64,000 bases of DNA from a virus. The stretch lies in IMG/VR virus record IMGVR_UViG_3300047160_010630, positions 32,001 through 96,000 of that record. One strand, written 5' to 3'. A program made the position numbers and the translations under genes. Of this stretch, positions 1-64,000 are shown piece after piece (position 1 is the first letter of the stretch; each line of letters begins with the position of its first letter). Below the pieces are notes generated by a model. It saw only the letters and a list, made by a program, of their open reading frames with translations, made no database searches and was not told where the DNA came from.

Positions 1-761
1 CCGATTCGCCTGCGAACAAGGGCGCCGCGCCGATCATCGAACCCGCCCCGCTGCCGCCGGGCATGAGCCGCACCTTCTACCGCAACGCGTCGCGGGATGC
101 CGCGCGTTCGGCCATGGGCGCCATGCACGACCACATCGCCCAGACCTTCCCGGACCTGTGCCCGATGGAAGGCCCCGGAAAGGGCGGCGAGCCTGCCGAG
201 GGCGCGCGACCGGTCCCGGTTCCCGGCAGCGCCAACAAGAGCAAGAAGGGCGGGAAGACCGTGGCGAAGACCAAGAAGGAGCCCGTGGCGGAGAAGTCCG
301 CCAAGAGCGCCAAGGACACCAAGAAGCCGGTCGTCAAGGACGCGACGAGCAAGAAGACCGTCGTGACCAAGAGCGCCGCCGTCGACTCCAAGCTGGTCAA
401 GGCCGCCGTGGCTGAGGCCACCGGGCCGCTGGCCGACAAGGTGAAGTCGGTCGTCAAGCAGCTCAAGGACGCCCAGCGGCGCAACAAGAAGCTTCAGGCC
501 CGGTTCGACAAGCTCGGATCGCTGCCTGACCCGCGCGAGGCCCCGTTCAAGGGCATCGCGCAGCAGACCCCATCGTCGCTCAGCAAGTCGGCGAAGGCGC
601 TTCCGGCCGGAGCGCGCAGTGTCGCCGAGTACGCCGAACAGGTGAAGCTGAACGAGATCCGCGCCATGCAGGAGCAGGCGCGCAGTCACGACTCAGCGGA
701 GCGGGAAGCTGCCTGGAACGTGCTCATGAAGATGGGTGGATTGCCCACGATGAACAAGTAG
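1..761 (+). CDS. 3' part of capsid scaffold / maturation protease gene (starts before the window)
   Basis: Frame is open from position 3 to TAG at 759-761; Lys/Ala-rich with coiled-coil C-terminus; directly upstream of the major capsid gene. Confidence 0.6.
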   Translation, partial: DSPANKGAAPIIEPAPLPPGMSRTFYRNASRDAARSAMGAMHDHIAQTFPDLCPMEGPGKGGEPAEGARPVPVPGSANKSKKGGKTVAKTKKEPVAEKSAKSAKDTKKPVVKDATSKKTVVTKSAAVDSKLVKAAVAEATGPLADKVKSVVKQLKDAQRRNKKLQARFDKLGSLPDPREAPFKGIAQQTPSSLSKSAKALPAGARSVAEYAEQVKLNEIRAMQEQARSHDSAEREAAWNVLMKMGGLPTMNK

Positions 762-785
762 TTCCAACCGAGAAAGGAGTGACTC

Positions 786-1478
786 ATGGCTCAGATTGAG
801 GACACTCTTAACCCGACCGTGGGGAGTGCCACCCGCGAGGCCGCGTCCGAGGCTGGCCGGTATGATCGCTCCGGCGACATGCTCAAGGCCAAGATGACCA
901 ACCTGGTCAAGGGCGCCGGTTTTGTGGGCAACGGCAACCAGGGTCTGACCGACCCGGTCCAGATCACCACCAAGGCCACGCAGGCCACCATGGACCTGCG
1001 GGCCGAGACCTACCGAGGCTTTCGCAACAAGGCCGACGTGGTCAAGGGTCTGAACCCGACCTTCCTGAACCAGTTCGGCAACCTGAAGACCGCGCTGACC
1101 GCTCCGTCGATGAGCGAGACTCTTCAGCAGATCGTGACGGCGGTCGGAAGCCCGGACCTGACCCGTAGCTTCACTGCGGGCAACCTCGGTGTGGGCACGG
1201 TGAGCGGCCTCGTGCCGTTCGACCTGCTGGCGCCGTCGCGCCTGATCTACCCGATGTACACCGTGCTGCGCAACAAGCTCCCCCGCCCGGCGGGTCAGGG
1301 TACGTCGCGCATCGCGAAGGTCTTCACCGGTATCTCCGGCTCGCAGACCGGCGGTCAGGGCGTCATCGACGTGTCGATCCCCGAGCTGGTGCAGTCCGGC
1401 GGAACTATGGCGTCCACCCAGTGGCCGCTGAACCTGCCGGGAACCGGTTCGCAGACCGAGGTTACGCTCAACGTCCCT
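786..1478 (+). CDS. Major capsid protein, exon 1 (231 codons, ends ...TLNVP)
   Basis: SD AAGGAG before ATG 786; phage-like codon bias ends at 1478; joins in frame to exon 2 at 2673. Confidence 0.85.
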
Positions 1479-2672
1479 CACGAAAAGTAGGGGCCTCACA
1501 CGGTGACGTGCGAGTGAATAACCGCGCTATATCGGCGGAGGTCCTCCACCCGGAGCCGAATCGGGACATGGATAACGCCGAGGCAACCTTGAGGCTGAGA
1601 TCAATCAGCCAAAGAGAGAGTCCGTAACGACTACACGCGCGGGATCTGGTACGATAGGTACATGGTAAGAATCAAGGGTCAACAACCTCTCACGGGCGAC
1701 GAGAAGTGCAGCATCGTTCAGCAGTACGTCGCTGGCGCTACACTCAGGGGTCTGGCCGGTGAGTATCGCAGGTCGATCAACACGATACGATCGGTGATCG
1801 CATCGTCCGGTGTTCCGATCAAAGCGAGAGGATATGGGGACCCTCGGGTTCAGGAAGCTGCACTGGCCGCTAGAGGTCATGAATCATTGACTGATAGCGA
1901 CAAGCAGGACATTATTCGTCGATACGCAGACGGCGAACTGCTTACCGAACTTTGCAAGGAGTACGGTCGAGCGAAATCAACTCTGAAGGATATCCTCACC
2001 GAGTCAGGTATTACACTGAGGTCGCGAGGGTACCAGAAGGGCACCGTCTGGCACGATGAATGGCGGAAGTCTCACTGGGAGAGCACTCATACTGACGAGT
2101 TTCGTCAAAAGTCACGTGAGAATCTTCTTGAACGTCTGCCGTCCATGCGAGGCCCGGCTGTAAACACACCGATCGAACGTCGTTTGCACGACGCGCTTAA
2201 GAAGGTCGGCATTGGATTCAGCACGCAGCAACCGTTCCTGGGTCGCTATCTTGTTGATATATTGATTCATCAACAACCTATCATCATTGAAGCAGACGGA
2301 GCCCAACATTACCTCCCTGACGCCAAGGAGAGGGATGCGGCACGGGATGCCGCTCTAACGCAGGCTGGGTATCGGGTGTTTCGGTTTACCGGAAGCGAGA
2401 TTAACAAAGACTCGATGGCATGCATTCATCATGTCGTTGATGAGTGTAATCTTGTCCCAGATGAAGAGCCTGTGTTTGACATCCGAACGTCACTTCCTAG
2501 CCCGATGAAGGGGCGTAAGCATACGCCCGAAACTCGTGCCAAGATGAGTGAAGCTGCAAAGCGCCGTTGGCAATCCAGATCATGACATAGTCTGTTCTGC
2601 ACGCAATGGTAAAGGTGCAGAGATCGGCAGAAATGACCGGTCCCACTGTATTACAGTGAGTAACAATAAAAG
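1479..2672 (+). mobile_element. Group I self-splicing intron (1194 nt) in the major capsid gene
   Basis: Exon 1 ends in U (CCU), which forms a U.G pair in P1 (cccu|cacgaaaaguagggg); intron ends in G2672; P10 gua/uac; P3 ccgcgc 1522-1527 with gcgcgg 1637-1642; P7 gacta 1629-1633 with tagtc 2588-2592; P8 gatctgg 1643-1649 with ccagatc 2575-2581; splicing gives NVP|YRFFGLTESL in frame. Confidence 0.92.
1662..2585 (+). CDS. Intron-encoded homing endonuclease: HTH repeats + DUF559/Vsr-like nuclease + NUMOD3-like tail
   Basis: Located in the P8 loop; IIEADGAQH and RDAARDAALTQAGYRVFRF (DUF559-type); C-terminal SPMKGRKHTPETRAKMSEA; lower GC. Confidence 0.85.
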   Translation: MVRIKGQQPLTGDEKCSIVQQYVAGATLRGLAGEYRRSINTIRSVIASSGVPIKARGYGDPRVQEAALAARGHESLTDSDKQDIIRRYADGELLTELCKEYGRAKSTLKDILTESGITLRSRGYQKGTVWHDEWRKSHWESTHTDEFRQKSRENLLERLPSMRGPAVNTPIERRLHDALKKVGIGFSTQQPFLGRYLVDILIHQQPIIIEADGAQHYLPDAKERDAARDAALTQAGYRVFRFTGSEINKDSMACIHHVVDECNLVPDEEPVFDIRTSLPSPMKGRKHTPETRAKMSEAAKRRWQSRS

Positions 2673-3806
2673 TACCGCTTTTTCGGCCTTACGGAATCGC
2701 TTTCTTGGCTCGCACAGTTCGCGGGCCAAGGATTCGAGGACATTTCTGCCCTCGCCAACCTCATTCTCCTCCAGGAAATGATGCTGGGCGAGGAATACAT
2801 GATGCTCGCGGGCTCCAGCACCACGCTGGCCGCCCCGACCGTCATCGGCCTCACCGCCCGCACCGCCGGATCCGGTGAGACCACCGTCGGTGTCAACGCG
2901 AACTTCACCGTTCTCGTGACCGGCACCAACTACTACGGCGAGACCGTGGCGGGTGCGTCCACTACGATCGCCACCACCGCCGGTCAGGTGGTCGATGTCA
3001 CCATCGGCCCCCAGCCCGGTATCCAGCAGTACAACATCTACGTCTCGACCAACGCGGCCCCGACGCGGGCCAACGCGTGGCTGGTGAAGTCGGGCGTGGG
3101 TGGTGTCCGGTACACCGTTCAGGGCACCCTGCCGACCACGGGCACCAACCCGCCGGTCGGTGACAGCGGTACGGGCACCAACACCCGCATGGAAGGCATC
3201 ATCCCGACGCTGACCGGCAAGTCGGCGGCCTCGGGCATCTACCCGGCCAACTGGCAGGGTGGCTACGTCAACCAGTCGGTGGGCACCCACCTGTCCTACA
3301 ACGCCATCTACACCGCCCTCCAGGGCCTGTGGAACGGCGCGCAGGGCGCGGGCAACAACCCGGGCGCGTTCCGTGCGGACCCGGCGGAGATCATCGGTGA
3401 GGGTGGCGACATCATGCGCCTCTCGAACGACGTGATCTCGCAGGGTTCGGCCACCAACTACCGTCTGTTCCTGGAGCAGCCGGACGTGGGCGGCGTCAAG
3501 GTCGGCGCGGCGGTGTCGGAGTTCCAGAACCCGATCACCCGGTCGATCCTGAAGATGGTCGTGCACCCCTGGCTGACCCAGGGTACGGCCATGCTGATGA
3601 CCTACCAGCTCCCGCAGACGTGGACGAACGTTGCCAACGCGTGGGAAATGACGGTCGTTCAGGACTATGTCAGTATCGCGTGGCCCGTCATTGACGCGAC
3701 CTTCCGGTACAGCATCTTCCTGTACGGCGCGCTGGTCGGTCACGCCCCGCAGTATTCTGGCATCTTGCAGGGACTCCAGGTTACGGATGTAACACCCTTT
3801 TCGTAG
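2673..3806 (+). CDS. Major capsid protein, exon 2 (spliced product 608 aa, with an inserted beta-rich domain)
   Basis: Frame open from 2673, 35 codons upstream of the ORF-track start 2778; capsid-like C-terminus VHPWL...YGALVGHAPQYSGILQG. Confidence 0.85.
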   Translation, partial: YRFFGLTESLSWLAQFAGQGFEDISALANLILLQEMMLGEEYMMLAGSSTTLAAPTVIGLTARTAGSGETTVGVNANFTVLVTGTNYYGETVAGASTTIATTAGQVVDVTIGPQPGIQQYNIYVSTNAAPTRANAWLVKSGVGGVRYTVQGTLPTTGTNPPVGDSGTGTNTRMEGIIPTLTGKSAASGIYPANWQGGYVNQSVGTHLSYNAIYTALQGLWNGAQGAGNNPGAFRADPAEIIGEGGDIMRLSNDVISQGSATNYRLFLEQPDVGGVKVGAAVSEFQNPITRSILKMVVHPWLTQGTAMLMTYQLPQTWTNVANAWEMTVVQDYVSIAWPVIDATFRYSIFLYGALVGHAPQYSGILQGLQVTDVTPFS

Positions 3807-3848
3807 ACGAACTGTACACCCTAGAGAAACTGTACTAGACTCTGGGGT

Positions 3849-4949
3849 ATGCAGAACGAAGCGAAGAAGCAGCGTCGGACTACCCCAGCGGACCGGGAGG
3901 AGATGGTCCGGATGTACGCCTCCGGCGCATCCACGACGGTCATCTCCCGGACGCTGGGGTTCTCCGAGCCATCGATCAACTACCAGCTCAGGAAGGCTGG
4001 CGTAACTCTGCGCTCGCCTCGGGAGCAGTCTTCACAGACCCCGCAGCATGTCGAAGATCAGATCATCGACATGTACATGGCCGGAGTGTTGTGGCCGGAT
4101 ATCGTCGCGGAGACCGGCGGTCCCACGTCCGAGAAGACCCTGTACAACATCCTCAAGCGTCGCGGTCTGCCTCCTCAGCGCTATCAGAGCCTGACCCCGG
4201 ACGACCGCGAGGAGCTGGTGTCCCTGTTCACTCAGGGTGACAGCTACGAGGCAATCTCGAAGACTATGGAACTCCCTGAACGGTACGTGCGACATTTCTT
4301 CAGGGAGGACGAGCCGTCGGTCTTCCGGGACATCGACACCCCCGAGAAGGCTTACTGGCTTGGATTCATCACCGCCGACGGAACCATCGTCGGGATTCGA
4401 CCGGGAAACCTTCGCGTCGAAGTCACCCTAAAGGGTTCGGACAGCGAGCATTTGGAGAATCTGAACAGATTCACGAGTAATACTCGTGACCTTAAGCACT
4501 ATGAGGCTGAGACGATCTCCGAAGGTGTTCGTCCCTACGCCAGGTTCGTCGTGTCTAATAGGGCTGTCGTAGCGGATCTGCTACGAGGCGGTGTACACCC
4601 CAACAAAACTGGACGTGAGAAGCCCTGGGATGGTCCTGAGCATCTGATGCGCCACTACTGGCGAGGGGTTATCGACGGTGACGGATCGATCTACGACTCC
4701 CACAGGAGCCCTACCCCGAGCGTAGTGCTTGTCGGGTCCGAGGATCTGTGTTCCGCCTTCTTGCTGTGGGCCAACAAGGTTTGTGGTACGAAAACTAGGG
4801 TCCAGACTGATCTTCGCAGCCCTAATCACTACAGGGCTTCCGTGGGCGGTAACCGGCAGGTTCAAGAACTGGTCCACGAGCTGTACCGCGACTGCGACAC
4901 GTTCCTCCGGCGCAAGATGGGCCGTGCTCAGCGGATCTGTAAATTCTGA
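3849..4949 (+). CDS. Free-standing LAGLIDADG homing endonuclease with N-terminal HTH repeats
   Basis: AYWLGFITADG and HYWRGVIDGDGS motifs; flanks too short for an intron core. Confidence 0.85.
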   Translation: MQNEAKKQRRTTPADREEMVRMYASGASTTVISRTLGFSEPSINYQLRKAGVTLRSPREQSSQTPQHVEDQIIDMYMAGVLWPDIVAETGGPTSEKTLYNILKRRGLPPQRYQSLTPDDREELVSLFTQGDSYEAISKTMELPERYVRHFFREDEPSVFRDIDTPEKAYWLGFITADGTIVGIRPGNLRVEVTLKGSDSEHLENLNRFTSNTRDLKHYEAETISEGVRPYARFVVSNRAVVADLLRGGVHPNKTGREKPWDGPEHLMRHYWRGVIDGDGSIYDSHRSPTPSVVLVGSEDLCSAFLLWANKVCGTKTRVQTDLRSPNHYRASVGGNRQVQELVHELYRDCDTFLRRKMGRAQRICKF

Positions 4950-4968
4950 TGCTCAACTAGGAGAAAAC

Positions 4969-5319
4969 ATGGCCCTCTACAGCGCCACGCTTCAGACCAC
5001 TAACGTCGGCACCGCCGCCATTGCGGTGCTCAATCCGGGTGCTGCTCCGTACGGCAACGGAACGATCGCGACCCTCGTCGGTCCGATCAAGGATCCGATC
5101 ATCACGAACACCGGCCAGGCCACCGTCTTCCTCGGTCAGTCCGGCGTCACCGCCGCTCTCGGCCTCCCGCTCGCTCCGGGTGCCAGCATCACCTACAACG
5201 GCTTCACCACGCCGGTCTCGGTCACGGGCAACACCGGTCAGTCGCTGTTCGCCATCTGCGCCTCCGGAACCAGTTCGACCGTCCTCTGCGGTCCGGCGAC
5301 CGTCAACGCCAACGTCTGA
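4969..5319 (+). CDS. Small beta-rich virion protein, paralog family S copy 1 (putative capsid decoration)
   Basis: SD AGGAG, ATG 4969; motif NTG..TVFLGQSGVT..GLPL.PG shared with the next gene. Confidence 0.65.
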   Translation: MALYSATLQTTNVGTAAIAVLNPGAAPYGNGTIATLVGPIKDPIITNTGQATVFLGQSGVTAALGLPLAPGASITYNGFTTPVSVTGNTGQSLFAICASGTSSTVLCGPATVNANV

Positions 5320-5339
5320 TCACCGAGAAGGAGGCCAGG

Positions 5340-5618
5340 GTGGCGCAGAATGCCCCACTGAACCAGAAGGTCGGGAACGTGGTCGGCACGACCGCCACCC
5401 TGGTCTACCGGCCCGTGGGATCCAACGATTCCGTCACGCTCATCAACGAGGGCCGGGACACCGCCTACATCGGCCAGTCGGCGGTGACAGCTACCACCGG
5501 CTTGCCGCTGGTCCCCGGGGACCGGCTCACGATTCAGCGGGTGCCGTTCCCGATCTACGCGGTGGGATTCGCCAGTTCAGGTGCTCCATTCGTCAGCGTC
5601 GTTGCAGGTGTGAGATAA
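5340..5618 (+). CDS. Small beta-rich virion protein, family S copy 2
   Basis: SD AGGAGG; NEG..TAYIGQSAVT..GLPLVPG...IYA. Confidence 0.65.
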   Translation: MAQNAPLNQKVGNVVGTTATLVYRPVGSNDSVTLINEGRDTAYIGQSAVTATTGLPLVPGDRLTIQRVPFPIYAVGFASSGAPFVSVVAGVR

Positions 5619-5631
5619 GGTGAGGTGACGT

Positions 5632-6309
5632 ATGACTACGCCGAATTCTATCGGACTTCGCTCCGGAGTACTTCAGCCGCCCGGAACGGCCTTCGATCAG
5701 GCCAATCCGGTCTTTGACGGGCCGGTCACCTTCACCAGCAACAGCTCGCTCACCGTCGATGGCAACATGGTCGTCAACGGTACGTACAACGTGCCGTCTC
5801 TCACGCTGAATCAGCCGACCGTCAACGGTGGAACGATCACCAATTCCGCTTTCAATAGCGGGATCACTCTCGCCCCCGGTTCTTCCGTGTCCTACAACGG
5901 GGCCATCTCCACGGGAACGAATGGGGTGGTCGCTGAAGCCTTCGGGGCCGGTGGACCGGCCGCCACTGAAGCGCAGATTGTGTTGGGTGGAGCGTGCCCC
6001 CCGGGGTCGACCATCACCTCGGTAAGTGGTCATGACCTAGGGGGCAGCTTTACCATTCGCGCTACGTCCGCAAGTGGGACGCCGGGTGGCGCCATTTTCA
6101 CGTTCACGTTCTCCAGCCCCATGCCCTCTGTCCCCAAGGCGATCTATCTATCGTCTTTCGATCTCTCCTCAAACACTTCGTACGTAAGCTCGATCTTCGA
6201 TTCCACAAGATCGATCGTTTCCACGACTGGGTACACCCTGGACAGCATCAACGGGGGGTTCTTCGGAAGCGGTCGTCTCTGGTCCTTCTACTATATGGTC
6301 CTTTTTTAG
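5632..6309 (+). CDS. Fibre/adhesin-like protein, paralog family F copy A
   Basis: PPG...FDGPV N-terminus, G.D.GG.F, FTFTFSSP.PS.P, aromatic C-terminus. Confidence 0.65.
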   Translation: MTTPNSIGLRSGVLQPPGTAFDQANPVFDGPVTFTSNSSLTVDGNMVVNGTYNVPSLTLNQPTVNGGTITNSAFNSGITLAPGSSVSYNGAISTGTNGVVAEAFGAGGPAATEAQIVLGGACPPGSTITSVSGHDLGGSFTIRATSASGTPGGAIFTFTFSSPMPSVPKAIYLSSFDLSSNTSYVSSIFDSTRSIVSTTGYTLDSINGGFFGSGRLWSFYYMVLF

Positions 6310-6324
6310 GAGGGGTGTGGCCTC

Positions 6325-6948
6325 ATGTCTCTTCAGGGAAGAACGCCACCGCCTGGCGTAAGGTCCATCCAGTCGGGAGTGGTCTTCGACGCACCGGCGG
6401 TAATTGAGTCCACCGGTGCTCTGGTGTACAACGGCGACCTTACGTCCACCACGCCAGTGACGCAGACCGGCGGTGTCTTTTCCGGATCCACGTCTAACGC
6501 AACGGTCAACGGCGTAACCACGGTCAACTCTGCGCAGTTCAACACGACCTTCCCGACGCTTCCGGCAGGAAACCTCACTGTAGGCAGCTTGACCTCTCGG
6601 TACATTGTCGGATCTGGAACGCCTACTCTGACGCTGGGGGTAGCTTGGGCGACCGGGTCGACTATCACGTCGTCAACACTTACAGATCTTTGGGGGAGCT
6701 TCACAGGAACTGCCGCTGCTAACTCTACTGCTACGGGCAACTCCTCAGCGTTCACCGTGACGTTCTCGTCAGCACTTCCGTCAGCACCTGTGTCGGCTTT
6801 CGCGTACGGGGCTAGCACAAATGGCACCGCTGGGTTCTGGGTCAAGGTCGGTTCTCTCTCCACCACCTCCGTGACGTTCAACTCGGTGAACAATACCCGG
6901 TTCATCAGCTCCGCAGTTTACAACTTCAATTATTTCATCTTCCTGTAG
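6325..6948 (+). CDS. Fibre/adhesin-like protein, family F copy B
   Basis: Shared family motifs; LTDLWG; ends FNYFIFL. Confidence 0.65.
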   Translation: MSLQGRTPPPGVRSIQSGVVFDAPAVIESTGALVYNGDLTSTTPVTQTGGVFSGSTSNATVNGVTTVNSAQFNTTFPTLPAGNLTVGSLTSRYIVGSGTPTLTLGVAWATGSTITSSTLTDLWGSFTGTAAANSTATGNSSAFTVTFSSALPSAPVSAFAYGASTNGTAGFWVKVGSLSTTSVTFNSVNNTRFISSAVYNFNYFIFL

Positions 6949-6952
6949 GAGG

Positions 6953-7597
6953 GTGGCTGTGGTCTCTATTCCCGGCACGGCGGCAGGCCCTGGGACCGTC
7001 TTTGTGCAGTCCTCGGTCGTGTTCGACGATACCGTTACGTTCTCCAAGGGTTCTGACGTTACGTTCATCGGACCCCTGTTGCCTAGAGGGGGCATCACCG
7101 CCAACGGGCCTGTGAACAGCTCGGGCCCTGTCGTCCTCAACCAGCCCATCATGGCGGGGAACACCACCCTCACCAACAACACGTACGCGGGCACGACGAC
7201 GGTGTCCCCTTCCGCCACACTGTCCGTGGAAGGACTTACGACCCGTTATCTGCAAGGACCCGCTGCCGCAGTTCCCACCATCACCTTGGGTCCGGGATTC
7301 TCGCCGGGGTCCACGATTACCTCGTTCACGGGGCACGACACGGCAGGAAATTTCACCGTATCGATCCCCACCACCAGCACTGTGCCAGCGAATTCAACCC
7401 TATTCACCATTACTTTCTCCCAAGCGCTGGCCGCCGCCCCGTCGATATTTTTCCTTACTATAGTGTACAACACAAACACGCTCGGCGGATATTACATCCC
7501 AGAGACCCTCACAGCTGGATCCGCATCCTTCATCTCGTCCGGTGGCACCTCTTTCAATAACGGCACAGTCAATATCTACTACGCCTTCCTTCTGTGA
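6953..7597 (+). CDS. Fibre/adhesin-like protein, family F copy C
   Basis: Shared motifs; TFIGPL...GGIT.NGP; GHDTAG; ends YYAFLL. Confidence 0.65.
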   Translation: MAVVSIPGTAAGPGTVFVQSSVVFDDTVTFSKGSDVTFIGPLLPRGGITANGPVNSSGPVVLNQPIMAGNTTLTNNTYAGTTTVSPSATLSVEGLTTRYLQGPAAAVPTITLGPGFSPGSTITSFTGHDTAGNFTVSIPTTSTVPANSTLFTITFSQALAAAPSIFFLTIVYNTNTLGGYYIPETLTAGSASFISSGGTSFNNGTVNIYYAFLL

Positions 7598-7606
7598 GGT
7601 CGGGAG

Positions 7607-8281
7607 ATGCCGACACCTAGTCCCGCCCTGCCTCCCGGTATTTCGGCGCCTCCGGGTACCACCCTGGTCACGTCGCCGCACTACTTCGACGGTCCGGTCC
7701 TGGTCACAGCTGACGCCTCATTCACCGTGAACGGACCCACGGTCGTCAACGGCGCGTACACCACGACGACGACGGCCACAACCCTCGCTCCCGAGTACCG
7801 TGGTGCCACGCTCAACACGCCCACGCTCATCGACGGGGTCATCTTTCTCGAAAACACATCGACGAGCTTCGACGGCACCATCGATCTAGGCACCCAGGGC
7901 GCGTTCGCGCGGCACTTCAAGGGCGGGGGACCGGCTGCCACCACATCCCAGGTAAGTCTGGGAACCGCCTTCGCGGCGGGGTCGACGGTCAACACCGTCA
8001 CCGGTACCGATCTGAACGGTAGGATTCAGGTCACCTCGGCCACCGGGACCACCCCACCTGGTGCCGTCACCGCCTTCACGTTCACGTTCTCCAGCCCGCT
8101 GCCGTCAGCTCCGAGGGCCATCATGGTCAAGTCGTACAACACCACGACGCAGAGCAGTCCGTTCAGTCTGCTACAGACGTTCACCGCGTCCTCGACCAGC
8201 ATCATCGTAAACGCGATTCCCAGCTACAGCTACAGCAGCAGTGTGGCGCAATGGACGTTCTTCTACCTGTTCCTCCTCTAG
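7607..8281 (+). CDS. Fibre/adhesin-like protein, family F copy A'
   Basis: Closest to 5632-6309 (FDGPV, GGPAAT, FTFTFSSP). Confidence 0.65.
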   Translation: MPTPSPALPPGISAPPGTTLVTSPHYFDGPVLVTADASFTVNGPTVVNGAYTTTTTATTLAPEYRGATLNTPTLIDGVIFLENTSTSFDGTIDLGTQGAFARHFKGGGPAATTSQVSLGTAFAAGSTVNTVTGTDLNGRIQVTSATGTTPPGAVTAFTFTFSSPLPSAPRAIMVKSYNTTTQSSPFSLLQTFTASSTSIIVNAIPSYSYSSSVAQWTFFYLFLL

Positions 8282-8290
8282 GGCGTGGTC

Positions 8291-8920
8291 ATGGCGTATC
8301 AGAGCTTCCAGGGGAGGCAGCCGGAGCCCGGCGCGTCCACGACCGCCGCCCCCACGATCTTCAACAACTCCGTGGTCATCTCAACCAATGGCTCCCTCAC
8401 GTGCAACGGTGACGTGAACGCGGCGATCAGCCAGGTGACCACCGGCTCGGTCATCACCGGCACCCAGACGAACCTGATGCTCACGGGCCCGACACGCGTC
8501 TCCTCGGCTACCTTCAGTACGGCGTTCCCGACCTTTCCGTCAGAGGACCTGGTCACCACCGGTGGCATCGTCACCCGATTCCTCGTGGGAAGCGGCACCC
8601 CGAGTGTCACCCTCGGTACTGCCTTCTCCAACAACGCCAGCGTCTCCGGCACATCGACCCTCACCGATCTGTGGGGCAGGGTCAACATCGCCACCACCGG
8701 TGTTGGCGGGGTCGCCAACGGCACCGGCCTGCGGGTGACGTTCTCGGCACCACTGCCCACGGCCCCCGTAGCTGCGATCTCCTACGCGTCCAGCGGCTCG
8801 GCTGCGGGCGATTGGCACGTCGCCGGTGACATGACCACCACCTACGTGCAGTTCAACGCCGTCAACGGGCAGATCTTCAAGCAGAACAGCTTCTCGTTCA
8901 ACTACTTCATCTTCCTGTAG
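8291..8920 (+). CDS. Fibre/adhesin-like protein, family F copy B'
   Basis: Closest to 6325-6948 (QGR.P.PG, VGSGTP, LTDLWG, FNYFIFL); start could be 8285. Confidence 0.65.
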   Translation: MAYQSFQGRQPEPGASTTAAPTIFNNSVVISTNGSLTCNGDVNAAISQVTTGSVITGTQTNLMLTGPTRVSSATFSTAFPTFPSEDLVTTGGIVTRFLVGSGTPSVTLGTAFSNNASVSGTSTLTDLWGRVNIATTGVGGVANGTGLRVTFSAPLPTAPVAAISYASSGSAAGDWHVAGDMTTTYVQFNAVNGQIFKQNSFSFNYFIFL

Positions 8921-8923
8921 GGG

Positions 8924-9568
8924 GTGCCGGTCGCCGTGGCCTCGAACTTCTCCGGACTATCCGCCCCACCCGGCAGCAGCCTCGTGGATTCGAAGACGCT
9001 GTTCGACAACGCGGTGACGTTCACCGTCACCGCTCCGGCGACGTTCATCGGTCCGCTGAACACACCCGGCGGGATCACCCTGAACGGTCCGACGAGCAAC
9101 ACGAACGTGGGGGTCATCAGCAACGCCCTCCTCACCAACGGTACGACTGTCAACAACGGCGTGTTCAACGGTGACACGGTGGTCCAGGACAATGTCACGT
9201 TCACCACCAACGGCTTGCGTAGCCGGTACATCGAGATCAACTCGATGCTGCCGACCATCAACCTGGGGAACGCGTTCGGGTTGGGTTCCACCGTTACCAA
9301 TATGATCGGGCACGATCTGGCCGGTAGCTTCACGGTCTCCGCCACGAACGGCGCCGCAGTGGCGGGTGGAGAGCTCTTCACCGTCCTCTTCTCCTCGACG
9401 CTTCCCGGTGTTCCGGTGACCGTACTCGTTCAGGGATATTCGGGGACGACATCCGGATCGTGGTTCTATCCCAGCACGACCAGTGACACGTTCGCCACAG
9501 TTCTGGCGACCTCGGGGACGACGCTGACCAACGGCACGTACACCATCCACTACGTCTTTCTCCTGTAG
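8924..9568 (+). CDS. Fibre/adhesin-like protein, family F copy C'
   Basis: Closest to 6953-7597 (TFIGPL, GGIT.NGP, GHD.AG). Confidence 0.65.
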   Translation: MPVAVASNFSGLSAPPGSSLVDSKTLFDNAVTFTVTAPATFIGPLNTPGGITLNGPTSNTNVGVISNALLTNGTTVNNGVFNGDTVVQDNVTFTTNGLRSRYIEINSMLPTINLGNAFGLGSTVTNMIGHDLAGSFTVSATNGAAVAGGELFTVLFSSTLPGVPVTVLVQGYSGTTSGSWFYPSTTSDTFATVLATSGTTLTNGTYTIHYVFLL

Positions 9569-9577
9569 GGTGATGCT

Positions 9578-9865
9578 ATGAGTACGAAGGTTCAGCTTCC
9601 ACCCGGTTGTTACGGCTTCGACTGCAAGGACGGTACAAAGTACACCGGCCGTCCGGGCGGTTCGGTCACCGTTTCCGACCGTCATGCGAAGGCCCTCAAC
9701 CAGAGCCAGTTCGGCGGGGATGCCAACCTGGTGGGAAATGTCGGCCGGGTGTCGTTCGGCACGAAGAAGACCCGGGTGTGCGCACCGTGCGGTGGGCGCC
9801 GGTGGAATGCCTGGAACGAGACCTGCCCGAGGTGTGGGGAGCCCTGCGAACTCGTGGAGGACTGA
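9578..9865 (+). CDS. Small zinc-ribbon protein
   Basis: CAPC...CPRC; TGA overlaps the next ATG. Confidence 0.6.
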   Translation: MSTKVQLPPGCYGFDCKDGTKYTGRPGGSVTVSDRHAKALNQSQFGGDANLVGNVGRVSFGTKKTRVCAPCGGRRWNAWNETCPRCGEPCELVED

Positions 9866-10149
9866 TGGGCATCAGCGTCTTCCAGGCGCAGGCACCGGCG
9901 GCAGCTGTCGGCGTGGCTGTCAAGCTGTGCGACCTCCCACCGGGACCGGCGACGATCGTTCTGTCCGCCGACGACATCGGTGCGGTAGTCGGCACTCACG
10001 CGGATGTTGTACCGGCCACGGGAGCGATCATCACACCGTCAAGCCCGTTGGTGTTCGAGGTGGCACGCGGCTCGATCGAACACTCCCTGTACGTCATCGG
10101 GCGGACCGTCGGTGGAGCTGTGTCGGCCATCGTCTCCACACCCAACTGA
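9865..10149 (+). CDS. Family S paralog, copy 3
   Basis: TGATG coupling; MGI.V.Q...AVKL.DLP.GP...LY...STPN. Confidence 0.7.
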   Translation: MGISVFQAQAPAAAVGVAVKLCDLPPGPATIVLSADDIGAVVGTHADVVPATGAIITPSSPLVFEVARGSIEHSLYVIGRTVGGAVSAIVSTPN

Positions 10150-10158
10150 GAGGTCGCC

Positions 10159-10452
10159 ATGGGAATTCGTGTCTATCAGGTGGGAGTTCCTGATAACACC
10201 TCCGGCACCGTTCCGGCCGTCAAGCTGGTTGATCTACCGGTGGGCCCCGCGTCGATCGCTCTATCCATCGACGATACGTCAGCGGTGTGCGTCGGCACGA
10301 ACTCAGATGTGAACAGGTTGACTGGGGCGATCATCACACCGAGTTCTCCCATCTACATCTCGATATACCCTGGATCGGCCAGGCAGACGCTCTACGCGGT
10401 GTCTCGCGGAGGGCCCGGAGCGGTATCCGCGATCATCTCTACCCCGAACTGA
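10159..10452 (+). CDS. Family S paralog, copy 4
   Basis: Same motifs, ends STPN. Confidence 0.7.
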   Translation: MGIRVYQVGVPDNTSGTVPAVKLVDLPVGPASIALSIDDTSAVCVGTNSDVNRLTGAIITPSSPIYISIYPGSARQTLYAVSRGGPGAVSAIISTPN

Positions 10453-10466
10453 GCTGCGGAGGAATT

Positions 10467-10778
10467 GTGGGTATCCGAGTCGCTCAGGTCACCAATCCAC
10501 CGGCCACGCCACCGGCTGTCAAGCTGATCGATCTACCGCCCGGTCCTGGGTACGTTGTCATAGCCAATGAGGGCTCGATCGTGGGTGGCGTGTCCTACGG
10601 CGTCCACCCGGATCTGCAACCGGCTGGCGCAACTTCCGGGGGCGGAGCGGTGATCCCTCCGAACTCTTCCGTCAGTTTCCTTCTGTACCCCGGAGGATCC
10701 GGGCAGACGTTGTACATCATCGCCAACGGTGCGGCTACCAATGCTTCTGTGTCCGTCACGGTGTCCACCCCCAACTGA
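10467..10778 (+). CDS. Family S paralog, copy 5
   Basis: GGAGG SD, GTG start; same motifs, ends STPN. Confidence 0.7.
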   Translation: MGIRVAQVTNPPATPPAVKLIDLPPGPGYVVIANEGSIVGGVSYGVHPDLQPAGATSGGGAVIPPNSSVSFLLYPGGSGQTLYIIANGAATNASVSVTVSTPN

Positions 10779-10821
10779 CCGCTGACGCTGCGCGCCGAAC
10801 GATACTAAGGACAGATAATTC

Positions 10822-11562
10822 GTGACCGTAATTACTCCGGGCTCGCTCACCAAGGTTGTCGATTCGGTAACCGTTCCCGCAGGGGCGACTAATTTCGTTC
10901 TTGCGGAGTTCGAGTTCCCCTCTGCCTCGGCTGACTTTGTGTACCAGGTTCAGATGTCCGAGGCTCCGCACAATGTCGGCAGTCTCCTCCTCACGGCCAG
11001 CGGAAGTGTTGATCGAGTCAACTACTTCGGTCCCGTGAACAACAGCGGCGTGTACCTGTCCAACACCTCGGTAGAGTTGTCGGGTGAGATCAGAGGGCTG
11101 TACCAGAGTTTTCAGTTTCTGATCAGCAACCCGGATACGATCGACCACGTCCTCAACGTCTGGGTCCTGGGGTCCCCGTCCGCGTCCGCCGGACCGGTCG
11201 CCCCCGCCCCGGTCACCCTCTACACGGAGTCGCCGACCGCCCGGACGTCCAGCGGCGCCAGCAACGCCTTCACGTGGCCCAGCGGCGTCTCCCAGGTGTT
11301 CGTCGGGGTCAACGTCACCGCGTTCGCCAGGGCGCCGCACGACGCGCTCACCGTCACGCTCCAGCAGGAGGACGCCAACGGCGTGTTCCAGGACATCGGA
11401 AGCAGCGCCGAGATCAACGAGACCGGGACGACCGTCTTCTCCGTCGGGACGGGGCTGGACAACGGTCAGATGATCGTGGCCGGAGGCACCTACCGGTTCC
11501 TCTGGACCGTCGCAGGAAGTCCGTCCGCCTTGTCGTTCCAGGTCGGTATCACCGGGCGCTGA
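10822..11562 (+). CDS. Two-domain beta-sandwich virion protein
   Basis: Beta-rich composition; position in the head module. Confidence 0.55.
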   Translation: MTVITPGSLTKVVDSVTVPAGATNFVLAEFEFPSASADFVYQVQMSEAPHNVGSLLLTASGSVDRVNYFGPVNNSGVYLSNTSVELSGEIRGLYQSFQFLISNPDTIDHVLNVWVLGSPSASAGPVAPAPVTLYTESPTARTSSGASNAFTWPSGVSQVFVGVNVTAFARAPHDALTVTLQQEDANGVFQDIGSSAEINETGTTVFSVGTGLDNGQMIVAGGTYRFLWTVAGSPSALSFQVGITGR

Positions 11563-11592
11563 AAACGCCCATCAATTAACAAGGAGACGCAT

Positions 11593-12210
11593 ATGACCGT
11601 GCATTCCCGCAGCGATGTTGTTGCGGTGACCATTTCTCCGGCGCACGGAGGCTGCGGACGCGTTCACAGCCGACCCGTCGTCGCGGGAGCACCGGCCCGC
11701 CTCTGGGCCCTGGACTGTGCGGACGGCTGCGAGGACGTGCTGCGGCACGACCCTCTGTGGGCGCCCACGGTCACCACCATTCCCGAGACCCCGGACGAGG
11801 CCGCCACCCGCGAGGACGCCGAGAAGCGCGGCCAGATCGAGCAGGCCAAGAACACGACGGCCGCGCTCCAGGATCTCGCCAACCTCAAGGATCTTCCGCA
11901 GGCGCTGAGCCAGGCGCTGCTGGTCGCGTTCGGCGGCCAGAACCCGCAGGCCGTGGAGGAGCCCCAACTCCTCTGCAAGAACGGGCACGCGAACAAGCCG
12001 ACCGGCCGTTTCTGTGCCGAGTGCGGCACCTCTCTCAAGGAGCCGGTGAGCGCGACCGGCACGGACAATGCTCCGGCCGACGACGCCGCTCCCGACCTTG
12101 AGTCGATGAGCATCAACGAGCTTCGAGAACTTGCCAAGAGTATGGGTGTGAAGACCGCCCGCTCCAAGGACGATCAGATCACCGCTATCCGGGATTCTCT
12201 CGGCAAGTAG
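11593..12210 (+). CDS. Zinc-ribbon protein with C-terminal Rho-N/HeH-like helix pair
   Basis: CKNGH...FCAECG; LESMSINELRELAKSMGV...KDDQITAI. Confidence 0.65.
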   Translation: MTVHSRSDVVAVTISPAHGGCGRVHSRPVVAGAPARLWALDCADGCEDVLRHDPLWAPTVTTIPETPDEAATREDAEKRGQIEQAKNTTAALQDLANLKDLPQALSQALLVAFGGQNPQAVEEPQLLCKNGHANKPTGRFCAECGTSLKEPVSATGTDNAPADDAAPDLESMSINELRELAKSMGVKTARSKDDQITAIRDSLGK

Positions 12211-12235
12211 CCGAGGTCCCTGACGGGAGGTCGGC

Positions 12236-12388
12236 ATGGCACGAGGACGACACACTTGCACGTTGTGTTGTCGACGAAGTCGTCCTCCCGTCAATCATTG
12301 CGCAGACTGCGGGCAACCGTTCTGCGACCGGCACGGAACCTGGTCGGAAGACCGGTGGGTCTGTTTGAGATGTACACGTCGAAAGTGA
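12236..12388 (+). CDS. 50-aa Cys/His zinc-finger protein (below the ORF-track cutoff)
   Basis: GGGAGG SD; MARGRHTCTLCC...CADCGQPFCDRHG...WVCLRCTRRK. Confidence 0.6.
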   Translation: MARGRHTCTLCCRRSRPPVNHCADCGQPFCDRHGTWSEDRWVCLRCTRRK

Positions 12389-12418
12389 TGCACATAAAAA
12401 CTGTGCTATCATAACCTT

Positions 12419-13192
12419 ATGGTTGATCGTGCGTGCTCTTTTCCTGAGTGCAGCAGGCCGCACAAGGGTCGGGGTTACTGTCAGAGCCATCTGAAGATGG
12501 TGCGCAACGGGGTCCCTCTGCGGCCTATAAGGGATCAAGTCGTCAGAAATAGCTATACCTACGATCACGAATTCTTCTCTTCTGTAAACACAGAAGAGAA
12601 GGCTTACTGGCTGGGGTTCATTACCGCTGACGGATGTATTTCGGATACCGGTGATAGCAGGTTTCTCAGCATTAGGCTTCAAGACAGGGACCATGACCAT
12701 CTCGTCAAATTTTGTCGGTCTCTGAAATCTAACCGCCCGGTCCTTCGGTCTCCGGGCGTGTCCTATATGTCTGTGAGCTCTCGCCAAATAATTGATGATC
12801 TCATCTCCCTGGGGGTCACTCCGAGAAAGAGCCTTACGGCCGCTCCGTGGTCATCTGCTTCTCCGGAGTTGGCACGGCACTATATCCGGGGATTGTTCGA
12901 CGGGGACGGGTTCCTTCACAGGGAGAAGCGGGGCGGCTGGGCAGCAGGATTCGGATCGGGCAGACGGCTATTGGTAGAATTCTTCGCCGCGTACGGGATT
13001 ATCGCAACTGGGTCTACTGCAAAAATTCGAACAGCTTTCACCTCGGCGGGCAACGAATTCTTCGACTGGCGCGTGAACGGTGTCAAGGTAACCGGCAATC
13101 TGATCTCCTGGTTGTATAAGGACACGTCGATGTATTTGGATCGAAAAAAGTCCTTGGCAGACGAACTTATTGGTTCCCAGGAGCCCGATTAG
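12419..13192 (+). CDS. Free-standing LAGLIDADG homing endonuclease with N-terminal Zn finger
   Basis: AYWLGFITADG, HYIRGLFDGDG; CSFPEC...GYCQSH; low GC. Confidence 0.85.
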   Translation: MVDRACSFPECSRPHKGRGYCQSHLKMVRNGVPLRPIRDQVVRNSYTYDHEFFSSVNTEEKAYWLGFITADGCISDTGDSRFLSIRLQDRDHDHLVKFCRSLKSNRPVLRSPGVSYMSVSSRQIIDDLISLGVTPRKSLTAAPWSSASPELARHYIRGLFDGDGFLHREKRGGWAAGFGSGRRLLVEFFAAYGIIATGSTAKIRTAFTSAGNEFFDWRVNGVKVTGNLISWLYKDTSMYLDRKKSLADELIGSQEPD

Positions 13193-13219
13193 TACCACCT
13201 TTAGGGGGTGATTCATACA

Positions 13220-14173
13220 ATGCCCTTCGGTAGCGCGTACATTTCGCCGTCCATGCTCACAACCGCCCCTACCGGGTTCCCGTGGTCCATAATTCCTTTC
13301 CCAAAAGCGACCAGCGCCCAGCAGCTGGCGGAGCAGACCAACATTTGTTGGAGAGCCACCTCTACTATCGACGGCTATTGTTTATAGGGCAACCAGGTCC
13401 TGCGCTCCACCATCAACAACGAGAACATTTCCGGCCCGGGGAACTACCGCGTCAATATCCAGAACGGCACGGGCAACGTCCGCATGATCCTGCGCCGCTG
13501 GCCGGTGATGCAGATCGTCGCCGTCCAGGTGGCCAACAACGCGGTGTTCCCCCGGCAGTGGCGCAATGTGCCGACCGGGCTGTTCGACGTCGAGCACCCG
13601 GTCCTCGGTGTGTACACGAACACCGCGCCGACGTCCAGTGCCGACGGCGGCCAGTCGATTCTGATCGCTCCCGGCTACGCGGACTGGAGCAATGGGCGTG
13701 ACGGCTTCCGGTTCCTGGTCTCCTACCTGAACGGCTGGCCGCACACCGGCCTGGTGACGGCTTCCACGGCCGGGACGACGACGCTGTCCGTGGACGACGT
13801 CACCGGCTGGGCCGGGGCCTTCGGGACCATCTACGACGGCGCGCAGACGGAGACGTTCGAGGCCGTCAGCGTGACGGCGACGGCGCCGCTGAGCCTGCCG
13901 AACAACGTGGGGACGGTGCAGACGGGCCCGGGGACCGTCACCTTGAGTTCCCCGCTCCTGTACGCGCACCCGGTCGGCACGATCGTCACCTCCCTGCCGG
14001 GCAGCGTCATCTGGGCGACCATTCTGGCCGCCACTGCCCAGGCGCTGGAATCGGGTGCCACCAGTGTCAGTATCCAGAACATTCCTGGGTCGCTGACCAC
14101 GGGTGGGCACGGTATCGCGGATATCAAGACGGAGTACGAACTGCTGCTCGATCCGTATCGCCGCGTGATATGA
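13220..14173 (+). CDS. Putative head-tail adaptor, interrupted in frame by TTA-TAG-GGC at 13382-13390 (314 aa if the 9 nt are skipped)
   Basis: ATG 13220 after GGGGGTG; 54 codons to RATSTIDGYC, then L * G, then NQVLRS... in the same frame as ORF 13484-14173; adaptor-like C-terminus LLLDPYRRV. Confidence 0.75.
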
Positions 14174-14217
14174 TATGTTACTTGCGTACAGCTCAGGATT
14201 CGTGTACTGTAAGAAAC

Positions 14218-14982
14218 ATGAGTGAACGATTCTGCTCTGTCGCAGACTGCCCCAACCCGAAGCTCAACAACACTCCTGTGGGCCCTCTGTGCTCCAAGCA
14301 CTACCAGCGATACCGGCGCCGGGGGTCCGTAGATTCGGTCGCCAAGCCGCACGCCTACACAAAGAAGATCACGGGAGCCCCCTGCACCGTGGGAGAGTGC
14401 ACGAATCCCGTCGTTGTTCGGGGAATGTGTGGCGCCCACTATCAGCGCAACGTCAAGCATGGTAATCCCAGTACGCTTCTGCTGGACCGTAGCCGCACCC
14501 CCGAAGAACGGTTCTGGTCGTTCGTCGACAAGAATGGCCCTGAAGCGTTCCACTCGCAGACCGGAAAGCCCATCGGAAAGTGTTGGAACTGGTCCGGAGG
14601 GGTCTCCGATGGATATGGGATGTTGTGGCTCAACAAGAAAAACATCCACGCGCACAGATTCTCTTACCGGTTGTATCGGGGAGCTACTCCTGACGGCCTG
14701 GAGCTGGACCACCTGTGCAGGAACCGGTCCTGTTCGAACCCGGCGCACCTTGAGCCAGTCACCCACAAGGAGAATGTGCGTCGGGGGGAATCCCCAAGCG
14801 CCGTGGCGCGCCGTACTAAGCGGTGCAAGATCGGGCACGAGTACGAGCCTTCGTCAGGTCCTGGCCCCCGGGGCTGTCAGACGTGCAGGTACTGGCACAC
14901 TGAGGCGCACAACGCCAAGATCCGCAACCGCCCCTTCGAGCAGCTCGCGCTGTTCCCGGTCAGTTGGGTGAGAACCGAATAG
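14218..14982 (+). CDS. Free-standing HNH homing endonuclease
   Basis: CWNWSG...YG...AHRFSY...LDHLCRNRSCSNPAHLEPVT..EN; two N-terminal Zn fingers; start chosen from promoter position. Confidence 0.85.
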   Translation: MSERFCSVADCPNPKLNNTPVGPLCSKHYQRYRRRGSVDSVAKPHAYTKKITGAPCTVGECTNPVVVRGMCGAHYQRNVKHGNPSTLLLDRSRTPEERFWSFVDKNGPEAFHSQTGKPIGKCWNWSGGVSDGYGMLWLNKKNIHAHRFSYRLYRGATPDGLELDHLCRNRSCSNPAHLEPVTHKENVRRGESPSAVARRTKRCKIGHEYEPSSGPGPRGCQTCRYWHTEAHNAKIRNRPFEQLALFPVSWVRTE

Positions 14983-14989
14983 AAAAATT

Positions 14990-15022
14990 AGAAACCCGGT
15001 CCACTCAGGGCCGGGTTTCTTC
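14990..15022 (+). terminator. Hairpin terminator after the HNH gene
   Basis: agaaacccggtcc-actca-gggccgggtttct. Confidence 0.6.
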
Positions 15023-15043
15023 ATGCACCGAGGGGGTCCACCC

Positions 15044-15211
15044 GTGGCCACGTACAAACCTCCCCGCCACCTCAGGGGCGGTATACACGCCCGTACGCTC
15101 ACGGCGCGCCAGCAGCACCGCCGCTCCGGGGCGAAGAAGACCCTCACCCGGCGGATCAACGCGAAGCTGTTCCGGGGACGCACGGTCAACGCGCCCCGGC
15201 ACCGGTGGTAA
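15044..15211 (+). CDS. Small Arg-rich basic protein
   Basis: GAGGGGG SD, GTG start; fills the gap in the operon. Confidence 0.45.
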   Translation: MATYKPPRHLRGGIHARTLTARQQHRRSGAKKTLTRRINAKLFRGRTVNAPRHRW

Positions 15212-15221
15212 CAGAGAGTAG

Positions 15222-15722
15222 GTGAGCCTGTTGCCGCTGAATTCTGTGCAGCAGTACGTAGCCAATCAGATCAACGGGATCCAGGTCCCGACCATTCCGC
15301 AGCCGATCGAGGCGTTCATCACGCCACCTGCCATGGAGGCCCCCAACGGCCCCAAGGCGTACATCTGGGGCGCCCGCAACCGGGGCCGACGGCAGACGAT
15401 GCCGCGCGGTATCGCCCCGGCCGCCGGATTCAAGCGGCTCGACTGGACCGTGGACATCTACCTGATCTACGAGACCCTGGCGGACGATCCGATGATCGAC
15501 CAGGACTTCCCGCTCATCATCGACGCCGTCCTCACCAAGCTGTGGACGACGACGATGCCGGTGTTCATCACCGACCCGGTCACGGAGCAGGTGTCCCAGA
15601 TCCAGTCGGTCGGCGAGGAGTGGAACCTGGAGTACCCGCCGGAGCGCACCCCCTCTACTTTGCGTACGGTCTGGTACTCGTCACGGATCGCCATGGACAT
15701 TCTGGAGATTGTGCAGGCATGA
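15222..15722 (+). CDS. Putative tail terminator / tail completion protein
   Basis: Size and position upstream of the tail tube. Confidence 0.5.
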   Translation: MSLLPLNSVQQYVANQINGIQVPTIPQPIEAFITPPAMEAPNGPKAYIWGARNRGRRQTMPRGIAPAAGFKRLDWTVDIYLIYETLADDPMIDQDFPLIIDAVLTKLWTTTMPVFITDPVTEQVSQIQSVGEEWNLEYPPERTPSTLRTVWYSSRIAMDILEIVQA

Positions 15723-16165
15723 GCGCTTCACTGGAATTCGACGGCTCGGACCTCGGGGTCTTCAAGAGGATCAGCTTCGCCCGCGCGGTGTCCCGGTGGA
15801 TCGAAGAGGTGTCCCCGGAGATCGAGGAGTCCATCAAGAACGAGGCCCCGAAGCGGACCGGCGCACTCAAGGACTCCATCACCCACCGGAAGAGCTTCGG
15901 CTTCTCCGGCGTGGCGGTGGAGTACGGCAGCCGCCTCCCCTACGCCAGTTATGTGGAGGAGGGGACTCCGCCGCATATCATCCGTGCGCGGAACGTCAAG
16001 AATCTTCGGTTCCAGGGGCGCAGCGGGGACATCGTCTACGCGCCCTACGTGAATCACCCGGGAACCCGTCCCAATCCGTTCTCGCAGCGGGCCGTGGAGC
16101 GGATCCTGCCGGAGCTTCAGTCCCGCTTCGCAGAAGATGTCGAGAGCGAATTCCGAAAGGCGTGA
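15719..16165 (+). CDS. HK97 gp10-like tail completion protein
   Basis: APKRTGALKDSI, YASYVEEGT.PH, HPGTRPNPF; ATGA overlap with upstream gene. Confidence 0.8.
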   Translation: MSASLEFDGSDLGVFKRISFARAVSRWIEEVSPEIEESIKNEAPKRTGALKDSITHRKSFGFSGVAVEYGSRLPYASYVEEGTPPHIIRARNVKNLRFQGRSGDIVYAPYVNHPGTRPNPFSQRAVERILPELQSRFAEDVESEFRKA

Positions 16166-16168
16166 TGT

Positions 16169-16435
16169 ATGCGGCTGCGGTACACGGGGTCCCACCCTGT
16201 CACCCTGATGATCCAGGGCATGGAAGTCGATTCCGGCGGCGAGGTGGACGTCCCGGACGAGCTGGCGGAAACATTCCTGCGGCGGGGGGACTTCGTCCCT
16301 GTCCCGGGAGCGGACCTGGCCCTCGCCGGAGAACGGATGCCGGAGGTCCGCCACCAGGACATGGCGCCGGTTGCGGACATGTCGCACATGATGCTCGGCG
16401 GCCAGGAGCCTGTCGCTGAAATCGAAGCTGTCTAA
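16169..16435 (+). CDS. Small virion-associated hypothetical protein
   Basis: MRLRYTG...GEVDVPDELA pattern typical of genes preceding tail tube genes. Confidence 0.55.
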   Translation: MRLRYTGSHPVTLMIQGMEVDSGGEVDVPDELAETFLRRGDFVPVPGADLALAGERMPEVRHQDMAPVADMSHMMLGGQEPVAEIEAV

Positions 16436-16443
16436 GGAGCGGT

Positions 16444-17880
16444 ATGGCCTTCCCCACGATTACCGAGCGCTACGGGTCGCTTTCCGCTACCGGCCTGGCG
16501 AAGGAAGCGACTTTCGGTGTGCCGGTCGCGGCCACCACCTTCCTGCCGATGACCGGCAATACGATGGAGATGGACCCCGGGTGGTTCTCTCCGCACGTGA
16601 TGCAGGCGGCTCGCGACCTCCAGATCTACAACCTGTACGGCGAGTACAAGTTCCACGGCGCGCTTTCCGGGCCGCTGTTCCCGTCGAACGCCATCGCCCT
16701 GCTGGTGGCCTCCATCGGGCAGGACAACGCGGTCGGCACCGGTATCTTCGGCACGCCGGTCACGCCGACGTCGACCACGTCCAGCGTCTCCACCGTGGCC
16801 GGTGCCACGACGATCACGGTGACGTCGCCCACGGGTTTCGCCACCAACCAGGAAATCCTGATCGACACCGGCCAGCTCCTGGAGGTCCGCAAGATCTCCG
16901 GTGTCGCCGGGTCGGTCATCACCGTGGCCGATGCCCTGTTCTTCGCGCATCCGAGTGGTGCCACCGTCTCCACGGCGACCACGACCACGCTGAGCGCCCC
17001 GTCGATCGTCGGTGCGACGACGGTCACGGTCACGTCGGCCACCGGCATCGTGCAGAACTCGTTCGTCCAGATCGACGTCAACAGTGTCACCGGTACGACG
17101 ACGTCCGAGGTGCGCCGGGTCACCAACGTGGCGACCAACACACTGACGCTGGACACGGCGCTGGTCTACGCCCACGCGAGCGGCGCCCAGGTCGTCCTGG
17201 TGACCACTCCGTACACGCACACCATCACCCAGCAGAACAGCCTGCCGTCGCTGACGGTGGAGAAGAACCTCGGTTCCTTCCAGAGCCTTCAGTTCGCCGG
17301 GTGCAAGGTCAACAAGTTCGACGTGAAGGCACCGACCGGGAACAACCCGGTGGACATCACGGCGGACATGATGGGCCAGTCGGTGCTGTCGCTGACCACG
17401 CCGACGGCCGTGACGGTGACCAGCGAGTCTCCGTTCGTGTTCGCGGAGGCCGTGCTCACCGCTTTCGGCAACACCCGATTCGACGCGCGCAACATCACGA
17501 TGTCGATCGAGAACGGTCTGAAGGAGACCTACACCTATTCCGGGAACCACGGGCCGAGCTTCATCACGCCGGTCACCGTTCACGGTATGGGGTCGTTCGA
17601 CGTGGTGTGGTCCAGCCTGACGGATGCTACGTACGGTGACTTCACCAAGATGGTGAACGGAACGCTGGGCTCGCTGATCTTCTCGGTCATCCACCCGGCG
17701 AGCGCCGGGACGGTGACGTTCTTCCACCCGCAGATCGTTCTGAATAAGTTCGTGAACGACGTGAAGATGGAAGATGTAATTTTGTCTACGATGAACTACG
17801 AGGCTACGCGTCCCGTATCCGGCAACAACCAATTCACGGTCCAGGCCTACGTCTCGAACCAGACCTACCTGTCATATTAA
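16444..17880 (+). CDS. Major tail tube protein with two inserted repeat modules
   Basis: GLAKEATFG N-terminus, YTHTIT, LPSLTVEK, GCKVN; upstream of chaperones and tape measure. Confidence 0.8.
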   Translation: MAFPTITERYGSLSATGLAKEATFGVPVAATTFLPMTGNTMEMDPGWFSPHVMQAARDLQIYNLYGEYKFHGALSGPLFPSNAIALLVASIGQDNAVGTGIFGTPVTPTSTTSSVSTVAGATTITVTSPTGFATNQEILIDTGQLLEVRKISGVAGSVITVADALFFAHPSGATVSTATTTTLSAPSIVGATTVTVTSATGIVQNSFVQIDVNSVTGTTTSEVRRVTNVATNTLTLDTALVYAHASGAQVVLVTTPYTHTITQQNSLPSLTVEKNLGSFQSLQFAGCKVNKFDVKAPTGNNPVDITADMMGQSVLSLTTPTAVTVTSESPFVFAEAVLTAFGNTRFDARNITMSIENGLKETYTYSGNHGPSFITPVTVHGMGSFDVVWSSLTDATYGDFTKMVNGTLGSLIFSVIHPASAGTVTFFHPQIVLNKFVNDVKMEDVILSTMNYEATRPVSGNNQFTVQAYVSNQTYLSY

Positions 17881-17901
17881 TCACACCAGAAAGAGGCAGC
17901 G

Positions 17902-18315
17902 ATGGGATTCCTCTCGGCCTTCGGCGACGTTAAGCGCATCACCCTCGACAAGGAGCGCGGCTACTGGGTCGACCTCAAGGAGCACGTCAGCCAGGGCGAT
18001 CGGGAGACCGCCCAGCGGTCCCTGGAGTCGGTGGTGGTGGTCGACGGGAAGACCAACATCTCCCCGGACGTCACCACGTGGCGCGAGCAGATGGTCCTGG
18101 CCACCATCGCCGGGTGGAACCTGGACGACGACAACGGCATCTGGCCCATCACCCTGGACAGTGTCAAGCGGCTGCCGGGAACGGTCTTCGACATGCTGTG
18201 GGTGGAGGTCGAGAAGCTGGGCGAGATCCGTAAGGGTACCGCCCAGCAGGAATTTCGTGATGGAACTGTCGGCGGCGATCAGGATGGGGACGCCGGGTCC
18301 TCCGGTGCTCGGTAG
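17902..18315 (+). CDS. Tail assembly chaperone (short form)
   Basis: IAGWNLDDDNG.WPIT...RLP; between tube and tape measure. Confidence 0.75.
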   Translation: MGFLSAFGDVKRITLDKERGYWVDLKEHVSQGDRETAQRSLESVVVVDGKTNISPDVTTWREQMVLATIAGWNLDDDNGIWPITLDSVKRLPGTVFDMLWVEVEKLGEIRKGTAQQEFRDGTVGGDQDGDAGSSGAR

Positions 18316-18460
18316 GTTCCTGCTGCGCCGGATGTTCTGGAAAGAGCTGGGGATGCGCGAGGCGGATGTTCTCGCGCTCCCGGCGCAGGAGATCGACGAC
18401 TACGTCCTCATCTTCCAGATGATCCAGCGTGAAGAGCAGAACCGAAACCGGAGGTCGTGA
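18260..18460 (+). CDS. Tail assembly chaperone second ORF (likely frameshift extension)
   Basis: +1 frame overlapping the chaperone 3' end and running to the tape measure start. Confidence 0.6.
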   Translation: MELSAAIRMGTPGPPVLGRFLLRRMFWKELGMREADVLALPAQEIDDYVLIFQMIQREEQNRNRRS

Positions 18461-21327
18461 TGGCTGGTCTCACCGAGTTCACCGTCATGGCGATCATCGA
18501 CGCCCAGGACAAGGCCTCCCGCGTCCTGGACAAGGTCATCTCCACGGTGGAGGAACTCGGCTCCGTCATGGACAAGACGGCCGAGGACGTCAAGGCCGCC
18601 GCCGACTCCATCGACGACAGCCTGCTCAAGACCGCCAGCGGCGCCGACGCCCTGGCTCTGGCCAACGACCGGGTGACAGCTTCGGAGGCCAAGCTGACGC
18701 TGGCCACGCAGGAGCAGGCCGCCGCTGAAGACCTGCTCCGGGAAGCCCGCGCCACGGGTGCGAGCGATGCGGAGCTGATCGCCGGTGAGCAGCTCCTGGC
18801 CAACGCCGAGCGCGACACGGCCAAAGCGGCGGCCGAGCTTGAGGCGGCGCAGATCCGGGTCAACGAGATCACCAAGCTCCGGACCGAGTCCACCCGGGAG
18901 CTGGCGGTTGCGGAGGAGGAGTCCTCCACGGCCAGCAGCGGTATTGCTGGGGCGGCGCTGGCCGTGGCCGCAGGGTATGCCATCGCCGGTGCCGCCACGG
19001 TGAAGTCGGCGGCCGACTTCCAGACGGCTACGACGCACCTGGTCACAGATGCGGGCGAGTCCGGCGACAAGATCGCCTGGGTCTCCCAGCAGATGATCGA
19101 CATGGCCTCCCAGGTCGGCTTCACGGCGACGGAGCTGGCCAATGGTATGTACCACATCGAGTCTGCCGGTATCCACGGGGCGAAGGGCGTCGACGTCCTG
19201 CGGGTCGCTGCCGAAGGCGCGAAAGTCGGCGGCGCCGACCTGGACACGGTGACCAAGACGCTGGCCGGTACGATGGCCGCGTACGGCAAGGATTCCCTCG
19301 CCGACGCCATCAAGTTCACGAACGAACTTATCGCGACCACGTCCCAGGGTGACGTCCGCCTGCAAGACCTGACGACGACACTCGGCAACGTCGTCCCGAT
19401 TGCGGCTGCTGCCGGAATCACTTTCGACCAGGTCGGCGGCGCGATTGCCACCATGACCACGCAGAACATGACGGCCGCGCAGGCGTCGCAGAACCTGGCC
19501 CACTTCATTCAGTCCCTGGAACGCCCCAACGGTGTGCAGATCCAGCAGATGCAGGCGCTCGGACTGACGCAGGAGGATGTGTCAAAGTCCCTGGCCGGTC
19601 CCGGAGGACTTGTCGGCACGGTCGAAATGCTGACGGACGCCATTTCCAAGCACACCAAAAACGGACAGGTCTTCATCAACACCTTGCAGAACTCGGAGAC
19701 CGCTGCCCACGCCGCCAATATCATGCTCGCGAACATGGATCCGACGTTGCGGAATCTTTCCAACGAGCTGGTCAGTGGGGCTATTAATACCAAGGACTAC
19801 GAGAAGGCCACCAGGGAAATGGGCCCAACGGCGACCAAGCAGGGGTCGCAGTTCCTGAGCCTCAACGAGAAGATGGGCGCCTTCAACAAGCTCCTGGCGA
19901 ACGGCAGCGGGGAGTCGGAGAACTTTAATACGGCCATGTCCAACCTCACCGGCGGACAGATCGGTCTCCGGACGGCGCTCATGCTGTCCGCCCAGGGCGG
20001 CGACTACTTCTCTGAGTCGGTCAACGAGATCGCCAAGGCCGGGAACGAGGGCGGCGGGGCGGTCAAGAACTGGGACACGATCCAGAAGACGTTCAACCAG
20101 AAGCTGTCCGAGGCGAAGGCGTACCTGGATTCCCTGGCCATCACCATCGGCCAGAAGATCATCCCGTGGATCGAGAAGCTGGGCGAGAAGCTCGCACCGG
20201 TCGTGGAGTGGCTGGGCAAGAACAAGACCGTGGTCGAAGCCCTGGCCATCGGCCTGGGCGGTGTCCTGCTCACGGCCATCGGTGTGATCACCATTGCGCT
20301 GGCCGCCCTGGCGATCCCGATCATCGCCGTCGGCGCACTCGTCATACTGCTGAAGAAGGCCTGGGACGAGTTGGCGAAGTGGTTCGAGGACCACAAGTCG
20401 ACGTTCGTCGAAGCCTGGGACTACGTCGTGAAGAAGTTCGACGAGCTGACGAAGTGGCTTGACGAGCACGTGATCAAGTGGGCCAAGGAGCAGTTCGCGG
20501 ACTTCCTGACGTGGTGGCACGCGCACGCGTCCGAGATCTCCACCGTCTGGAAGATCGTGTGGGGCGAGATCCTGGTCGTTCTCGAAGTAGCATGGGGAAA
20601 TATCAAGGCCGTCCTCATGTTCCTGTCGGCTTTCTGGGTGGTCATCTGGGGCGGTATCAAAGACTTCCTGAAGCTGATCTGGGACGAGGTTTCCGGAATC
20701 ATCAAGTCTGCGCTCCATTTCATCGAAGGAATCATCGGCATCGGTCTCGACCTCATCACGGGGCACTGGAGCAAGGCGTGGAGCGACCTCGGCCAGACGG
20801 TCGTGAACTTTCTGACCGACGGCCAGGACATCATCGTCAACTTCTTCAAGGATGCCGACAAACTCCTGGTCGACGCCGGAAAGAACATCGTCAAGGGCCT
20901 CGTCAACGGGTTCAAGTCGGCCATGGGCAGCATCAACGACTCACTCGGCAGTATCGCCAGCACCATCAAGAGCTACTTTCCCTGGTCACCGGCTAAGAAG
21001 GGCCCCCTTTCAGGGAGCGGGGCCATCGAGATCGCCGGAAAGAACATCGGGACACTGCTGGCCTCCGGCATGCACGATTCGGTGACTACGGTGGCCAGGG
21101 CGTCCAGCAGGCTCGCCGGAGCGGCGGGGATCAACGTCGGCGCCGGGTTCGGCGCGGGCGGACTGGCGGCCGTCGGGCCGGGCGTCGGCGGCGGCGGGGG
21201 CATCGTGATCGACATGCGCGGGTCCCAGCTCATGTCCAACCAGGACATGGACATCTTCGTGGACCGCGTGGGTCGGCGTCTCGCGACCCGTATTCTGCCT
21301 GCGGGTGGGGTCAGAATCAGGTCGTAG
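18457..21327 (+). CDS. Tape measure protein (TP901-type)
   Basis: 956 aa, Ala-rich helical; TATELANGMYHIESAG core; Trp-periodic repeats; PWSPAKKGPL. Confidence 0.92.
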   Translation: MMAGLTEFTVMAIIDAQDKASRVLDKVISTVEELGSVMDKTAEDVKAAADSIDDSLLKTASGADALALANDRVTASEAKLTLATQEQAAAEDLLREARATGASDAELIAGEQLLANAERDTAKAAAELEAAQIRVNEITKLRTESTRELAVAEEESSTASSGIAGAALAVAAGYAIAGAATVKSAADFQTATTHLVTDAGESGDKIAWVSQQMIDMASQVGFTATELANGMYHIESAGIHGAKGVDVLRVAAEGAKVGGADLDTVTKTLAGTMAAYGKDSLADAIKFTNELIATTSQGDVRLQDLTTTLGNVVPIAAAAGITFDQVGGAIATMTTQNMTAAQASQNLAHFIQSLERPNGVQIQQMQALGLTQEDVSKSLAGPGGLVGTVEMLTDAISKHTKNGQVFINTLQNSETAAHAANIMLANMDPTLRNLSNELVSGAINTKDYEKATREMGPTATKQGSQFLSLNEKMGAFNKLLANGSGESENFNTAMSNLTGGQIGLRTALMLSAQGGDYFSESVNEIAKAGNEGGGAVKNWDTIQKTFNQKLSEAKAYLDSLAITIGQKIIPWIEKLGEKLAPVVEWLGKNKTVVEALAIGLGGVLLTAIGVITIALAALAIPIIAVGALVILLKKAWDELAKWFEDHKSTFVEAWDYVVKKFDELTKWLDEHVIKWAKEQFADFLTWWHAHASEISTVWKIVWGEILVVLEVAWGNIKAVLMFLSAFWVVIWGGIKDFLKLIWDEVSGIIKSALHFIEGIIGIGLDLITGHWSKAWSDLGQTVVNFLTDGQDIIVNFFKDADKLLVDAGKNIVKGLVNGFKSAMGSINDSLGSIASTIKSYFPWSPAKKGPLSGSGAIEIAGKNIGTLLASGMHDSVTTVARASSRLAGAAGINVGAGFGAGGLAAVGPGVGGGGGIVIDMRGSQLMSNQDMDIFVDRVGRRLATRILPAGGVRIRS

Positions 21328-21348
21328 AACCGGCAAGGAGACGCATTC

Positions 21349-22734
21349 GTGGCCATTATTACGCCGAGCCTCACGATCACCATCACACCTCCCGGCGGAT
21401 CCCCTATCGATTACTCGACCAGGCTGATGTGGGGTGGCGGCAGCGGCGGAATGACCATCACCCAGAACTTCGGCCGCCAGGGTGATACGGCGACGTTCTT
21501 CCTGATGGACCAGACCACCGGGGCACCGGACTTCGTCATCCCGGTGTTCAGCCAGGTGAAGATCGTGGACAACACGGCCGGTGGGGTGACGATCTTCGCC
21601 GGGGTCGTCAACAACCCGTCCCTGATCCTGGACGGCCCCACCAGGAACGAGTGGCAGTGCCAGTGCACGGACTACGCGTTCTACGCAGACAACTCGATCG
21701 TCCAGGGGACGTTCATCGGGCAGACGGTGGACCAGATCGTCGTGGCCCTGACCCAGCAGGCCAACTGCGGGATCACGGCCGCGACGATCGCCAACGGCGG
21801 GTTCGTGGCCCCTGGCCCGCAGCTGCCCAGCTACGTGTCCAACTACACCACGCTGTCCGGAGCGTGGCGGCGCCTGGCCCAGCTGGCCGGTCAGGTCACC
21901 CCGTACGGCTGGTACGTGGACGAGAACCGGAACCTGCACTTCTACGACGCCACGACCGCGCAGAACTCCGGCGTGACGTTCACGACGAGTCCGACGAATT
22001 CCGGTTCCCTGACCGAGGGCCACCTGGATTTCGACAACTTCTCCTACGAATGGGACGGGCAGTCGGTCCGCAACCGGATCCTGGTCCAGGGGGCGAACCA
22101 GGCCATCAAGTTCGGGACCATTACCAATCCTGCGACCGACACCTGGCAGTCCAACGGGACCCAGTCCTCGTGGCCCCTGCGGTTCACGGTGACCGGGTCC
22201 CCGGTGCTGGCTGTCAACGGGACCCAGGTCGCCGTGACGCCGGTCAGTGCGGGCCAGACCAGCACGGCGCCCTGGCAGATCGCCCAGAACAGCGTCGGCG
22301 CGTGGTTCCTGATTGCGGCCTCGGTACCTCCGGCCGGGCAGAAGATCCAGCTCTGGTACGACTACCTGGTGCCGGTCGTCGCGCAGGCGAACGATTTCGG
22401 GTCGCAGAGCCTGTACACCGGTCCGAACGGCGGTGTGTTCGCCGAGTACATCTCCGACACGTCCTTGACGACGGTTCCCATGGCGCTGGCGCGGGCCATG
22501 CGGGAGAGGACCGAGTACGCGTTCGCCGTGGAGCGGATGAACTTCTCGACGACCGAGGATTGGCTGGGATGGATCCGGGCTGGTCAGACGTGTACGATCA
22601 TCAACAGGTTCGTGCCCGATGCGAGGACCAGTTACAGCCCCGGCATCAATGGCACGTTCATCATCATCGGGAATTCGGTCCAGTTCGGAGCGGGCGGTTT
22701 CCGTAAGATGCAGTTGACGGCGGTCAGGATCTAG
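21349..22734 (+). CDS. Minor tail / hub-like protein
   Basis: Directly after tape measure; WYVDENRNLHF, VRNRILVQG. Confidence 0.7.
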   Translation: MAIITPSLTITITPPGGSPIDYSTRLMWGGGSGGMTITQNFGRQGDTATFFLMDQTTGAPDFVIPVFSQVKIVDNTAGGVTIFAGVVNNPSLILDGPTRNEWQCQCTDYAFYADNSIVQGTFIGQTVDQIVVALTQQANCGITAATIANGGFVAPGPQLPSYVSNYTTLSGAWRRLAQLAGQVTPYGWYVDENRNLHFYDATTAQNSGVTFTTSPTNSGSLTEGHLDFDNFSYEWDGQSVRNRILVQGANQAIKFGTITNPATDTWQSNGTQSSWPLRFTVTGSPVLAVNGTQVAVTPVSAGQTSTAPWQIAQNSVGAWFLIAASVPPAGQKIQLWYDYLVPVVAQANDFGSQSLYTGPNGGVFAEYISDTSLTTVPMALARAMRERTEYAFAVERMNFSTTEDWLGWIRAGQTCTIINRFVPDARTSYSPGINGTFIIIGNSVQFGAGGFRKMQLTAVRI

Positions 22735-22744
22735 GGGCGGTGCG

Positions 22745-22954
22745 ATGCCGGGAGTGTTTCGACCGTACACGATTGTCGATGTCCTAGGTACGATCAACGA
22801 GCAATCCGTTGCCGCTCAGGGCGCCATCGTCACCGGACAGGGATTCTTCGCGCAGACCAACGAGAACTTCACGTCCCACGACACGATGACGACCGTGGTG
22901 CGCACCAATCCGACGTACGACAACGGAACCTGGGGCACGCTCACATGGAACTGA
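22745..22954 (+). CDS. Small tail protein
   Basis: Operon continuity. Confidence 0.55.
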   Translation: MPGVFRPYTIVDVLGTINEQSVAAQGAIVTGQGFFAQTNENFTSHDTMTTVVRTNPTYDNGTWGTLTWN

Positions 22955-23487
22955 CAGGCGGTGCGCAGTTCGGGATCCACGGCCACCTCTCCCTCACCGT
23001 GCTGGACGAGGACGAGAACGTGGTGGATTTCCGTGAGGGCGACAACATCATGTGCACCAACGGACTCACGGCCATTGTGAACGCCCTGGTGTGGTCGGGC
23101 GTCCAGGACCAGGCGAACGCGCTCGGGCTGACCTCCCCGACCTACCTGACGCCGCTGTGGGGGGCGGTCGGCTCCGGCGCGGGCACGGTCGCGGCGTCGG
23201 ACACGCTGCTCTTCGCCGAGCTGGGCCGCGAGACGGTGGGCGCCGGTGCGACGTCCCCGGCCACGCCCAGCATTAATGCGCAGGCGACGTGGCTGTTCTA
23301 CTTCCCGTCGCCGCCTGTGACGTGGACGGTGACGGAGGCCGGTGTGTTCGCCAACGGATCGTCCAACCCAGCCACGGTGGTCACCGCCGGAACCCTGCTG
23401 GACCACTGGGCTTTCGCTCCGTCGGTCACCGTGTCGACGTCCAACACGCTGATCCTCCAGGCGACCTTCACGATTGCGGGGGTGTGA
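22945..23487 (+). CDS. Minor tail protein (fibre-attachment type)
   Basis: AVGSG...SDTLL.AELGR, TEAGVF motifs. Confidence 0.65.
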   Translation: MELTGGAQFGIHGHLSLTVLDEDENVVDFREGDNIMCTNGLTAIVNALVWSGVQDQANALGLTSPTYLTPLWGAVGSGAGTVAASDTLLFAELGRETVGAGATSPATPSINAQATWLFYFPSPPVTWTVTEAGVFANGSSNPATVVTAGTLLDHWAFAPSVTVSTSNTLILQATFTIAGV

Positions 23488-23488
23488 C

Positions 23489-24238
23489 GTGCCGACGACA
23501 CCCAACTGGCAGGCGGCCACCAGCGGTTCTCCCGCGCAGGCCGCGCACGTCAACCAGTTCCTCGGCACCCATGCGACCACGCTCCTCTACGCCGGTGTGC
23601 AGCGGTCCGCGCAGACCACGGCCGGAACGGGTAGTACGTCCACGAACGGTACCTGGCTCGCGCAATCCTTCACGACCGCCGTCGGCCAGACTGCTATCGG
23701 GTACGTGCTCATCCAACTGGACCCGAACACCGGCCTGGGGTCCAACCTGGCGCCCACCACGGTATCCCTCTACGCCAACTCGGCGGGTGCCCCGACCGGT
23801 GCGGCCCTCGTGTCGGCAACGGTGACCGCAGAGTACGGGTTCTTCGGGCCGATCAACCTGTTCGTGCCGATGCCCATCACCGGCCTGACGGCCAGCACGA
23901 CGTACTGGATTGTCGCCACCGCTGCGGGCAACGCGTCGTTCAGCTACTCCTGGAACCGGTCCAACCAGACGAGCGGCGCGTCCACGTCCGCCAACGGCAC
24001 GACGTGGGTGGCACAGACGTACGGCTTCCTGTACCAGGTGTTCGACCAGACGGCCAGCGGACTGCTCCAGGGCACCTGGGAGGACGCGGGGGCCCGGTGG
24101 ACGTGGCGTAGCTACGCCACCCCGAGCAACAGGATCACCGCGACCACCGAGTACACCGCCGGTCAGACCACCGCCGGGTATCTCCAGTCGAACCGCAGCT
24201 ATACGTACACCAACAACCTTTTGACAGGAATCAGCTGA
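23489..24238 (+). CDS. Minor tail protein
   Basis: LAQSFT, LTASTTYWIV; N-terminus paralogous to 24736-27108. Confidence 0.65.
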   Translation: MPTTPNWQAATSGSPAQAAHVNQFLGTHATTLLYAGVQRSAQTTAGTGSTSTNGTWLAQSFTTAVGQTAIGYVLIQLDPNTGLGSNLAPTTVSLYANSAGAPTGAALVSATVTAEYGFFGPINLFVPMPITGLTASTTYWIVATAAGNASFSYSWNRSNQTSGASTSANGTTWVAQTYGFLYQVFDQTASGLLQGTWEDAGARWTWRSYATPSNRITATTEYTAGQTTAGYLQSNRSYTYTNNLLTGIS

Positions 24239-24723
24239 TGGCCGATACAGCTGCTGTTCTCGCCCTGGTGCAGTCGCAGTTCGCGGTCAACAAGCCGTCG
24301 TTCTTCGGGTACCAGAACACCGTCCAGTCACTGGCCAACACTGCCTGGACACCCCTCAGCATCGACGCCAGCGTGGACGACAACTACGCCGGGCATTCCA
24401 ACTCGACCAACAACTCACGGTACACGGCCCAGGTGGCGGCTACCTACAGGGTGAGCGGATGCTACGCCCCGGCGGCGAACGCCACAGGGTTCCGTGCGGT
24501 GCGGCTCATCAAGAACGGCAGTACGATCCTTTTGGGCAGCGGCCTGTACTCGCCGCCCATCAGCGGGGCGGAGATCGGCGTCCCCACGCCTTCCGCCTTG
24601 GTAGCTCTGGCCGTGGGGGACTACGTCGAAGTGCAGGGATGGCAGAGCTCCGGAGGAAACCTGAACACCATCCTCGACGTTGATCTGCGATGCAGCTTCA
24701 CCGTCACGTTTGAGCACTTCTAA
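24238..24723 (+). CDS. Minor tail protein, C1q/lectin-like beta sandwich
   Basis: NNSRYTAQVAATYRV, LAVGDYVEV..WQSSGG.L. Confidence 0.65.
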   Translation: MADTAAVLALVQSQFAVNKPSFFGYQNTVQSLANTAWTPLSIDASVDDNYAGHSNSTNNSRYTAQVAATYRVSGCYAPAANATGFRAVRLIKNGSTILLGSGLYSPPISGAEIGVPTPSALVALAVGDYVEVQGWQSSGGNLNTILDVDLRCSFTVTFEHF

Positions 24724-24735
24724 TCCGAGGTCACG

Positions 24736-27108
24736 ATGCCTACCACCCCATCCTGGGAACCGGCCCGGAACGGCATTCCCGGCGACCCCAACGCCGTCAA
24801 CCACGCCAGCCAGATCGACCAGATGCTCGGCGTCCACGGCATCACGCCGGTCTACACCGGGAGCAGGGTGGTCACCCCTGCCGGGAACTACTCCAACCTC
24901 CTGAACTTCACCACGGCGACGGACGTGTCCCAGCCGTTCACGATGTCGGGGACATCCATCGGCCGGGTCGTCCTCCCGGTCGTTCCCGTGGGCCAGGGGG
25001 CCGACCTCACCGTGTCCCTCTACCCCGACAGCTCGGGGAACCCCAACCTGAGCAATCTGCTGGCGTCGACCCACATTCCTGCCGCTTGGATCGGGCAGAC
25101 CACCGCAAATGGAAGTTCCCCCGTAGCGGGTCCATTGGGCGCGCCACACACGAACACATGGTACTTCACCGGCACACGAACAACTCAGCCCTACGTTCCT
25201 CCTGCGAACTCCTCCTTCGGCGCCACCGGATCCCCGTCCGTGGCGACGTCCGGCAACTTCTTCATCTTCGCGGGCGGTTTCAGCCTCACCGGCAGCAATC
25301 TGTCGTCCGTGGTCGCCACGGCGAGGTGGCAGGGAGCGGGTAGTGTCACGCTGCCCATCGCGCAGCCGTCCCTCCCCGTGGCCACATGGCTGGCCGGTGT
25401 CGGGACGACGACCAACGCCGTCATCGTGGCCGGTGGGGTGACCGGGTCGACGACGACGACGGCAAACGTGTGGGTCGCCAGCTGGGACCCCAACGTCGGA
25501 ACCATCGGGACGTGGAGCGCCCAGACAGCGCTACCCACCGCCATCAACTACCCGGCCGTGGCCACCAGCGGCGCCAATGTCTACGTCATCGGCGGCGATA
25601 CGACCACGCCGGGGAATGCCAACGTCAGCACCGTCTACTCGACCGTCATCACCAACGGCCAGACGTCGGCCTGGGCCCAGCAACCGTCTCTGCCGCAGCA
25701 GTTGAAGAGCTGCCTGGTCGGGGTCCTCAACGGCTGGCTCATCGTGGCCGGTGGCATCAACAACGCCGGGAACACTGTCACCTCCACGTACTACTCGAAG
25801 ATCAACGCCGACGGTTCCCTCAGTCAGTGGCTCACCGGCCCGGTGATGGTGCAGGACGGCGGCGCCACCCTCCCCGGCGCGCAGACGGCGCTTACGAACA
25901 ACGCCTTCATGGTCGTCAGTGCCAACAGCACCGTCTCCGGTGGGACCAGCGTCCAGCTTCTGGGGGTCACCTCCAACGGGGTGGCCGATCACTGGAATTC
26001 TTACACGTACTTCTCGGGCGGCGGCACCGTAACGGAGTTCACCGCCGCGTTCCCGCTGGGTGACGGAACCTGGAATCTCATCAACATCAACACAGACGGC
26101 GGCAACCAGTTCATCGACAGCTCGGTGATACTGCCGTCAACCCTGGTCTCCGTACCGTTGAGTGCCACGGGCCTCACGTCGGGCGGCACGTACCACGTGG
26201 TCCTCCAGCAGGCGAACAGCCGGACCGCCTCGGACTACCTGCTGTACACCACCCTGGACACGTTCGCCATGGGTGTCGGGAACTACGGGCTCAAGTCGCC
26301 CAGGCATGCCAATACGTGGACCGTCATCCTGGGTACCACTCCCTCGGCCGCACGTGTCTCCGTCCCCCTGGCCGTGTTCAACAATGCCCCGAGCAGCGGT
26401 AGCGGTAGCAATATCGTCCACACCTGGGAAGACCCTTCCGCTACCGGTAGCGCTGCTACCAACAAGACCGCTGCTCGGGCCTCCACCATCTTCTACAACA
26501 GCCAGTACTCCCTGCCGTACGGGGCCATGGAGGCGACCGCCGGTCCCAACGACGCCCAGAACGTCAATCCGACATTCGCCACGGGCGTCGGCGACTGGAC
26601 GGCGCACAACGGCACGTTCACCCAGTCCAGTGCCCAGGTGCAGGGCGGCTTCGCGTTCTCCGGCCTGCTGACCCCGACCGGCGGCAACCCCACCGCCAGC
26701 GCGACCAGCGGCCTCATCACCATCACGCCGGTGGCGCCGCTGTTCTCCAACGCCCAGTGGTTCATGGTGAACGGCTGGGTGTACTCGCCGACCGGCTGGG
26801 CCACGACGTCCCTCAGCGTGGACTGGTACACGGCGGCCTCGGTGTTCATCTCCACGAGCAGCAACGTCCAGTCGGTCGCCGCTGCGACGTGGACGAACTT
26901 GGTCAACTTCTTCCAGGCTCCGGCCACCGCGCGGTTCGCTTCCATCAATGTCGTGGAGTCCGGGACTCCCGGGGCGACGAACCTCCTGTACACGTCGAAT
27001 GTGACCTTCTCGCTGGCGCCGGAACTCACGCCGGTCTTCGCCGACGTGGCGCAGGTCACCTACGGCAGCGCCCCGTATCCGCCTACGGGGGTCGTTCAGC
27101 TCACCTGA
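24736..27108 (+). CDS. Large tail / receptor-binding protein with Kelch-like repeats and C-terminal CBM-like domain
   Basis: Repeated (I/V)xAGG / VYVIGG...W...P.LP blades; NPTFATGVGDW. Confidence 0.7.
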   Translation: MPTTPSWEPARNGIPGDPNAVNHASQIDQMLGVHGITPVYTGSRVVTPAGNYSNLLNFTTATDVSQPFTMSGTSIGRVVLPVVPVGQGADLTVSLYPDSSGNPNLSNLLASTHIPAAWIGQTTANGSSPVAGPLGAPHTNTWYFTGTRTTQPYVPPANSSFGATGSPSVATSGNFFIFAGGFSLTGSNLSSVVATARWQGAGSVTLPIAQPSLPVATWLAGVGTTTNAVIVAGGVTGSTTTTANVWVASWDPNVGTIGTWSAQTALPTAINYPAVATSGANVYVIGGDTTTPGNANVSTVYSTVITNGQTSAWAQQPSLPQQLKSCLVGVLNGWLIVAGGINNAGNTVTSTYYSKINADGSLSQWLTGPVMVQDGGATLPGAQTALTNNAFMVVSANSTVSGGTSVQLLGVTSNGVADHWNSYTYFSGGGTVTEFTAAFPLGDGTWNLININTDGGNQFIDSSVILPSTLVSVPLSATGLTSGGTYHVVLQQANSRTASDYLLYTTLDTFAMGVGNYGLKSPRHANTWTVILGTTPSAARVSVPLAVFNNAPSSGSGSNIVHTWEDPSATGSAATNKTAARASTIFYNSQYSLPYGAMEATAGPNDAQNVNPTFATGVGDWTAHNGTFTQSSAQVQGGFAFSGLLTPTGGNPTASATSGLITITPVAPLFSNAQWFMVNGWVYSPTGWATTSLSVDWYTAASVFISTSSNVQSVAAATWTNLVNFFQAPATARFASINVVESGTPGATNLLYTSNVTFSLAPELTPVFADVAQVTYGSAPYPPTGVVQLT

Positions 27109-27120
27109 CCAGGGAAAGGC

Positions 27121-27444
27121 GTGCACATGTCCGAGAACGGCGACAACGGGCACGGGAGCAGCGGGAGCGTCAGCTACAGCATCAAGGAGCTGCTCGACGG
27201 CATCAAGACCTCGATCGACCGCCTGTACGGGAAGCTGGACACCAAGGCGGACCGGTCCGAGGTGCTGGAGCTGTCGCGGCAGATCAGCCAGGAGAGCAAG
27301 CGCGTGGATGCCCTGGAGACCACGTACCGGGTCGAGACGAAGTCCGAGTCCGACCACAAGGAGTGGACGAAGTGGCTGATCCCGGCGCTGATTGCTGTGG
27401 CGATGCTCGGGGTGAGCATTATCCAACTGTTCGGAAAGAGGTAG
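27121..27444 (+). CDS. Coiled-coil protein with C-terminal TM helix (holin-like lysis accessory)
   Basis: WLIPALIAVAMLGVSIIQLF; upstream of endolysin; start may be 27127. Confidence 0.55.
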   Translation: MHMSENGDNGHGSSGSVSYSIKELLDGIKTSIDRLYGKLDTKADRSEVLELSRQISQESKRVDALETTYRVETKSESDHKEWTKWLIPALIAVAMLGVSIIQLFGKR

Positions 27445-27446
27445 GC

Positions 27447-27890
27447 ATGCCCGACGACAAGGTGGTGGCGGCGCACGTCCAGCCGCATTCGAGCCACTAC
27501 AACGTCCATTTCCCGGAGCACGGTTCCCGTGAAGGGGATCCGCACTACAAGGATTTCCATCACTACCACGAGACCGCCAAGCGCGATCCGGAACTCTACC
27601 AGTGCGCGGTCGGCAAGCGGCGCGGGGACTTCTCGGACTGCACGCTGGACCTTCCGCTGGAGCTGCACCACACGCACATCGAATGGGCGCTCCAAAACGG
27701 CGTGGACCTGGCCTTGATGGAGCACCAGTACCCCGGCGTGTCGAACGCGGAGGAGCTGGGGGCCTGGGTGGAAAGCGGATCTAATTTGTCTTTTTATTGC
27801 CAATTCCATCACCGAGGTCACGGTGGCGCCCACGTGGCCAGCGCGAGTGACTTCGAGGGCCAGCATTTCGTCAAGAAGATGATTTCGTAG
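27447..27890 (+). CDS. His-rich HNH-like hypothetical protein in the lysis cassette
   Basis: ATG 27447 after GAGGT; LELHH.HIEW...NL..YCQFHHRG. Confidence 0.55.
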   Translation: MPDDKVVAAHVQPHSSHYNVHFPEHGSREGDPHYKDFHHYHETAKRDPELYQCAVGKRRGDFSDCTLDLPLELHHTHIEWALQNGVDLALMEHQYPGVSNAEELGAWVESGSNLSFYCQFHHRGHGGAHVASASDFEGQHFVKKMIS

Positions 27891-27922
27891 CGTTCTAAGC
27901 ACACGAACTAAGGAGACTATCT

Positions 27923-28708
27923 GTGCACCTCGTTACTCGCACTGAGTGGGGAGCCCCCGCCGAGACCCCCGCCGCCGACATGGCGACCGCGCAGGGCGTG
28001 AAGATCCACTGGATCGGCGGTCCGTACACCACCCCGGCACAGCACGGCCCGGAATGCGACGCTGAAGTCCGCGCCATCCGGCAGGAGCACCTGTCCAATC
28101 CCGACCAGCACTGGGTGGACATCGCCTACAACTTCGTCGTGTGCCAGCACGGGGTGGTCTACGAGGCTCGTGGTCTGCGCAAGGAGAGCGGCGCCAACGG
28201 TGATCAGCCGCTCAACAAGAAGGACTACGCGATCTGCGGGGTCCAGGGGACCAACGAGCAGCTCTCCGACGGCCTCAAGGGCGGCCTGCGGGACGCGATC
28301 GAGTACATGCAGGCCAACGGCGCCGGTCCGGAGATCCTCGCGCACCGTGACGGTTACAGCACCGACTGTCCGGGTGACGAGCTGTACGCCTGGGTCCACG
28401 CGGGTGCTCCGCGTCCCGGCGGTGTGCCGTCGCCTGCCCCGTCGCCCGCTCCGTCACACGAGCCCGCCCCCTCCTGGCCGGGCCGCTATCTGCGCAACGA
28501 CCCCGGCCAGGCGATGATGCACGGCGATGACGTGCGTGACTGGCAGCAGCGGATGCACGACCGGGGCTGGGCTATCGCGGTCGACGGCTGGTACGGCCCG
28601 TCCAGCGCCCACGTCTGCGGCCAGTTCCAGGCCGAGAAGGGCCTGACAGTCGACCAGGTCGTGGGACCGGTCACCTGGGCCGCTGCCTGGACGACGCCGG
28701 TCAGCTGA
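27923..28708 (+). CDS. Endolysin: N-acetylmuramoyl-L-alanine amidase + peptidoglycan-binding domain
   Basis: IHW, WVDIAYNF, AHRD..STDCPG; GDDVRDWQ...VDGWYGP...FQ..KGL.VD.VVGP.TW. Confidence 0.92.
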   Translation: MHLVTRTEWGAPAETPAADMATAQGVKIHWIGGPYTTPAQHGPECDAEVRAIRQEHLSNPDQHWVDIAYNFVVCQHGVVYEARGLRKESGANGDQPLNKKDYAICGVQGTNEQLSDGLKGGLRDAIEYMQANGAGPEILAHRDGYSTDCPGDELYAWVHAGAPRPGGVPSPAPSPAPSHEPAPSWPGRYLRNDPGQAMMHGDDVRDWQQRMHDRGWAIAVDGWYGPSSAHVCGQFQAEKGLTVDQVVGPVTWAAAWTTPVS

Positions 28709-29258
28709 CCAGGGCCATGCCGGGGATGTGCGTGGGGGAGACGGAGCCGACGCCGGGCGGGAGCAGGGTGATCTCGATGGGCTTCGCCGTGGCGAACGCG
28801 GCGACGTCCGCCGTGTTCACCTCCACCGTCTCGTGGCGGCCGGTGGCCGGGTTGCGCTGGGTGACCTTGCCGGTCAGCGGCTCCTTGGCCCAGTCGTGCC
28901 GCAGCTGGGCGACGTCGATCGCCTCGGTGGCGTCGCTGACGTGCGGGTCGGCCGCGTCGAACATGGCGAACGAGACGCGCTGCTCGTTGGTCCAGGCCGC
29001 GTCGATGGCCATCTGGAGACGGTTCTCCAGGTCGGCGATCTGGTCCCGGAGGTGGACCTCGTTGACGAGCAGGTCCCGGACGGTGTCCTCCATCCGGTTG
29101 TAGTCTTCCTGGACCTTGTTCTTCTGGATCTCCAGGAGGGCGATGTGCGAGCGCTCCTGCTCCAGTTCGCGCAGGAGCTGGCGCACGCGGCGTCGGCTGC
29201 GCTCGGGCGGGTTCTCGATGCGCAGGAGCTGCGCGACGGCCTTGATTCGGGGGTTCAC
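28701..29258 (-). CDS. Coiled-coil hypothetical protein
   Basis: GTG start after GAGGAAAGGAAC; convergent with endolysin. Confidence 0.6.
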   Translation of the reverse strand: MNPRIKAVAQLLRIENPPERSRRRVRQLLRELEQERSHIALLEIQKNKVQEDYNRMEDTVRDLLVNEVHLRDQIADLENRLQMAIDAAWTNEQRVSFAMFDAADPHVSDATEAIDVAQLRHDWAKEPLTGKVTQRNPATGRHETVEVNTADVAAFATAKPIEITLLPPGVGSVSPTHIPGMALVS

Positions 29259-29299
29259 GCGGTCTGTTCCTTTCCTCGTTCGTGTGTGATCATCACAGT

Positions 29300-29335
29300 A
29301 CACGCCCCCGCTTGCTGCTGCAAGCGGGGGCGTGT
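29300..29335. terminator. 16-bp perfect hairpin (probable terminator)
   Basis: acacgcccccgcttgc-tgct-gcaagcgggggcgtgt. Confidence 0.65.
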
Positions 29336-29346
29336 TCGTGTTTGGG

Positions 29347-29604
29347 TCAGCTGCCGTTACCGGCGTTGCGTCGCTCGGTGTCGTCACCCTGCGAGGCCGG
29401 AGGGTTGCCGAAGACCCGGTTGGCCTGGCGCTGGGCCTGGATCTGGTTGGAGGTGTGGACGGCGTCGTTCTCGGCCTTGGCGAAGTCGTCGGCCCCGCCG
29501 ACGGACAGGTAGTCCTGCCGGTCGGCGGCGGCTCCCTGGTTCATCCGCTGCTCGAAGGCACCGGAGCCCGGGTCCGGGTCACTGTTCCTCTTGAAGAGAC
29601 CCAT
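29347..29604 (-). CDS. Hypothetical protein (MGLFKR...)
   Basis: AAGGAACAAGGAA before ATG. Confidence 0.55.
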   Translation of the reverse strand: MGLFKRNSDPDPGSGAFEQRMNQGAAADRQDYLSVGGADDFAKAENDAVHTSNQIQAQRQANRVFGNPPASQGDDTERRNAGNGS

Positions 29605-29644
29605 TTCCTTGTTCCTTTCTGCGCTGGGTAGAATCTCCACCCTG

Positions 29645-29727
29645 TGTGCTCGGAGGGAGTCGAACCCTCACGTCTCTTGGACGCCGGTACTTGAAGCCGG
29701 TGCGTCTGCCTGTTTCGCCACGAGCAC
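29645..29727 (-). tRNA. tRNA-Leu(CAA)
   Basis: Acceptor gtgctcg/cgagcac, Leu-type D-loop, long variable arm, TTCGA T-loop; C.A mismatch closing the anticodon stem. Confidence 0.85.
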
Positions 29728-29731
29728 TCAG

Positions 29732-29812
29732 CAGAGGGTAGAGGTAACGCTCCCCGAGCCTTTCAGCTCCCCAGATTTTCAAGACCTGTTTGCACCTTGT
29801 GCGGTACCCTCT
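29732..29812 (-). tRNA. Atypical tRNA-Ser(UGA)
   Basis: Acceptor agagggt/accctct, G73, anticodon arm caggt-cttgaaa-atctg, long variable arm; non-canonical T-loop AGCGTTA and minimal D-arm. Confidence 0.65.
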
Positions 29813-30156
29813 ATATGTGTGACTGTTTTACCGTGATGGTCACTTGAATTGAGTATTACTACACGATTTTCTGGAACTATATAAACTGCCAGAAGATCTG
29901 ATTTATTTCCGTCGAACTTTATTACTCTTGTCTCATTTGTATTGTGTCGTACTGATTTAAGCTGTACGGCATAGCTCTTTTTGGATCCTTTGTAGGAGGT
30001 GCTTTTAACCTCTACTCTGGAAAGGATTCCTTCTTTAACTACTACCATGTCAAAGTTCGCATTACCAAAAACTGGTAGATAAACATCGTAACCTTGACGC
30101 ACGAATTCATGTGCTACGGCTGCTTCTCCGAGTCTACCCTTCTTTACTGTGTTCAC
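29779..30156 (-). CDS. PD-(D/E)XK homing endonuclease (I-Ssp6803I-like), free-standing in the tRNA cluster
   Basis: KGRLGEAAV..EF...GY.V.LP....FDMV......RVEVKS; AT-rich; start GTG 30156 or ATG 30165. Confidence 0.8.
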   Translation of the reverse strand: MNTVKKGRLGEAAVAHEFVRQGYDVYLPVFGNANFDMVVVKEGILSRVEVKSTSYKGSKKSYAVQLKSVRHNTNETRVIKFDGNKSDLLAVYIVPENRVVILNSSDHHGKTVTHIEGTAQGANRS

Positions 30157-30177
30157 GCGTCTCATAATACAATAAAG

Positions 30178-30248
30178 AACGGACGACGGGAATCGAACCC
30201 GCACCTCCAGCGTGGAAGGCTGGGGCACTGCCGTTATGCAACGTCCGC
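30178..30248 (-). tRNA. tRNA-Gly(UCC)
   Basis: Cloverleaf, loop cttccac, U73. Confidence 0.88.
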
Positions 30249-30249
30249 G

Positions 30250-30332
30250 TGGAAGTGGAGGGAATTGAACCCCCGAGCCCGAAGGATCCGGTTTACAGCC
30301 GGACGCAACCAGCCAACAGTTGCCTCACTTCC
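30250..30332 (-). tRNA. tRNA-Tyr(GUA)
   Basis: tccgg-ctgtaaa-ccgga, variable arm, A73. Confidence 0.88.
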
Positions 30333-30337
30333 AACAG

Positions 30338-30411
30338 GGTGACCTACGGGAATCGAACCCGCAACCTTCGGTGCCACAGACCGACGCTCTGCCAATTGAG
30401 CTAAGGCCACC
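30338..30411 (-). tRNA. tRNA-His(GUG) with genomically encoded G-1
   Basis: tcggt-ctgtggc-accga; C73; G directly 5' of position 1. Confidence 0.9.
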
Positions 30412-30438
30412 ATTGCCGGTGTACTGCATGAATCGTAG

Positions 30439-30512
30439 TGGCGGGGACAGGATTTGAACCTGCGACCTACGGGTTATGAGCCCGCCGAGCTACCGAGCTG
30501 CTCCACCCCGCT
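30439..30512 (-). tRNA. Initiator tRNA-fMet(CAU)
   Basis: 1:72 mismatch (A/C); GGG/CCC in anticodon stem; loop ctcataa. Confidence 0.92.
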
Positions 30513-30536
30513 CCTACGAGCTTAGCAGGTCGCCGC

Positions 30537-30565
30537 GCCCGGCGCCCGGAGTTCCGGGCGCCGGG
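30537..30565 (-). terminator. GC-rich hairpin between gene 30576 and the tRNA cluster
   Basis: gcccggcgcccgga / tccgggcgccgggc inverted repeat. Confidence 0.5.
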
Positions 30566-30575
30566 CCACCGGCTG

Positions 30576-31190
30576 TCAGATCTTCTGGGGCTCCGCGTCA
30601 CCGGCGTCGTGCGCCGGGGCGTCGGTCTTCTCGGCGGTGTCCTCGGTCGCCGTCGCAGCGGCCAGCGCCTCGGCGACGACGGCCCGCACGAGCACCTTCA
30701 GGGTGCGGCGATGCGCGCGGTCCGACGTGACGCTGTGGCCGAACCAGGTGTACAGCGCCTTCTCCGCCTCGGTCGGCGACTCGGCCTCCGGCAGCACCCC
30801 GGCGCGCTGGGCGGCCCGGACGTACCGGTCCCAGTCGGAGCACCAGCTCTTGGCAGCGGCCAGCTGGTCCAGCTCGTCCAGGGTGGCGGGGAGGATCTTG
30901 AAGACCTCCTCGGCATGCTCCGAGAAGTCGCGGAGGTTCTCGGCGATGTACCTGACCAGCGGGTCCTCGGACTCCTTCAGCTTGTCCCAGGCGCCCCGGC
31001 GGACCTCTCGCGCGGTCGTGCTGTTGACCTGCTGGCAGGCGTCGCGGTAGTTGCGGAAGGTGTAGTCGCTCCAGTTGTTCTCGGTGCCGTAGTCCTCGCG
31101 GTACTTGGCGGCGATCGCGTCCAGCTTCTCGCGGATCTGCTCGGGGGTGATGGTGACGGCGGCGAAGTACGCCTCGATCTCGGGGAGCAT
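30576..31190 (-). CDS. Hypothetical early protein
   Basis: Strong codon bias; own promoter and purine-rich leader. Confidence 0.7.
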   Translation of the reverse strand: MLPEIEAYFAAVTITPEQIREKLDAIAAKYREDYGTENNWSDYTFRNYRDACQQVNSTTAREVRRGAWDKLKESEDPLVRYIAENLRDFSEHAEEVFKILPATLDELDQLAAAKSWCSDWDRYVRAAQRAGVLPEAESPTEAEKALYTWFGHSVTSDRAHRRTLKVLVRAVVAEALAAATATEDTAEKTDAPAHDAGDAEPQKI

Positions 31191-31244
31191 CCTGTTCCTC
31201 TTTCTTCTCTTCCTGGTTCCTGCCCTCGTGGGCCGGTGAGAAGA

Positions 31245-31273
31245 ACACTACGCAGGACCTGACCCGCCGTCAA
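31245..31273 (-). promoter_or_regulatory. Sigma70/HrdB-type promoter
   Basis: TTGACG-N17-TAGTGT. Confidence 0.65.
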
Positions 31274-31328
31274 CCCCCGACCGGGAACCGCCCCCGGGCC
31301 GTGTGCCCGGAGGCGGTGCGCTCTTCCT

Positions 31329-32009
31329 TTAGAAGGGGAGGCCGCCGTTGTCGAACGGCAGCGCCGGGGGAGCGGTGTCCTGGGGCGCCTCGTCCTGCGG
31401 CTCCTCCTCCTCCTCCTCGGCCTTGTCCTCGTCCAGGACGTCGTACTTCTGCGGAGGCTCGTACTCGGCCTCTTCCTCTTCCTCTTCCTCCTTGGTGGAG
31501 TCCGCGACCGGCTGCGGCTGGGCGACCGGCTGCGGCTGGACAGCGGGCTGGGGCTGTGCCATCATCGGCTGCGGGGAAGCTGACGGGGCGCCAGAAGCCG
31601 TGCCGGTTCCGGGAGCCTTCACGTTCTTGAGCTTGCTACGGGTCTGCCCCTGCCACTCGTCCTCCTCGACCTCGATCTGGCAGGCCTTGCCGATCAGGTC
31701 GTTGGCGACCTTCTCCATGGAGGGATCGGTCCCGAAGTAGGCGCCGTTCAGGCCGAGTGCCGCCATGTGCCGGAAGAAGAATCCGAGCGCGATGGCGCTG
31801 TCCGGGCTGATGGTGAAGGTGTTGGGCATCGGCTTGCCCTGGAACGGACCCGAGGTGATCTTGAAGACGGCCTTGATCTGGTCCTTGCCGTTGCTGTTCT
31901 TGGTGTGGCTGGCCTTGGTGATGACCGCGTCGTAGGTCCCCTTGGGGATCGTGACGAACCCGGCGTCCTCGGCGGCCTTCTGGAGATCCTTCCAGGAGTA
32001 CTGCGCCAT
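31329..32009 (-). CDS. DUF669-type single-stranded DNA-binding protein
   Basis: IPKGTYDAVI, LIGKACQIEV, acidic tail ending LPF. Confidence 0.8.
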   Translation of the reverse strand: MAQYSWKDLQKAAEDAGFVTIPKGTYDAVITKASHTKNSNGKDQIKAVFKITSGPFQGKPMPNTFTISPDSAIALGFFFRHMAALGLNGAYFGTDPSMEKVANDLIGKACQIEVEEDEWQGQTRSKLKNVKAPGTGTASGAPSASPQPMMAQPQPAVQPQPVAQPQPVADSTKEEEEEEEAEYEPPQKYDVLDEDKAEEEEEEPQDEAPQDTAPPALPFDNGGLPF

Positions 32010-32767
32010 CAGCTCTGCACCTTCTTCGCGTTGGTGTCGGTCTTCTTGGTGTCGGTCTTGGTCTCGCCCCGCAGGAGCCGGAGCATCTCCACGACGTTCG
32101 GGTTGTCCACGTACGACCCGAGCGCTCCGCCGACGCGTTCCCCGGTGATGTAGCCCGGGGTCGGCCCGATGTACAGGCGGTGCGCCAGCTCCCCGTTCAT
32201 GTCGGGGACGATCGCCAGGTACGCGCAGCAGTCCACGTGGTACGGCAGGACGGTGGACAGGGAGCCCTGGACGTAGGGACGCCAGTCCTCGTCATCCTTC
32301 TTCGCCATGGCGATGATCACCACCGCGTCCAGCGGCTTGACCGGGTGCGTCGTCAGGTCGCGCATCTGCCGGACCAGTTCAGACACCCTACGAAGCAGCG
32401 TGCCCCAGTCCTGCTGCTTCATCTGGTCGTGGCCCACCAGGGCGTCGATGCAGCGCTGCTGGATCTCCGAGATGGAGTCCAGGACCACCGAGACGAACGG
32501 GTGCTGGCCGGAGTTCAGCCACTCGTACGCCTTCTCGATCGTCTGGTAGTCCCGGACGTAGACGATGGCGGTGTCCCAGGTGCCGTCGGCGACCGGCGGG
32601 GCGTACTGCTTGGGGTCCCAGACGACCTTCTTGCCTGGCACGAACCGGGCGCCCATCTCGGCGTCCAGGATCAGGCGGGGGGCCGGGGTGGTGGCGCCGA
32701 AGGTGGTCTTCCCGGTCTTGGCCTTGCCGTAGACGAGGATGTTGAGTCCGATGTGGAAGTCATTCAC
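32009..32767 (-). CDS. AAA_24 / Sak4-like ATPase
   Basis: ILVYGKAKTGKTT, LDAEMG, VVLDSISE. Confidence 0.85.
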   Translation of the reverse strand: MNDFHIGLNILVYGKAKTGKTTFGATTPAPRLILDAEMGARFVPGKKVVWDPKQYAPPVADGTWDTAIVYVRDYQTIEKAYEWLNSGQHPFVSVVLDSISEIQQRCIDALVGHDQMKQQDWGTLLRRVSELVRQMRDLTTHPVKPLDAVVIIAMAKKDDEDWRPYVQGSLSTVLPYHVDCCAYLAIVPDMNGELAHRLYIGPTPGYITGERVGGALGSYVDNPNVVEMLRLLRGETKTDTKKTDTNAKKVQS

Positions 32768-33722
32768 TGCGTGCGCTGTCCTTTTCCTGTGCGAATTCTT
32801 CGACTACGCGTTCGATGAGTTCGTTTCCGTAGTATGCAAAAGGGTCCGCCTGAGTGTACTCACCGGCCAGTGCGTCCTCGAACCGTGAGCCGTCGTCCGC
32901 GAGGTGGCACACCTTCACGAAGGGGCACCAGTCGCAGTGCGTTCCCGGGTTCGGGTAGGCGACGCGCTTGTGGTCCTCACCATTGTCGAGCCGGTCACTG
33001 ACATTCAGGATGTCCTGGGCCGTCTCCAGGGTGCGCAGCCACATGCTGTTCAGGTCGTGCCGGTTGAAGTTGACCTCGACCTGCTCGTAGAACGGGCCCT
33101 TGGCCCTGGCCGTGCGCTTGGAGCGCAGGAGCATCGTGTACAGCATGCCGCCGGAGCGGTCGGTGCCGTGCTCCTGCGCGTCCAGGTTCTGGAGGAGCGT
33201 GTAGAAGCGCATTTGCTCGTCCCGCAGGAGCTTGTCGGCCTTGGACAGTGTACCGACCGTCTTCCAGTCCCGTCCGAGCACCACGCCGTCCCATTCCCTG
33301 CGGATCAGCTGGTCCAGCTTACCGACCAGGGCGATCGGCCGTCCGTCCGGCGCGCTGGTTTCACGTGAAACGATGCGCTCGGTGGCGACGATCGTCAACC
33401 CCGCGTCCACGCCGGTCGACTCGGCCCACGGGAGGTAGCCCTCCACCATCGTGCGGGCCCAGTCGTGCTCCTTGTCCAGCTCTTCGGCCCAGTTCGGGTA
33501 CTCCTGGACCGCCCACTGGTAGACCTTCTCCAGGACGGACAGCGGGTCCAGTGCGTACCCGTAGTACGCCTCCAGGGCGAGGTGCACGCGGGTGCCCAGC
33601 TCGGCGTAGCCGACCGGCTTGCGGCGTGACGGCTTGACGGTGAGCTGCTGGTAGTACCCGAGGTACCACTTCCTGCGGCAGGCCTTGAAGGTTTGCAGAA
33701 GGCTGTTGCTGAACGCGTGCAC
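32760..33722 (-). CDS. Cas4/RecB-like PD-(D/E)XK exonuclease
   Basis: FKACRRKW, GTRVH, GKLD...DWKT, CDWCPF..VC. Confidence 0.85.
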   Translation of the reverse strand: MHAFSNSLLQTFKACRRKWYLGYYQQLTVKPSRRKPVGYAELGTRVHLALEAYYGYALDPLSVLEKVYQWAVQEYPNWAEELDKEHDWARTMVEGYLPWAESTGVDAGLTIVATERIVSRETSAPDGRPIALVGKLDQLIRREWDGVVLGRDWKTVGTLSKADKLLRDEQMRFYTLLQNLDAQEHGTDRSGGMLYTMLLRSKRTARAKGPFYEQVEVNFNRHDLNSMWLRTLETAQDILNVSDRLDNGEDHKRVAYPNPGTHCDWCPFVKVCHLADDGSRFEDALAGEYTQADPFAYYGNELIERVVEEFAQEKDSARSE

Positions 33723-33883
33723 CGGGAGCTGCTCCTAGAGTGGTGGTTCGCCGACGATCATCTCCGTATAGATATGCGGGCCGTCGCACACCCAGAGATC
33801 TGTCTCCTCGTCCTGGTGGGTCCAGCGCTTCTCGCACCGGTACCAGAAGGTGAGCTTGGCCTGGCAGCGCCCGTCACGCGGAC

Positions 33884-35632
33884 TCAGCCAGCGCCGAGCA
33901 GCTTCTTCAGCGCTTCCGCGTCCCTCATCACGTCCTCCATCCGCCACTGCTTCCCCCTCAGAAGGTCGATCCTGTTCTCCTCCACCGTACCGGGCGTGAT
34001 CTGTTCGATGATCCGCACTTCGGCGTGGTGCTCGGATCCGATCCTATGGATACGATCTTCCCCTTGCATGTTCTGCACTTCGCTGTACGAGCGCTGCATG
34101 AAAAGCATGGTGTTCGCACGGGTCAGCGTGATGCCTTCGGCGCCCGCCCCGAGGGTGAGCAGGATGACCCGCGTGCGGCCCTCCTGGAAGTCCTTGACGG
34201 CCCCCTGGCGCTCCAGGGCGGACTGGGCGCCGGTCACCAGGCCGTAGGAGATCTTGTGCTTCTCCAGGCGCTTGGCGGCCAGCTCGATCAGCTGCCGGGA
34301 GACGGCGGCGACCACGAGCGGTTCGTCCCCCATCTCCTCCAGCAGGTCGATCAGGTCGTCCACCTTGCCGGACGGGTCCGACAGATGCAGCCCGCCCTCG
34401 TCGTCCACCTCGGCCGACGCGGCGGCGAACTGGAGCAACCGGGTGAGCTTGGACAGCGGGTCCACGGCCACCAGGATCTCGTTCAGCTGCGCGATCATCA
34501 GCTCGCGCATCTGCGCGTACGCCTTGGCCTGCTTGGCGGACATCGGCGTGTGCCGGTACTGGACCGGGAGCTTGGGCGGGAGCTGGGGGAGTGCGGCCTC
34601 TTTCGGAATACGCCGCATAATGGGATCGATGATGCAGAACAGCTCGGACCGGTTCACCGGATTGATGCCGATGACCTCGTTCCCGCCGAAGTAGTTGTAC
34701 GAGAACTGCGCGTAGCGGTCCAGGAATTTCGTCTTCGCCCTGAACCAGTCCGGCTCGATGGTGTGGAGGATGCTCCACAGGTCGCCGATGTTGTCCCGCA
34801 CCGGCGTGCCGGTCAGCGCGAACCGGTAGACGGCCTGATGGGCCACGTACCAGCAGGCACGCGTCCACTTGGCCTTCGGGTTGGACAGCTTGTGCGCCTC
34901 GTCGAAGACGATACTCCGGTGGCCCAGGGAGTTGAGTTCCTTCTCCTCCCGGTCCTTGTCGGTCAGCGCGATGTCACCGTACGGGGCGATCCGCGAGTGC
35001 AACCGGACCGCGTCCCAGTTCAACACGTAAACCATGGCACCGGCCTCCAGCTGTTTGCGCCGCTTGACGGCCGTGCCGTCGACCACCTGGACGGTGACCT
35101 CCGGCGCCCACTTCTTGAAGTCCTCCTCCCACACAGTGTATTTCAGGGAGTTCGGACAGATGATGAGCGCCGGGAACGGATTCATGTTGAGGTCGCGCAT
35201 GAGCTGGAGTGTGCGGATCGCTACGGGCGTCTTCCCCAGGCCCATCGGATTGGCGAGAACGGCCCGCTCGTTGGTGGCCAGGAAGTCGACGTCGACACGT
35301 TGGTAGGGGAACAGCTTGAGCTGCTGGTTTCGCTCGATCCAGTCGAGCGACGGCCCGTAGGTGATGTCGGCGTGCAGCGCGTCCCGCAGCTTCATCGCCG
35401 GGACGATCTTCTGTGCCCGCTCCTTCCAGGCCCACGCCTGGAGTTCGTCCCCGATCGTCAGGTCGTCCTTGAAGACTCCCCGCAGGACCATGCAGGTGGC
35501 CCAGGTGAGCGGGGCCGCCCACACACCGAGGTCTTTCTTGTACGAAGCCCCGGGAATCTGCGCAGTCAGGTGCCGCTGATGGTAGCTGCTGGTGATGTGA
35601 ACGGCTTCGCCTACACGTTCTGCATACGCCAT
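33884..35632 (-). CDS. SNF2-family helicase
   Basis: MGLGKT, DEAH, LTGTP, QGEDRIHRIG. Confidence 0.9.
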   Translation of the reverse strand: MAYAERVGEAVHITSSYHQRHLTAQIPGASYKKDLGVWAAPLTWATCMVLRGVFKDDLTIGDELQAWAWKERAQKIVPAMKLRDALHADITYGPSLDWIERNQQLKLFPYQRVDVDFLATNERAVLANPMGLGKTPVAIRTLQLMRDLNMNPFPALIICPNSLKYTVWEEDFKKWAPEVTVQVVDGTAVKRRKQLEAGAMVYVLNWDAVRLHSRIAPYGDIALTDKDREEKELNSLGHRSIVFDEAHKLSNPKAKWTRACWYVAHQAVYRFALTGTPVRDNIGDLWSILHTIEPDWFRAKTKFLDRYAQFSYNYFGGNEVIGINPVNRSELFCIIDPIMRRIPKEAALPQLPPKLPVQYRHTPMSAKQAKAYAQMRELMIAQLNEILVAVDPLSKLTRLLQFAAASAEVDDEGGLHLSDPSGKVDDLIDLLEEMGDEPLVVAAVSRQLIELAAKRLEKHKISYGLVTGAQSALERQGAVKDFQEGRTRVILLTLGAGAEGITLTRANTMLFMQRSYSEVQNMQGEDRIHRIGSEHHAEVRIIEQITPGTVEENRIDLLRGKQWRMEDVMRDAEALKKLLGAG

Positions 35633-35667
35633 TCCTCAGCCTTTCCTGGTGCGTGATGATCAGTGTA

Positions 35668-36138
35668 CTACTCGTCGAAGAGTTCCGCAGCGAGATGCAT
35701 GGGTGTACGACCTTCTCGCAAGGTCCATGCCAACAAATGAGCTGCTGCGTCGTTTGCATGCACCTGACCGGGCTTGTGCCAGCGCAGCTTCTGGAGCTTG
35801 TCGCCGTCCATGCCGAGCTTCCTGGAGGCGGAAGGCACCGGCGCCAGCAAGGTGGTGTTGTACTTGTACGCGATCCACTTCACCATGCCGATGACCTCAA
35901 GGCTGTACTCGGGGTCGCTGGCCACGGTGGACGGCGTGACGATGAACTTCTCGTACCCGACGGCCAGCTGGTTGTGGTGGAACCGGGCGTACGACTCCAG
36001 GTCGTTGCCCAGGGTGAAGAAGTCCAGCTGGCCGCTGGAGAAGGACATCTCGGAGGAGAGCGAGGCCCAGCCGGTCAGCTTGCCGGGGTCCAGCCAGATG
36101 ACGCGTTCGAAGTGCTTCGGGACATTTACTTTTGCCAC
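35668..36138 (-). CDS. RuvC-like Holliday junction resolvase
   Basis: LDPGKLTGWA, E.F, HANDAAAH. Confidence 0.75.
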   Translation of the reverse strand: MAKVNVPKHFERVIWLDPGKLTGWASLSSEMSFSSGQLDFFTLGNDLESYARFHHNQLAVGYEKFIVTPSTVASDPEYSLEVIGMVKWIAYKYNTTLLAPVPSASRKLGMDGDKLQKLRWHKPGQVHANDAAAHLLAWTLREGRTPMHLAAELFDE

Positions 36139-37901
36139 CGGTCTCTCATGACCTTTCCTCCGGCTGTCAGAGGAACACGATAACCCGTCCGGTCCGTCAT
36201 GCAGTCTTCAATGAGCTTCAGTACGTCGTCCGCGTCCTGCTCGGGTACTTCGCACAGGATCTCATCGTGAATGGGCAGCAGCATGTTGTCCCCGAGGCCG
36301 ACGGAGTCCATGGTGACCAGGCACTGCTTCATGTAGATGGCCGCCGTACTCTGGATCCGCGCGTTGAACGCCTGCGTGTACTCGCTGCCGCGCTCGATCC
36401 CCAGGCGGTGGCCCAGGTGGCTGAACAGGTGCGGGTGGCGGGTGGACTTCGCCGCGCGCTCGTACCGCGTGAGCGCTTCCTTGATGCCCGGGAAGCGCCC
36501 GAAGAACTCACCGGCAGCATACGCCATCTGCTCGTTCGACACGCCGGTGGCAATCGCCATGGCCTCGATGTTGTCGCCGCCGCCGTACGCGGACCGGTAG
36601 ACCAGGGTCTTGATCTGGTTGCGGCGCGGGTCGCTCTTCTCGATCCGCTCGCCGAACACCGGTACGGAGAGTTCGCAGAAGAGGTCCCCGCCGTCGCGGT
36701 CGGCCCGTTCGAACGCCTCGATCAGGCCGGGGTCCTCGGTGAAGTGGGCTGTCAGCCTGGCCTCCACCTGGTCCAGGTCGCACGTGACGAAGACGCGTTC
36801 CGGCCGTGGCACGAACGATCCGCGTACGAACTTGTCGTCTCGGGGGAGTGTCTGGAGCGCCGGGTCCGTCACGGACATCCGGTCGGTCTTGGCGGCCATG
36901 GTGTTGATGGTGGCGTGGACGACGTCGAATTCGTCCCGGAAGTCCAGGAAGTTCTCCAGGTAGGAGCGCCGCATCTTCGTGGCGTGCTTGATGTGCTTGA
37001 TGTACTTCGCCAGTTCGCGTGCGGCCGGGTGATCGGCACGGGCGGCGAAGAACTCCAGGACGGTCTTGTCCATCTGGGGGGAGCCGAGCGCGGTGTACTC
37101 GGTGATCTCGCACCCGAGCCGCTCGAACGCCCGCGCCAGCTGGCCGCTGGACCCGGGTGCGGTGATGCCGTGGACGTTCTTGAGCCACACACGTGCTTCG
37201 TCCTCGAACGTGCTCAGCTTGGCGATGGCCTGCTCGACGTAGGGGACGTCCAGCTGCATTCCCTTGAGCATCATGTTCGTACAGATACGAAGAGTGGCCA
37301 TCTCCAGTTCGTATGCTTCCCTGGCGGTGGCCTCCACGCCGGGCCGGATCTTCTGGTCCAGGTGGGCGGTGAGGATCGGGTCCAGGGCCGAGTACACCCA
37401 GTAGGGGGCAAAACTGATGGGGACAGTCGCCCAGGTCCACCCCTGCGCCTTCATGCCCTCGTCCAGGGCCTTCTGGCCCTGCGCGGCGGTGCGGTCGATG
37501 CGCCGTTCGGACTGCCACTTCAAGCCCTTGGGCTGCATGGAGTCTTCGACGGCGGCCTGGACCATCGTGTCGTGCAGCCGCTCCCACGGAAGCTGGATCC
37601 CGCCCTGGACCTGGAACATCCGCTGCTCGAACGGGGCGTTGTGGCAGACCCACCAGCCCTCGTAGTCGCGGATGACCTCCAGGATGCCGCCCTTCCACAG
37701 GTCCCATGGAATCGCCCAGCCTTGGTGGAGGTCGCCGAACTGGACGAGGCGCAGTTTGTGCTTGTGCGGATTGAGTCCCTCGGACTCGGTGTCGACGGCG
37801 AGCGGAGTCTCTCGACGCTCGCCGACCCATCGCTTGAATGCGAACAGGTCTTCGATGGTCTCTACCAGATTCAGCTGGACATGGTCAAGAATTCCGGCCA
37901 T
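36126..37901 (-). CDS. polA: Family A DNA polymerase with 3'-5' exonuclease domain
   Basis: AVDTESEGL, HNAPFE, HDTM; motif A DLDQVEAR, motif B R...K...Y...YG, motif C IHDEI. Confidence 0.92.
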   Translation of the reverse strand: MAGILDHVQLNLVETIEDLFAFKRWVGERRETPLAVDTESEGLNPHKHKLRLVQFGDLHQGWAIPWDLWKGGILEVIRDYEGWWVCHNAPFEQRMFQVQGGIQLPWERLHDTMVQAAVEDSMQPKGLKWQSERRIDRTAAQGQKALDEGMKAQGWTWATVPISFAPYWVYSALDPILTAHLDQKIRPGVEATAREAYELEMATLRICTNMMLKGMQLDVPYVEQAIAKLSTFEDEARVWLKNVHGITAPGSSGQLARAFERLGCEITEYTALGSPQMDKTVLEFFAARADHPAARELAKYIKHIKHATKMRRSYLENFLDFRDEFDVVHATINTMAAKTDRMSVTDPALQTLPRDDKFVRGSFVPRPERVFVTCDLDQVEARLTAHFTEDPGLIEAFERADRDGGDLFCELSVPVFGERIEKSDPRRNQIKTLVYRSAYGGGDNIEAMAIATGVSNEQMAYAAGEFFGRFPGIKEALTRYERAAKSTRHPHLFSHLGHRLGIERGSEYTQAFNARIQSTAAIYMKQCLVTMDSVGLGDNMLLPIHDEILCEVPEQDADDVLKLIEDCMTDRTGYRVPLTAGGKVMRDRWQK

Positions 37902-38007
37902 CGGCTTCCTCTTCCTTGCGCACGAAGGCGACGGCAGATCCGTTTCCGGACCCGTTGCCGCCGCCTTCGCTCTGATCGATCGGCAGGCTCAACCTACCAT
38001 GTGCGGA

Positions 38008-38388
38008 TCATCGGGTGAAGAGCCGACGCTCCGCGACCAGCTGGTCGTTCGGCGCCCGCGAGTCGATCGTCTTGACCACGGGCAGCTGTCCCAGCAGGTG
38101 CTCCCGCTCCAGCTCGGCCTCGGTGGGAGGCTCGAACACCCGGGGAAGCTCCAGCATGTCCAGAAGCTCGTGGTGGGCGGCCTCGTCCAGCTCCACGCGC
38201 CGGGCGTAGGCGTTGACCACCTGGGCGGCCACGCGCGACGCAAGGCTGTGGGCGGCCAGGTCGGCCGCGTAGAGATCCCCGTGCGTGCCGTCCTTGGTGG
38301 TGCCGTCCAGGACGTTCTCCTGCGGTTCCTCGGCCGGGAAACGGCCGAGGCCGGTCTCAGCGAGACCGGCCTCAGTGGAATTGTCCAT
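38008..38388 (-). CDS. Hypothetical protein
   Basis: Operon continuity; GGA SD. Confidence 0.5.
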   Translation of the reverse strand: MDNSTEAGLAETGLGRFPAEEPQENVLDGTTKDGTHGDLYAADLAAHSLASRVAAQVVNAYARRVELDEAAHHELLDMLELPRVFEPPTEAELEREHLLGQLPVVKTIDSRAPNDQLVAERRLFTR

Positions 38389-38389
38389 G

Positions 38390-39517
38390 TCAGTTGTCCT
38401 TCCCCAGGATCTTGTCGAACTTCGCGAAGTTGCTTCGGAACACCTTCAGGGTCTTCTGGAGCTGGTCGCGCTCCTTCTTGACCTCCTCCAGCTCGGCCCG
38501 CAGCGCGGCCAGCTCGGAGTCCTTGGCGTCCAGGCTGGCCTGGACGTCGGCCTGGACCTGCTCCTCCAGCGTGCGGAGCATGGCCAGCAGGCTCGTCACG
38601 TTGGTGATGTGCTCGCCGAGCGACAGGCCGTCGGGGTCGACGGCGACCTCGTCGGCGGCGGCGGCGGGCGTCTCGGTCAGCTCGGCAACCACCTTCTCGC
38701 GCGCCTGCTCGGCCCGGGAGGCCAGGTAGTACTTGGTGTAGAACTGGGACGACCCGAACACGATCAGGTCGGACATTGAGCTTTCCGCCAGGTGCTCCAC
38801 GGTCTTGCGGGTCCGGTTGCGGGTGGCGCGCGGGTCGGCCTCCTGGGCCTTCTCGATGAAGTAGTAGACCGACTCGGGGCCCTTCGCCTCCTTCGCGACC
38901 GTCAGGACCAGGTCGGCCAGGTCGTCGTCCGAGAGCTTGCCCGGCGGGAGGTCCACCCGGCTGCCGTCGTCCTTGATGCGGAAGGCGTGCGCCCGGAACT
39001 CGTGGGAGGCGCGGATCTGCGGGAGGGTGCTGATGGTGCGGCACCCCGGCTCCCGGCAGGGGTAGGGCGTGCCGGTGCTGGTCTCGGACATGCGGTTCTC
39101 TTCCTTTTCCTCGGGTTCCTGCGTGTTCTTGCTGGTGACCGTCAGTCCGGCCCAGTGCTTGGCGACCCACCACAGGGCCTGGCCCCCACGGATGGCCCGG
39201 CGACGGCAGACCAGGGTCTTCGTCACCCGGTGGTACTCGTTGACGGCGAGCTTGATCTCCTGGATCTTCTCCCTGTCCTCGCGGTAGCTGTCCTTCGACT
39301 CCGGCCAGATGTCGGAGATGACCGAGTTGACGGCGCCCTGCCACATGTAGCCGGGTCGGCCGTCCATGTAGGGCTGGGTGGCCTTGGCCTTGTTGACGCG
39401 GTTCAGCACGGCGAACCAGACGAACTGGGCCGTGGCCGCGATGCCTTCCGGACTGTCGTCCAGGAAGTCGGGCACGGAGCCCGCGTCGATGTGTGCTGTG
39501 TCCTTGAAGCTTGGCAT
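38390..39517 (-). CDS. Early protein with C2H2-like Zn finger and C-terminal coiled coil
   Basis: YPCREPGC...SHEFRAH; ATG 39517 after purine-rich leader. Confidence 0.65.
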   Translation of the reverse strand: MPSFKDTAHIDAGSVPDFLDDSPEGIAATAQFVWFAVLNRVNKAKATQPYMDGRPGYMWQGAVNSVISDIWPESKDSYREDREKIQEIKLAVNEYHRVTKTLVCRRRAIRGGQALWWVAKHWAGLTVTSKNTQEPEEKEENRMSETSTGTPYPCREPGCRTISTLPQIRASHEFRAHAFRIKDDGSRVDLPPGKLSDDDLADLVLTVAKEAKGPESVYYFIEKAQEADPRATRNRTRKTVEHLAESSMSDLIVFGSSQFYTKYYLASRAEQAREKVVAELTETPAAAADEVAVDPDGLSLGEHITNVTSLLAMLRTLEEQVQADVQASLDAKDSELAALRAELEEVKKERDQLQKTLKVFRSNFAKFDKILGKDN

Positions 39518-39553
39518 GGTGTTCTTCCTTGTTCCTCGTTCCTGATGCATCCG

Positions 39554-39582
39554 ACTGTACCGGGGTGCTGAATGACTGTCAA
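39554..39582 (-). promoter_or_regulatory. Sigma70/HrdB-type promoter
   Basis: TTGACA-N17-TACAGT. Confidence 0.7.
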
Positions 39583-39604
39583 CACCCCGGACTGTCGTGG
39601 TGGA

Positions 39605-40210
39605 TCAGAGAGTGCGGACCACGGCGAGGGCAACGCCCAGGTCGTCGTCGACAGCGGATGCCTGCGCCAGCATGCGCTGGGCGGGGATGCTGACCTTGCC
39701 GTCCGCGCCTTCGCGGATCTTGGCCAGGACATCGGCGGGGGTGGGGCACTCGGAGACCTGCGGGAGATCGACCTCCGTGACCACGAACTCCGGGAGCGCG
39801 CTGCGGCCGAAGGGCCCGGCAGGGCGGCACTCGGTGCAGGGCTCGGCGTCGTCCGACAGGTCCTCGCTGGGGATCTCGTCGCCGTTGGAGGCCCCCTTGC
39901 ACACCTTCTTGTCCGCACGGTGGTGCTCGCTGTCCGTGCGGTGGAAGACGTCACTGCATCCGACGACCTCCAGGATGTACAGTCCCGTGTTGGAGCCCTC
40001 GGTGACGCGGTACAGGGTCATGTCCGTCCATCGGGCGAACCGGGCCGTGGCCTTGGTGGACGCCGTGCCGAGCATGACTCCGGTGAACTCCAGGTCGTCC
40101 ATGCCGATGGGGGTCTCGACCTTGTACTTCTTGGGGGTGGGCTTGCGCCGCTGCGACCTCGTGCGGGTGGCCGTGGGGGGCACGGCCTTGAACGGGTCAT
40201 TATGGGTCAT
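39605..40210 (-). CDS. Hypothetical early protein
   Basis: Codon bias; purine-rich leader. Confidence 0.65.
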   Translation of the reverse strand: MTHNDPFKAVPPTATRTRSQRRKPTPKKYKVETPIGMDDLEFTGVMLGTASTKATARFARWTDMTLYRVTEGSNTGLYILEVVGCSDVFHRTDSEHHRADKKVCKGASNGDEIPSEDLSDDAEPCTECRPAGPFGRSALPEFVVTEVDLPQVSECPTPADVLAKIREGADGKVSIPAQRMLAQASAVDDDLGVALAVVRTL

Positions 40211-40331
40211 AAGGATGTGCTTCCTCTCGTCTGTTCCTCGTTCCTATGCTAGCAGATCTTGGTCGAACTACTAGGCCTGGACGAGTACAGCATGAAGGAC
40301 CCGACCCCTTGGTGTCAACGGGCCGGGTCCT

Positions 40332-40601
40332 TCACTGGGGGGTCTTGCGCGGGCGCCCCCGGCCGCGCTTCTCGCCGGGGGCCAGCGTCGTCCCTTTCCG
40401 GTAGCTCGGCTGGAGGTGCTGGTGGTCGGAGCGGTGCTTGGAGGGGTAGAGCGTCAGGGTCCACCACTGGGCGCCGCAGTCCAGGTCCATGCACGGGCCG
40501 AAGTCGACCTTGGGCCGGTTCAGCTTGACCCATCCGCACTGCTCGCACACGGCGGTGACGCAGTACGCGCACGGGAACTTGCGGATGGGCTTGGTGGGCA
40601 T
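40332..40601 (-). CDS. Zinc-ribbon protein with C-terminal AT-hook
   Basis: CAYC, CEQC, CMDLDC; KRGRGRPRK. Confidence 0.65.
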   Translation of the reverse strand: MPTKPIRKFPCAYCVTAVCEQCGWVKLNRPKVDFGPCMDLDCGAQWWTLTLYPSKHRSDHQHLQPSYRKGTTLAPGEKRGRGRPRKTPQ

Positions 40602-40610
40602 GGTGAAAGG

Positions 40611-40862
40611 CTACCCCAGGTAGTGGGCAATCAGCTCGTCCGTCGTCAGCTGCTCCAGCTTGCCGATCTCCTGGGACATCTTGTAGTCGGCGACGAACGC
40701 GAGGATGTCCTTGAGGGGGATCTCGATGTAGCCTTGGTCCCTGCTGTCCCGGAGCTTGTCGAAGTCGTTCTCGTAGATCCGCAGTCCGTTGCTGCGGTCC
40801 CCGTGGGTGACGTAGGTGACGCCCGACTCCGGGCCCTCGAACATGTGCATGATCTTCCTCAT
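40611..40862 (-). CDS. Hypothetical protein
   Basis: ATGA coupling; codon bias. Confidence 0.6.
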   Translation of the reverse strand: MRKIMHMFEGPESGVTYVTHGDRSNGLRIYENDFDKLRDSRDQGYIEIPLKDILAFVADYKMSQEIGKLEQLTTDELIAHYLG

Positions 40863-41179
40863 TCCTCGGTAGGGGTATGCAGGGAGGCCTGGATCGCGCG
40901 GACCTCGTCCATGTCCTTGGACGCGTCGCCGACGTGGACCAGGTGGTGGCCCAGACGGCGGTGCTCCCCGGCCTGGATCGCGTCCAGCATGCGCTGGCCG
41001 ATCAGCTGGCCGTGCTCGTCCACGACGTGGAAGTGGCCGTGGACGTCCGGCTTCACCAGCTCGGCGGGGACGACCAGCCAGTCCTTGTCGCGCAGGGGCT
41101 GGACCTCGCTGTCGGCGAGCTGGAACGGCGTGCCGATGGGGCCCTTGTCGCCCCGCATGAAGTACCAGCGCTTGTCCAT
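40859..41179 (-). CDS. Hypothetical protein
   Basis: CAGGAAGAAGGAA leader. Confidence 0.65.
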   Translation of the reverse strand: MDKRWYFMRGDKGPIGTPFQLADSEVQPLRDKDWLVVPAELVKPDVHGHFHVVDEHGQLIGQRMLDAIQAGEHRRLGHHLVHVGDASKDMDEVRAIQASLHTPTEE

Positions 41180-41209
41180 CGGTTCCTTCTTCCTGCTGTT
41201 CGGTGCCTC

Positions 41210-41239
41210 ACTCTAGGAAGGGGCACGCACAGCTGTCAA
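41210..41239 (-). promoter_or_regulatory. Sigma70/HrdB-type promoter
   Basis: TTGACA-N18-TAGAGT. Confidence 0.65.
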
Positions 41240-41596
41240 GGCGTCAGTCCCTGAGCGGGAGGACGTAGATCCCGCCGTCGCGGCGGATGGCCTCCTGGAC
41301 GGTCTCCTCCTCGCGGGCCTGGCGCAGCGCCTCGGAGATGTCGGTGGTGACGACCACCGTCAGCTCCCGGCCGCCGTGGTCGGTGACCAGGAAGGCCTCC
41401 ACGGGGCTGGGGCGGCGAGTCTTCTGCTTGGCCTGGGGCATCGGCGCGTTGTCCTTATTGTCTGTAGGTGCTGTGCGACAGGACGCTACCACGGGAGATC
41501 GCCTCGACCAAGAAGACCTTGGGGCTGGACGCCGGTCCACCGGAACTGATACTGTGTGAGCACGCCGGAGGAACCGGCCAGGAAGAAGGAAACAGC

Positions 41597-41776
41597 GTGA
41601 GCATGGAGCAGGGCGAGTGGCTCGCCGACATGGCCAGCCAGAACAGCATCGTGATCGAGCGGGCGGAGCGCGGTGAGCACGCCGCCGGGTACCCGACCAG
41701 CCCTTCCGTGGAGCTTCTCAAGAACGAGGCGGCGGAGCTGTCCGCCCGCGCCGCCGACCTGTTGGCCGACGAGTAG
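41597..41776 (+). CDS. Hypothetical protein, first gene of the rightward arm
   Basis: CAGGAAGAAGGAA leader. Confidence 0.55.
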   Translation: MSMEQGEWLADMASQNSIVIERAERGEHAAGYPTSPSVELLKNEAAELSARAADLLADE

Positions 41777-41791
41777 AAGGAGAGAGCCGCC

Positions 41792-42049
41792 ATGGGGATC
41801 TTCAGCAGGGGCGGCAGTGGGCCGTCCGAGCCCGCGCAGCCTACCGGCGGTGCGGACGGCCGGGGCACGGCGAAGCCGCAGGAGGCGCCGCACATGGCGC
41901 CGTTCGAGCGGATCGACTACACCGACAAGGGCGGCACGCCCGCCAGCGAGGTGTCCTACACCGCTGTGGACACCGACAGCCGGGTGGAGACCATCGCGCA
42001 GGGCGGCGGCACGAACATCTCCGTCAGCCCGTTCAAGCGCAACCGCTGA
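41792..42049 (+). CDS. Hypothetical protein (MGIFSR...)
   Basis: AAGGAG SD. Confidence 0.6.
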   Translation: MGIFSRGGSGPSEPAQPTGGADGRGTAKPQEAPHMAPFERIDYTDKGGTPASEVSYTAVDTDSRVETIAQGGGTNISVSPFKRNR

Positions 42050-42080
42050 CCACCCGCTCCACGACCAGGAAGAAGGAACG

Positions 42081-42320
42081 ATGCCCGAGATCGCGGTCTG
42101 CATCCTCTACACCCGCACCACCGAGGAGAACGTCACCCGCACGCTCGACATCCCGCAGGAGGTGCTGGACCGCACCAAGGGCGAGGACGGCGAGGAGCTG
42201 GATGACGTCCTCCACGAGTACCTCACCGACCACGAGGAGCTGTGGGACCTGAACGACGACGAGGCCGAGGTGACCAACGAGGAGATCACCTCGATCGACG
42301 AGATCGAGATCATCGAGTAG
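42081..42320 (+). CDS. Highly acidic 79-aa protein
   Basis: About one third Asp/Glu; leader motif. Confidence 0.7.
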   Translation: MPEIAVCILYTRTTEENVTRTLDIPQEVLDRTKGEDGEELDDVLHEYLTDHEELWDLNDDEAEVTNEEITSIDEIEIIE

Positions 42321-42406
42321 TACGCTGGTGCCGGACGGCGCGGGCGCACCGCGTCGTCCGGTCCCTGACCCGACCCGGAAACAGAATGATACGAACCGAG
42401 GAACAC

Positions 42407-43297
42407 ATGACCAACGAAACGTCGCCCGAGCTGGCGGACGCGCCCAAGCTGGACACCGTCCGGATCACCCCGGAGATGGCGGTGGAGATCCTCAACCGCC
42501 GCAACACGCACAACCGGCAGGTCCGCCGGTCGCACGTCGAGAAGCTGGCCCGCGACATGGTCAGCGGCAAGTGGCGGGTCAACGGCGAGGCGATCAAGGT
42601 CGCCAAGGACGGGACCGTCCTGGACGGCCAGCACCGCCTGCTCGCCGTCGCCGCCAGCGGTGTCGCCATCTGGACGGTGTACGTCGCCGACCTGGACCCC
42701 GACACCCAGTACACCATGGACGCCAACCTGAAGCGGTCCAACGGCGACCACTTCCGCCTCATCGGCGAGTCCGACGCGTTCGCGCTGGCTGCCATCCTGC
42801 GCGCCGCCTGGCAGTGGGACAACGGCGACCAGGGGTTCAGCACCCACATCCACCCCACCCAGTCCGACCTGGCGGTCTTCCTGACCGCGAACCCCGGCAT
42901 GCGCCGCTCGGTGGAGGTCGCCGGGCGCGCCTACCGGGACTTCCGCTTCCTCAGCAAGACGGCCTACGGGGTCGCGCACCACATCATCAGCCAGGTGGAC
43001 GAGCACGACGAGCACTGGCCCGAGTTCTTCGCCCGGCTGGGCGACGGTGCCGAGGTGAGCACCGGCAACCCGATCCACACGATGCGCAAGCGCACCATGT
43101 CGGACCGGGACGAGCGCAACCGCAAGCGGCTCACGCTCGGCAACCAGATCGGGTACATCACCTACACCTGGAACCGGTGGCGGGACTACGTGGAGACGGG
43201 CAAGACGCTCCTCAAGTTCGCCTACAACAGCGCCGACGGCGTCCCGCTGCCCGTCAAGCCGCTCCAGGTGCGGCAGGGGGAGCTGGACAGCGACTGA
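42407..43297 (+). CDS. ParB-like N-terminal domain protein
   Basis: ITPEMA..IL.RN..NR, VLDGQHRL.AV. Confidence 0.75.
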   Translation: MTNETSPELADAPKLDTVRITPEMAVEILNRRNTHNRQVRRSHVEKLARDMVSGKWRVNGEAIKVAKDGTVLDGQHRLLAVAASGVAIWTVYVADLDPDTQYTMDANLKRSNGDHFRLIGESDAFALAAILRAAWQWDNGDQGFSTHIHPTQSDLAVFLTANPGMRRSVEVAGRAYRDFRFLSKTAYGVAHHIISQVDEHDEHWPEFFARLGDGAEVSTGNPIHTMRKRTMSDRDERNRKRLTLGNQIGYITYTWNRWRDYVETGKTLLKFAYNSADGVPLPVKPLQVRQGELDSD

Positions 43298-43375
43298 GGT
43301 CACGTTCTCCGGGAACGGCTGTGGTTCCGGCACGGCCGTTCCCGGGCAGGTCTGCACCCCACCAGAAAGGACATC

Positions 43376-43921
43376 ATGGGCGACCCCCTGAACCTGACCC
43401 GCGCCATGCGCACGGCGTACGACTTCATCCAGGCCAACGGCTACGCGACCGGCGCGCATCCGGCCGTGTCCGAACCGACGGCCCAGGCACTGCGCAACCG
43501 TGGCCTGGTCGAGATGTACCACGTCCCGACCGGTCACAAGAACACCACGGCCTGGGTGGTCATCCCGCTCGGCAAGCCGAAGCCGAAGAAGGTGGAGCTG
43601 CCGCACATCACGGTGGCTGCCCCTGCCACGGTGAGCAAGGTGCTCGGACTCGGCAAGGACGCCAGCGACAAGCCGCTGGTGCGTGCCCGCAGTGTCAGAG
43701 AACTCAGCAGCAACAGCTCGCAGTGCGGCGGGTACGCCGTGGCGACGTCCAGCACCAGGGGCGAGGTGATCGTCTCCTATGTCACCCCGGACGACATGAA
43801 CCTGGCCACCGTCCTGCGGGTGCGTCCCGAGATGCTGAAGCGCTACGCCGAGGTGCTGCGCGCGGCGCAGTACGAGGTCCGGGAGGACGCGATGTACAGC
43901 GTCCTGTTCGTCAGCAAGTAG
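43376..43921 (+). CDS. Hypothetical protein
   Basis: AAAGGA SD; codon bias. Confidence 0.6.
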   Translation: MGDPLNLTRAMRTAYDFIQANGYATGAHPAVSEPTAQALRNRGLVEMYHVPTGHKNTTAWVVIPLGKPKPKKVELPHITVAAPATVSKVLGLGKDASDKPLVRARSVRELSSNSSQCGGYAVATSSTRGEVIVSYVTPDDMNLATVLRVRPEMLKRYAEVLRAAQYEVREDAMYSVLFVSK

Positions 43922-43934
43922 GAAGGAGGAACAG

Positions 43935-44675
43935 ATGAGCGACGGCACCTCGCTCGGGGACCGTATGAAGGCGTACGAACGGCCGTACCGGCAGCTTCTT
44001 CCGCGTCGTACGTACACGATCATTCGGGTGGACGGTCGGGCCTTCCACAGCCTGCTGAAGCATGCCAAGCGGCCGTACGACGCCGACGTCATGGCGTGCA
44101 TGGACTACGTCGCCCTGAGCCTGTGTGAGGAGGTCCAGGGCGCCCGGCTGGCCTTCGTGCAGTCCGACGAGGTCAGTGTTCTGCTCACGGACTTCGAGAG
44201 CACCGGCACCCAGCCGTGGTTCGGCGGGGTCCTGGCCAAGATGGTGTCCGTCAGCGCCTCCATCGCGACGCTGGAGTTCAACGACTTCGCCGGTGACCTC
44301 GGGCTGGACCTGCCGGACCTGGCCCAGTTCGACTCGCGGGTCTTCACCGTCCCGGACCCGGTGGAGGTGGCGAACTCCTTCATCTGGCGCCAGCAGGACG
44401 CCACCCGCAACAGCATCCTCATGGCCGGGCAGTCCGTGTTCTCCCGCAAGGAACTCCAGGGGAAGAACACGAACGAGATCCAGGAGATGCTGTGGCAGCA
44501 GCACGGCATCAACTGGAACGACTACCCGGAAGGCTTCAAGCGCGGCCGGGTGTGCATCCGCCAGGAGGACGCTCCGACCGGCTGGGCAGTCGTGGCAGCT
44601 CCGGTCTTCAAGGCGGAGCCGGGCACGTTCCTGGCGGACGTGATCCCGCCGATGCCGTCCCTGCACGGCGAGTAA
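43935..44675 (+). CDS. thg1: tRNA(His) guanylyltransferase Thg1-like 3'-5' polymerase
   Basis: LGDRMKAYE, RVDGRAFH, VQSDEVS, FDSRVF, WRQQDA.RNS. Confidence 0.92.
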   Translation: MSDGTSLGDRMKAYERPYRQLLPRRTYTIIRVDGRAFHSLLKHAKRPYDADVMACMDYVALSLCEEVQGARLAFVQSDEVSVLLTDFESTGTQPWFGGVLAKMVSVSASIATLEFNDFAGDLGLDLPDLAQFDSRVFTVPDPVEVANSFIWRQQDATRNSILMAGQSVFSRKELQGKNTNEIQEMLWQQHGINWNDYPEGFKRGRVCIRQEDAPTGWAVVAAPVFKAEPGTFLADVIPPMPSLHGE

Positions 44676-44715
44676 CCTGTACGGGAGTCCGGTGAGATCG
44701 GGCTCCCGTACAGGT
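44675..44715 (+). terminator. Long hairpin after the Thg1-like gene
   Basis: acctgtacgggagtccg / cgggctcccgtacaggt. Confidence 0.6.
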
Positions 44716-44716
44716 G

Positions 44717-44745
44717 TTGACGACTGATGGTGGGTCATGTATTGT
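44717..44745 (+). promoter_or_regulatory. Sigma70/HrdB-type promoter
   Basis: TTGACG-N17-TATTGT. Confidence 0.7.
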
Positions 44746-44791
44746 TTTCCTTGTCAGCAGGAAACAGGAACCAGGAATGAAGGAGGCCGAC

Positions 44792-45640
44792 ATGGCCAGC
44801 AAGAAAATCACCTACACCGCCCCCAACGGCGAGACCACGACCAGCACCACCAAGAAGACCCACGCCATCATGGGCTTCAACCCGAAGACCCCGTGGGTCG
44901 ACCCCTACATCATCTCCCGCCACGGCCGCCTCCAGCTGGCCCTGGACGCCAAGGAGAAGGGCACCAAGATCCCCGACGGTGTACGCACCATCGTCGCCCC
45001 GCTCACCGACGACGGCACCCGCGACGAGGTGTGGGCCGAGCGCGTTGCGGAGCTGCGCCACCCGGAGGACATGGAGGACGTCGCGGAACTGCACATCGAC
45101 TTCGTCGAGCAGAAGGTGGGGCGGTGGCAGGAGATCCTGACCGCCTCCGAGATGTGGGCGCCGTCCACCCAGGAGGACAAGGAGAAGAAGGCCAAGACCA
45201 TGGCCTTCGAAGAGAAGAAGCTGGCCGAGGCTCGGGAGGAGCTGGCCGCCGTCCGCTCGCTGTACGCTCTCGACCTGCTGGCCAAGGCCGTCGAGGAGCA
45301 GATCGTCGCCGAGCCCGCGCCGGTCGCGAAGGCTCCGAAGCCGAAGAAGGCGCCGAAGACCCGGCGCGGTCCGGCCAAGACCCGGTTCATCAAGGAGGTG
45401 GCCGACCTGATCCGTGGCGAGGACGGCGGCCCGCAGTCCCCGCAGCCGGTCGTCAACGGGCGCACCGTCTCCACCGGCCACCGGGTGACCGTGGAGCGCG
45501 ACGTGAACGGCCGTCACACGGCGCTGATCGTCCGTGACGGCAACGGCGACTTCTTCGAGTTCCGCTGCCCGTTCACCGCCGACAACGCGGGCAAGATCGC
45601 CACCCAGATCTGGGGCCTCATGGAGACCATGGGCCTGTAG
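44792..45640 (+). CDS. Hypothetical early protein
   Basis: AAGGAGG SD; strong codon bias. Confidence 0.7.
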   Translation: MASKKITYTAPNGETTTSTTKKTHAIMGFNPKTPWVDPYIISRHGRLQLALDAKEKGTKIPDGVRTIVAPLTDDGTRDEVWAERVAELRHPEDMEDVAELHIDFVEQKVGRWQEILTASEMWAPSTQEDKEKKAKTMAFEEKKLAEAREELAAVRSLYALDLLAKAVEEQIVAEPAPVAKAPKPKKAPKTRRGPAKTRFIKEVADLIRGEDGGPQSPQPVVNGRTVSTGHRVTVERDVNGRHTALIVRDGNGDFFEFRCPFTADNAGKIATQIWGLMETMGL

Positions 45641-45681
45641 TTTTCACGGCACTGTCCCGGAGCAATGGAGGTAGTTGAAAA

Positions 45682-46020
45682 ATGGATTACCTGGCCGCAC
45701 AGAAGATGCTGAAGCACGTCGTGGACATCACCAACGACCGCTACCGCTACGTGCGGGTCGAGCGGAAGGCCCTGCTCGCCTACCTGGAGGAGCAGGACCG
45801 CCTACGCGCCCTGCTCACCGATATGCACACCACCATGGGACGCCTCCAGTTCGCCGCCCTCCACGTGAGCGGCCACGTGGAGACGCTCAACACCCAGCTG
45901 GACCGGACCGCGCCCGGCTGGAAGCCGCCCGTGGAGCCCGTGGAGTGCGAGTGCGGCATCGAGTGGAAGACCGGCATCATGGGGCCGGGACACAACAACA
46001 TCGACTGTGTCAGGCACTGA
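45682..46020 (+). CDS. Hypothetical protein
   Basis: GGAGG SD. Confidence 0.6.
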   Translation: MDYLAAQKMLKHVVDITNDRYRYVRVERKALLAYLEEQDRLRALLTDMHTTMGRLQFAALHVSGHVETLNTQLDRTAPGWKPPVEPVECECGIEWKTGIMGPGHNNIDCVRH

Positions 46021-46042
46021 CACCGAAACAGGAAGAAGGAAC

Positions 46043-46351
46043 ATGGACACCGCCAGTTTCGTCGCAGGGGTGGTCGGCACGACCGCCGTGTCCCTGGGCG
46101 GCTTCGTGATCGGCACGGTCAAGGAGCGTCGTCGCCGACCGCGCCCCGAGCCGCGCCCCGAGCCGGAGATCTGCCTGTGCACGCACGGCGCCAACGTCCA
46201 CGACGCCAAGGGCTGCCACGCCGAAGGCAGGAAGCGCGTCACGGCCATCGACCGGCACAACGCGACCGAGACGTACGTCTTCGACGAGTGCACCTGCATT
46301 CGGTACGTCGGCCCGAACTCCACCTACATCCCGGAACTCAGCGACTCTTGA
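46043..46351 (+). CDS. Membrane-anchored Cys/His protein
   Basis: N-terminal TM; CLCTH...H...C...CTC..Y. Confidence 0.6.
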   Translation: MDTASFVAGVVGTTAVSLGGFVIGTVKERRRRPRPEPRPEPEICLCTHGANVHDAKGCHAEGRKRVTAIDRHNATETYVFDECTCIRYVGPNSTYIPELSDS

Positions 46352-46410
46352 CGGCCACCTGACGATCTGTCATCCTGGTACCAGGAACACGGAAGAAGGA
46401 AGAGGACACC

Positions 46411-46737
46411 ATGCTCCAGGGCAAACCCGTCGTCATCATGCCCAACGTCGTCAGCCGCATCCTCGGATCCCACGAGGTGGACGGCAAGAAGCTGGGCCGC
46501 GCCCAGGTCCGCAACGGAAAGTACGGACGGGAGGAACTCGGCGGCTTCAAGGTGACGAAGGGCTCCGGCTACGCCTACGTCGCCGTGCGCTACATCGCGC
46601 CCGACGACATGCACGAGGACCAGGTGGAGGAGACCCGCAACCACTTCCTCACCCTCTACGCCGAGATCCTGGAGGCGCACGGCCTCACCGTACGCCGGAC
46701 CGCCTACGGCCTGTCCGTCCGCAAGCCCGAGAACTAA
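46411..46737 (+). CDS. Hypothetical protein
   Basis: Promoter TTGACG-N17-CATCCT at 46348-46376 and leader motif. Confidence 0.6.
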   Translation: MLQGKPVVIMPNVVSRILGSHEVDGKKLGRAQVRNGKYGREELGGFKVTKGSGYAYVAVRYIAPDDMHEDQVEETRNHFLTLYAEILEAHGLTVRRTAYGLSVRKPEN

Positions 46738-46873
46738 CCCCCACTGCTGCCCGGCGGCGCGTCTGCGGTGTGCCGCCGGGCCTCCCGCTCGGTGAAGGTC
46801 ATCCTTGCTCGTCGGGGGGGACGTGATCACACCGGGCGGGATAGGATTCAGGAAACAGGAAGAAGGAATTACG

Positions 46874-47518
46874 ATGAAGCCCGGCAAGTACTTCAGCATC
46901 CTCACGTTCATCTGGGGCCGGACGCACTACATCGTCACCCGAGACTTCACGGTGCGCGTGGACGTGTCGCGCAGTGACCTGTTCGACGACGTCAAGCGGG
47001 ACGCCTCGGAGTTTCTTTACACGAAGACGGGGATCCGCCCCGACCCGGAGTACATGATCGTCCTGTTCCACAGCTTCGAGTACGACGAGGCCCTGTCCTG
47101 AGGAAAGAGGAAGAGGAAATGACGCACACGAACGACGGCCCTTTCGGCCCCCACTACGACGGCCTGGTGGAGTTCGTCCACCACCAGATCGAGGACTACC
47201 TCAGCGTCAGCAACGCCTACACCGACGCCGACACGGTCGACCTGGCGGACAACATCGCCCTCTCGATGCTCAACGCGTACGACATCGCCCCCAAGGACCA
47301 GAGGTAGAGGAGTGCTCAACATGACCGACAGCCCGTACGACCAGCGGGTCCGGCTTCACGGCGGTGCCGACGTCCACGGCGCGGCCGGGGGAGGCGAGGT
47401 CACCACCTACGGGCACACCGCCTGCGACCTGACGGTCATCAGCGCGGACACCCGGCTCGACCCGTCCACGCCGGTCACCTGCACGCCGTGCGCCCGCACC
47501 ATGGCGAACGACGCCTAG
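46874..47518 (+). CDS. Three small hypothetical genes (46874-47101, 47119-47307, 47321-47518)
   Basis: Each has a purine-rich SD; tightly packed. Confidence 0.55.
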
Positions 47519-47563
47519 TTCACACCGTCCGTCCGGAAACCGCCCCAAAAAAGGAAAGAAATC

Positions 47564-48190
47564 ATGAACGAGAACACCGACACCCCGATCTTCTACAAGG
47601 CCGTCCGCGTGAACGGCCGCGACTTCCACACCGACACCGTGGACTACGCGTCCCTTTGCGGAACCGGCCAGCAGCTTCCCGAGCTTCCCGGCGGCGAGTG
47701 CTGCACCAGCGGCGTGTACCACGCTTCGACGTCGAAGGCGGACACCCTCATCGGGGGATCATGGCCGTGCCGCCTGTTCGAGGTGACGGGCACGCCGGTG
47801 GCGGAGGAGGAGAACAAGCGGGGCTTCCGCACGCTCACGGTCGTCCGCGAGCTTCCCGCGCACGAGGCGCTCGGGCCCAACGGTAAAGCCGTCGCGGAAC
47901 TGATCACGAGGGTGGAGTCCCTGGCGGCCGAGCAGCTCGAAGCGTTGGGCGCTGCCCGGGGCGCTGCCTGGGACGCTGCCTGGGACGCTGCCCGGGGCGC
48001 TGCCTGGGACGCTGCCTGGAACGCTGCCTGGAACGCTGCCCGGGGCGCTGCCTGGGACGCTGCCTGGAACGCTGCCCGAAACGCTGCCCGGGACGCTACT
48101 GCCGCTTTGGTTGTCCGCGACCTCGTCACCGACGAGCAGTTCGATCTGCTGTACGGGCCTTGGGCTTCCGTCATGGAGCGCGAAGCGTGA
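47564..48190 (+). CDS. Actinophage protein with (D/N/G)AA(W/R) tetrapeptide repeat
   Basis: SWPCRLFEV.G, V.RELPAHEALGPNG, then repeats. Confidence 0.7.
   Translation: MNENTDTPIFYKAVRVNGRDFHTDTVDYASLCGTGQQLPELPGGECCTSGVYHASTSKADTLIGGSWPCRLFEVTGTPVAEEENKRGFRTLTVVRELPAHEALGPNGKAVAELITRVESLAAEQLEALGAARGAAWDAAWDAARGAAWDAAWNAAWNAARGAAWDAAWNAARNAARDATAALVVRDLVTDEQFDLLYGPWASVMEREA
47948..48096 (+). repeat. 12-nt tandem repeat, about 12 units
   Basis: (g/a)(g/a)c gct gcc (t/c)gg. Confidence 0.85.
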
Positions 48191-51100
48191 ACGCGGCCCT
48201 CGCCTTCTACCTCGCCGGACTCGCTGGCTGCCTCGTAGGCATGCTCCGGATGGACAAGGCGCAGCGCCGCCGGACGTGCGTGGTAGCCGTCATCTGGCCG
48301 GTCGTGGCCGTTCCGGCAGTAGGCTGGTTCCTCGTCTGCCTTCCTGGTAAGGTTTACACCGCGACCAGGAAGAGGAAGGAGAACTGGACCATGAGACTTC
48401 CCATCGCGTACAAGGGCCGCACCGAGAACGGCTGGCACCGGTACTACGCCCAGCGTGCGTTCACGAACATCCGGACGGGCAGTTCGTACACCGTCCACAT
48501 CGACAAGTCCCGTTTCCTGGCCTGGTGCGAGGCCTGGTGGGTGTGGATCAACCTGCGCATCACCGGAGACGAGATCTGATGAAGTCCTTCGAGGCCGGAA
48601 AGACCTACGCCCAGAGCCTGCCGGGCACCGAGGTCCGGATGCTGTTCGCCTGCCAGTCGCTCATCACCCATCCGGACTCCGGCCGGACGTTCGCCAGCGG
48701 GTTCACCTCCTACGAGGGCTCCAGCCTGTGGCGCGACGTCCCGGTCAACTACCGCAACCCCGGAAACTGGGAGCTGCTCGAAGGGCAGGACACGGAGCCG
48801 TACTTCGAGCCGGGCGTGCGGTACGAGTTCCGGCCCGACGGAGGCAGCCGGGTGGGCGCCGAATTCCTGTGCGCCGGGGTGATGGACAACCCCATCAGCG
48901 GGACCCGGCACGCCGTAGGGTACTGGCGCCAGGTCTGGGCCAGCGGGAAGACCGGCGAGTGGGAGTTGCGCAGCAAGCCCAGCATGCGCGACTGGTACCC
49001 GGCGAAGGAGGAGAAGTGAGCCCGAAGCCCACATGCCTGGGCGGCCAGACCGGCCGGTGCACCACCGATCCGACCTGGCGCGTGCGGGCGTACTCCGTAC
49101 CGGACTGGCGGATCCAGGACTCCCCTCCTGGCAGCCCCGGCCCGTACTGGGACTACGCCTGCGGACGACACCTGCACTACATCGCCAGCGAGACCACCGA
49201 AGGAGAGCAGATGACCTTGGTGCTGGAACGGATCCGGACGGACGAATCGTGACCTTCCTCATCGTCGCCGGGTGCTGCCTGCTGTACCTGGTCATCGGCC
49301 TGGGCATCGGCCGGTACCTGTACGGGGCCAACCGGGCCGGGGCCATCGACCTGTACGCCGAGCTGGGGGTCCCGGACCCGGTCGACGAGTACGAGCGGGA
49401 GGACCACGACTTCGACCACGGGCTCTGCCGGGCCTGTGTCTTCGTCTGGCCGGTGGCCCTGGCCGTCCTCGGGATCGTCGCGCTGGCCGCCTTCGGCTCG
49501 TGGGTGGTGCAGGGGTCGCGCCGACGGTCCGCCTTCGAGAAGGACGAGGCCGTCGCCCGCCAGGAGAAGCGGGACGCCGCCATGCAGGACATGGGCATCC
49601 ACGACCAGGGCGGCGAGATCTTCGGGAAGAGCGAGTAGGCTGTCCGCATGACTGCGGAACCGTACGACGGCATGTGCATTCTTGTCTGGCCCGCCGGACC
49701 GGCGACCCCGGCCAGCCCGATGGCCTGGAAGGACGTGCAGATCTTCGACGCCGTCACCGGCCTCGCGCTGGTGACCGTGCTCGGCTTGGAGATCTGTGTC
49801 GGCAACGCGCAGGGCTGGACCCCGTACGTGCCGGTCACCGTGCGGATCACCGCGCTGGCCGGTGACGACGGGAAGATCCTGGGCCACGGCCAGCCCATCG
49901 TGTGGGAGGATGCCGGAACCGGGGACCCTGTCCCCAAGAAGGGCGAGTACCTGTACCTGGTCGCCGAGATGCGGGTGGGGGCCGCCACGACCGAGGAATG
50001 AGGAAGAGAGAATGCCCGATCCTTTCGCAGCTTTTCGCAGAGGGTTTGCCCGGGACCTGCACCTCCAGGCCGTCCGGGAGAGCAAGCGGGCCAGGTGCTC
50101 CTGCGGAAAGGCCATCTACGAGGGCCCCTCGCAGTGCTACACCGCCATGGAGCGGCTGCGGCGCCTCTTCCCGGGGGAGGGAACCCCGGAGCGCTGCTAC
50201 CAGTGCCCGGACGAGCGCCAGAACTGGCACCTGACGACCTCCCCCCTCCGGGAGTCCAACCGCGTCGAAGCGGAGGAGATCGTTCAGCGCCGGGAGGCGT
50301 GGACGGCCCGCCACCTCATGCTGTGCTCCCTGCGGCAGTGGGGTGTCACGACGTCCCCCTGCCGACGTGAGTTCAAGGCGACCCAGCGCATCCCGCGCTG
50401 GGGGAACGCGGTCGGTCACCGCCGGTCGGTGAACCGCTACCGCGTCAAGACCGTCGTTGTCGTCGTCCGGGGCTACCGGGGCGAGCGGGCCTTCACGCGA
50501 GGGCTGCGGAGGAAGATCAGGGAGGCACGGTGACCGACATGCCGGACGAGGAGATCGTCTGGGAGGCGTGGGAACGCATCCCCGACGACCTGGTGCTGTG
50601 GTCGCACGGGGACGAGCTGGCGGCCGGGCACTTCACCGACCGCACCTACGACTGGTGGACCTCGCAGCTGGGGCACCACGAGCGCGGACCCGGCGGCTGC
50701 AAGGACTGCGGGGACGTGTGCCTGCTGGCCGTCTTCCACGAGGCGGTGGCCATCTCGGTCATCCGCGAACTGCTGCGGCAAGGCCTCTTGAACATCGACA
50801 CCGGAACCCGCTACACTTCAACTACCAATCAGGAAGAAGGAACTGAATCATGAACAAGATCTTCATCCCCCTCGCGGCCGTCGTCGGCGCGATCAGCCTG
50901 ACCGCGTGCAGCAGCATCGACATCCCCAGCCCCACCGCCCAGGACTACAGCGACCAGGCCACCATGCAGGCCGCCCACCCGGGCATGGACTGCGTGATGG
51001 AGTGGGTCGACCCGGGCCAGTACATGACCAACTGCTACCCGATGTCCTACCACCCGCCGTACTCGGTGCGGGTGTACTACCCCAAGGGCTGCACCTGCCC

Positions 51101-54100
51101 GGCCACCCAGTCGCGCCCGAAGAACTACCAGGCGCCCAAGAAGGTCACGGTCGTCCAGCACAACACCACCGTCATCCACAACCACTGAGGGGGAGACATG
51201 AACGCTCGCGAAGTGCTGGAGGACAAGCTCTCCCGCCGCCACCCGTCCGACGTCGCGACGTGGCTGAACGACTACCGCGAGGAGATCCGGATCGAGACCT
51301 CTCGCGAAAACGTGGCCCGGATCCGCGCGGCCAAGGAGAAGCGGGACGAGGACTTCTACCCGTACTTCCCCGAATCCTACGGGGCCGAGACGGACGGCTG
51401 GGAATCGGCCATCGACTCCATCAACCCCGACAAGGAATGACATGAACGCTCGCACCCGCCACGCCCGGCGCATCCTGCGGACCACCCGGCGCGGTCCGTG
51501 GGGCAAGGGCCGCAACGCCATCAACAACTCCATGCAGCCGGTCTACGGCGCCGACGGCGAGATCATGCACTACCGGCTGGTGAACGACCCCTGGTACACC
51601 CGGCGCAGCGGCTTGTACCGCCCGGGGAAGGGCATCTCCCACCGCACCAAGGCCGCTCAGGTCTGGCGCAAGGCGCACGAGAAGTCCGCCCGCTGGGACG
51701 TTGGCCATGCCCTGTCCGACTGCTGCGGCTGGGGCAACGGCGAGGCCCACCACGACCCGTTCGCGTACGTCGGCTCGCTCGTCCCGCCGCGTCCGGCGCC
51801 GTTCGACGAGGACGACGAGGACTCCATGATCCACTGGGACGCCCACAAGATCCCCTGGAAGAGGAAGCGATGAGCTACACCGGGCGCAAGACCTCCGTCC
51901 GGCACCTGCCCCTGGACGAGAACGGGCACGCGAGCTTCCCCCGCAAGGAGGACGCCCTTGTCATGGTGATCTCGACCGTTGACGACCCGATCCCGCATGT
52001 CATCCTGTACCCGGACCGCTGCCGGTTCTGCGACTACTACCCGGTCTTCGAGGTCACCGACGACCTGGTCCGGCTGAAGGATCCGTGCCCGCTGCCGAAC
52101 GGCGTGACCACCGTCACCGAGGTCTCCTTCCGCTCCGGGAAGATCATCGTCAACGACAGCCTGTGCCCGATCTACGACTGGGAAAGCTACAAGAAGGGTC
52201 GCGCCAGCTACAACTCCGCGCTCGGAGCGGGGAAGGTGATCCAGGAGATGGCCGAACTCGGCTGCGCCTACGGGCCGGTCATCGGCGGCTGCCCCGATCT
52301 GTACCGCACAGGGGAGGGCACCTACATCATCGCCACGCCTGCCTACAACCCGTGCGTCCAGTGCGAAGGGGACGGCAGCGACGCGGACGCCGACTGCACC
52401 TGCGACGACGAGCGGCCCATTCCCGGCGCCGAGAAGCTGTTCGACTCCAGCATGGGCTTCGGCCTGTGGGCGTACTCCATCGCCGACTACGCCGACTGGG
52501 AGGCCAAGTCCCAGGCCTGGATCGACGCCGAGGCAGGCGATAAGGAGCGCGAGAAGCGCCGCGAGCGGATCAAGGACCGGGTCCAGTACGCGGATGTGAT
52601 CGACTTCCCGCCCGGCACCTACCGCTTCACCCACCACTCCGGAGAGAAGGGCTTCGTGGCCTCCCACGACACCAGCGACATGGTGATCTACGCGCACGTC
52701 GAACGCATCGGCGACTGATGAAGCGCCGCGTCCCCCGGGACGTCCGGTTCGCCCAGGCAGGCATCGGCGGGCGCCCCCGCAAGGAGATCATCCACCGGTG
52801 GATGTCCCGGGCCAAGCGCGCCACCCACAAGCGGGAACGCCGCGAAGGAAAGACAGACGTGAACGAACAAAGGAAGGAGAGCGAGGAACCATGAACGAGA
52901 TCAAGAAGGGCGACCTGGTCTGCTACACGGTGGACCTGGAGGAGCTGGAGAACCACGCCCGCACGTGGGAGGTCGAGTACGTCGCCCACGAGGAGGCGAA
53001 GGCGTGGATCCACTGCACCCTCCCCAACGGGAACCGCATCGACCGCATCTCCCCCACCTGTAGGCTCACGCGGGTCGCGCCGCGCTTCGAGCCCGGCAAG
53101 AAGTACACCCGCATCGGTGCCGCTCCCGATCGCTCGGAGTCGGTCTACCCGGTCACCGTCGTGGACGTCACCGACGACTGGGCGATCGGCTGGCGACGTT
53201 CCGGCGCGCCCTGGACCTGCCTCCAGGACAGGCGCGGCGAATGGGCCGAGGTCCAGTGACCCCGGTTGCACACCGCATCCTGCTGGTCGGCGGCAGCCAC
53301 GATGGCGAGACGCGCGACACCGACCGGGGTGCGGGCCGGTACCTGAACCTCCCGGCCTACAGCGACAGCGGTCGCGGCTGGGACCACTACGAGATCCTGC
53401 GCCACGTCAAGCACGGCTGGGTGGCGGTGGACGTCGACATCCCCCGCCACGGCCAGGGCGCCGCCGTGGAGGCGACGCTGGCCCGAATCAAGGAACAGGA
53501 GACACTCGTGGCCATTCCCGCGACGGAGCTGCGCACCGTCCTGCTGTGCGGCGGACCCGCCGACGGCCGGGAGATCCGCATCCCGGCCGACATGAACGCA
53601 TGGACGGTCATGGAGGCGCGGGTCGGCGGACCCCGCACCCAGGTCTACGACATCGTCCCCAACACGTACGCGGAGAGCACGTACGAATGGGTCGGCGTCC
53701 CGCGCGAGCAGGACCGCCTCACCCGGGCGATGACCGCCAAGACGACCCTGGCCAGCGACCGGCAGAAGAAGGCGCAAGCCCTCGGGGCCGTGGCGTCCAC
53801 GCTCTCCCAGCGTGCGGTCACCATGCCCGTCACGATCGTCCCCAAGGAGAAGTGGGCAACCGTGGAGTTCCAGCCGCCGCCGACCGACCCGATCTCCCAC
53901 GCGGCGTTCCGGCTGGCCAGCGCGACCGGCATGACCGTCCGGTACGCGCACCGGTTCCTCACCGAGCTGGTCCAGCAGATCGGCGTGCCCGCCGCGCCGA
54001 AGGCGGCCGTGAAGGGCGAGACGGCGATCACCATCAACACCACCAAGCCCGCCAAGTGGCGGTTCATCGACACCGAGACCGGCGAGACCTGGCGGTGGGA

Positions 54101-54430
54101 CGTGGAGGCCGGGACGTTCAAGAAGGTCGTCTACCCCCACCAGCAGTCATGACGAACGTCTGCTTCGCCTGCGGCCAGGAACTGGAGTACATCTACCCGG
54201 CCAGGGAGGGCGAGCCCCCGTTCACCTATGGCACGCACTTCAGCGCCACCGGCAACTACGGCTCCGGCGTGTTCGACCCGTCGGACCGCCGGACCAGCCT
54301 GCGCCTGACGGTGTGCGACGACTGCATGCACATCTACCGGGAGCGCATCATCATGATCACGACAACGCGCCCGGCTCCCACCTACCAGTGCCGTGCATGG
54401 ACACCTCCGACAGCGGAGGACGAGGAATGA
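48187..54430 (+). CDS. Run of small hypothetical genes (48187-48579, 48579-49019, 49016-49252, 49249-49638, 49648-50001, 50012-50533, 50530-50853, lipoprotein 50850-51188, 51198-51440, 51442-51873, 51870-52718, 52891-53259, 53256-54152, 54149-54430)
   Basis: Start/stop overlaps and GC3 bias; LTAC lipobox in 50850-51188; no function recognised. Confidence 0.55.
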
Positions 54431-54521
54431 ACGCGCCGGTGATACGCTCACCCCGTGAGTGTTGGTCCCCGTGCCTGACCCCCGCGACGGCAGGCACACC
54501 TGTTCGAACAGAAATGTACTC

Positions 54522-54821
54522 ATGACTGAGAAGATCACCATCAGGCCGCTTGAGGACCGCATCGTGGTCCAGCCGCTGGAGGCGGAGACCACCACGGCCT
54601 CGGGCCTCGTGCTGCCGGACAGCGCCCAGGAGAAGCCCGCCGAGGCGGTCGTCCTGGCCGTGGGCCCCGGACGCTACGAGAACGGCACGCTGGTGCCGAT
54701 GAGTGTCGCCGTGGGAGACCACGTGCTGCACGCGCGCTACGGCGGCACCGAGATCAAGCACCAGGGCCAGGAGTACGTCATCTTCCCGGCCCGGGAGATC
54801 CTGGCGATCATCGAGAAGTAG
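54522..54821 (+). CDS. groES: Co-chaperonin GroES
   Basis: [12 protein letters not shown]...[13 protein letters not shown]...VLAVGPG...YGGTE...ILAIIEK. Confidence 0.95.
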
Positions 54822-54833
54822 CCTGACGAACCG

Positions 54834-54858
54834 GCGCACCCTCCAGCGGAGGGTGCGC
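54834..54858 (+). terminator. Hairpin after groES
   Basis: gcgcaccctcc-agc-ggagggtgcgc. Confidence 0.5.
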
Positions 54859-54878
54859 CCCTCAGAGAGGAAAGAGGA

Positions 54879-55166
54879 ATGACCGACCCGATGGACGACC
54901 CCGAGACGATCGCCCGCACCGAGCAGAAGATCATGAGCATGGGTACGGACCAGATGAAGGCGTTCGCCCTCAGCATCGCCGAGGCCTTCCCCGGGCTCGA
55001 CGACGAGGAGCGCGCGGCGTGGCTGGCCGACATCGACGCCGTGCCGGACACGTACTGGGCGCCGGACAGCCTGCTGCACTCCTTCAAGGTGCTCCAGGAC
55101 AGCGGCTGGAACATGGCCCTCGCCGTCCGGGCACTCGCCCGGGAGCAGGAGGAGAACCATGACTGA
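54879..55166 (+). CDS. Hypothetical protein
   Basis: GAGGAAAGAGGA leader. Confidence 0.6.
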   Translation: MTDPMDDPETIARTEQKIMSMGTDQMKAFALSIAEAFPGLDDEERAAWLADIDAVPDTYWAPDSLLHSFKVLQDSGWNMALAVRALAREQEENHD

Positions 55167-55303
55167 GACCCAGCTGTACGCACTCGAACTGCTCGGCGGC
55201 GTGATCACCTTCGGCTGCTTCGGTGCGGCCTGGTACCTCAAGCGCTCCCAGCGCCGTGCGGCGCAGTCCGGCCTACCGGCCGGAAACGACGAGGACTGAG
55301 GCC

Positions 55304-55332
55304 TTGACCCGCCGGGCGGGGAGGGGTAGTGT
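55304..55332 (+). promoter_or_regulatory. Sigma70/HrdB-type promoter
   Basis: TTGACC-N17-TAGTGT. Confidence 0.65.
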
Positions 55333-55368
55333 CTTCCCCAGGAACGAGGAACGAGGGAAGGACACACC

Positions 55369-55635
55369 ATGCGGAACAGCGACAACCTCACCCCGCTCGG
55401 CAAGGCCGTCTACTGGGCCAAGAAGGCTGAGCACGCGAAGACCGAGTACTTCTTCTCGGAGGAGGTGCGGGACCGCGTCCTGCGGCAGAACATCGAACTC
55501 TCCCGCATGTGGCTGCGCATCGCCGACAACCGGGGCATCATCACCGGCTGGTCGGTGGCCAAGACCATCACGGAGGAGACGACGATCGAGGACGACGGCG
55601 ACACCGAGATCGAGGACGCCACCCCCGATGCCTAG
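55369..55635 (+). CDS. Paralog family T copy 1
   Basis: LTPLGKAVYWAKKAE...SRMWLRIA. Confidence 0.65.
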   Translation: MRNSDNLTPLGKAVYWAKKAEHAKTEYFFSEEVRDRVLRQNIELSRMWLRIADNRGIITGWSVAKTITEETTIEDDGDTEIEDATPDA

Positions 55636-55864
55636 GATCACCACCGTCGGCGAACTCAGACGCGAACTGCGCCACCAGGGCTTCGACACCGTGATGGGCG
55701 GCAAAGGACACTGGAAGGTGTACCGTGGACGCCGCCTCATCACCACCCTGCCCAACACACCCAGCGACATCCGCAGCGTCCGCAACTGCATATCCGAACT
55801 CGGCAAGGCCGGGTTCAAGCGGCCCGCCACCCACCAGAAGAGCCGAGGAAGGATCCAGGAATGA
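55628..55864 (+). CDS. HicA-like small protein
   Basis: QGF....GKGHWKV......TLPNTPSD.RS..N. Confidence 0.6.
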   Translation: MPRITTVGELRRELRHQGFDTVMGGKGHWKVYRGRRLITTLPNTPSDIRSVRNCISELGKAGFKRPATHQKSRGRIQE

Positions 55865-56331
55865 AGCCACCCTCCATGGACGCCGAGGCACGCTTCCGCG
55901 CCCGCTTGGCGGAACTCGGCGCCACCCTGCTCGACACCCACTGGCGCGGCACCCGCTACAGCTACCGCATCCGCTGCAAGAACGGCCACGAGTCCACCCC
56001 GACCGCCACCACCCTCGTCTACCACGAGAACGCGGGCGTGTGCCGCCAGTGCGCGGCCCTGAACAACCCGCACAACGTCGTCCGCACCGCCCGGTCCCGC
56101 CAGGCGTTCCTGGACCGGCTGGCGGCCGAGGGCGTGGTGCTGCTGGAGGAGAAGTGGCTCGGGTCCGACGCGGTGCACCGCATCCGCTGCGCGCAGGGGC
56201 ACGAGACCACCATCCGGCCGCAGGCCCTCACCCGGTTCCACTACAGCCGCAACAGGTCCAAGGCCTGGCAGCGCAGCCGCGTCTGCGTGCCGTGCAAGAT
56301 CGAGGAAGAGAAGGAGAAGAAGGATGGCTGA
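55861..56331 (+). CDS. Protein with duplicated RIRC..GHE zinc modules
   Basis: Two LL...W.G.....RIRC..GHE...C..C repeats. Confidence 0.6.
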   Translation: MKPPSMDAEARFRARLAELGATLLDTHWRGTRYSYRIRCKNGHESTPTATTLVYHENAGVCRQCAALNNPHNVVRTARSRQAFLDRLAAEGVVLLEEKWLGSDAVHRIRCAQGHETTIRPQALTRFHYSRNRSKAWQRSRVCVPCKIEEEKEKKDG

Positions 56332-56536
56332 GATCCTGGAAGTCCGCCGAGTCGTCAGCATCAACCTGCTGGGCCTGACCCGCGACGATTGCTACGTGCT
56401 GTACAACGGGTTGGACCGGATGCTCAACGACCTGAACCACGTCACGACCCTGTCCGACGCCGAGGGCGATGCCGTGGAGTCCCTGCGAAGCATGCTCTCG
56501 AAGGCGCTCAGCGAGAGCGACTGGGAGACGAACTGA
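56324..56536 (+). CDS. Hypothetical protein
   Basis: Overlapping start/stop coupling. Confidence 0.55.
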   Translation: MAEILEVRRVVSINLLGLTRDDCYVLYNGLDRMLNDLNHVTTLSDAEGDAVESLRSMLSKALSESDWETN

Positions 56537-56805
56537 TGGTCAGCCGACACGGCCTGGGGATCGTCCAGGGCAGGACCCCCATGGAGATGGCCGCCCAGTG
56601 GGCGGTGGACGCCGAGGAGGTGTTCGACTCCAAGGGCACGTACGAGTCCACGGACGACTGGCTGGGCCACCTGTACGGCACGATCCAGATGGCCCAGATG
56701 TGGGCGGCCGTCACCACCGCGTCCGCATGTGACGTGGGCATGACGGTGGCGGACCTCCTGCCCGCCGTACCGCAGCCCCTGGACATCCCCGACGACGGAC
56801 AGTAG
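56536..56805 (+). CDS. Paralog family T copy 2
   Basis: RTPMEMAAQWAVDAE...AQMWAAV. Confidence 0.6.
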   Translation: MVSRHGLGIVQGRTPMEMAAQWAVDAEEVFDSKGTYESTDDWLGHLYGTIQMAQMWAAVTTASACDVGMTVADLLPAVPQPLDIPDDGQ

Positions 56806-56891
56806 CGTAAGACCCCTCGGGGCCGCCGGACACCGTCCGAGGGTGCGCAGGACGGCGGCCCCGGGAACCGACCAACAGGAAGACGGAAACG

Positions 56892-57545
56892 ATGGACAAC
56901 GACGACGACGCCCGCATGACCCCGCTGGAGCTGGCCGTCCACTGGGCCGAGGACGCCCAGGACGTCTGGGGCAACGAGGAAGGCCTGGAAGAGGACGTCC
57001 GCGTCGTGCAGCACGGCATGAGCGTGGACAACTCCCTCATGTGGTCCTCGATCGCCAGAGCCGCAGCGGCCTGCGGACGGGGCAGCGAGACCGTCGGACA
57101 GCTCCGGGGACCCGCACGGGTGTTCGCCTTCCACGGCACGGGGCTGGAGCAGCTGGACGCCCTGCCGGACAACGTCGTCTCCCTGCCGCTGACCCCCACC
57201 GGGCAGATCCCCAACTCCCGGCGCCTGCGCTGCCAGGCCCACCGGCTCCTGCTGCACGAGCACGGCGAGACGCAGAAGTTCCACCAGGGACGCTGGTTCC
57301 TGGACATGGCCGCCGGTGTCCAGCCGGTGGAGACCTACTACCACGTGCGCACGTCGAACGGTGCGATCGTCGGCTCCCTGGACCCCGCCGACTCGTCCCA
57401 GCGCGCCGAGCGGTACATCATCACCCCGGGCCAGCTGCGGTGCGCCGAGCACAACCGGCTGTTCTACCACCACGAGGAGCCGGAGGAGCCCCACGAGGGC
57501 GCCTGGCACCGCTACCCCACCGACACCGAGAAGGACTGCACATGA
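56892..57545 (+). CDS. Paralog family T copy 3 with C-terminal extension
   Basis: MTPLELAVHWAEDAQ...SLMWSSIA. Confidence 0.6.
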   Translation: MDNDDDARMTPLELAVHWAEDAQDVWGNEEGLEEDVRVVQHGMSVDNSLMWSSIARAAAACGRGSETVGQLRGPARVFAFHGTGLEQLDALPDNVVSLPLTPTGQIPNSRRLRCQAHRLLLHEHGETQKFHQGRWFLDMAAGVQPVETYYHVRTSNGAIVGSLDPADSSQRAERYIITPGQLRCAEHNRLFYHHEEPEEPHEGAWHRYPTDTEKDCT

Positions 57546-57665
57546 CCACCATGCACACCCCCAGCGAGCCGGACCCGGGCGGCGGACGCCCCCGCCCGCA
57601 CGAGACGCCGGTATCCACGCCCGGCAGTGCGCAGGCGTCGGAGCCGGGACAGTAGGATCTGATCC

Positions 57666-58043
57666 ATGGACAACGAATTCGCTGGCTGCGTCATCATCTC
57701 GTGGCCGAACAAGCAGGACGAGAGCGGCGTGCGGTACGCACCGTACTGGTCCGACGTGCGCTACTTCAAGCTGAACGGCCAGGAGATCACCTCCATCCGG
57801 CCGGACACGGTGAAGCTGTACAGCGCCGGGGGCGTCGGGATCCAGCTGGAGGCCGAGGTCGTCGCCGCCACGGACGAGGAGATCGCCCGCGCCTACCGGT
57901 ACCCCCAGACGTCGAACGACGTCCTGGTGGTGGTCAACCGCTACACCGTGACCGAGATGCTGATCGGCGAGGAACCGGGTCCACGCAACTACGTCCTCAT
58001 GACGGACGCGCCTTCTGTGGACACCGTGGCTGGGCCGCAGTAG
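57666..58043 (+). CDS. Hypothetical protein
   Basis: TAGGAT -10-like box 7 nt before ATG. Confidence 0.55.
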   Translation: MDNEFAGCVIISWPNKQDESGVRYAPYWSDVRYFKLNGQEITSIRPDTVKLYSAGGVGIQLEAEVVAATDEEIARAYRYPQTSNDVLVVVNRYTVTEMLIGEEPGPRNYVLMTDAPSVDTVAGPQ

Positions 58044-58136
58044 CATAGAACTCCGCAGTCGCCGGTCGCAGTTCGATGATGCATGCGACTGGCGGCTACG
58101 GGAATCGACCACACCAGGAAGAAGGAAGAAGAAAGC

Positions 58137-58619
58137 ATGAACGACAACGACATGACCCCGTTCCAGCGCGCCGTGCGCCTCGCGGACCAGGCGGAGCGCA
58201 AGCTCTCCGCCGACTCACCCGCCACGTCGATCGCGCGCGTCGCCGACACCTGGGCGAACATCGCCATGACCACCCGGGCCGCGCTCAACGGCCGCCTCAC
58301 CGTCGGCGAGATGCTGCCGCCGGAGCCGGAGAAGAGCGTGTCCCAGACGGCCGCCGAGGCGTTCGCCTACTACGCCGACGCGCCGGAGCGGATCACCCCG
58401 AAGGTGGACGAGGTGGCCGAGGTGGCCGACCGGCGCGCCCGCCAGGAAGGCAAGATCGTCATCAACGCGCCGTACCTGTCACCGACAGTCACCGAAAGCC
58501 TGGTGCGGTGCGTTCAGCACGGCCAGCGGCTCGCCCACCACCGTGGCCTCCCCGGCGGCGGCGTCAGGGTCCTCCACACCGGCGTGTGGAACCTGGACGT
58601 GACCGGCGGCGCGGAGTAG
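58137..58619 (+). CDS. Paralog family T copy 4
   Basis: MTPFQRAVRLADQAE...ADTWANIA. Confidence 0.55.
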   Translation: MNDNDMTPFQRAVRLADQAERKLSADSPATSIARVADTWANIAMTTRAALNGRLTVGEMLPPEPEKSVSQTAAEAFAYYADAPERITPKVDEVAEVADRRARQEGKIVINAPYLSPTVTESLVRCVQHGQRLAHHRGLPGGGVRVLHTGVWNLDVTGGAE

Positions 58620-58741
58620 CGTAAAGACTCCGGATCCGGGGTGCACGAGCTGTCCACCCCGAGGTCCGGGTCGTCGCAGTAGCAGGCTGACCGGTCTGGA
58701 GGAGGCCGGACGGGGCTGCTATGATCACCGGGCGACGACAA

Positions 58742-58788
58742 GAAGGGCGTGGACTCCCCGGTCCACGCCCTTCGTTTTCCCCTGTTTT
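58742..58788 (+). terminator. Intrinsic terminator upstream of prim-pol
   Basis: 13-bp stem gaagggcgtggac/gtccacgcccttc followed by gttttcccctgtttt. Confidence 0.65.
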
Positions 58789-58836
58789 GGCCGCAAGGGA
58801 TATGACACCGTGCATGAAAGGACGGGATCCAGCACT

Positions 58837-59748
58837 ATGTCATCTAATGAAAAGATAGCACACGAATCCGCAGGCCGTCCAGCGCACCTGGACCCGGCCT
58901 GGCGCTACGTGCCCCTCAACGAGGACCGCAAGCCGATCATGAAGGTGGAGGACGACCCCCGCTTCTGGGAGGGCGCCGAAGCGGACTGGGAGTCCTTCCA
59001 GGACTGGGTCGAGGCGGAGGGCACCATCGGCATCCTGCCGGAGAAGAGCGGCCTGGTGATCCTGGACTGCGACGCCCGCCGCGAGTTCGACGTGGACGGC
59101 AACAGCGCGAAGCTGGCCGTGCGCCACGGCATCGACGACCTGAAGCGCGTCGCGGCCGAGCACGGCGAGAACGTCGTGCCCACCTTCACCGTGAAGACGA
59201 AGTCCGGCGGCTTCCACCTGTACTACCGCCAGAACCCCCAGCTGCCGGTCACCTCGAAGGGGCACCGGGACGGCTGGAGGGTGGACGTGAAGGCCTCCAG
59301 GAACTCCTACGCGGTCTCCCCGCCCTCGGTGGGCTACACGGTCGTGCGCGACCTGGAAGCGGCCGTGCTGCCCCTGTGGCTGGCCTCCTGGATCTGCACG
59401 GTCAACCAGTCCACCCTGCCCACCGGCGGCGCGCGGATGGCCGAGCGCATGGAGCGGGCCAGGCACGCCAAGATCGACGTCCTGGCCCACGGCTCCGGGT
59501 CGTCCATGTTCGAGATGTGGTGCCTGGCCCTGCTCGGCGTGGTGGAGGACGCCGCCCGGCACGGCGGCTGGAACAACGCGATCTACACCACGGCCCGGGA
59601 GTTCTTCGACGTCGGCATCGACGAGGAGCACGTCCTGGACATGATCATGCACGCCACCCCGCCCTGGGACGACAAGGGTGCCGACATGATCGCCCGCACG
59701 GTATCCTCGGCGTGGCGCGGCCATCTGGACAAGACCGGCCGGGACTGA
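58837..59748 (+). CDS. Bifunctional primase/polymerase (Prim-Pol)
   Basis: SGLVILDCD, TFTVKTKSGGFHLYY, VDVKA...YAVSPPS. Confidence 0.85.
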   Translation: MSSNEKIAHESAGRPAHLDPAWRYVPLNEDRKPIMKVEDDPRFWEGAEADWESFQDWVEAEGTIGILPEKSGLVILDCDARREFDVDGNSAKLAVRHGIDDLKRVAAEHGENVVPTFTVKTKSGGFHLYYRQNPQLPVTSKGHRDGWRVDVKASRNSYAVSPPSVGYTVVRDLEAAVLPLWLASWICTVNQSTLPTGGARMAERMERARHAKIDVLAHGSGSSMFEMWCLALLGVVEDAARHGGWNNAIYTTAREFFDVGIDEEHVLDMIMHATPPWDDKGADMIARTVSSAWRGHLDKTGRD

Positions 59749-59779
59749 ACAAGGAACGCACACGAACGAGAGGAACGCG

Positions 59780-61261
59780 GTGGACTTCACCCCCAGCCCC
59801 GACCAGCAGCAGGCCATCGACAGGATCGTGAACTGGTTCCTCACCTGCCGACGGGACGTGGAGTACTGCACCGGCGCAGCGGACACGGACAGTGACCGGA
59901 AGTGCCCCCAGGTCCCGCACACCCACGTCGATGCGGGCCTGGGACCCGGGCCGGTCATCTCGCTGGGCGGGTACGCCGGGACCGGCAAGACCTCCGTGCT
60001 CGGGCACCTGGGCATGCTGCTGGTCGACAAGGGCGTCAAGCTCGTGTTCGCCACCCCCACCAACAAGGCCGCCGGAGTCCTGCGCAGGAAGCTCCCCGAG
60101 GAGCTGAAGCCGCTCGTCTCCACCACCTACGCCCTGAGCTACATCCCCGACCCGAAAGACAAGTGCAAGCAGAGCGGGTACTTCGTCGACGAAGTGTCCA
60201 CCGAGTGCACCTGCGGAGAAGTCGCCCAGGACTGCACCTGCCCCAGGCTGTTCACCCCGTGCGGCCAGCACGACGGCACGTGCACGGTCGTGGAGCACCT
60301 GGAGTGGATCAAGCGCGACACCGTGCGCGGGCACGCCGAGCTGATCGTCGTGGACGAGGCCTCCATGCTCTCCCAGGAGCAGGTCGAAGACCTGCTGGAC
60401 TTCGGCCTGCCCGTGCTCGTGACCGGCGACCACGGCCAGCTCCCGCCGGTCATGGCGCAGATGAACCAGTGGATCGCCAGGCCCGACATTGTTCTTGTGG
60501 AGAACCACCGCCAGAAGCAGGACACCTCCGGCATCGTCGACCTGGCGCTGTGGGCCCGCGAAGGATTCCAGCTGCGCAAAGGCGTCTGGGGGGACGGGCG
60601 CACGGTCGTCATGGGAAAGGACGACCCGCGAGGAGGCCAGCTGCTGGACCCGGAGCGGTTCCGCGCACGCGGCCCGGAGGCCACCTGGCCGCAGATCATC
60701 TGCGCGCTGAACGCGGACCGGGCGGGCATCAACAGGATCTTCCACGGCCCCGGCCCCGTCCGCGCCGGGGACAAGGTCACCGCCCTGCGCAAGTGCGTCG
60801 TGCCGGTCGTGGAGCGGTTCGACCCGGAAGGACGGCCGGTGCCCCGCATGCGCAGCGTGCAGGTGGTGGAGGCGGACGGCTCGGTCGGGGTGTCGGGGGA
60901 GCTGGAGGCCGTCAAGCGCACCGTCCACAACGGGGCGAGCGGCATCGTGCTGAAGGCCTGGGAGCCCAAGGGCGGCCTCGTGCGGATCGTCGTGGCGCTG
61001 GACGACGGGCCGATGGTGGAGGTGTCCGGCTGCGAGGAGAAGCAGTTCGGACACGAACGGACCCTGGGCAAGAACGAGGTCGTCTCGCGGGAGAGTCGGC
61101 TGTGGGACTACGCGTACGCGGTGACCTGCCACCGGGCCCAGGGATCCGAGTGGGACGAGGTCATTGTCATGGACAACGCCGGTGCGGACAGGGAGCGGTG
61201 GCGCTACACCGCCATCACCCGCGCCAAGCAGAAGCTGATCGTGATCTCCATGAGAGAGTGA
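59780..61261 (+). CDS. RecD/Dda-like SF1B helicase with Cys-rich insertions
   Basis: GYAGTGKT, TPTNKAA, VDEASM, GDHGQLPPV, YAVTCHRAQGSEW, YTAITRAK. Confidence 0.9.
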   Translation: MDFTPSPDQQQAIDRIVNWFLTCRRDVEYCTGAADTDSDRKCPQVPHTHVDAGLGPGPVISLGGYAGTGKTSVLGHLGMLLVDKGVKLVFATPTNKAAGVLRRKLPEELKPLVSTTYALSYIPDPKDKCKQSGYFVDEVSTECTCGEVAQDCTCPRLFTPCGQHDGTCTVVEHLEWIKRDTVRGHAELIVVDEASMLSQEQVEDLLDFGLPVLVTGDHGQLPPVMAQMNQWIARPDIVLVENHRQKQDTSGIVDLALWAREGFQLRKGVWGDGRTVVMGKDDPRGGQLLDPERFRARGPEATWPQIICALNADRAGINRIFHGPGPVRAGDKVTALRKCVVPVVERFDPEGRPVPRMRSVQVVEADGSVGVSGELEAVKRTVHNGASGIVLKAWEPKGGLVRIVVALDDGPMVEVSGCEEKQFGHERTLGKNEVVSRESRLWDYAYAVTCHRAQGSEWDEVIVMDNAGADRERWRYTAITRAKQKLIVISMRE

Positions 61262-61314
61262 TCGTCCGCAGGTTGCGCGAAGTCCCGTGAACGAACGACC
61301 GGAAAGGCCGTGCC

Positions 61315-63300
61315 TTGGCCCACGACGCCGACGACACCCCGCCCGCCGACGACCGGGAGGAGGGCCCTGCGCCCGACGTCCTGGCCGCCATCCACCGCAC
61401 CAGGGACGGGCTGCTGGCCGCCGAGGAGAAGAAGAAGGCGGACGGCACCTGGACCCTGGAGGACATGCTCAAGGTCGCGGACGCCCTGGGCAAACTGGAG
61501 CGCGCCGAGCAGTACCACACCGCCCGGCTGGCCGACGAGGAGGTACTGCGCAGGCTCACCGGCGGCCAGGACGGCTACCGGCTGCCGGAGAACACCAGCG
61601 CCAGCAAGCAGTCCAGCTACAGGCTCACCGACGAGGGCGTCGTCCATTCGTACACGAAGGGAACGGGGAAGGCGACGGTCCTGGAGGAGGAGGTCATCGC
61701 GTTCCGGCCGTTCGTACCGGTGGAGCGGCTCAAAGACGACCAGGGACGCCACCAGTACCGCATCGCCTGGCTGGACACGGCGGGCGAGGTGCAGGAGCTG
61801 GTCATGACGGCGGAGGAGACGGCCAGCCGCACCCTGTTCACCCGGGCCTTCCCCGACCACGTCGTGACGTCGGTCCACGTCATGGCCTGTGTCGAGTACA
61901 TGTCACAGTGCTTGCGGTACAACCAGCAGTGGCTCCAGGACCGGGTGAAGGTCGCCGCCACCCAGCTCGGCTGGTCGGCCCAGCTGGCGGACGGGGAGAT
62001 GGACGTGGAGCAGTTCACCTCCGGCCCCGGACGCCCACGGCACGTCCAGGACGTCAAGAACACCGGCGCATGGCTGGAGGGGCACTGCTCGCGGGGGAGG
62101 ATCGAGGAGTGGAAGGAGGCCGTGGCCGACTGCGCGGACCGGCCGGTCATCCTTGCGGCACTGTCCGCCGCGTTCGCCGCACCGCTGCTGCGGGTCGTGG
62201 GGGCGGCCAACGTCGTCGTGGACGTCTCCGGCACCACCTCGGTCGGCAAGACGGTCCTGCTCGGCCTGTGCACGTCCGTGTGGGCGGACCCTGGGCGGTC
62301 GATGCTCTCGTGGGAGAACACCAGGGTCGCCATGGAGCACTACATGTCCATGCTCAGAGGGATGCCCCTGTTCGTGGACGAGACCCAGCTGGCGGACCCC
62401 AAGATCCTGGAGGAGCTGGTCTACGGCATCACCCAGGGCAAGAGCCGGGGCAGGTCGACCCAGGACGGCACGGGGATGATCGACGGCCAGCAGTGGGAGA
62501 CGGTACTGGTCACCACCGGCGAGCAGCCGATCACCTCCATGACCACCAAAGGCGGCCTGAGCCCGCGCATCGTCCCGCTCACCGGCGCGCCGTGCCGCGA
62601 CCGCGCCCATGCGGAGCGGGTCAGAAGGGTCTCCAGGCGGTCGTACGGGCGCGCCGGTGAGGTATTCCTCCAGGAGGTCGCCCGCCTGGGGGACGAGGCC
62701 CTCCAGGTGCGGTACGAGGAGTTGAAGGAGGCACTGGCGGGGCAGGTCCAGAGCTCGGTGGCGCAGCGCCGGGCGGAGTCGGTGGCGGTGCTGGCCCTGG
62801 CCAACGAGGTGGCGGCCGGGGCCGGGCTGATGCCGCTGGCGCCGCCGCAGGTGTGGGTGTGGGCGGCCAGCGGGGCGGACTCGTCCGTCGAGGGGGACGA
62901 GGACGACCGCCCGCGCGGGGCGCTGCGGGCGGTGATGTCCTGGGCCCAGGTCAACGGCCACCGGTTCTACGGGCACGAGGACGCGATGAGCGTCCCGCCC
63001 GCCTCCGGCTGGGCCGGGCGGTGGGACACGGACGAGTTCGTGGCCTTCCACCCGGAGACCCTGCGCAAGCTGCTGGCGGACCTGGGGTACGAGCACGGGA
63101 ACATCCTCCCGGCCTGGCGGGAGCGGGGGTGGCTCCAGCACAAGCCGGACAAGTACACCTTCACGGTGCGCGTCGGCGGGAAGCCGGGCCTGTTCATCAA
63201 GATCATCCACATGGAGGACGTCGTGGACCCGGGGAGTGCGGAGGGCGGGGAAGAGGCGGCGGACCCTCGGATGGCATGGGTCCGGAGCCTGACGAGGTGA
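61315..63300 (+). CDS. DUF927 replicative helicase-like ATPase
   Basis: ATQLGW, SAAFAAPLL, SGTTSVGKT, SVWADP, PLFVDE, TTGEQ. Confidence 0.85.
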   Translation: MAHDADDTPPADDREEGPAPDVLAAIHRTRDGLLAAEEKKKADGTWTLEDMLKVADALGKLERAEQYHTARLADEEVLRRLTGGQDGYRLPENTSASKQSSYRLTDEGVVHSYTKGTGKATVLEEEVIAFRPFVPVERLKDDQGRHQYRIAWLDTAGEVQELVMTAEETASRTLFTRAFPDHVVTSVHVMACVEYMSQCLRYNQQWLQDRVKVAATQLGWSAQLADGEMDVEQFTSGPGRPRHVQDVKNTGAWLEGHCSRGRIEEWKEAVADCADRPVILAALSAAFAAPLLRVVGAANVVVDVSGTTSVGKTVLLGLCTSVWADPGRSMLSWENTRVAMEHYMSMLRGMPLFVDETQLADPKILEELVYGITQGKSRGRSTQDGTGMIDGQQWETVLVTTGEQPITSMTTKGGLSPRIVPLTGAPCRDRAHAERVRRVSRRSYGRAGEVFLQEVARLGDEALQVRYEELKEALAGQVQSSVAQRRAESVAVLALANEVAAGAGLMPLAPPQVWVWAASGADSSVEGDEDDRPRGALRAVMSWAQVNGHRFYGHEDAMSVPPASGWAGRWDTDEFVAFHPETLRKLLADLGYEHGNILPAWRERGWLQHKPDKYTFTVRVGGKPGLFIKIIHMEDVVDPGSAEGGEEAADPRMAWVRSLTR

Positions 63301-63318
63301 CTCGATGTAGTGGTGGTG

Positions 63319-63352
63319 AAAGGCGGTCCGCTGAGGAAGCGGACCGCTTTTT
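63319..63352 (+). terminator. Intrinsic terminator
   Basis: gcggtccgct-gagga-agcggaccgc followed by ttttt. Confidence 0.8.
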
Positions 63353-63469
63353 GTCGTGTGGACCGGGGGTACGGGGGGTTCTGGGGTCCACGTATACCGG
63401 GGTCGTGGGCCTGGTGTGGGCCGCACTGACCTGCGAGTATGCCGTGTGTGCCGGATTTTGGGGGGCAGA

Positions 63470-63725
63470 GAAGATATAGAGAGGTAAAACGTGAGACACG
63501 AGTACATGTCATGTTTTCACGTTACACAGAGTGACGTACACGAACACACGAGAACACTCACTACTACTACTACTACTACTAGATATCTCTATATATAAGG
63601 GTTACAAGGGTTACAAGGGTTACAGTAAAGGTCAGAGAGATGAGAGAAGGGTAGATGGGGGTAGACGGAGGGGTAGACGAGAGGGGTACATGGAGAGGGA
63701 GAGGGAGAGGGAGAGGGAGGAGAAA
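63470..63725. repeat. Origin-like non-coding region with short tandem repeats
   Basis: (CTA)7 at 63561-63581, AT-rich gatatctctatatata, (AAGGGTTAC)3 at 63597-63623, GGGTAGA x3, GAGAGG array. Confidence 0.65.
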
Positions 63726-64000
63726 AAGCCGTAGAAGGCGGTGTGAGGCTGTGGGAGAGGGTGGACGGTAGTCTGGGGCCAGGAGGCGGTGAGAGGCCGC
63801 TGACGGTGCCTTGGAGGGCCGTGTGTACACATCTGGGCTCCCGACGGCGGGAGTGAGGATCAGGATGGACGGACCGGAGCGGGAGGAGCCGGTGGGCGAG
63901 GAGAGCCGACCGGTGCCCCCGGACGGCGCGACCATGGGACCGCTCGTGGGAGGATGTCTGTGCGGAAAGCACACCAAGCCGGGCGAGGAGAACCGGTGAC

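Follow-up and report, generated by a model that had tools for sequence, protein, structure and literature searches.

The free-standing LAGLIDADG endonuclease gene of this phage and a 9-nt gap in the coding sequence of the adjoining adaptor gene appear, on balance, to move as one unit like T4 mobA/gene 60, the gap being crossed by hopping ribosomes. The window analyzed here is a 64,000-nt stretch of IMG/VR record IMGVR_UViG_3300047160_010630 (positions 32,001 to 96,000). The candidate cassette would consist of the nuclease gene, inserted between a Zn-ribbon gene and the head-tail adaptor gene, and of the gap TTA TAG GGC within the DGYC/NQVLR motif of the adaptor (Table 1). The window insert is probably one of a recurring class of TTA-led mini-inserts that travel with nuclease genes and are hopped by ribosomes.

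Table 1. Features of the adaptor locus (window coordinates)
Feature	Coordinates	Strand	Basis or remark
Upstream gene, Zn-ribbon gene, endonuclease gene and adaptor part 1	12090..13390	.	Low-GC3 tract, ~1.3 kb; putative co-conversion tract
Small Zn-ribbon gene, 50 aa	12236..12388	+	Left flank of low-GC3 tract
Free-standing LAGLIDADG homing endonuclease gene, 257 aa	12419..13192	+	N-terminal Cys/His knuckle and two LAGLIDADG motifs
27-nt spacer with adaptor ribosome-binding site	13193..13219	+	Sequence reading
Adaptor gene part 1, 54 codons, low GC3	13220..13381	+	Translation; alignment to relatives
Coding gap TTA TAG GGC, 9 nt	13382..13390	+	Missing from relatives; TTA-first grammar
Adaptor gene part 2, 260 codons plus stop	13391..14173	+	Resumes at AAC (Asn of NQVLR)
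HNH_3 endonuclease gene, second free-standing one, 270 aa	14170..14982	+	Between adaptor and next virion gene

The endonuclease gene is its own ORF between two genes, outside any intron or intein. It ends at TAG 13190-13192 and the adaptor starts at ATG 13220, the 27-nt distance given in an earlier note on this DNA, and the spacer holds an SD-like TAGGGGGTG. Relatives show the order Zn-ribbon gene, short spacer, and adaptor without the nuclease, with Zn-ribbon homologs lying 25-45 nt upstream of the adaptor (L004-L008, L016, and others); a nuclease at that position is absent in ~80 relatives and present in six others. On the far side of the adaptor, the HNH_3 gene product matched Pfam PF13392 (E 1.9e-11) and phrog_826 (E 3.9e-39). 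In L005, L008, L014, and L015, the adaptor abuts the next gene directly. The record itself is a 108-kb metagenome assembly of a soil phage with 65% GC. Among named phages, megablast gave no match to positions 11500-15300, and tblastn with the adaptor returned only one distant Thermoanaerobacterium phage; therefore, no named phage is close.

The identity of the adaptor rests on homologs. The closest relative, P0126, encoded on a 99-kb contig, shares 82% identity, and BFVD matches of the adaptor carry the names "Gp6 domain" and "head to tail adaptor." A structural model of a close adaptor homolog was aligned over its full length by VIA-align to 8q01_b (Z 9.7), 6tba_2A (Z 9.5), and HK97 gp6 (Z 7.8), all of them phage neck/adaptor proteins. 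A Foldseek search of the adaptor model against the PDB yielded spurious EF-Tu barrel matches only and was discarded.

The adaptor frame (13220-14173) holds a single in-frame TAG at 13385-13387. This stop is part of the 9-nt insert, which reads L-stop-G, follows TGT (13379-13381), precedes AAC (TGT-TTA TAG GGC-AAC), and lies ~190 nt downstream of the nuclease gene. In an alignment of cluster representatives at 55-82% identity, DGYC and NQVLR were contiguous in 119 relatives, the three insert columns being empty with 0 exceptions in 119 and filled by the window alone. The insert was missing too from the loci of ~30 relatives (~22 distinct). We found no further copy of the 9-mer in the 108-kb record and no match in IMG/VR to the exact flanks, with or without the 9 nt; a degenerate pattern search for gaps at DGYC/NQ gave one unrelated chance match, L197. 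Gene calling recorded the adaptor as a 229-aa ORF; gene callers split or truncate genes with gaps of this kind. A genome-wide scan of in-frame stops by GC3 was too noisy to use at 65% GC.

Several ways of decoding the interrupted frame were considered. Readthrough, with TTA read as Leu and the TAG misread at a low level, would add three residues to the adaptor at the end of helix 1. The insert length, a multiple of three, suits this reading, as does the model of a close homolog, which puts the site at the C terminus of a long helix, ahead of a loop; by our own reasoning, few adaptor copies per virion would be needed. We nevertheless judge readthrough to be very unlikely. A suppressor tRNA or altered code was rejected, as the 108-kb record contains no CUA-anticodon tRNA and TAG ends the neighboring genes as a normal stop, and the insert splits the nearly invariant residues Asp-51, Asn-55, and Gln-56. 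Several of the sister gaps described below shift the frame, so readthrough cannot rescue those; most sister gaps are of this kind and need a different solution. A restart after the TAG is also unlikely, with a CTG five codons farther along and the ATG at 13484 as the only candidates. The SD-like signal at the insert site is a weak AGGG only. A hop from GGC 13373 to GGC 13388 was rejected because it loses the conserved Tyr-Cys and has an A site without a slow codon. RNA structure around the insert (z +1.1) was no better than that of shuffled sequence, and no tRNA-Leu(UAA) was found in the 108-kb record.

Short inserts with the same grammar were found in the adaptor genes of relatives. At nuclease-bearing loci, gaps of 7, 11, 26, and 12 nt directly follow invariant APT codons (L039, L040, L041, and L053, respectively), and a 7-nt gap follows WSII (L037). 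Loci with a gap only (L027/L011-13, L028, L029, L129 with two gaps, and L195) carry it at the same or neighboring sites. Gap lengths range from 7 to 26 nt at nuclease loci and from 5 to 26 nt when the gap-only lineages are included. An in-frame TTA opens 12 of 12 gaps (the window and 11 in relatives), and TTA is the rarest codon of the phage genome (5 of 28,515 in rough gene calls). At position 2, the final triplet of the gap agrees with the codon ahead of the gap in 11 of 12 cases; in 5 of 12, the two are fully synonymous. In L053 and L041, landing and take-off codons share one Thr family box (ACA, ACC), and the L041 gap also has a strong internal GGAGG. The proposed landing codon GGC and take-off codon TGT of the window are the same at positions 2 and 3 only. 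The TTA is followed by a stop in the window (TAG) and in L053 (TGA). The site after DGYC is used by no other nuclease-bearing locus; the nearest is the second gap of L129, which lacks the nuclease. The grammar common to these gaps and to the UUA bypass gaps of phiHau3 agrees with the proposal of the earlier note that the insert is tolerated by translation instead of splicing.

This shared grammar bears on two further explanations. The 9 nt could be a scar left by recombination or repair where a gene conversion tract ends, with the adaptor inactivated and the genome defective or the variant complemented. A stop codon within an apparently single-copy virion gene, the position of the insert exactly at a junction in composition (see below), the imperfect landing codon, and the lack of a stimulatory structure would suit a scar. 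This explanation is improbable in our view, given that eleven other gaps share the TTA-first grammar at conserved sites, that an identical gap occurs in four different metagenomes (L011, L012, L013, and L027), that the flanking codons are conserved on both sides, and that an in-frame TTA start has a chance of only ~1/64. An error in assembling or sequencing the metagenome contig is more improbable still: the truncated 229-aa product is indeed known from the window's contig only, but a non-repetitive 9-nt insertion is atypical of short-read assembly errors, and the same grammar is present in 11 independent gaps from other samples.

The endonuclease matched Pfam PF14528 (28.2 bits; cut-off 22.5) and, over residues 42-251, phrog_4645 (E 8.6e-42). 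Its two LAGLIDADG motifs are YWLGFITADG (Asp-71) and RGLFDGDG (Asp-161/Asp-163), whose acidic positions are invariant in 33 family members, and all family-invariant residues are retained. The AF2 model (pLDDT 91.8) shows the succession alpha-beta-beta-alpha-beta-beta-alpha twice, which is the pseudo-dimeric fold. A Foldseek search with this model gave 142 matches at E<=1e-3, led by I-Tsp061I (2dch, E 5e-9) and followed by PI-PfuI, I-OnuI, and I-AniI. The gene is intact, and its product is probably an active, monomeric two-motif LAGLIDADG enzyme. Contigs P0001 and P0122 also encode the window nuclease.

A single-protein search of IMG/VR with the nuclease gave no matches; its relatives there came from an alignment-based search. 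Each of the seven best matches (L036-L041 and L053, E 5e-52 to 3e-33) is followed by an adaptor gene, which lies immediately downstream in six of them and at a distance of 1.9 kb in the seventh; the next-ranked match (L042) has none. The window LAGLIDADG is a member of a lineage repeatedly found directly upstream of adaptor genes. The window also holds a second LAGLIDADG gene; no TTA occurs in positions 4900-5700, so no TTA gap adjoins it.

The earlier note had suggested co-homing of insert and nuclease and had pointed to their co-occurrence across related phages as a check. A short TTA-led insert within the first 55 adaptor codons was present at 6 of 7 loci where the nuclease directly precedes the adaptor (7-26 nt) and at 5 of the 79 that lack it (Fisher p 6.5e-6). 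The adaptor tree has eight gap changes and six nuclease changes, and of six independent contrasts on it, four to five were concordant and none was discordant, the sign test having a floor of p 0.06 with so few pairs. On several occasions, one virion gene has acquired a TTA-led gap along with a nuclease of this LAGLIDADG lineage, and not always at the same conserved motif. Both co-occurrence and contrasts support co-homing.

The exceptions are five gap lineages without a nearby nuclease and one nuclease locus without a gap (L036). An insert independent of the nuclease gene was what the earlier note had named as evidence against its idea. The six nuclease loci with a gap speak for dependence, and the exceptions in part against it; yet T4 MobA shows the same after endonuclease loss. 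The gap-only lineages are also an argument for an alternative in which the TTA gap is a regulatory bypass switch sensing the bldA-type tRNA-Leu(UAA) state of the host, a role suggested earlier for the phiHau3 terminase. The LAGLIDADG gene would then have no part in the switch and be co-transferred only because it lies close by. The gapped phiHau3 terminase gene also has no free-standing endonuclease adjoining it, a TTA soon followed by a stop, as in the window and L053, suits an on/off design, and the hosts of the relatives are sporulating actinomycetes. We consider this alternative unlikely, because it leaves unaccounted for the ~13-fold excess of gaps beside LAGLIDADG genes, the joint gain in four to five independent lineages, the position of the gaps in the most conserved DNA motifs within ~200 nt of the nuclease gene, and a foreign-looking tract that ends exactly at the gap. 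The switch and nuclease-immunity roles could coexist.

That tract was recognized by codon composition. The earlier note had described A/T-ending codons ahead of the insert and a normal bias after it, and the counts bear this out: GC3 is 0.69 before the insert (38 of 55 codons G/C-ending) and 0.96 after it (52 of 54; Fisher p 2e-4), with p 1e-6 when the next 209 codons are taken. Among 64 gap-free relatives, the matching segment minus the next 54 codons gave -0.014 +/- 0.075, with a minimum of -0.17. The window value of approximately -0.27 is beyond the range of these controls, which show no such drop, and the low GC3 is therefore not a general 5'-end effect. In the composition profile (sliding GC3), the low-GC3 tract starts in the last ~40 codons of the upstream gene and stops at the gap; the Zn-ribbon gene within it has a GC3 of 0.51, compared with ~0.88 in neighboring genes. 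This foreign-looking flank is a putative co-conversion tract. The last 52 adaptor codons, by the HNH gene, are also low (GC3 0.71, p 7e-6), which the earlier note had missed. At the APT-site loci, the low GC3 before the gap was within the usual 5'-end effect (controls -0.08 +/- 0.11). L131 shares ~70-75% nucleotide identity with its nearest sisters and is too diverged to reveal the ends of a conversion tract.

We propose the following course of events for the cassette. When related phages co-infect, the nuclease would cut those of their adaptor alleles that have no gap, within or close to a conserved motif among the first 55 codons. Repair would copy the nuclease gene, its flanks, and the gap from the donor, so that the recipient would retain foreign, low-GC3 sequence up to the gap. 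The gap would interrupt the recognition sequence and make the carrier immune; as the earlier note had it, the insert may destroy the target of this very nuclease. The adaptor protein would still be made: a ribosome carrying peptidyl-tRNA(Cys) on TGT would stall when TTA, a very rare codon, enters its A site, slide over 9 nt, pair again at GGC, and continue decoding from AAC. The cleavage site, the immunity, and the hopping with its efficiency are inferred.

To our knowledge, natural examples of programmed ribosome hopping are very few, comprising T4 gene 60 with its homologs, the yeast mitochondrial byps, and three actinophage terminase genes. Why a phage keeps so costly a bypass device is still debated. 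In our literature search, no paper connected UUA gaps with homing endonucleases, and the present locus relates the UUA gaps of actinophages to the view, held for mobA/gene 60, that a bypass confers immunity to a homing endonuclease. A broader claim, that homing endonucleases of high-GC actinophages generally use TTA-led micro-gaps as a minimal means of self-immunity, is put forward tentatively, and we think it somewhat doubtful. If it were true, an endonuclease of any family could colonize an essential gene by bringing a few target-wrecking bases, and the near-undecodability of TTA would make ribosomes hop the micro-gap. On this view, earlier endonuclease invasions would have left the phiHau3-type UUA gaps and the gap-only alleles behind, or else phages without a nuclease would have been selected to carry them for resistance; regulatory switching would not be the primary role of UUA gaps. 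The adaptor gaps also provide a naturally occurring set of small variants with which the requirements of ribosome hopping could be tested.

Several known systems resemble the arrangement in part. In collaborative homing, the free-standing F-CphI reportedly targets the intron insertion site of cyanophage psbA. There, as proposed here, the nuclease is free-standing and moves together with a distinct insert that sits in a neighboring gene and gives protection by interrupting the recognition site. The insert there is a self-splicing group I intron, whereas the window gap, at 9 nt far below any ribozyme size and hence not such an intron, would be handled only in translation. Free-standing Seg/Mob endonucleases of T4, such as SegF acting on gene 56, are said to perform intronless homing. 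They share with our proposal an intergenic nuclease gene whose product cuts a conserved neighbor a few hundred nt off, the co-conversion of flanking markers, and a carrier allele immune through sequence differences; immunity there comes from substitutions, not from a frame-breaking insertion.

Many short ribosome-hopped inserts in essential genes, the "Byp" elements, are described for mitochondria of Magnusiomyces capitatus (Lang et al. 2014, as given in PMC10732093). They differ from the window gap in being mitochondrial and 27-55 nt long, with no associated endonuclease and no TTA rule. Closer in grammar are UUA-led gaps of large terminase genes, two of 10 nt each in Streptomyces phage phiHau3 and others in the StrepC.1 and S. 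catenulae prophages (Smith et al. 2013, as reported by Antonov et al. 2023, PMC10732093). The two phiHau3 gaps, GGC-TTACTCCGGT-AAG and TCT-TTAACGGTCC-ACG, both have landing codons fully synonymous with take-off; for them, the same paper reports the full-length product and a junction peptide, and a function as a lysis/lysogeny sensor has been proposed. The phiHau3 bypass was assayed in E. coli with the TTA changed to TAA. The adaptor gaps likewise run from the last conserved codon through an in-frame TTA, a few nt, and a landing codon resembling take-off to the resume codon, lie in a highly conserved motif with a stop soon after TTA, and belong to a high-GC actinophage in which TTA is very rare. 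They differ in that the gene is an adaptor and not a terminase, and in that the window gap is in frame with an imperfect landing codon. For the published cases no endonuclease link was proposed, the word "homing" being absent from the paper, and no endonuclease is annotated beside the phiHau3 terminase.

The T4 MobA element combines a free-standing HNH homing endonuclease with the 50-nt gene 60 bypass (Manning & Atkins, bioRxiv 10.1101/2022.08.31.505936, citing Bonocora et al. 2011), and the bypass blocks self-cleavage and persists after endonuclease loss (bioRxiv 10.1101/2022.08.31.505936). The window differs in having a LAGLIDADG instead of an HNH enzyme, a head-tail adaptor instead of a topoisomerase, and 9 nt (5-26 nt in relatives) instead of 50 nt. 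No stem-loop or nascent-peptide signal was detected in the window, the target gene has not been divided into two tail-extended ORFs, the position of the gap varies by lineage, and there is no sequence homology to the T4 element. Common to both are an endonuclease gene that adjoins a conserved gene with an insert hopped by ribosomes (presumptively so here), a slow A-site codon at take-off with matched take-off and landing codons (imperfectly in the window), a bypass found with the endonuclease and also in lineages without it, and repeated independent insertions. The mobA/gene 60 cassette is a closer precedent than intron-based collaborative homing, and the window would work like the T4 MobA element without being a member of its family.

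The window comes from a 108-kb IMG/VR phage record with a GC content of 65%. Its nuclease ORF ends 27 nt before the adaptor ATG, as the earlier note had read from the sequence. The adaptor of the window has no Pfam or PHROGs match. The structure model of a close homolog resembled, from end to end, phage neck and head-to-tail adaptor proteins (VIA Z 9.7, 9.5, and 9.2) and HK97 gp6 (VIA Z 7.8), and its BFVD matches are named "Gp6 domain" and "head to tail adaptor," making "adaptor" a reasonable name for this virion gene.

The same note had called the ORF a free-standing LAGLIDADG endonuclease, and this assignment was upheld. The ORF scores above the Pfam LAGLIDADG_3 threshold, matches phrog_4645 (E = 8.6e-42), and keeps all residues invariant across 33 family members, among them the acidic positions in both LAGLIDADG motifs. 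Its model shows a double alpha-beta-beta-alpha-beta-beta-alpha core (pLDDT 91.8), with structural matches to I-Tsp061I, PI-PfuI, I-OnuI, and I-AniI. In ~80 relatives, the nuclease is absent at this place, and 25-45 nt separate the Zn-ribbon gene from the adaptor. By everything testable in sequence, the ORF qualifies as a free-standing homing endonuclease gene. A Cys/His knuckle (Cys..Cys..Cys..His) spans its residues 4-32, with repeated copies at the N terminus of the downstream HNH protein. The module is the N terminus of phrog_5351, occurs in one to four repeats in LAGLIDADG relatives, and seems to be a shared DNA-binding unit exchanged among nuclease families. A second LAGLIDADG paralog in the head module (34% identity) has a helix-turn-helix type N terminus without knuckles, and no TTA occurs in the 800 nt following it.

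Compared with 119 cluster representatives (55-82% identity), the window alone fills three alignment columns (L-stop-G) that separate DGYC from NQVLR; none of the fetched loci fills them, and the 9-mer occurs once in the genome. The excess of A/T-ending codons reported upstream of this insert was borne out, with 17 of 55 codons before it and 2 of the next 54 after it (p = 2e-4). In the same comparison, the GC3 difference of 64 gap-free relatives was -0.014 ± 0.075 and never fell below -0.17, placing the window (about -0.27) outside their range. The low-GC3 tract runs from ~12090 through the Zn-ribbon gene (GC3 0.51), the nuclease gene (0.61 versus ~0.88 in neighbouring genes), and the first part of the adaptor, ending at the insert. 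A second tract covers the final 52 adaptor codons (GC3 0.71 versus 0.95 mid-gene; p = 7e-6), adjoining the HNH gene. From these two tracts, the adaptor appears to combine a native core with a foreign segment at either end, each beside an endonuclease gene. The HNH_3 gene, a second free-standing endonuclease, separates the adaptor from the virion gene that follows; in the relative locus L040, an HNH gene (39% identity) also directly follows the adaptor. No TTA gap was seen on the HNH-side (3') end of the window adaptor.

A search of IMG/VR with the nuclease-family alignment returned 80 loci. Among the seven best matches to the window nuclease (L036-L041 and L053), the adaptor lay downstream in all seven, directly in six, and was interrupted within its first 30 codons in five of these six. 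The second search, with the adaptor alignment, gave 86 unique adaptor loci, including five further interrupted adaptors without a nearby nuclease; eight more adaptors in bacterial genomes and MAGs were intact. One locus, L129 (GC only 0.55), carries two compensating TTA gaps of 7 and 8 nt in the first 55 adaptor codons, both with perfectly matched take-off and landing codons and with no endonuclease gene within 2.5 kb.

Features of the window and of related loci; gaps are written take-off codon/gap/resume codon
Feature	Position	Length or sequence	Context
Second LAGLIDADG paralog	3849-4949	366 aa	head module
Rho_N-domain protein gene			before Zn-ribbon gene in late-gene order
Zn-ribbon protein gene	12236-12388	50 aa	between Rho_N-domain gene and nuclease ORF
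LAGLIDADG nuclease ORF	12419-13192	257 aa	between Zn-ribbon gene and adaptor
Knuckle modules	12419-12520; 14170-14480		LAGLIDADG and HNH N termini
Adaptor (virion gene)	ATG 13220 to 14173	single frame	internal TAG 13385-13387
Window gap	13382-13390	TGT/TTA TAG GGC/AAC	9 nt
Second low-GC3 tract	14015-14170	52 codons	adaptor 3' end
HNH gene	14170-14982		after adaptor; further virion genes beyond
tRNA genes	29644-30512; genome 11115-15618		eight genes
L053 gap		ACA/TTATGAGAGACC/GGC	12 nt, after APT
L041 gap		start TTAGCGGAGG, end AAACC	26 nt, after APT
L040 gap		ACA/TTATCGAAATT/GGA	11 nt, after APT
L040 LAGLIDADG	L040:2746-3834
L039 gap		ACT/TTAAGCC/GGG	7 nt, after APT
L037 gap		ATC/TTAGGTC/CCA	7 nt, after WSII
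L037 enzyme	L037:3109-3831
L036 adaptor, no gap	L036:3790-3960
L027 (= L011-13) gap		ACT/TTATGTGAACC/GGC	no nearby nuclease; identical in four metagenomes
L028 gap		ACA/TTAGGTCGCA/GGC	no nearby nuclease
L029 gap		GGT/TTAGC/ATC	no nearby nuclease
L195 gap		ATT/TTAGCTC/CCT	no nearby nuclease
L129 first gap	L129:2378-2500 (both gaps)	GGT/TTATGGT/ATT	no nearby nuclease
L129 second gap		AGT/TTACAAGC/TAT	compensates first
phiHau3 terminase gaps	L196 (NC_018836) 2610-2640; 2915-2945	GGC/TTACTCCGGT/AAG; TCT/TTAACGGTCC/ACG	GenBank record

In all 12 gaps, the window's included, the first codon is a TTA in frame with the codons before it. The landing codon, formed by the final three bases of a gap, agrees with the preceding (take-off) codon at position 2 in 11 of 12 and is fully synonymous with it in five (ACT-ACC, GGT-GGT, AGT-AGC, and ACA-ACC twice). 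The window landing codon matches at two of three positions, as in five other gaps of the set. The two published terminase gaps of phiHau3 follow the same grammar; a full-length product was reported for them in Streptomyces, as was a junction peptide proving bypassing when UUA was replaced by UAA in E. coli (Antonov et al. 2023, PMC10732093). Judged by this common grammar, the window gap would belong to an established class of recoding elements, the UUA-led bypass gaps. At least seven gaps shift the frame, with sequence conserved on both sides; therefore, readthrough or an inserted peptide cannot account for those gaps. For the in-frame window gap, three lesser alternatives (an inactivating repair scar, readthrough, or an assembly artefact) are together unlikely.

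TTA makes up ~5 of 28,515 codons in the genome of this phage. Its eight tRNA genes (Leu-CAA, Gly, Tyr, His, Met, Ala, and two Thr) include neither a tRNA-Leu(UAA) nor a suppressor tRNA. Adaptor relatives (L198-L206) occur in a Catenulispora MAG, Streptosporangiaceae MAGs, and a prophage-like region of Actinoallomurus vinaceus JCM 17939, which suggests that this phage group infects sporulating actinomycetes. The main rival explanation, in which the gap is a regulatory switch of the bldA type and has no connection with the nuclease, we consider unlikely. Adaptors are gapped in six of the seven loci with a LAGLIDADG gene directly upstream versus 5 of 79 without (Fisher p = 6.5e-6, with counts inflated by relatedness). 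Because of this inflation, we built an adaptor tree, on which the gap state changes eight times and the nuclease state six times. Nuclease presence differs in six independent contrasts; the gap changed in the same direction in four to five of them and in the opposite direction in none (median sign-test p = 0.06, the floor for that number of pairs). For every genome with the cassette, there are close sisters that lack both parts (L131 versus L124-L126; L040 versus L032). The association expected across relatives, if insert and nuclease spread together as first proposed, was thus found.

Within the adaptor 5' region, the gaps fall in the most conserved DNA, where Ala-16, Pro-17, Gly-19, Ile-25, and Pro-26 are invariant and Asp-51 and Asn-55 nearly so. 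Homing endonucleases and the inserts that protect against them are expected in such DNA. The sole ungapped adaptor with a LAGLIDADG gene directly upstream, in L036, reads D-A-A-T-G (AATG) where relatives read N-A-P-T-G (APTG), which could be target-site immunity by substitution. In the L040 LAGLIDADG, Asn replaces the first-motif Asp (ITANG), and the L037 enzyme has lost its knuckle N terminus, stop codons lying upstream; both changes may reflect decay of the endonuclease once it was fixed.

What is shown is the anatomy and the comparative pattern; the cleavage site, immunity, and hopping are inferred. A homing cassette consisting of the nuclease and a ribosome-hopped gap is our best explanation, held with moderate confidence. 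The nuclease would cut gap-less adaptor alleles, repair would copy the nuclease gene, its flanks, and the gap, the gap would block self-cleavage, and ribosomes stalled at TTA would hop to the resume codon. Counted against the cassette are the imperfect landing codon of the window gap, the lack of a significant RNA fold at its site, and the occurrence of that site in no other nuclease-bearing genome.

Nuclease gene decay after fixation has been described for the T4 MobA element (bioRxiv 10.1101/2022.08.31.505936); if the same happened here, gap-only lineages would be expected, and alternatively these could be resistance alleles. Both the UUA-led bypass gaps and the mobA/gene 60 cassette have been published separately. 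Full-text literature searches found no paper linking UUA gaps to homing endonucleases, and the phiHau3 paper makes no mention of homing (PMC10732093). The phiHau3 terminase has no flanking free-standing endonuclease. The association of TTA-led gaps with a LAGLIDADG nuclease is a pattern drawn from the window's own relatives.

Follow-up and report, generated by a model that had tools for sequence, protein, structure and literature searches.

A nine-nucleotide UUA-led insert in the head-tail adaptor gene of a soil actinophage: a probable translational bypass site beside a homing-endonuclease gene

Programmed translational bypassing is among the rarest decoding modes and has been proven for T4 gene 60 and for the byps of yeast mitochondria. 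In T4, the gene 60 gap goes together with the endonuclease gene mobA, and the gap is said, in work that Bonocora and colleagues reportedly published in 2011, to shield its carrier from its own endonuclease. Manning and Atkins (2022, bioRxiv 10.1101/2022.08.31.505936) treat T4 mobA/gene 60 and ‘hit and run’ cases. Low-level hops at hungry or stop codons were described in E. coli (Weiss et al., 1987; Gallant et al., 2003; both as cited in PMC10732093), and the mitochondrial byp elements of Magnusiomyces capitatus by Lang et al., 2014 (as cited in PMC10732093). In the Streptomyces phage phiHau3, two 10-nt UUA-led blocks of the terminase gene were proposed to be bypassed when the bldA tRNA is lacking (Smith et al., 2013, as cited in PMC10732093). 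Read directly from the DNA, with slashes parting take-off codon, gap and resume codon, these are GGC/TTACTCCGGT/AAG (that is, GGC/TTACTCC GGT/AAG) and TCT/TTAACGGTCC/ACG (TCT/TTAACGG TCC/ACG). UUA-led blocks of 7-10 nt were found in just three of 100 terminase genes, those of phiHau3 and of two Streptomyces prophages (Antonov et al., 2023, RNA Biol, PMC10732093), and UUA-led short bypass has so far been proposed at four sites in these three genes. The full-length phiHau3 terminase was obtained in Streptomyces, and its bypass junction peptide was detected by mass spectrometry in E. coli with UUA changed to UAA (PMC10732093).

The locus described here lies in a 64,000-nt stretch (the window) of a 108-kb record that belongs to an uncultured soil actinophage. 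A gene on the + strand (13220 to 14173) starts at an ATG preceded by the ribosome-binding site AGGGGG and reads GAC GGC TAT TGT (13370-13381), TTA (13382-13384), TAG (13385-13387), GGC (13388-13390) and AAC CAG GTC (from 13391), after which the frame stays open until the TGA at 14171-14173. The sequence thus bears out the in-frame TTA-TAG-GGC break that a first-pass annotation had reported, together with the split in the open reading frame track: because of the in-frame TAG, translation table 11 yields a 55-codon 5' frame and a 229-aa frame from ATG 13484, and the protein database entry for the window adaptor (P0006) is the 229-aa tail alone. The features of the locus, and the related inserts discussed below, are collected in Table 1.

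Table 1. Features of the interrupted adaptor locus and TTA-led inserts of the adaptor family (site sequences are given as take-off/insert/resume).
Feature	Position	Strand	Sequence	Remarks
LAGLIDADG homing-endonuclease gene, free-standing	12419..13192	+		257 aa; ends 27 nt before adaptor start; Pfam LAGLIDADG_3 E 2.3e-6; phrog_4645 endonuclease E 8.6e-42
Adaptor gene, part 1	13220..13381	+	...ATSTIDGYC	codons 1-54; low GC3; aligns to residues 1-54 of 314-aa homologues
GGAGAG motif	13350..13355	+	GGAGAG	arises from AGA 13352-13354, a rare Arg codon; may be a 5' signal or an arm of a stem
Take-off codon (Cys54)	13379..13381	+	TGT	last codon matching homologues, directly 5' of TTA
Insert	13382..13390	+	TTA TAG GGC	9 nt; UUA, UAG stop, putative landing triplet GGC; in no homologue
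Adaptor gene, part 2	13391..14173	+	NQVLR...	resume codon AAC, to TGA; 260 codons; family-invariant residues kept; GC3 ~0.9
HNH homing-endonuclease gene	14170..14982	+		overlaps adaptor stop; Pfam HNH_3 E 1.9e-11; phrog_826 E 3.9e-39
Window site	13379-13393		TGT/TTATAGGGC/AAC	9 nt, in frame, UAG right after UUA
L040 site 1			GGT/TTATGGT/ATT	7 nt
L040 site 2			AGT/TTACAAGC/TAT	8 nt
L124			ACA/TTAGGGCCCTGAGCA/GGA	15 nt, in frame, contains TGA
L029 (= L108)			ATC/TTAGGTC/CCA	7 nt
L130			ACT/TTATGTGAACC/GGC	11 nt
L153			ACA/TTAGGTCGCA/GGC	10 nt
L160			GGT/TTAGC/ATC	5 nt

When the window adaptor was used as a query with its stop read through (P0001), 618 protein homologues were recovered, usually 311-317 aa long, the closest being P0002 (81% identity) and P0003 and P0004 (74% each); homologues come from Streptomyces sp., Catenulispora and other Actinomycetota assemblies, and Megablast and tblastn against cultured phages gave no useful match. 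Neither Pfam nor PHROG contains a family matching the adaptor sequence, and the identity of the protein is supported by its predicted fold. The AlphaFold model of P0004 (pLDDT 80) matches the phage 812 neck (Z 9.7, 196 residues aligned), the GTA adaptor (Z 9.4, 176/194) and HK97 gp6 (Z 8.4, 94/96), as well as the Mycofy1 and DT57C neck proteins; the neck-adaptor alignment spans the full length of the model, with beta domains inserted between the terminal helices. These matches support, at the level of fold, an HK97 gp6-like head-tail adaptor, the label first given to the gene; a tail tube gene lies downstream (16444-17880). The top Foldseek matches, to EF-Tu, were set aside, as they concern a beta-barrel domain alone. 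Within the adaptor fold the long N-terminal helix spans residues 33-54, and the insert sits at its end.

The expectation that homologues run from DGYC to NQ without the three codons held throughout: all 27 aligned proteins show the motif D-x-x-[C/V/L]-NQ and leave empty the three columns that face L-stop-G, and the same holds at 80/80 IMG/VR loci, none of which has residues at the three extra codons, nor do the metagenome loci that cover the site. Given that none of the ~118 distinct homologues has residues at this position, the window carries a 9-nt insertion and not three substituted codons. The same count bears on stop-codon readthrough, by which UUA would give Leu, UAG would be read by a near-cognate tRNA and GGC would give Gly, so that the adaptor would have 317 aa, three of them added where helix 1 ends. 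Because the insert is in frame, readthrough alone would regain the downstream frame; but no homologue tolerates any residue there, the 108-kb record encodes no suppressor tRNA, and readthrough would leave unexplained the six inserts in relatives that follow the same design and shift the frame. We consider readthrough quite improbable.

These relatives were identified among 119 distinct adaptor genes (duplicate contigs removed), of which 7 are interrupted and 112 are not. Six phages other than that of the window have short inserts (5-15 nt) in the first 55 codons of the gene, seven in all; with the window insert there are eight (5, 7, 7, 8, 9, 10, 11 and 15 nt), which lie in codons 18-55, with boundaries set by the protein alignment and not chosen. 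The first triplet is in every case (8/8) an in-frame TTA directly 3' of an intact sense codon, and the last triplet matches the take-off codon in every case as well: fully at three sites, where the pair is synonymous, and at positions 2-3 alone at five, the window among them (take-off/landing pairs GGT/GGT, AGT/AGC, ACT/ACC, ATC/GTC, ACA/GCA twice, GGT/AGC and TGT/GGC). The reading frame changes at six of the eight, and two contain a stop. Of the TTA-plus-stop layout, which the first-pass annotation had proposed to look for in relatives, all six share the TTA and L124 alone the stop. Outside its insert, each interrupted gene is intact.

TTA is a very rare codon in these genes, with 7 occurrences in the 34,656 codons of the 112 uninterrupted homologues (0.2 per 1000), and on these codon counts eight TTA-first inserts cannot be due to chance. 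This rarity also weighs on the possibility that no full-length adaptor is made because the window allele is dead (a nonsense insertion in a genome that is defective) or is an artefact of assembly. The allele is known from one metagenome assembly, an exact 26-mer across the insert matches no other IMG/VR contig, the record is a linear metagenome contig that is 88% complete, and the landing triplet is non-cognate. Against this, the insert shows the same non-random design as the seven inserts from independent assemblies and as phiHau3, a chance TTA-first insert is very unlikely at such a codon frequency, the remaining gene retains all family-invariant residues and a high GC3, and no other conserved gene shows a short break of this kind when compared with three related genomes. 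A dead or artefactual allele is unlikely.

We also searched for TTA-led gaps in other genes. When the ±4 kb neighbourhoods of 81 phages were compared all against all by tblastn, no other short gene break of the TTA-led kind appeared, nor did one appear in a comparison of four whole genomes, those of the window and of L040 among them; the sole other genuine gene break in those scans is a 1188-nt endonuclease-bearing insertion. A gap candidate at G002 20701-20724 was rejected because it is non-coding DNA adjoining a tRNA. Two composition-based TTA-gap scanners recovered the phiHau3 controls and missed the N-terminal sites; otherwise they returned gene junctions and antisense frames only.

The avoidance of TTA extends to the genome as a whole. 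As had been noticed at first reading, the codon is nearly absent elsewhere in the window genome, with one occurrence in the 11,539 codons of its conserved genes (0.09 per 1000) and none in its four AT-richer endonuclease genes, and it is rare too in the genome that holds L040, at 55.7% GC. The 108-kb record encodes eight tRNAs, none of which reads UUA or UAG (no tRNA-Leu(UAA), no suppressor), in agreement with the earlier reading of the window. This avoidance fits hosts that decode UUA poorly.

Taken with the design of the inserts, these codon data lead us to a UUA-triggered translational bypass over the 9 nt as the probable decoding of the gene, giving ...DGYC-NQVL... and an HK97 gp6-like adaptor of 314 aa. 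With peptidyl-tRNA-Cys on UGU and UUA in the A site, the ribosome would stall; during the stall the peptidyl-tRNA would leave UGU, the mRNA would slide by 9 nt, and the tRNA would re-pair with GGC through codon positions 2 and 3. Decoding would then restart at AAC, and the collinear 314-aa protein would contain the tryptic junction peptide ATSTIDGYCNQVLR. Were UUA decoded instead, translation would end at the next codon, UAG, after 55 residues; the bypass and its efficiency are both things that we infer. A hop would account for all eight inserts by one mechanism, because six of them shift the frame and two carry stops. This geometry (take-off at UGU, landing at GGC, resumption at AAC), as first proposed for the window, is the same in the seven other adaptor-family inserts and in the two phiHau3 gaps. 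A one-base frameshift cannot rescue the window insert, which is in frame and stop-bearing. Another candidate, a hop between the cognate pair GGC 13373 and GGC 13388, was rejected: it would delete Tyr-Cys, offers no slow A-site codon and breaks the rule of all other sites.

The landing triplet calls for comment, since GGC is not cognate for tRNA-Cys: at codon position 1, G would stand opposite A36, which is not even a wobble. The first-position mismatches of L124, L153 and L029 could be G-U wobbles, whereas that of the window sets G opposite A. The two-of-three landing proposed from the window alone is nevertheless recurrent and not ad hoc, because five of the eight adaptor-family sites share the relaxed match at positions 2-3.

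Two further explanations would dispense with a hop. The gene could be split, its 55-aa N-terminal peptide joining a C-terminal protein with a start of its own (ATG 13484, for example) in a working adaptor; this start opens the 229-aa frame under table 11, and its product is the protein called in the database. However, such a protein would lose the 32 residues 57-88, which include the invariant Q59, R62, T64, E68, G72, P73 and R77 and are encoded at a GC3 of 0.94; neither a start codon nor a ribosome-binding site follows the stop, and the inserts of relatives leave no comparable restart. Re-initiation after UAG was likewise rejected, as no start codon follows. We regard a split gene as highly improbable, and give no more credit to removal or change of the 9 nt at the RNA level before translation, be it by a mini-intron, editing or transcriptional slippage. 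Homing-endonuclease genes often ride in introns, and the adaptor gene has one on both flanks; but Rfam gives neither an RNA family nor an intron match in 13150-13550 at E up to 1, a self-splicing fold is impossible in nine nucleotides, and the rule of codon register, with TTA in frame and a landing triplet at the end, implicates the ribosome and not RNA processing.

How does the window insert relate to the described systems? We consider it, on the strength of these comparisons, to be a putative new case of the phiHau3-type UUA-led bypass, in a different gene. Both have a take-off codon, an in-frame UUA, a few bases, a landing triplet and a resume codon (7-10 nt there, 5-15 nt in the adaptor family), and in both the gap interrupts a late gene that is essential to a phage of high-GC actinobacteria. 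The interrupted gene is a terminase in phiHau3 but a head-tail adaptor here, and the window insert is in frame with UAG after UUA. Both phiHau3 landings are synonymous, whereas the window pairs TGT with GGC and three adaptor-family sites are synonymous. A homing-endonuclease gene adjoins the window adaptor, while the word ‘homing’ is absent from the text of PMC10732093; finally, the product was detected for phiHau3 and is predicted for the window gene. Hops at hungry or stop codons in E. coli, as outlined in PMC10732093, are similar in that peptidyl-tRNA detaches at a slow A-site codon and re-pairs a few nucleotides downstream; those were constructs or low-efficiency errors, whereas the present gap is a fixed part of a natural gene that is essential, and it has counterparts in relatives. 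The byps, to judge from their citation in PMC10732093, resemble the adaptor inserts in being numerous, short and mobile, in lying within protein genes, and in being passed over during translation from a take-off codon to a matching landing codon, but they measure 27-55 nt, reside in a yeast mitochondrial genome, are not UUA-led and, in that account, have no endonuclease link.

With T4 the likeness is one of arrangement. In both, a free-standing homing-endonuclease gene lies directly 5' of a gene with a bypassed insert (here a putative one) about 50 codons in, the gap is opened by a stop or by a rare ‘hungry’ codon, and some relatives have the gap without the endonuclease gene, much as in the ‘hit and run’ cases of Manning and Atkins. 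The differences are substantial: the T4 gap is 50 nt long and the window insert 9 nt, MobA is of the HNH type whereas the window endonuclease is LAGLIDADG, there is no sequence homology, and the GGA...GGA pair of gene 60 is replaced by TGT/GGC, with neither a nascent-peptide signal nor an elaborate stem-loop evident in the window. The window arrangement thus seems to work like the T4 mobA/gene 60 cassette and is not a member of it.

The upstream LAGLIDADG gene is the strongest contextual clue at the locus, and the first-pass annotation had left it out. Both this gene and the HNH gene downstream are absent from the adaptor locus of L040 and are therefore insertions. L124 and L029, both interrupted, have LAGLIDADG homologues in the corresponding position, as does L049, which is uninterrupted; the L049 adaptor has no insert but is divergent at the residues where other alleles carry inserts. 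Among distinct genes for which sufficient upstream DNA is available, the immediate 5' neighbour is a LAGLIDADG gene in three of seven interrupted and one of 100 uninterrupted cases (Fisher p 7e-4). Four phages bear an insert with no adjoining endonuclease gene and one allele bears the endonuclease gene with no insert, so the link is statistical and not strict; the four may have lost the endonuclease gene.

Codon composition points in the same direction. GC3 per 18 codons is 0.78, 0.72 and 0.61 before the insert and 0.94, 0.94 and 1.0 directly after it, and the difference between the 5' and 3' parts of the adaptor gene (-0.20) is extreme among 106 homologues, next to that of the L049 allele (-0.21). 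The LAGLIDADG gene has a GC3 of 0.60, against ~0.9 in neighbouring genes. Since GC3 jumps exactly at the insert and the 5' segment resembles the endonuclease gene, the pattern looks like a co-conversion tract that ends there.

The presence of the upstream LAGLIDADG gene suggests the insert to be the immunity half of a selfish cassette and not a purpose-built regulator. The insert would be the self-protection half of a mobile cassette and the upstream gene the other half: the endonuclease would cut an uninterrupted allele near the site, this target being one that we infer, and repair would then give the cut genome the endonuclease gene together with the insert and the recoded 5' part of the adaptor gene. 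That the insert was brought in with a homing endonuclease in this manner has, in our estimation, close to an even chance of being correct. Extended to UUA-led gaps of actinophages in general, the proposal is more tentative, and we hold it a little short of even: the gaps would be the immunity half of cassettes that homing endonucleases, LAGLIDADG and others, have built, in which a tiny insert splits the endonuclease's own target and the starved UUA codon of the host lets ribosomes hop the scar. Stage-specific regulation of the adaptor through UUA and bldA appears doubtful by comparison. The control that had been drawn for the window, with virion assembly limited to young mycelium, when the bldA tRNA is scarce, was presented as the reverse of the known one; this was mistaken, as it is identical to what was proposed for phiHau3 (PMC10732093).

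The adaptor family adds eight natural candidate sites of varied lengths, frames and landings, including in-frame gaps with stops and non-synonymous landings, and together they form a ready mutational series for the requirements of short hops. If the hops take place, the five first-position mismatches among the eight would show that two base pairs suffice for P-site re-pairing in natural short hops. The endonuclease link and the composition break suggest a source for UUA gaps and connect the Streptomyces-phage case with the T4 case; should the cassette origin be correct, the T4 mobA/gene 60 arrangement would be a general strategy and not a curiosity. Gene callers split or truncate such essential genes, and annotation pipelines for high-GC phages should therefore seek TTA-led gaps.

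The RNA around the window site has one peculiarity of its own. For the invariant Arg45 the window and L040 use AGA, as do none of ~85 other distinct alleles tallied, and it is this codon that creates the GGAGAG motif ~25 nt 5' of the take-off. In the minimum free energy fold, GGAGAG pairs with CUCC 3' of the landing site, with a z-score that is not significant; local structure at the window site does not surpass that of shuffled sequence (z -0.58). Across the sites, predicted folds show small hairpins that would bring take-off and landing together, and two of them, L040 site 2 and phiHau3 g7/8, are the only ones to beat shuffled controls (z about -2).

In the window, no fewer than four homing-endonuclease genes occur within 15 kb of the structural module, a count that takes in the second LAGLIDADG-like gene (see the table), the HNH gene at 14170 and two others. 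One conserved gene, coding for about 608 aa, is split by an insertion of 1188 nt (1484-2673) into parts at 786..1490 and 2778..3806 that share an identical reading frame; the genomes of three relatives (72-74% identity) have it in one piece. This insertion, which carries an endonuclease ORF of its own, may be an intron or a free-standing element; searching it against Rfam, even at E 1, gave no match to a group I intron.

Selected features of the window
Feature	Position	Remarks
Endonuclease ORF inside the 1188-nt insertion	1662..2585	DUF559/Vsr-like, NUMOD3 and HTH domains
Second LAGLIDADG-like endonuclease gene	3849-4949	HTH domains at N terminus
Six-ORF run	starts 5632, 6325, 6953, 7607, 8285, 8924	+ strand
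tRNA cluster, five genes (Leu-CAA, Gly-UCC, Tyr-GUA, His-GUG, Met-CAU)	29644-30512 (- strand)	

A LAGLIDADG gene also lies immediately 5' of the uninterrupted adaptor gene of another contig, L049 (= L123; 3212-4240), in which 5' GC3 is lower by 0.21 and the N-terminal residues depart precisely at the insert hot spots (AATG vs APTG, SSIPTPQ vs SIIPFPK). This allele may have gained immunity through substitution rather than insertion. Two metagenome contigs (L112 and L147, both 1-10) start one to three codons from the position of the window insert site, in protein terms at ...NQVLR or ...LRAT; the assembly may have broken off at these points because the insert or the endonuclease is polymorphic there.

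The two adaptor alleles with inserts near codon 52-54, those of the window and of contig L040, share a codon choice: only in these is the invariant Arg45 encoded by the rare AGA (13352-13354 and about 4136-4138, respectively), which yields UGGAGAG upstream of the take-off site of the proposed ribosome hop. In-frame TTA also occurs without an insert: the uninterrupted homologue in L157 (Ga0078972_1000618, 3001-3120) has two such codons in its N-terminal region, in the contexts TGG TTA GGT TGG and GCC TTA GGC, and GC3 of its 5' segment is low (5' minus 3', -0.18). Because identical TGG codons flank the first TTA, an in-frame hop of 9 nt over this site would be possible. The record also encodes three tRNAs (Ala, Thr, Thr) upstream of the window, and among the eight (five in the window plus these three) none reads UUA.

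Between 5632 and 9568, six ORFs of 207-225 aa follow one another; the three that were scanned gave no Pfam match, and the six may form a paralogue array.
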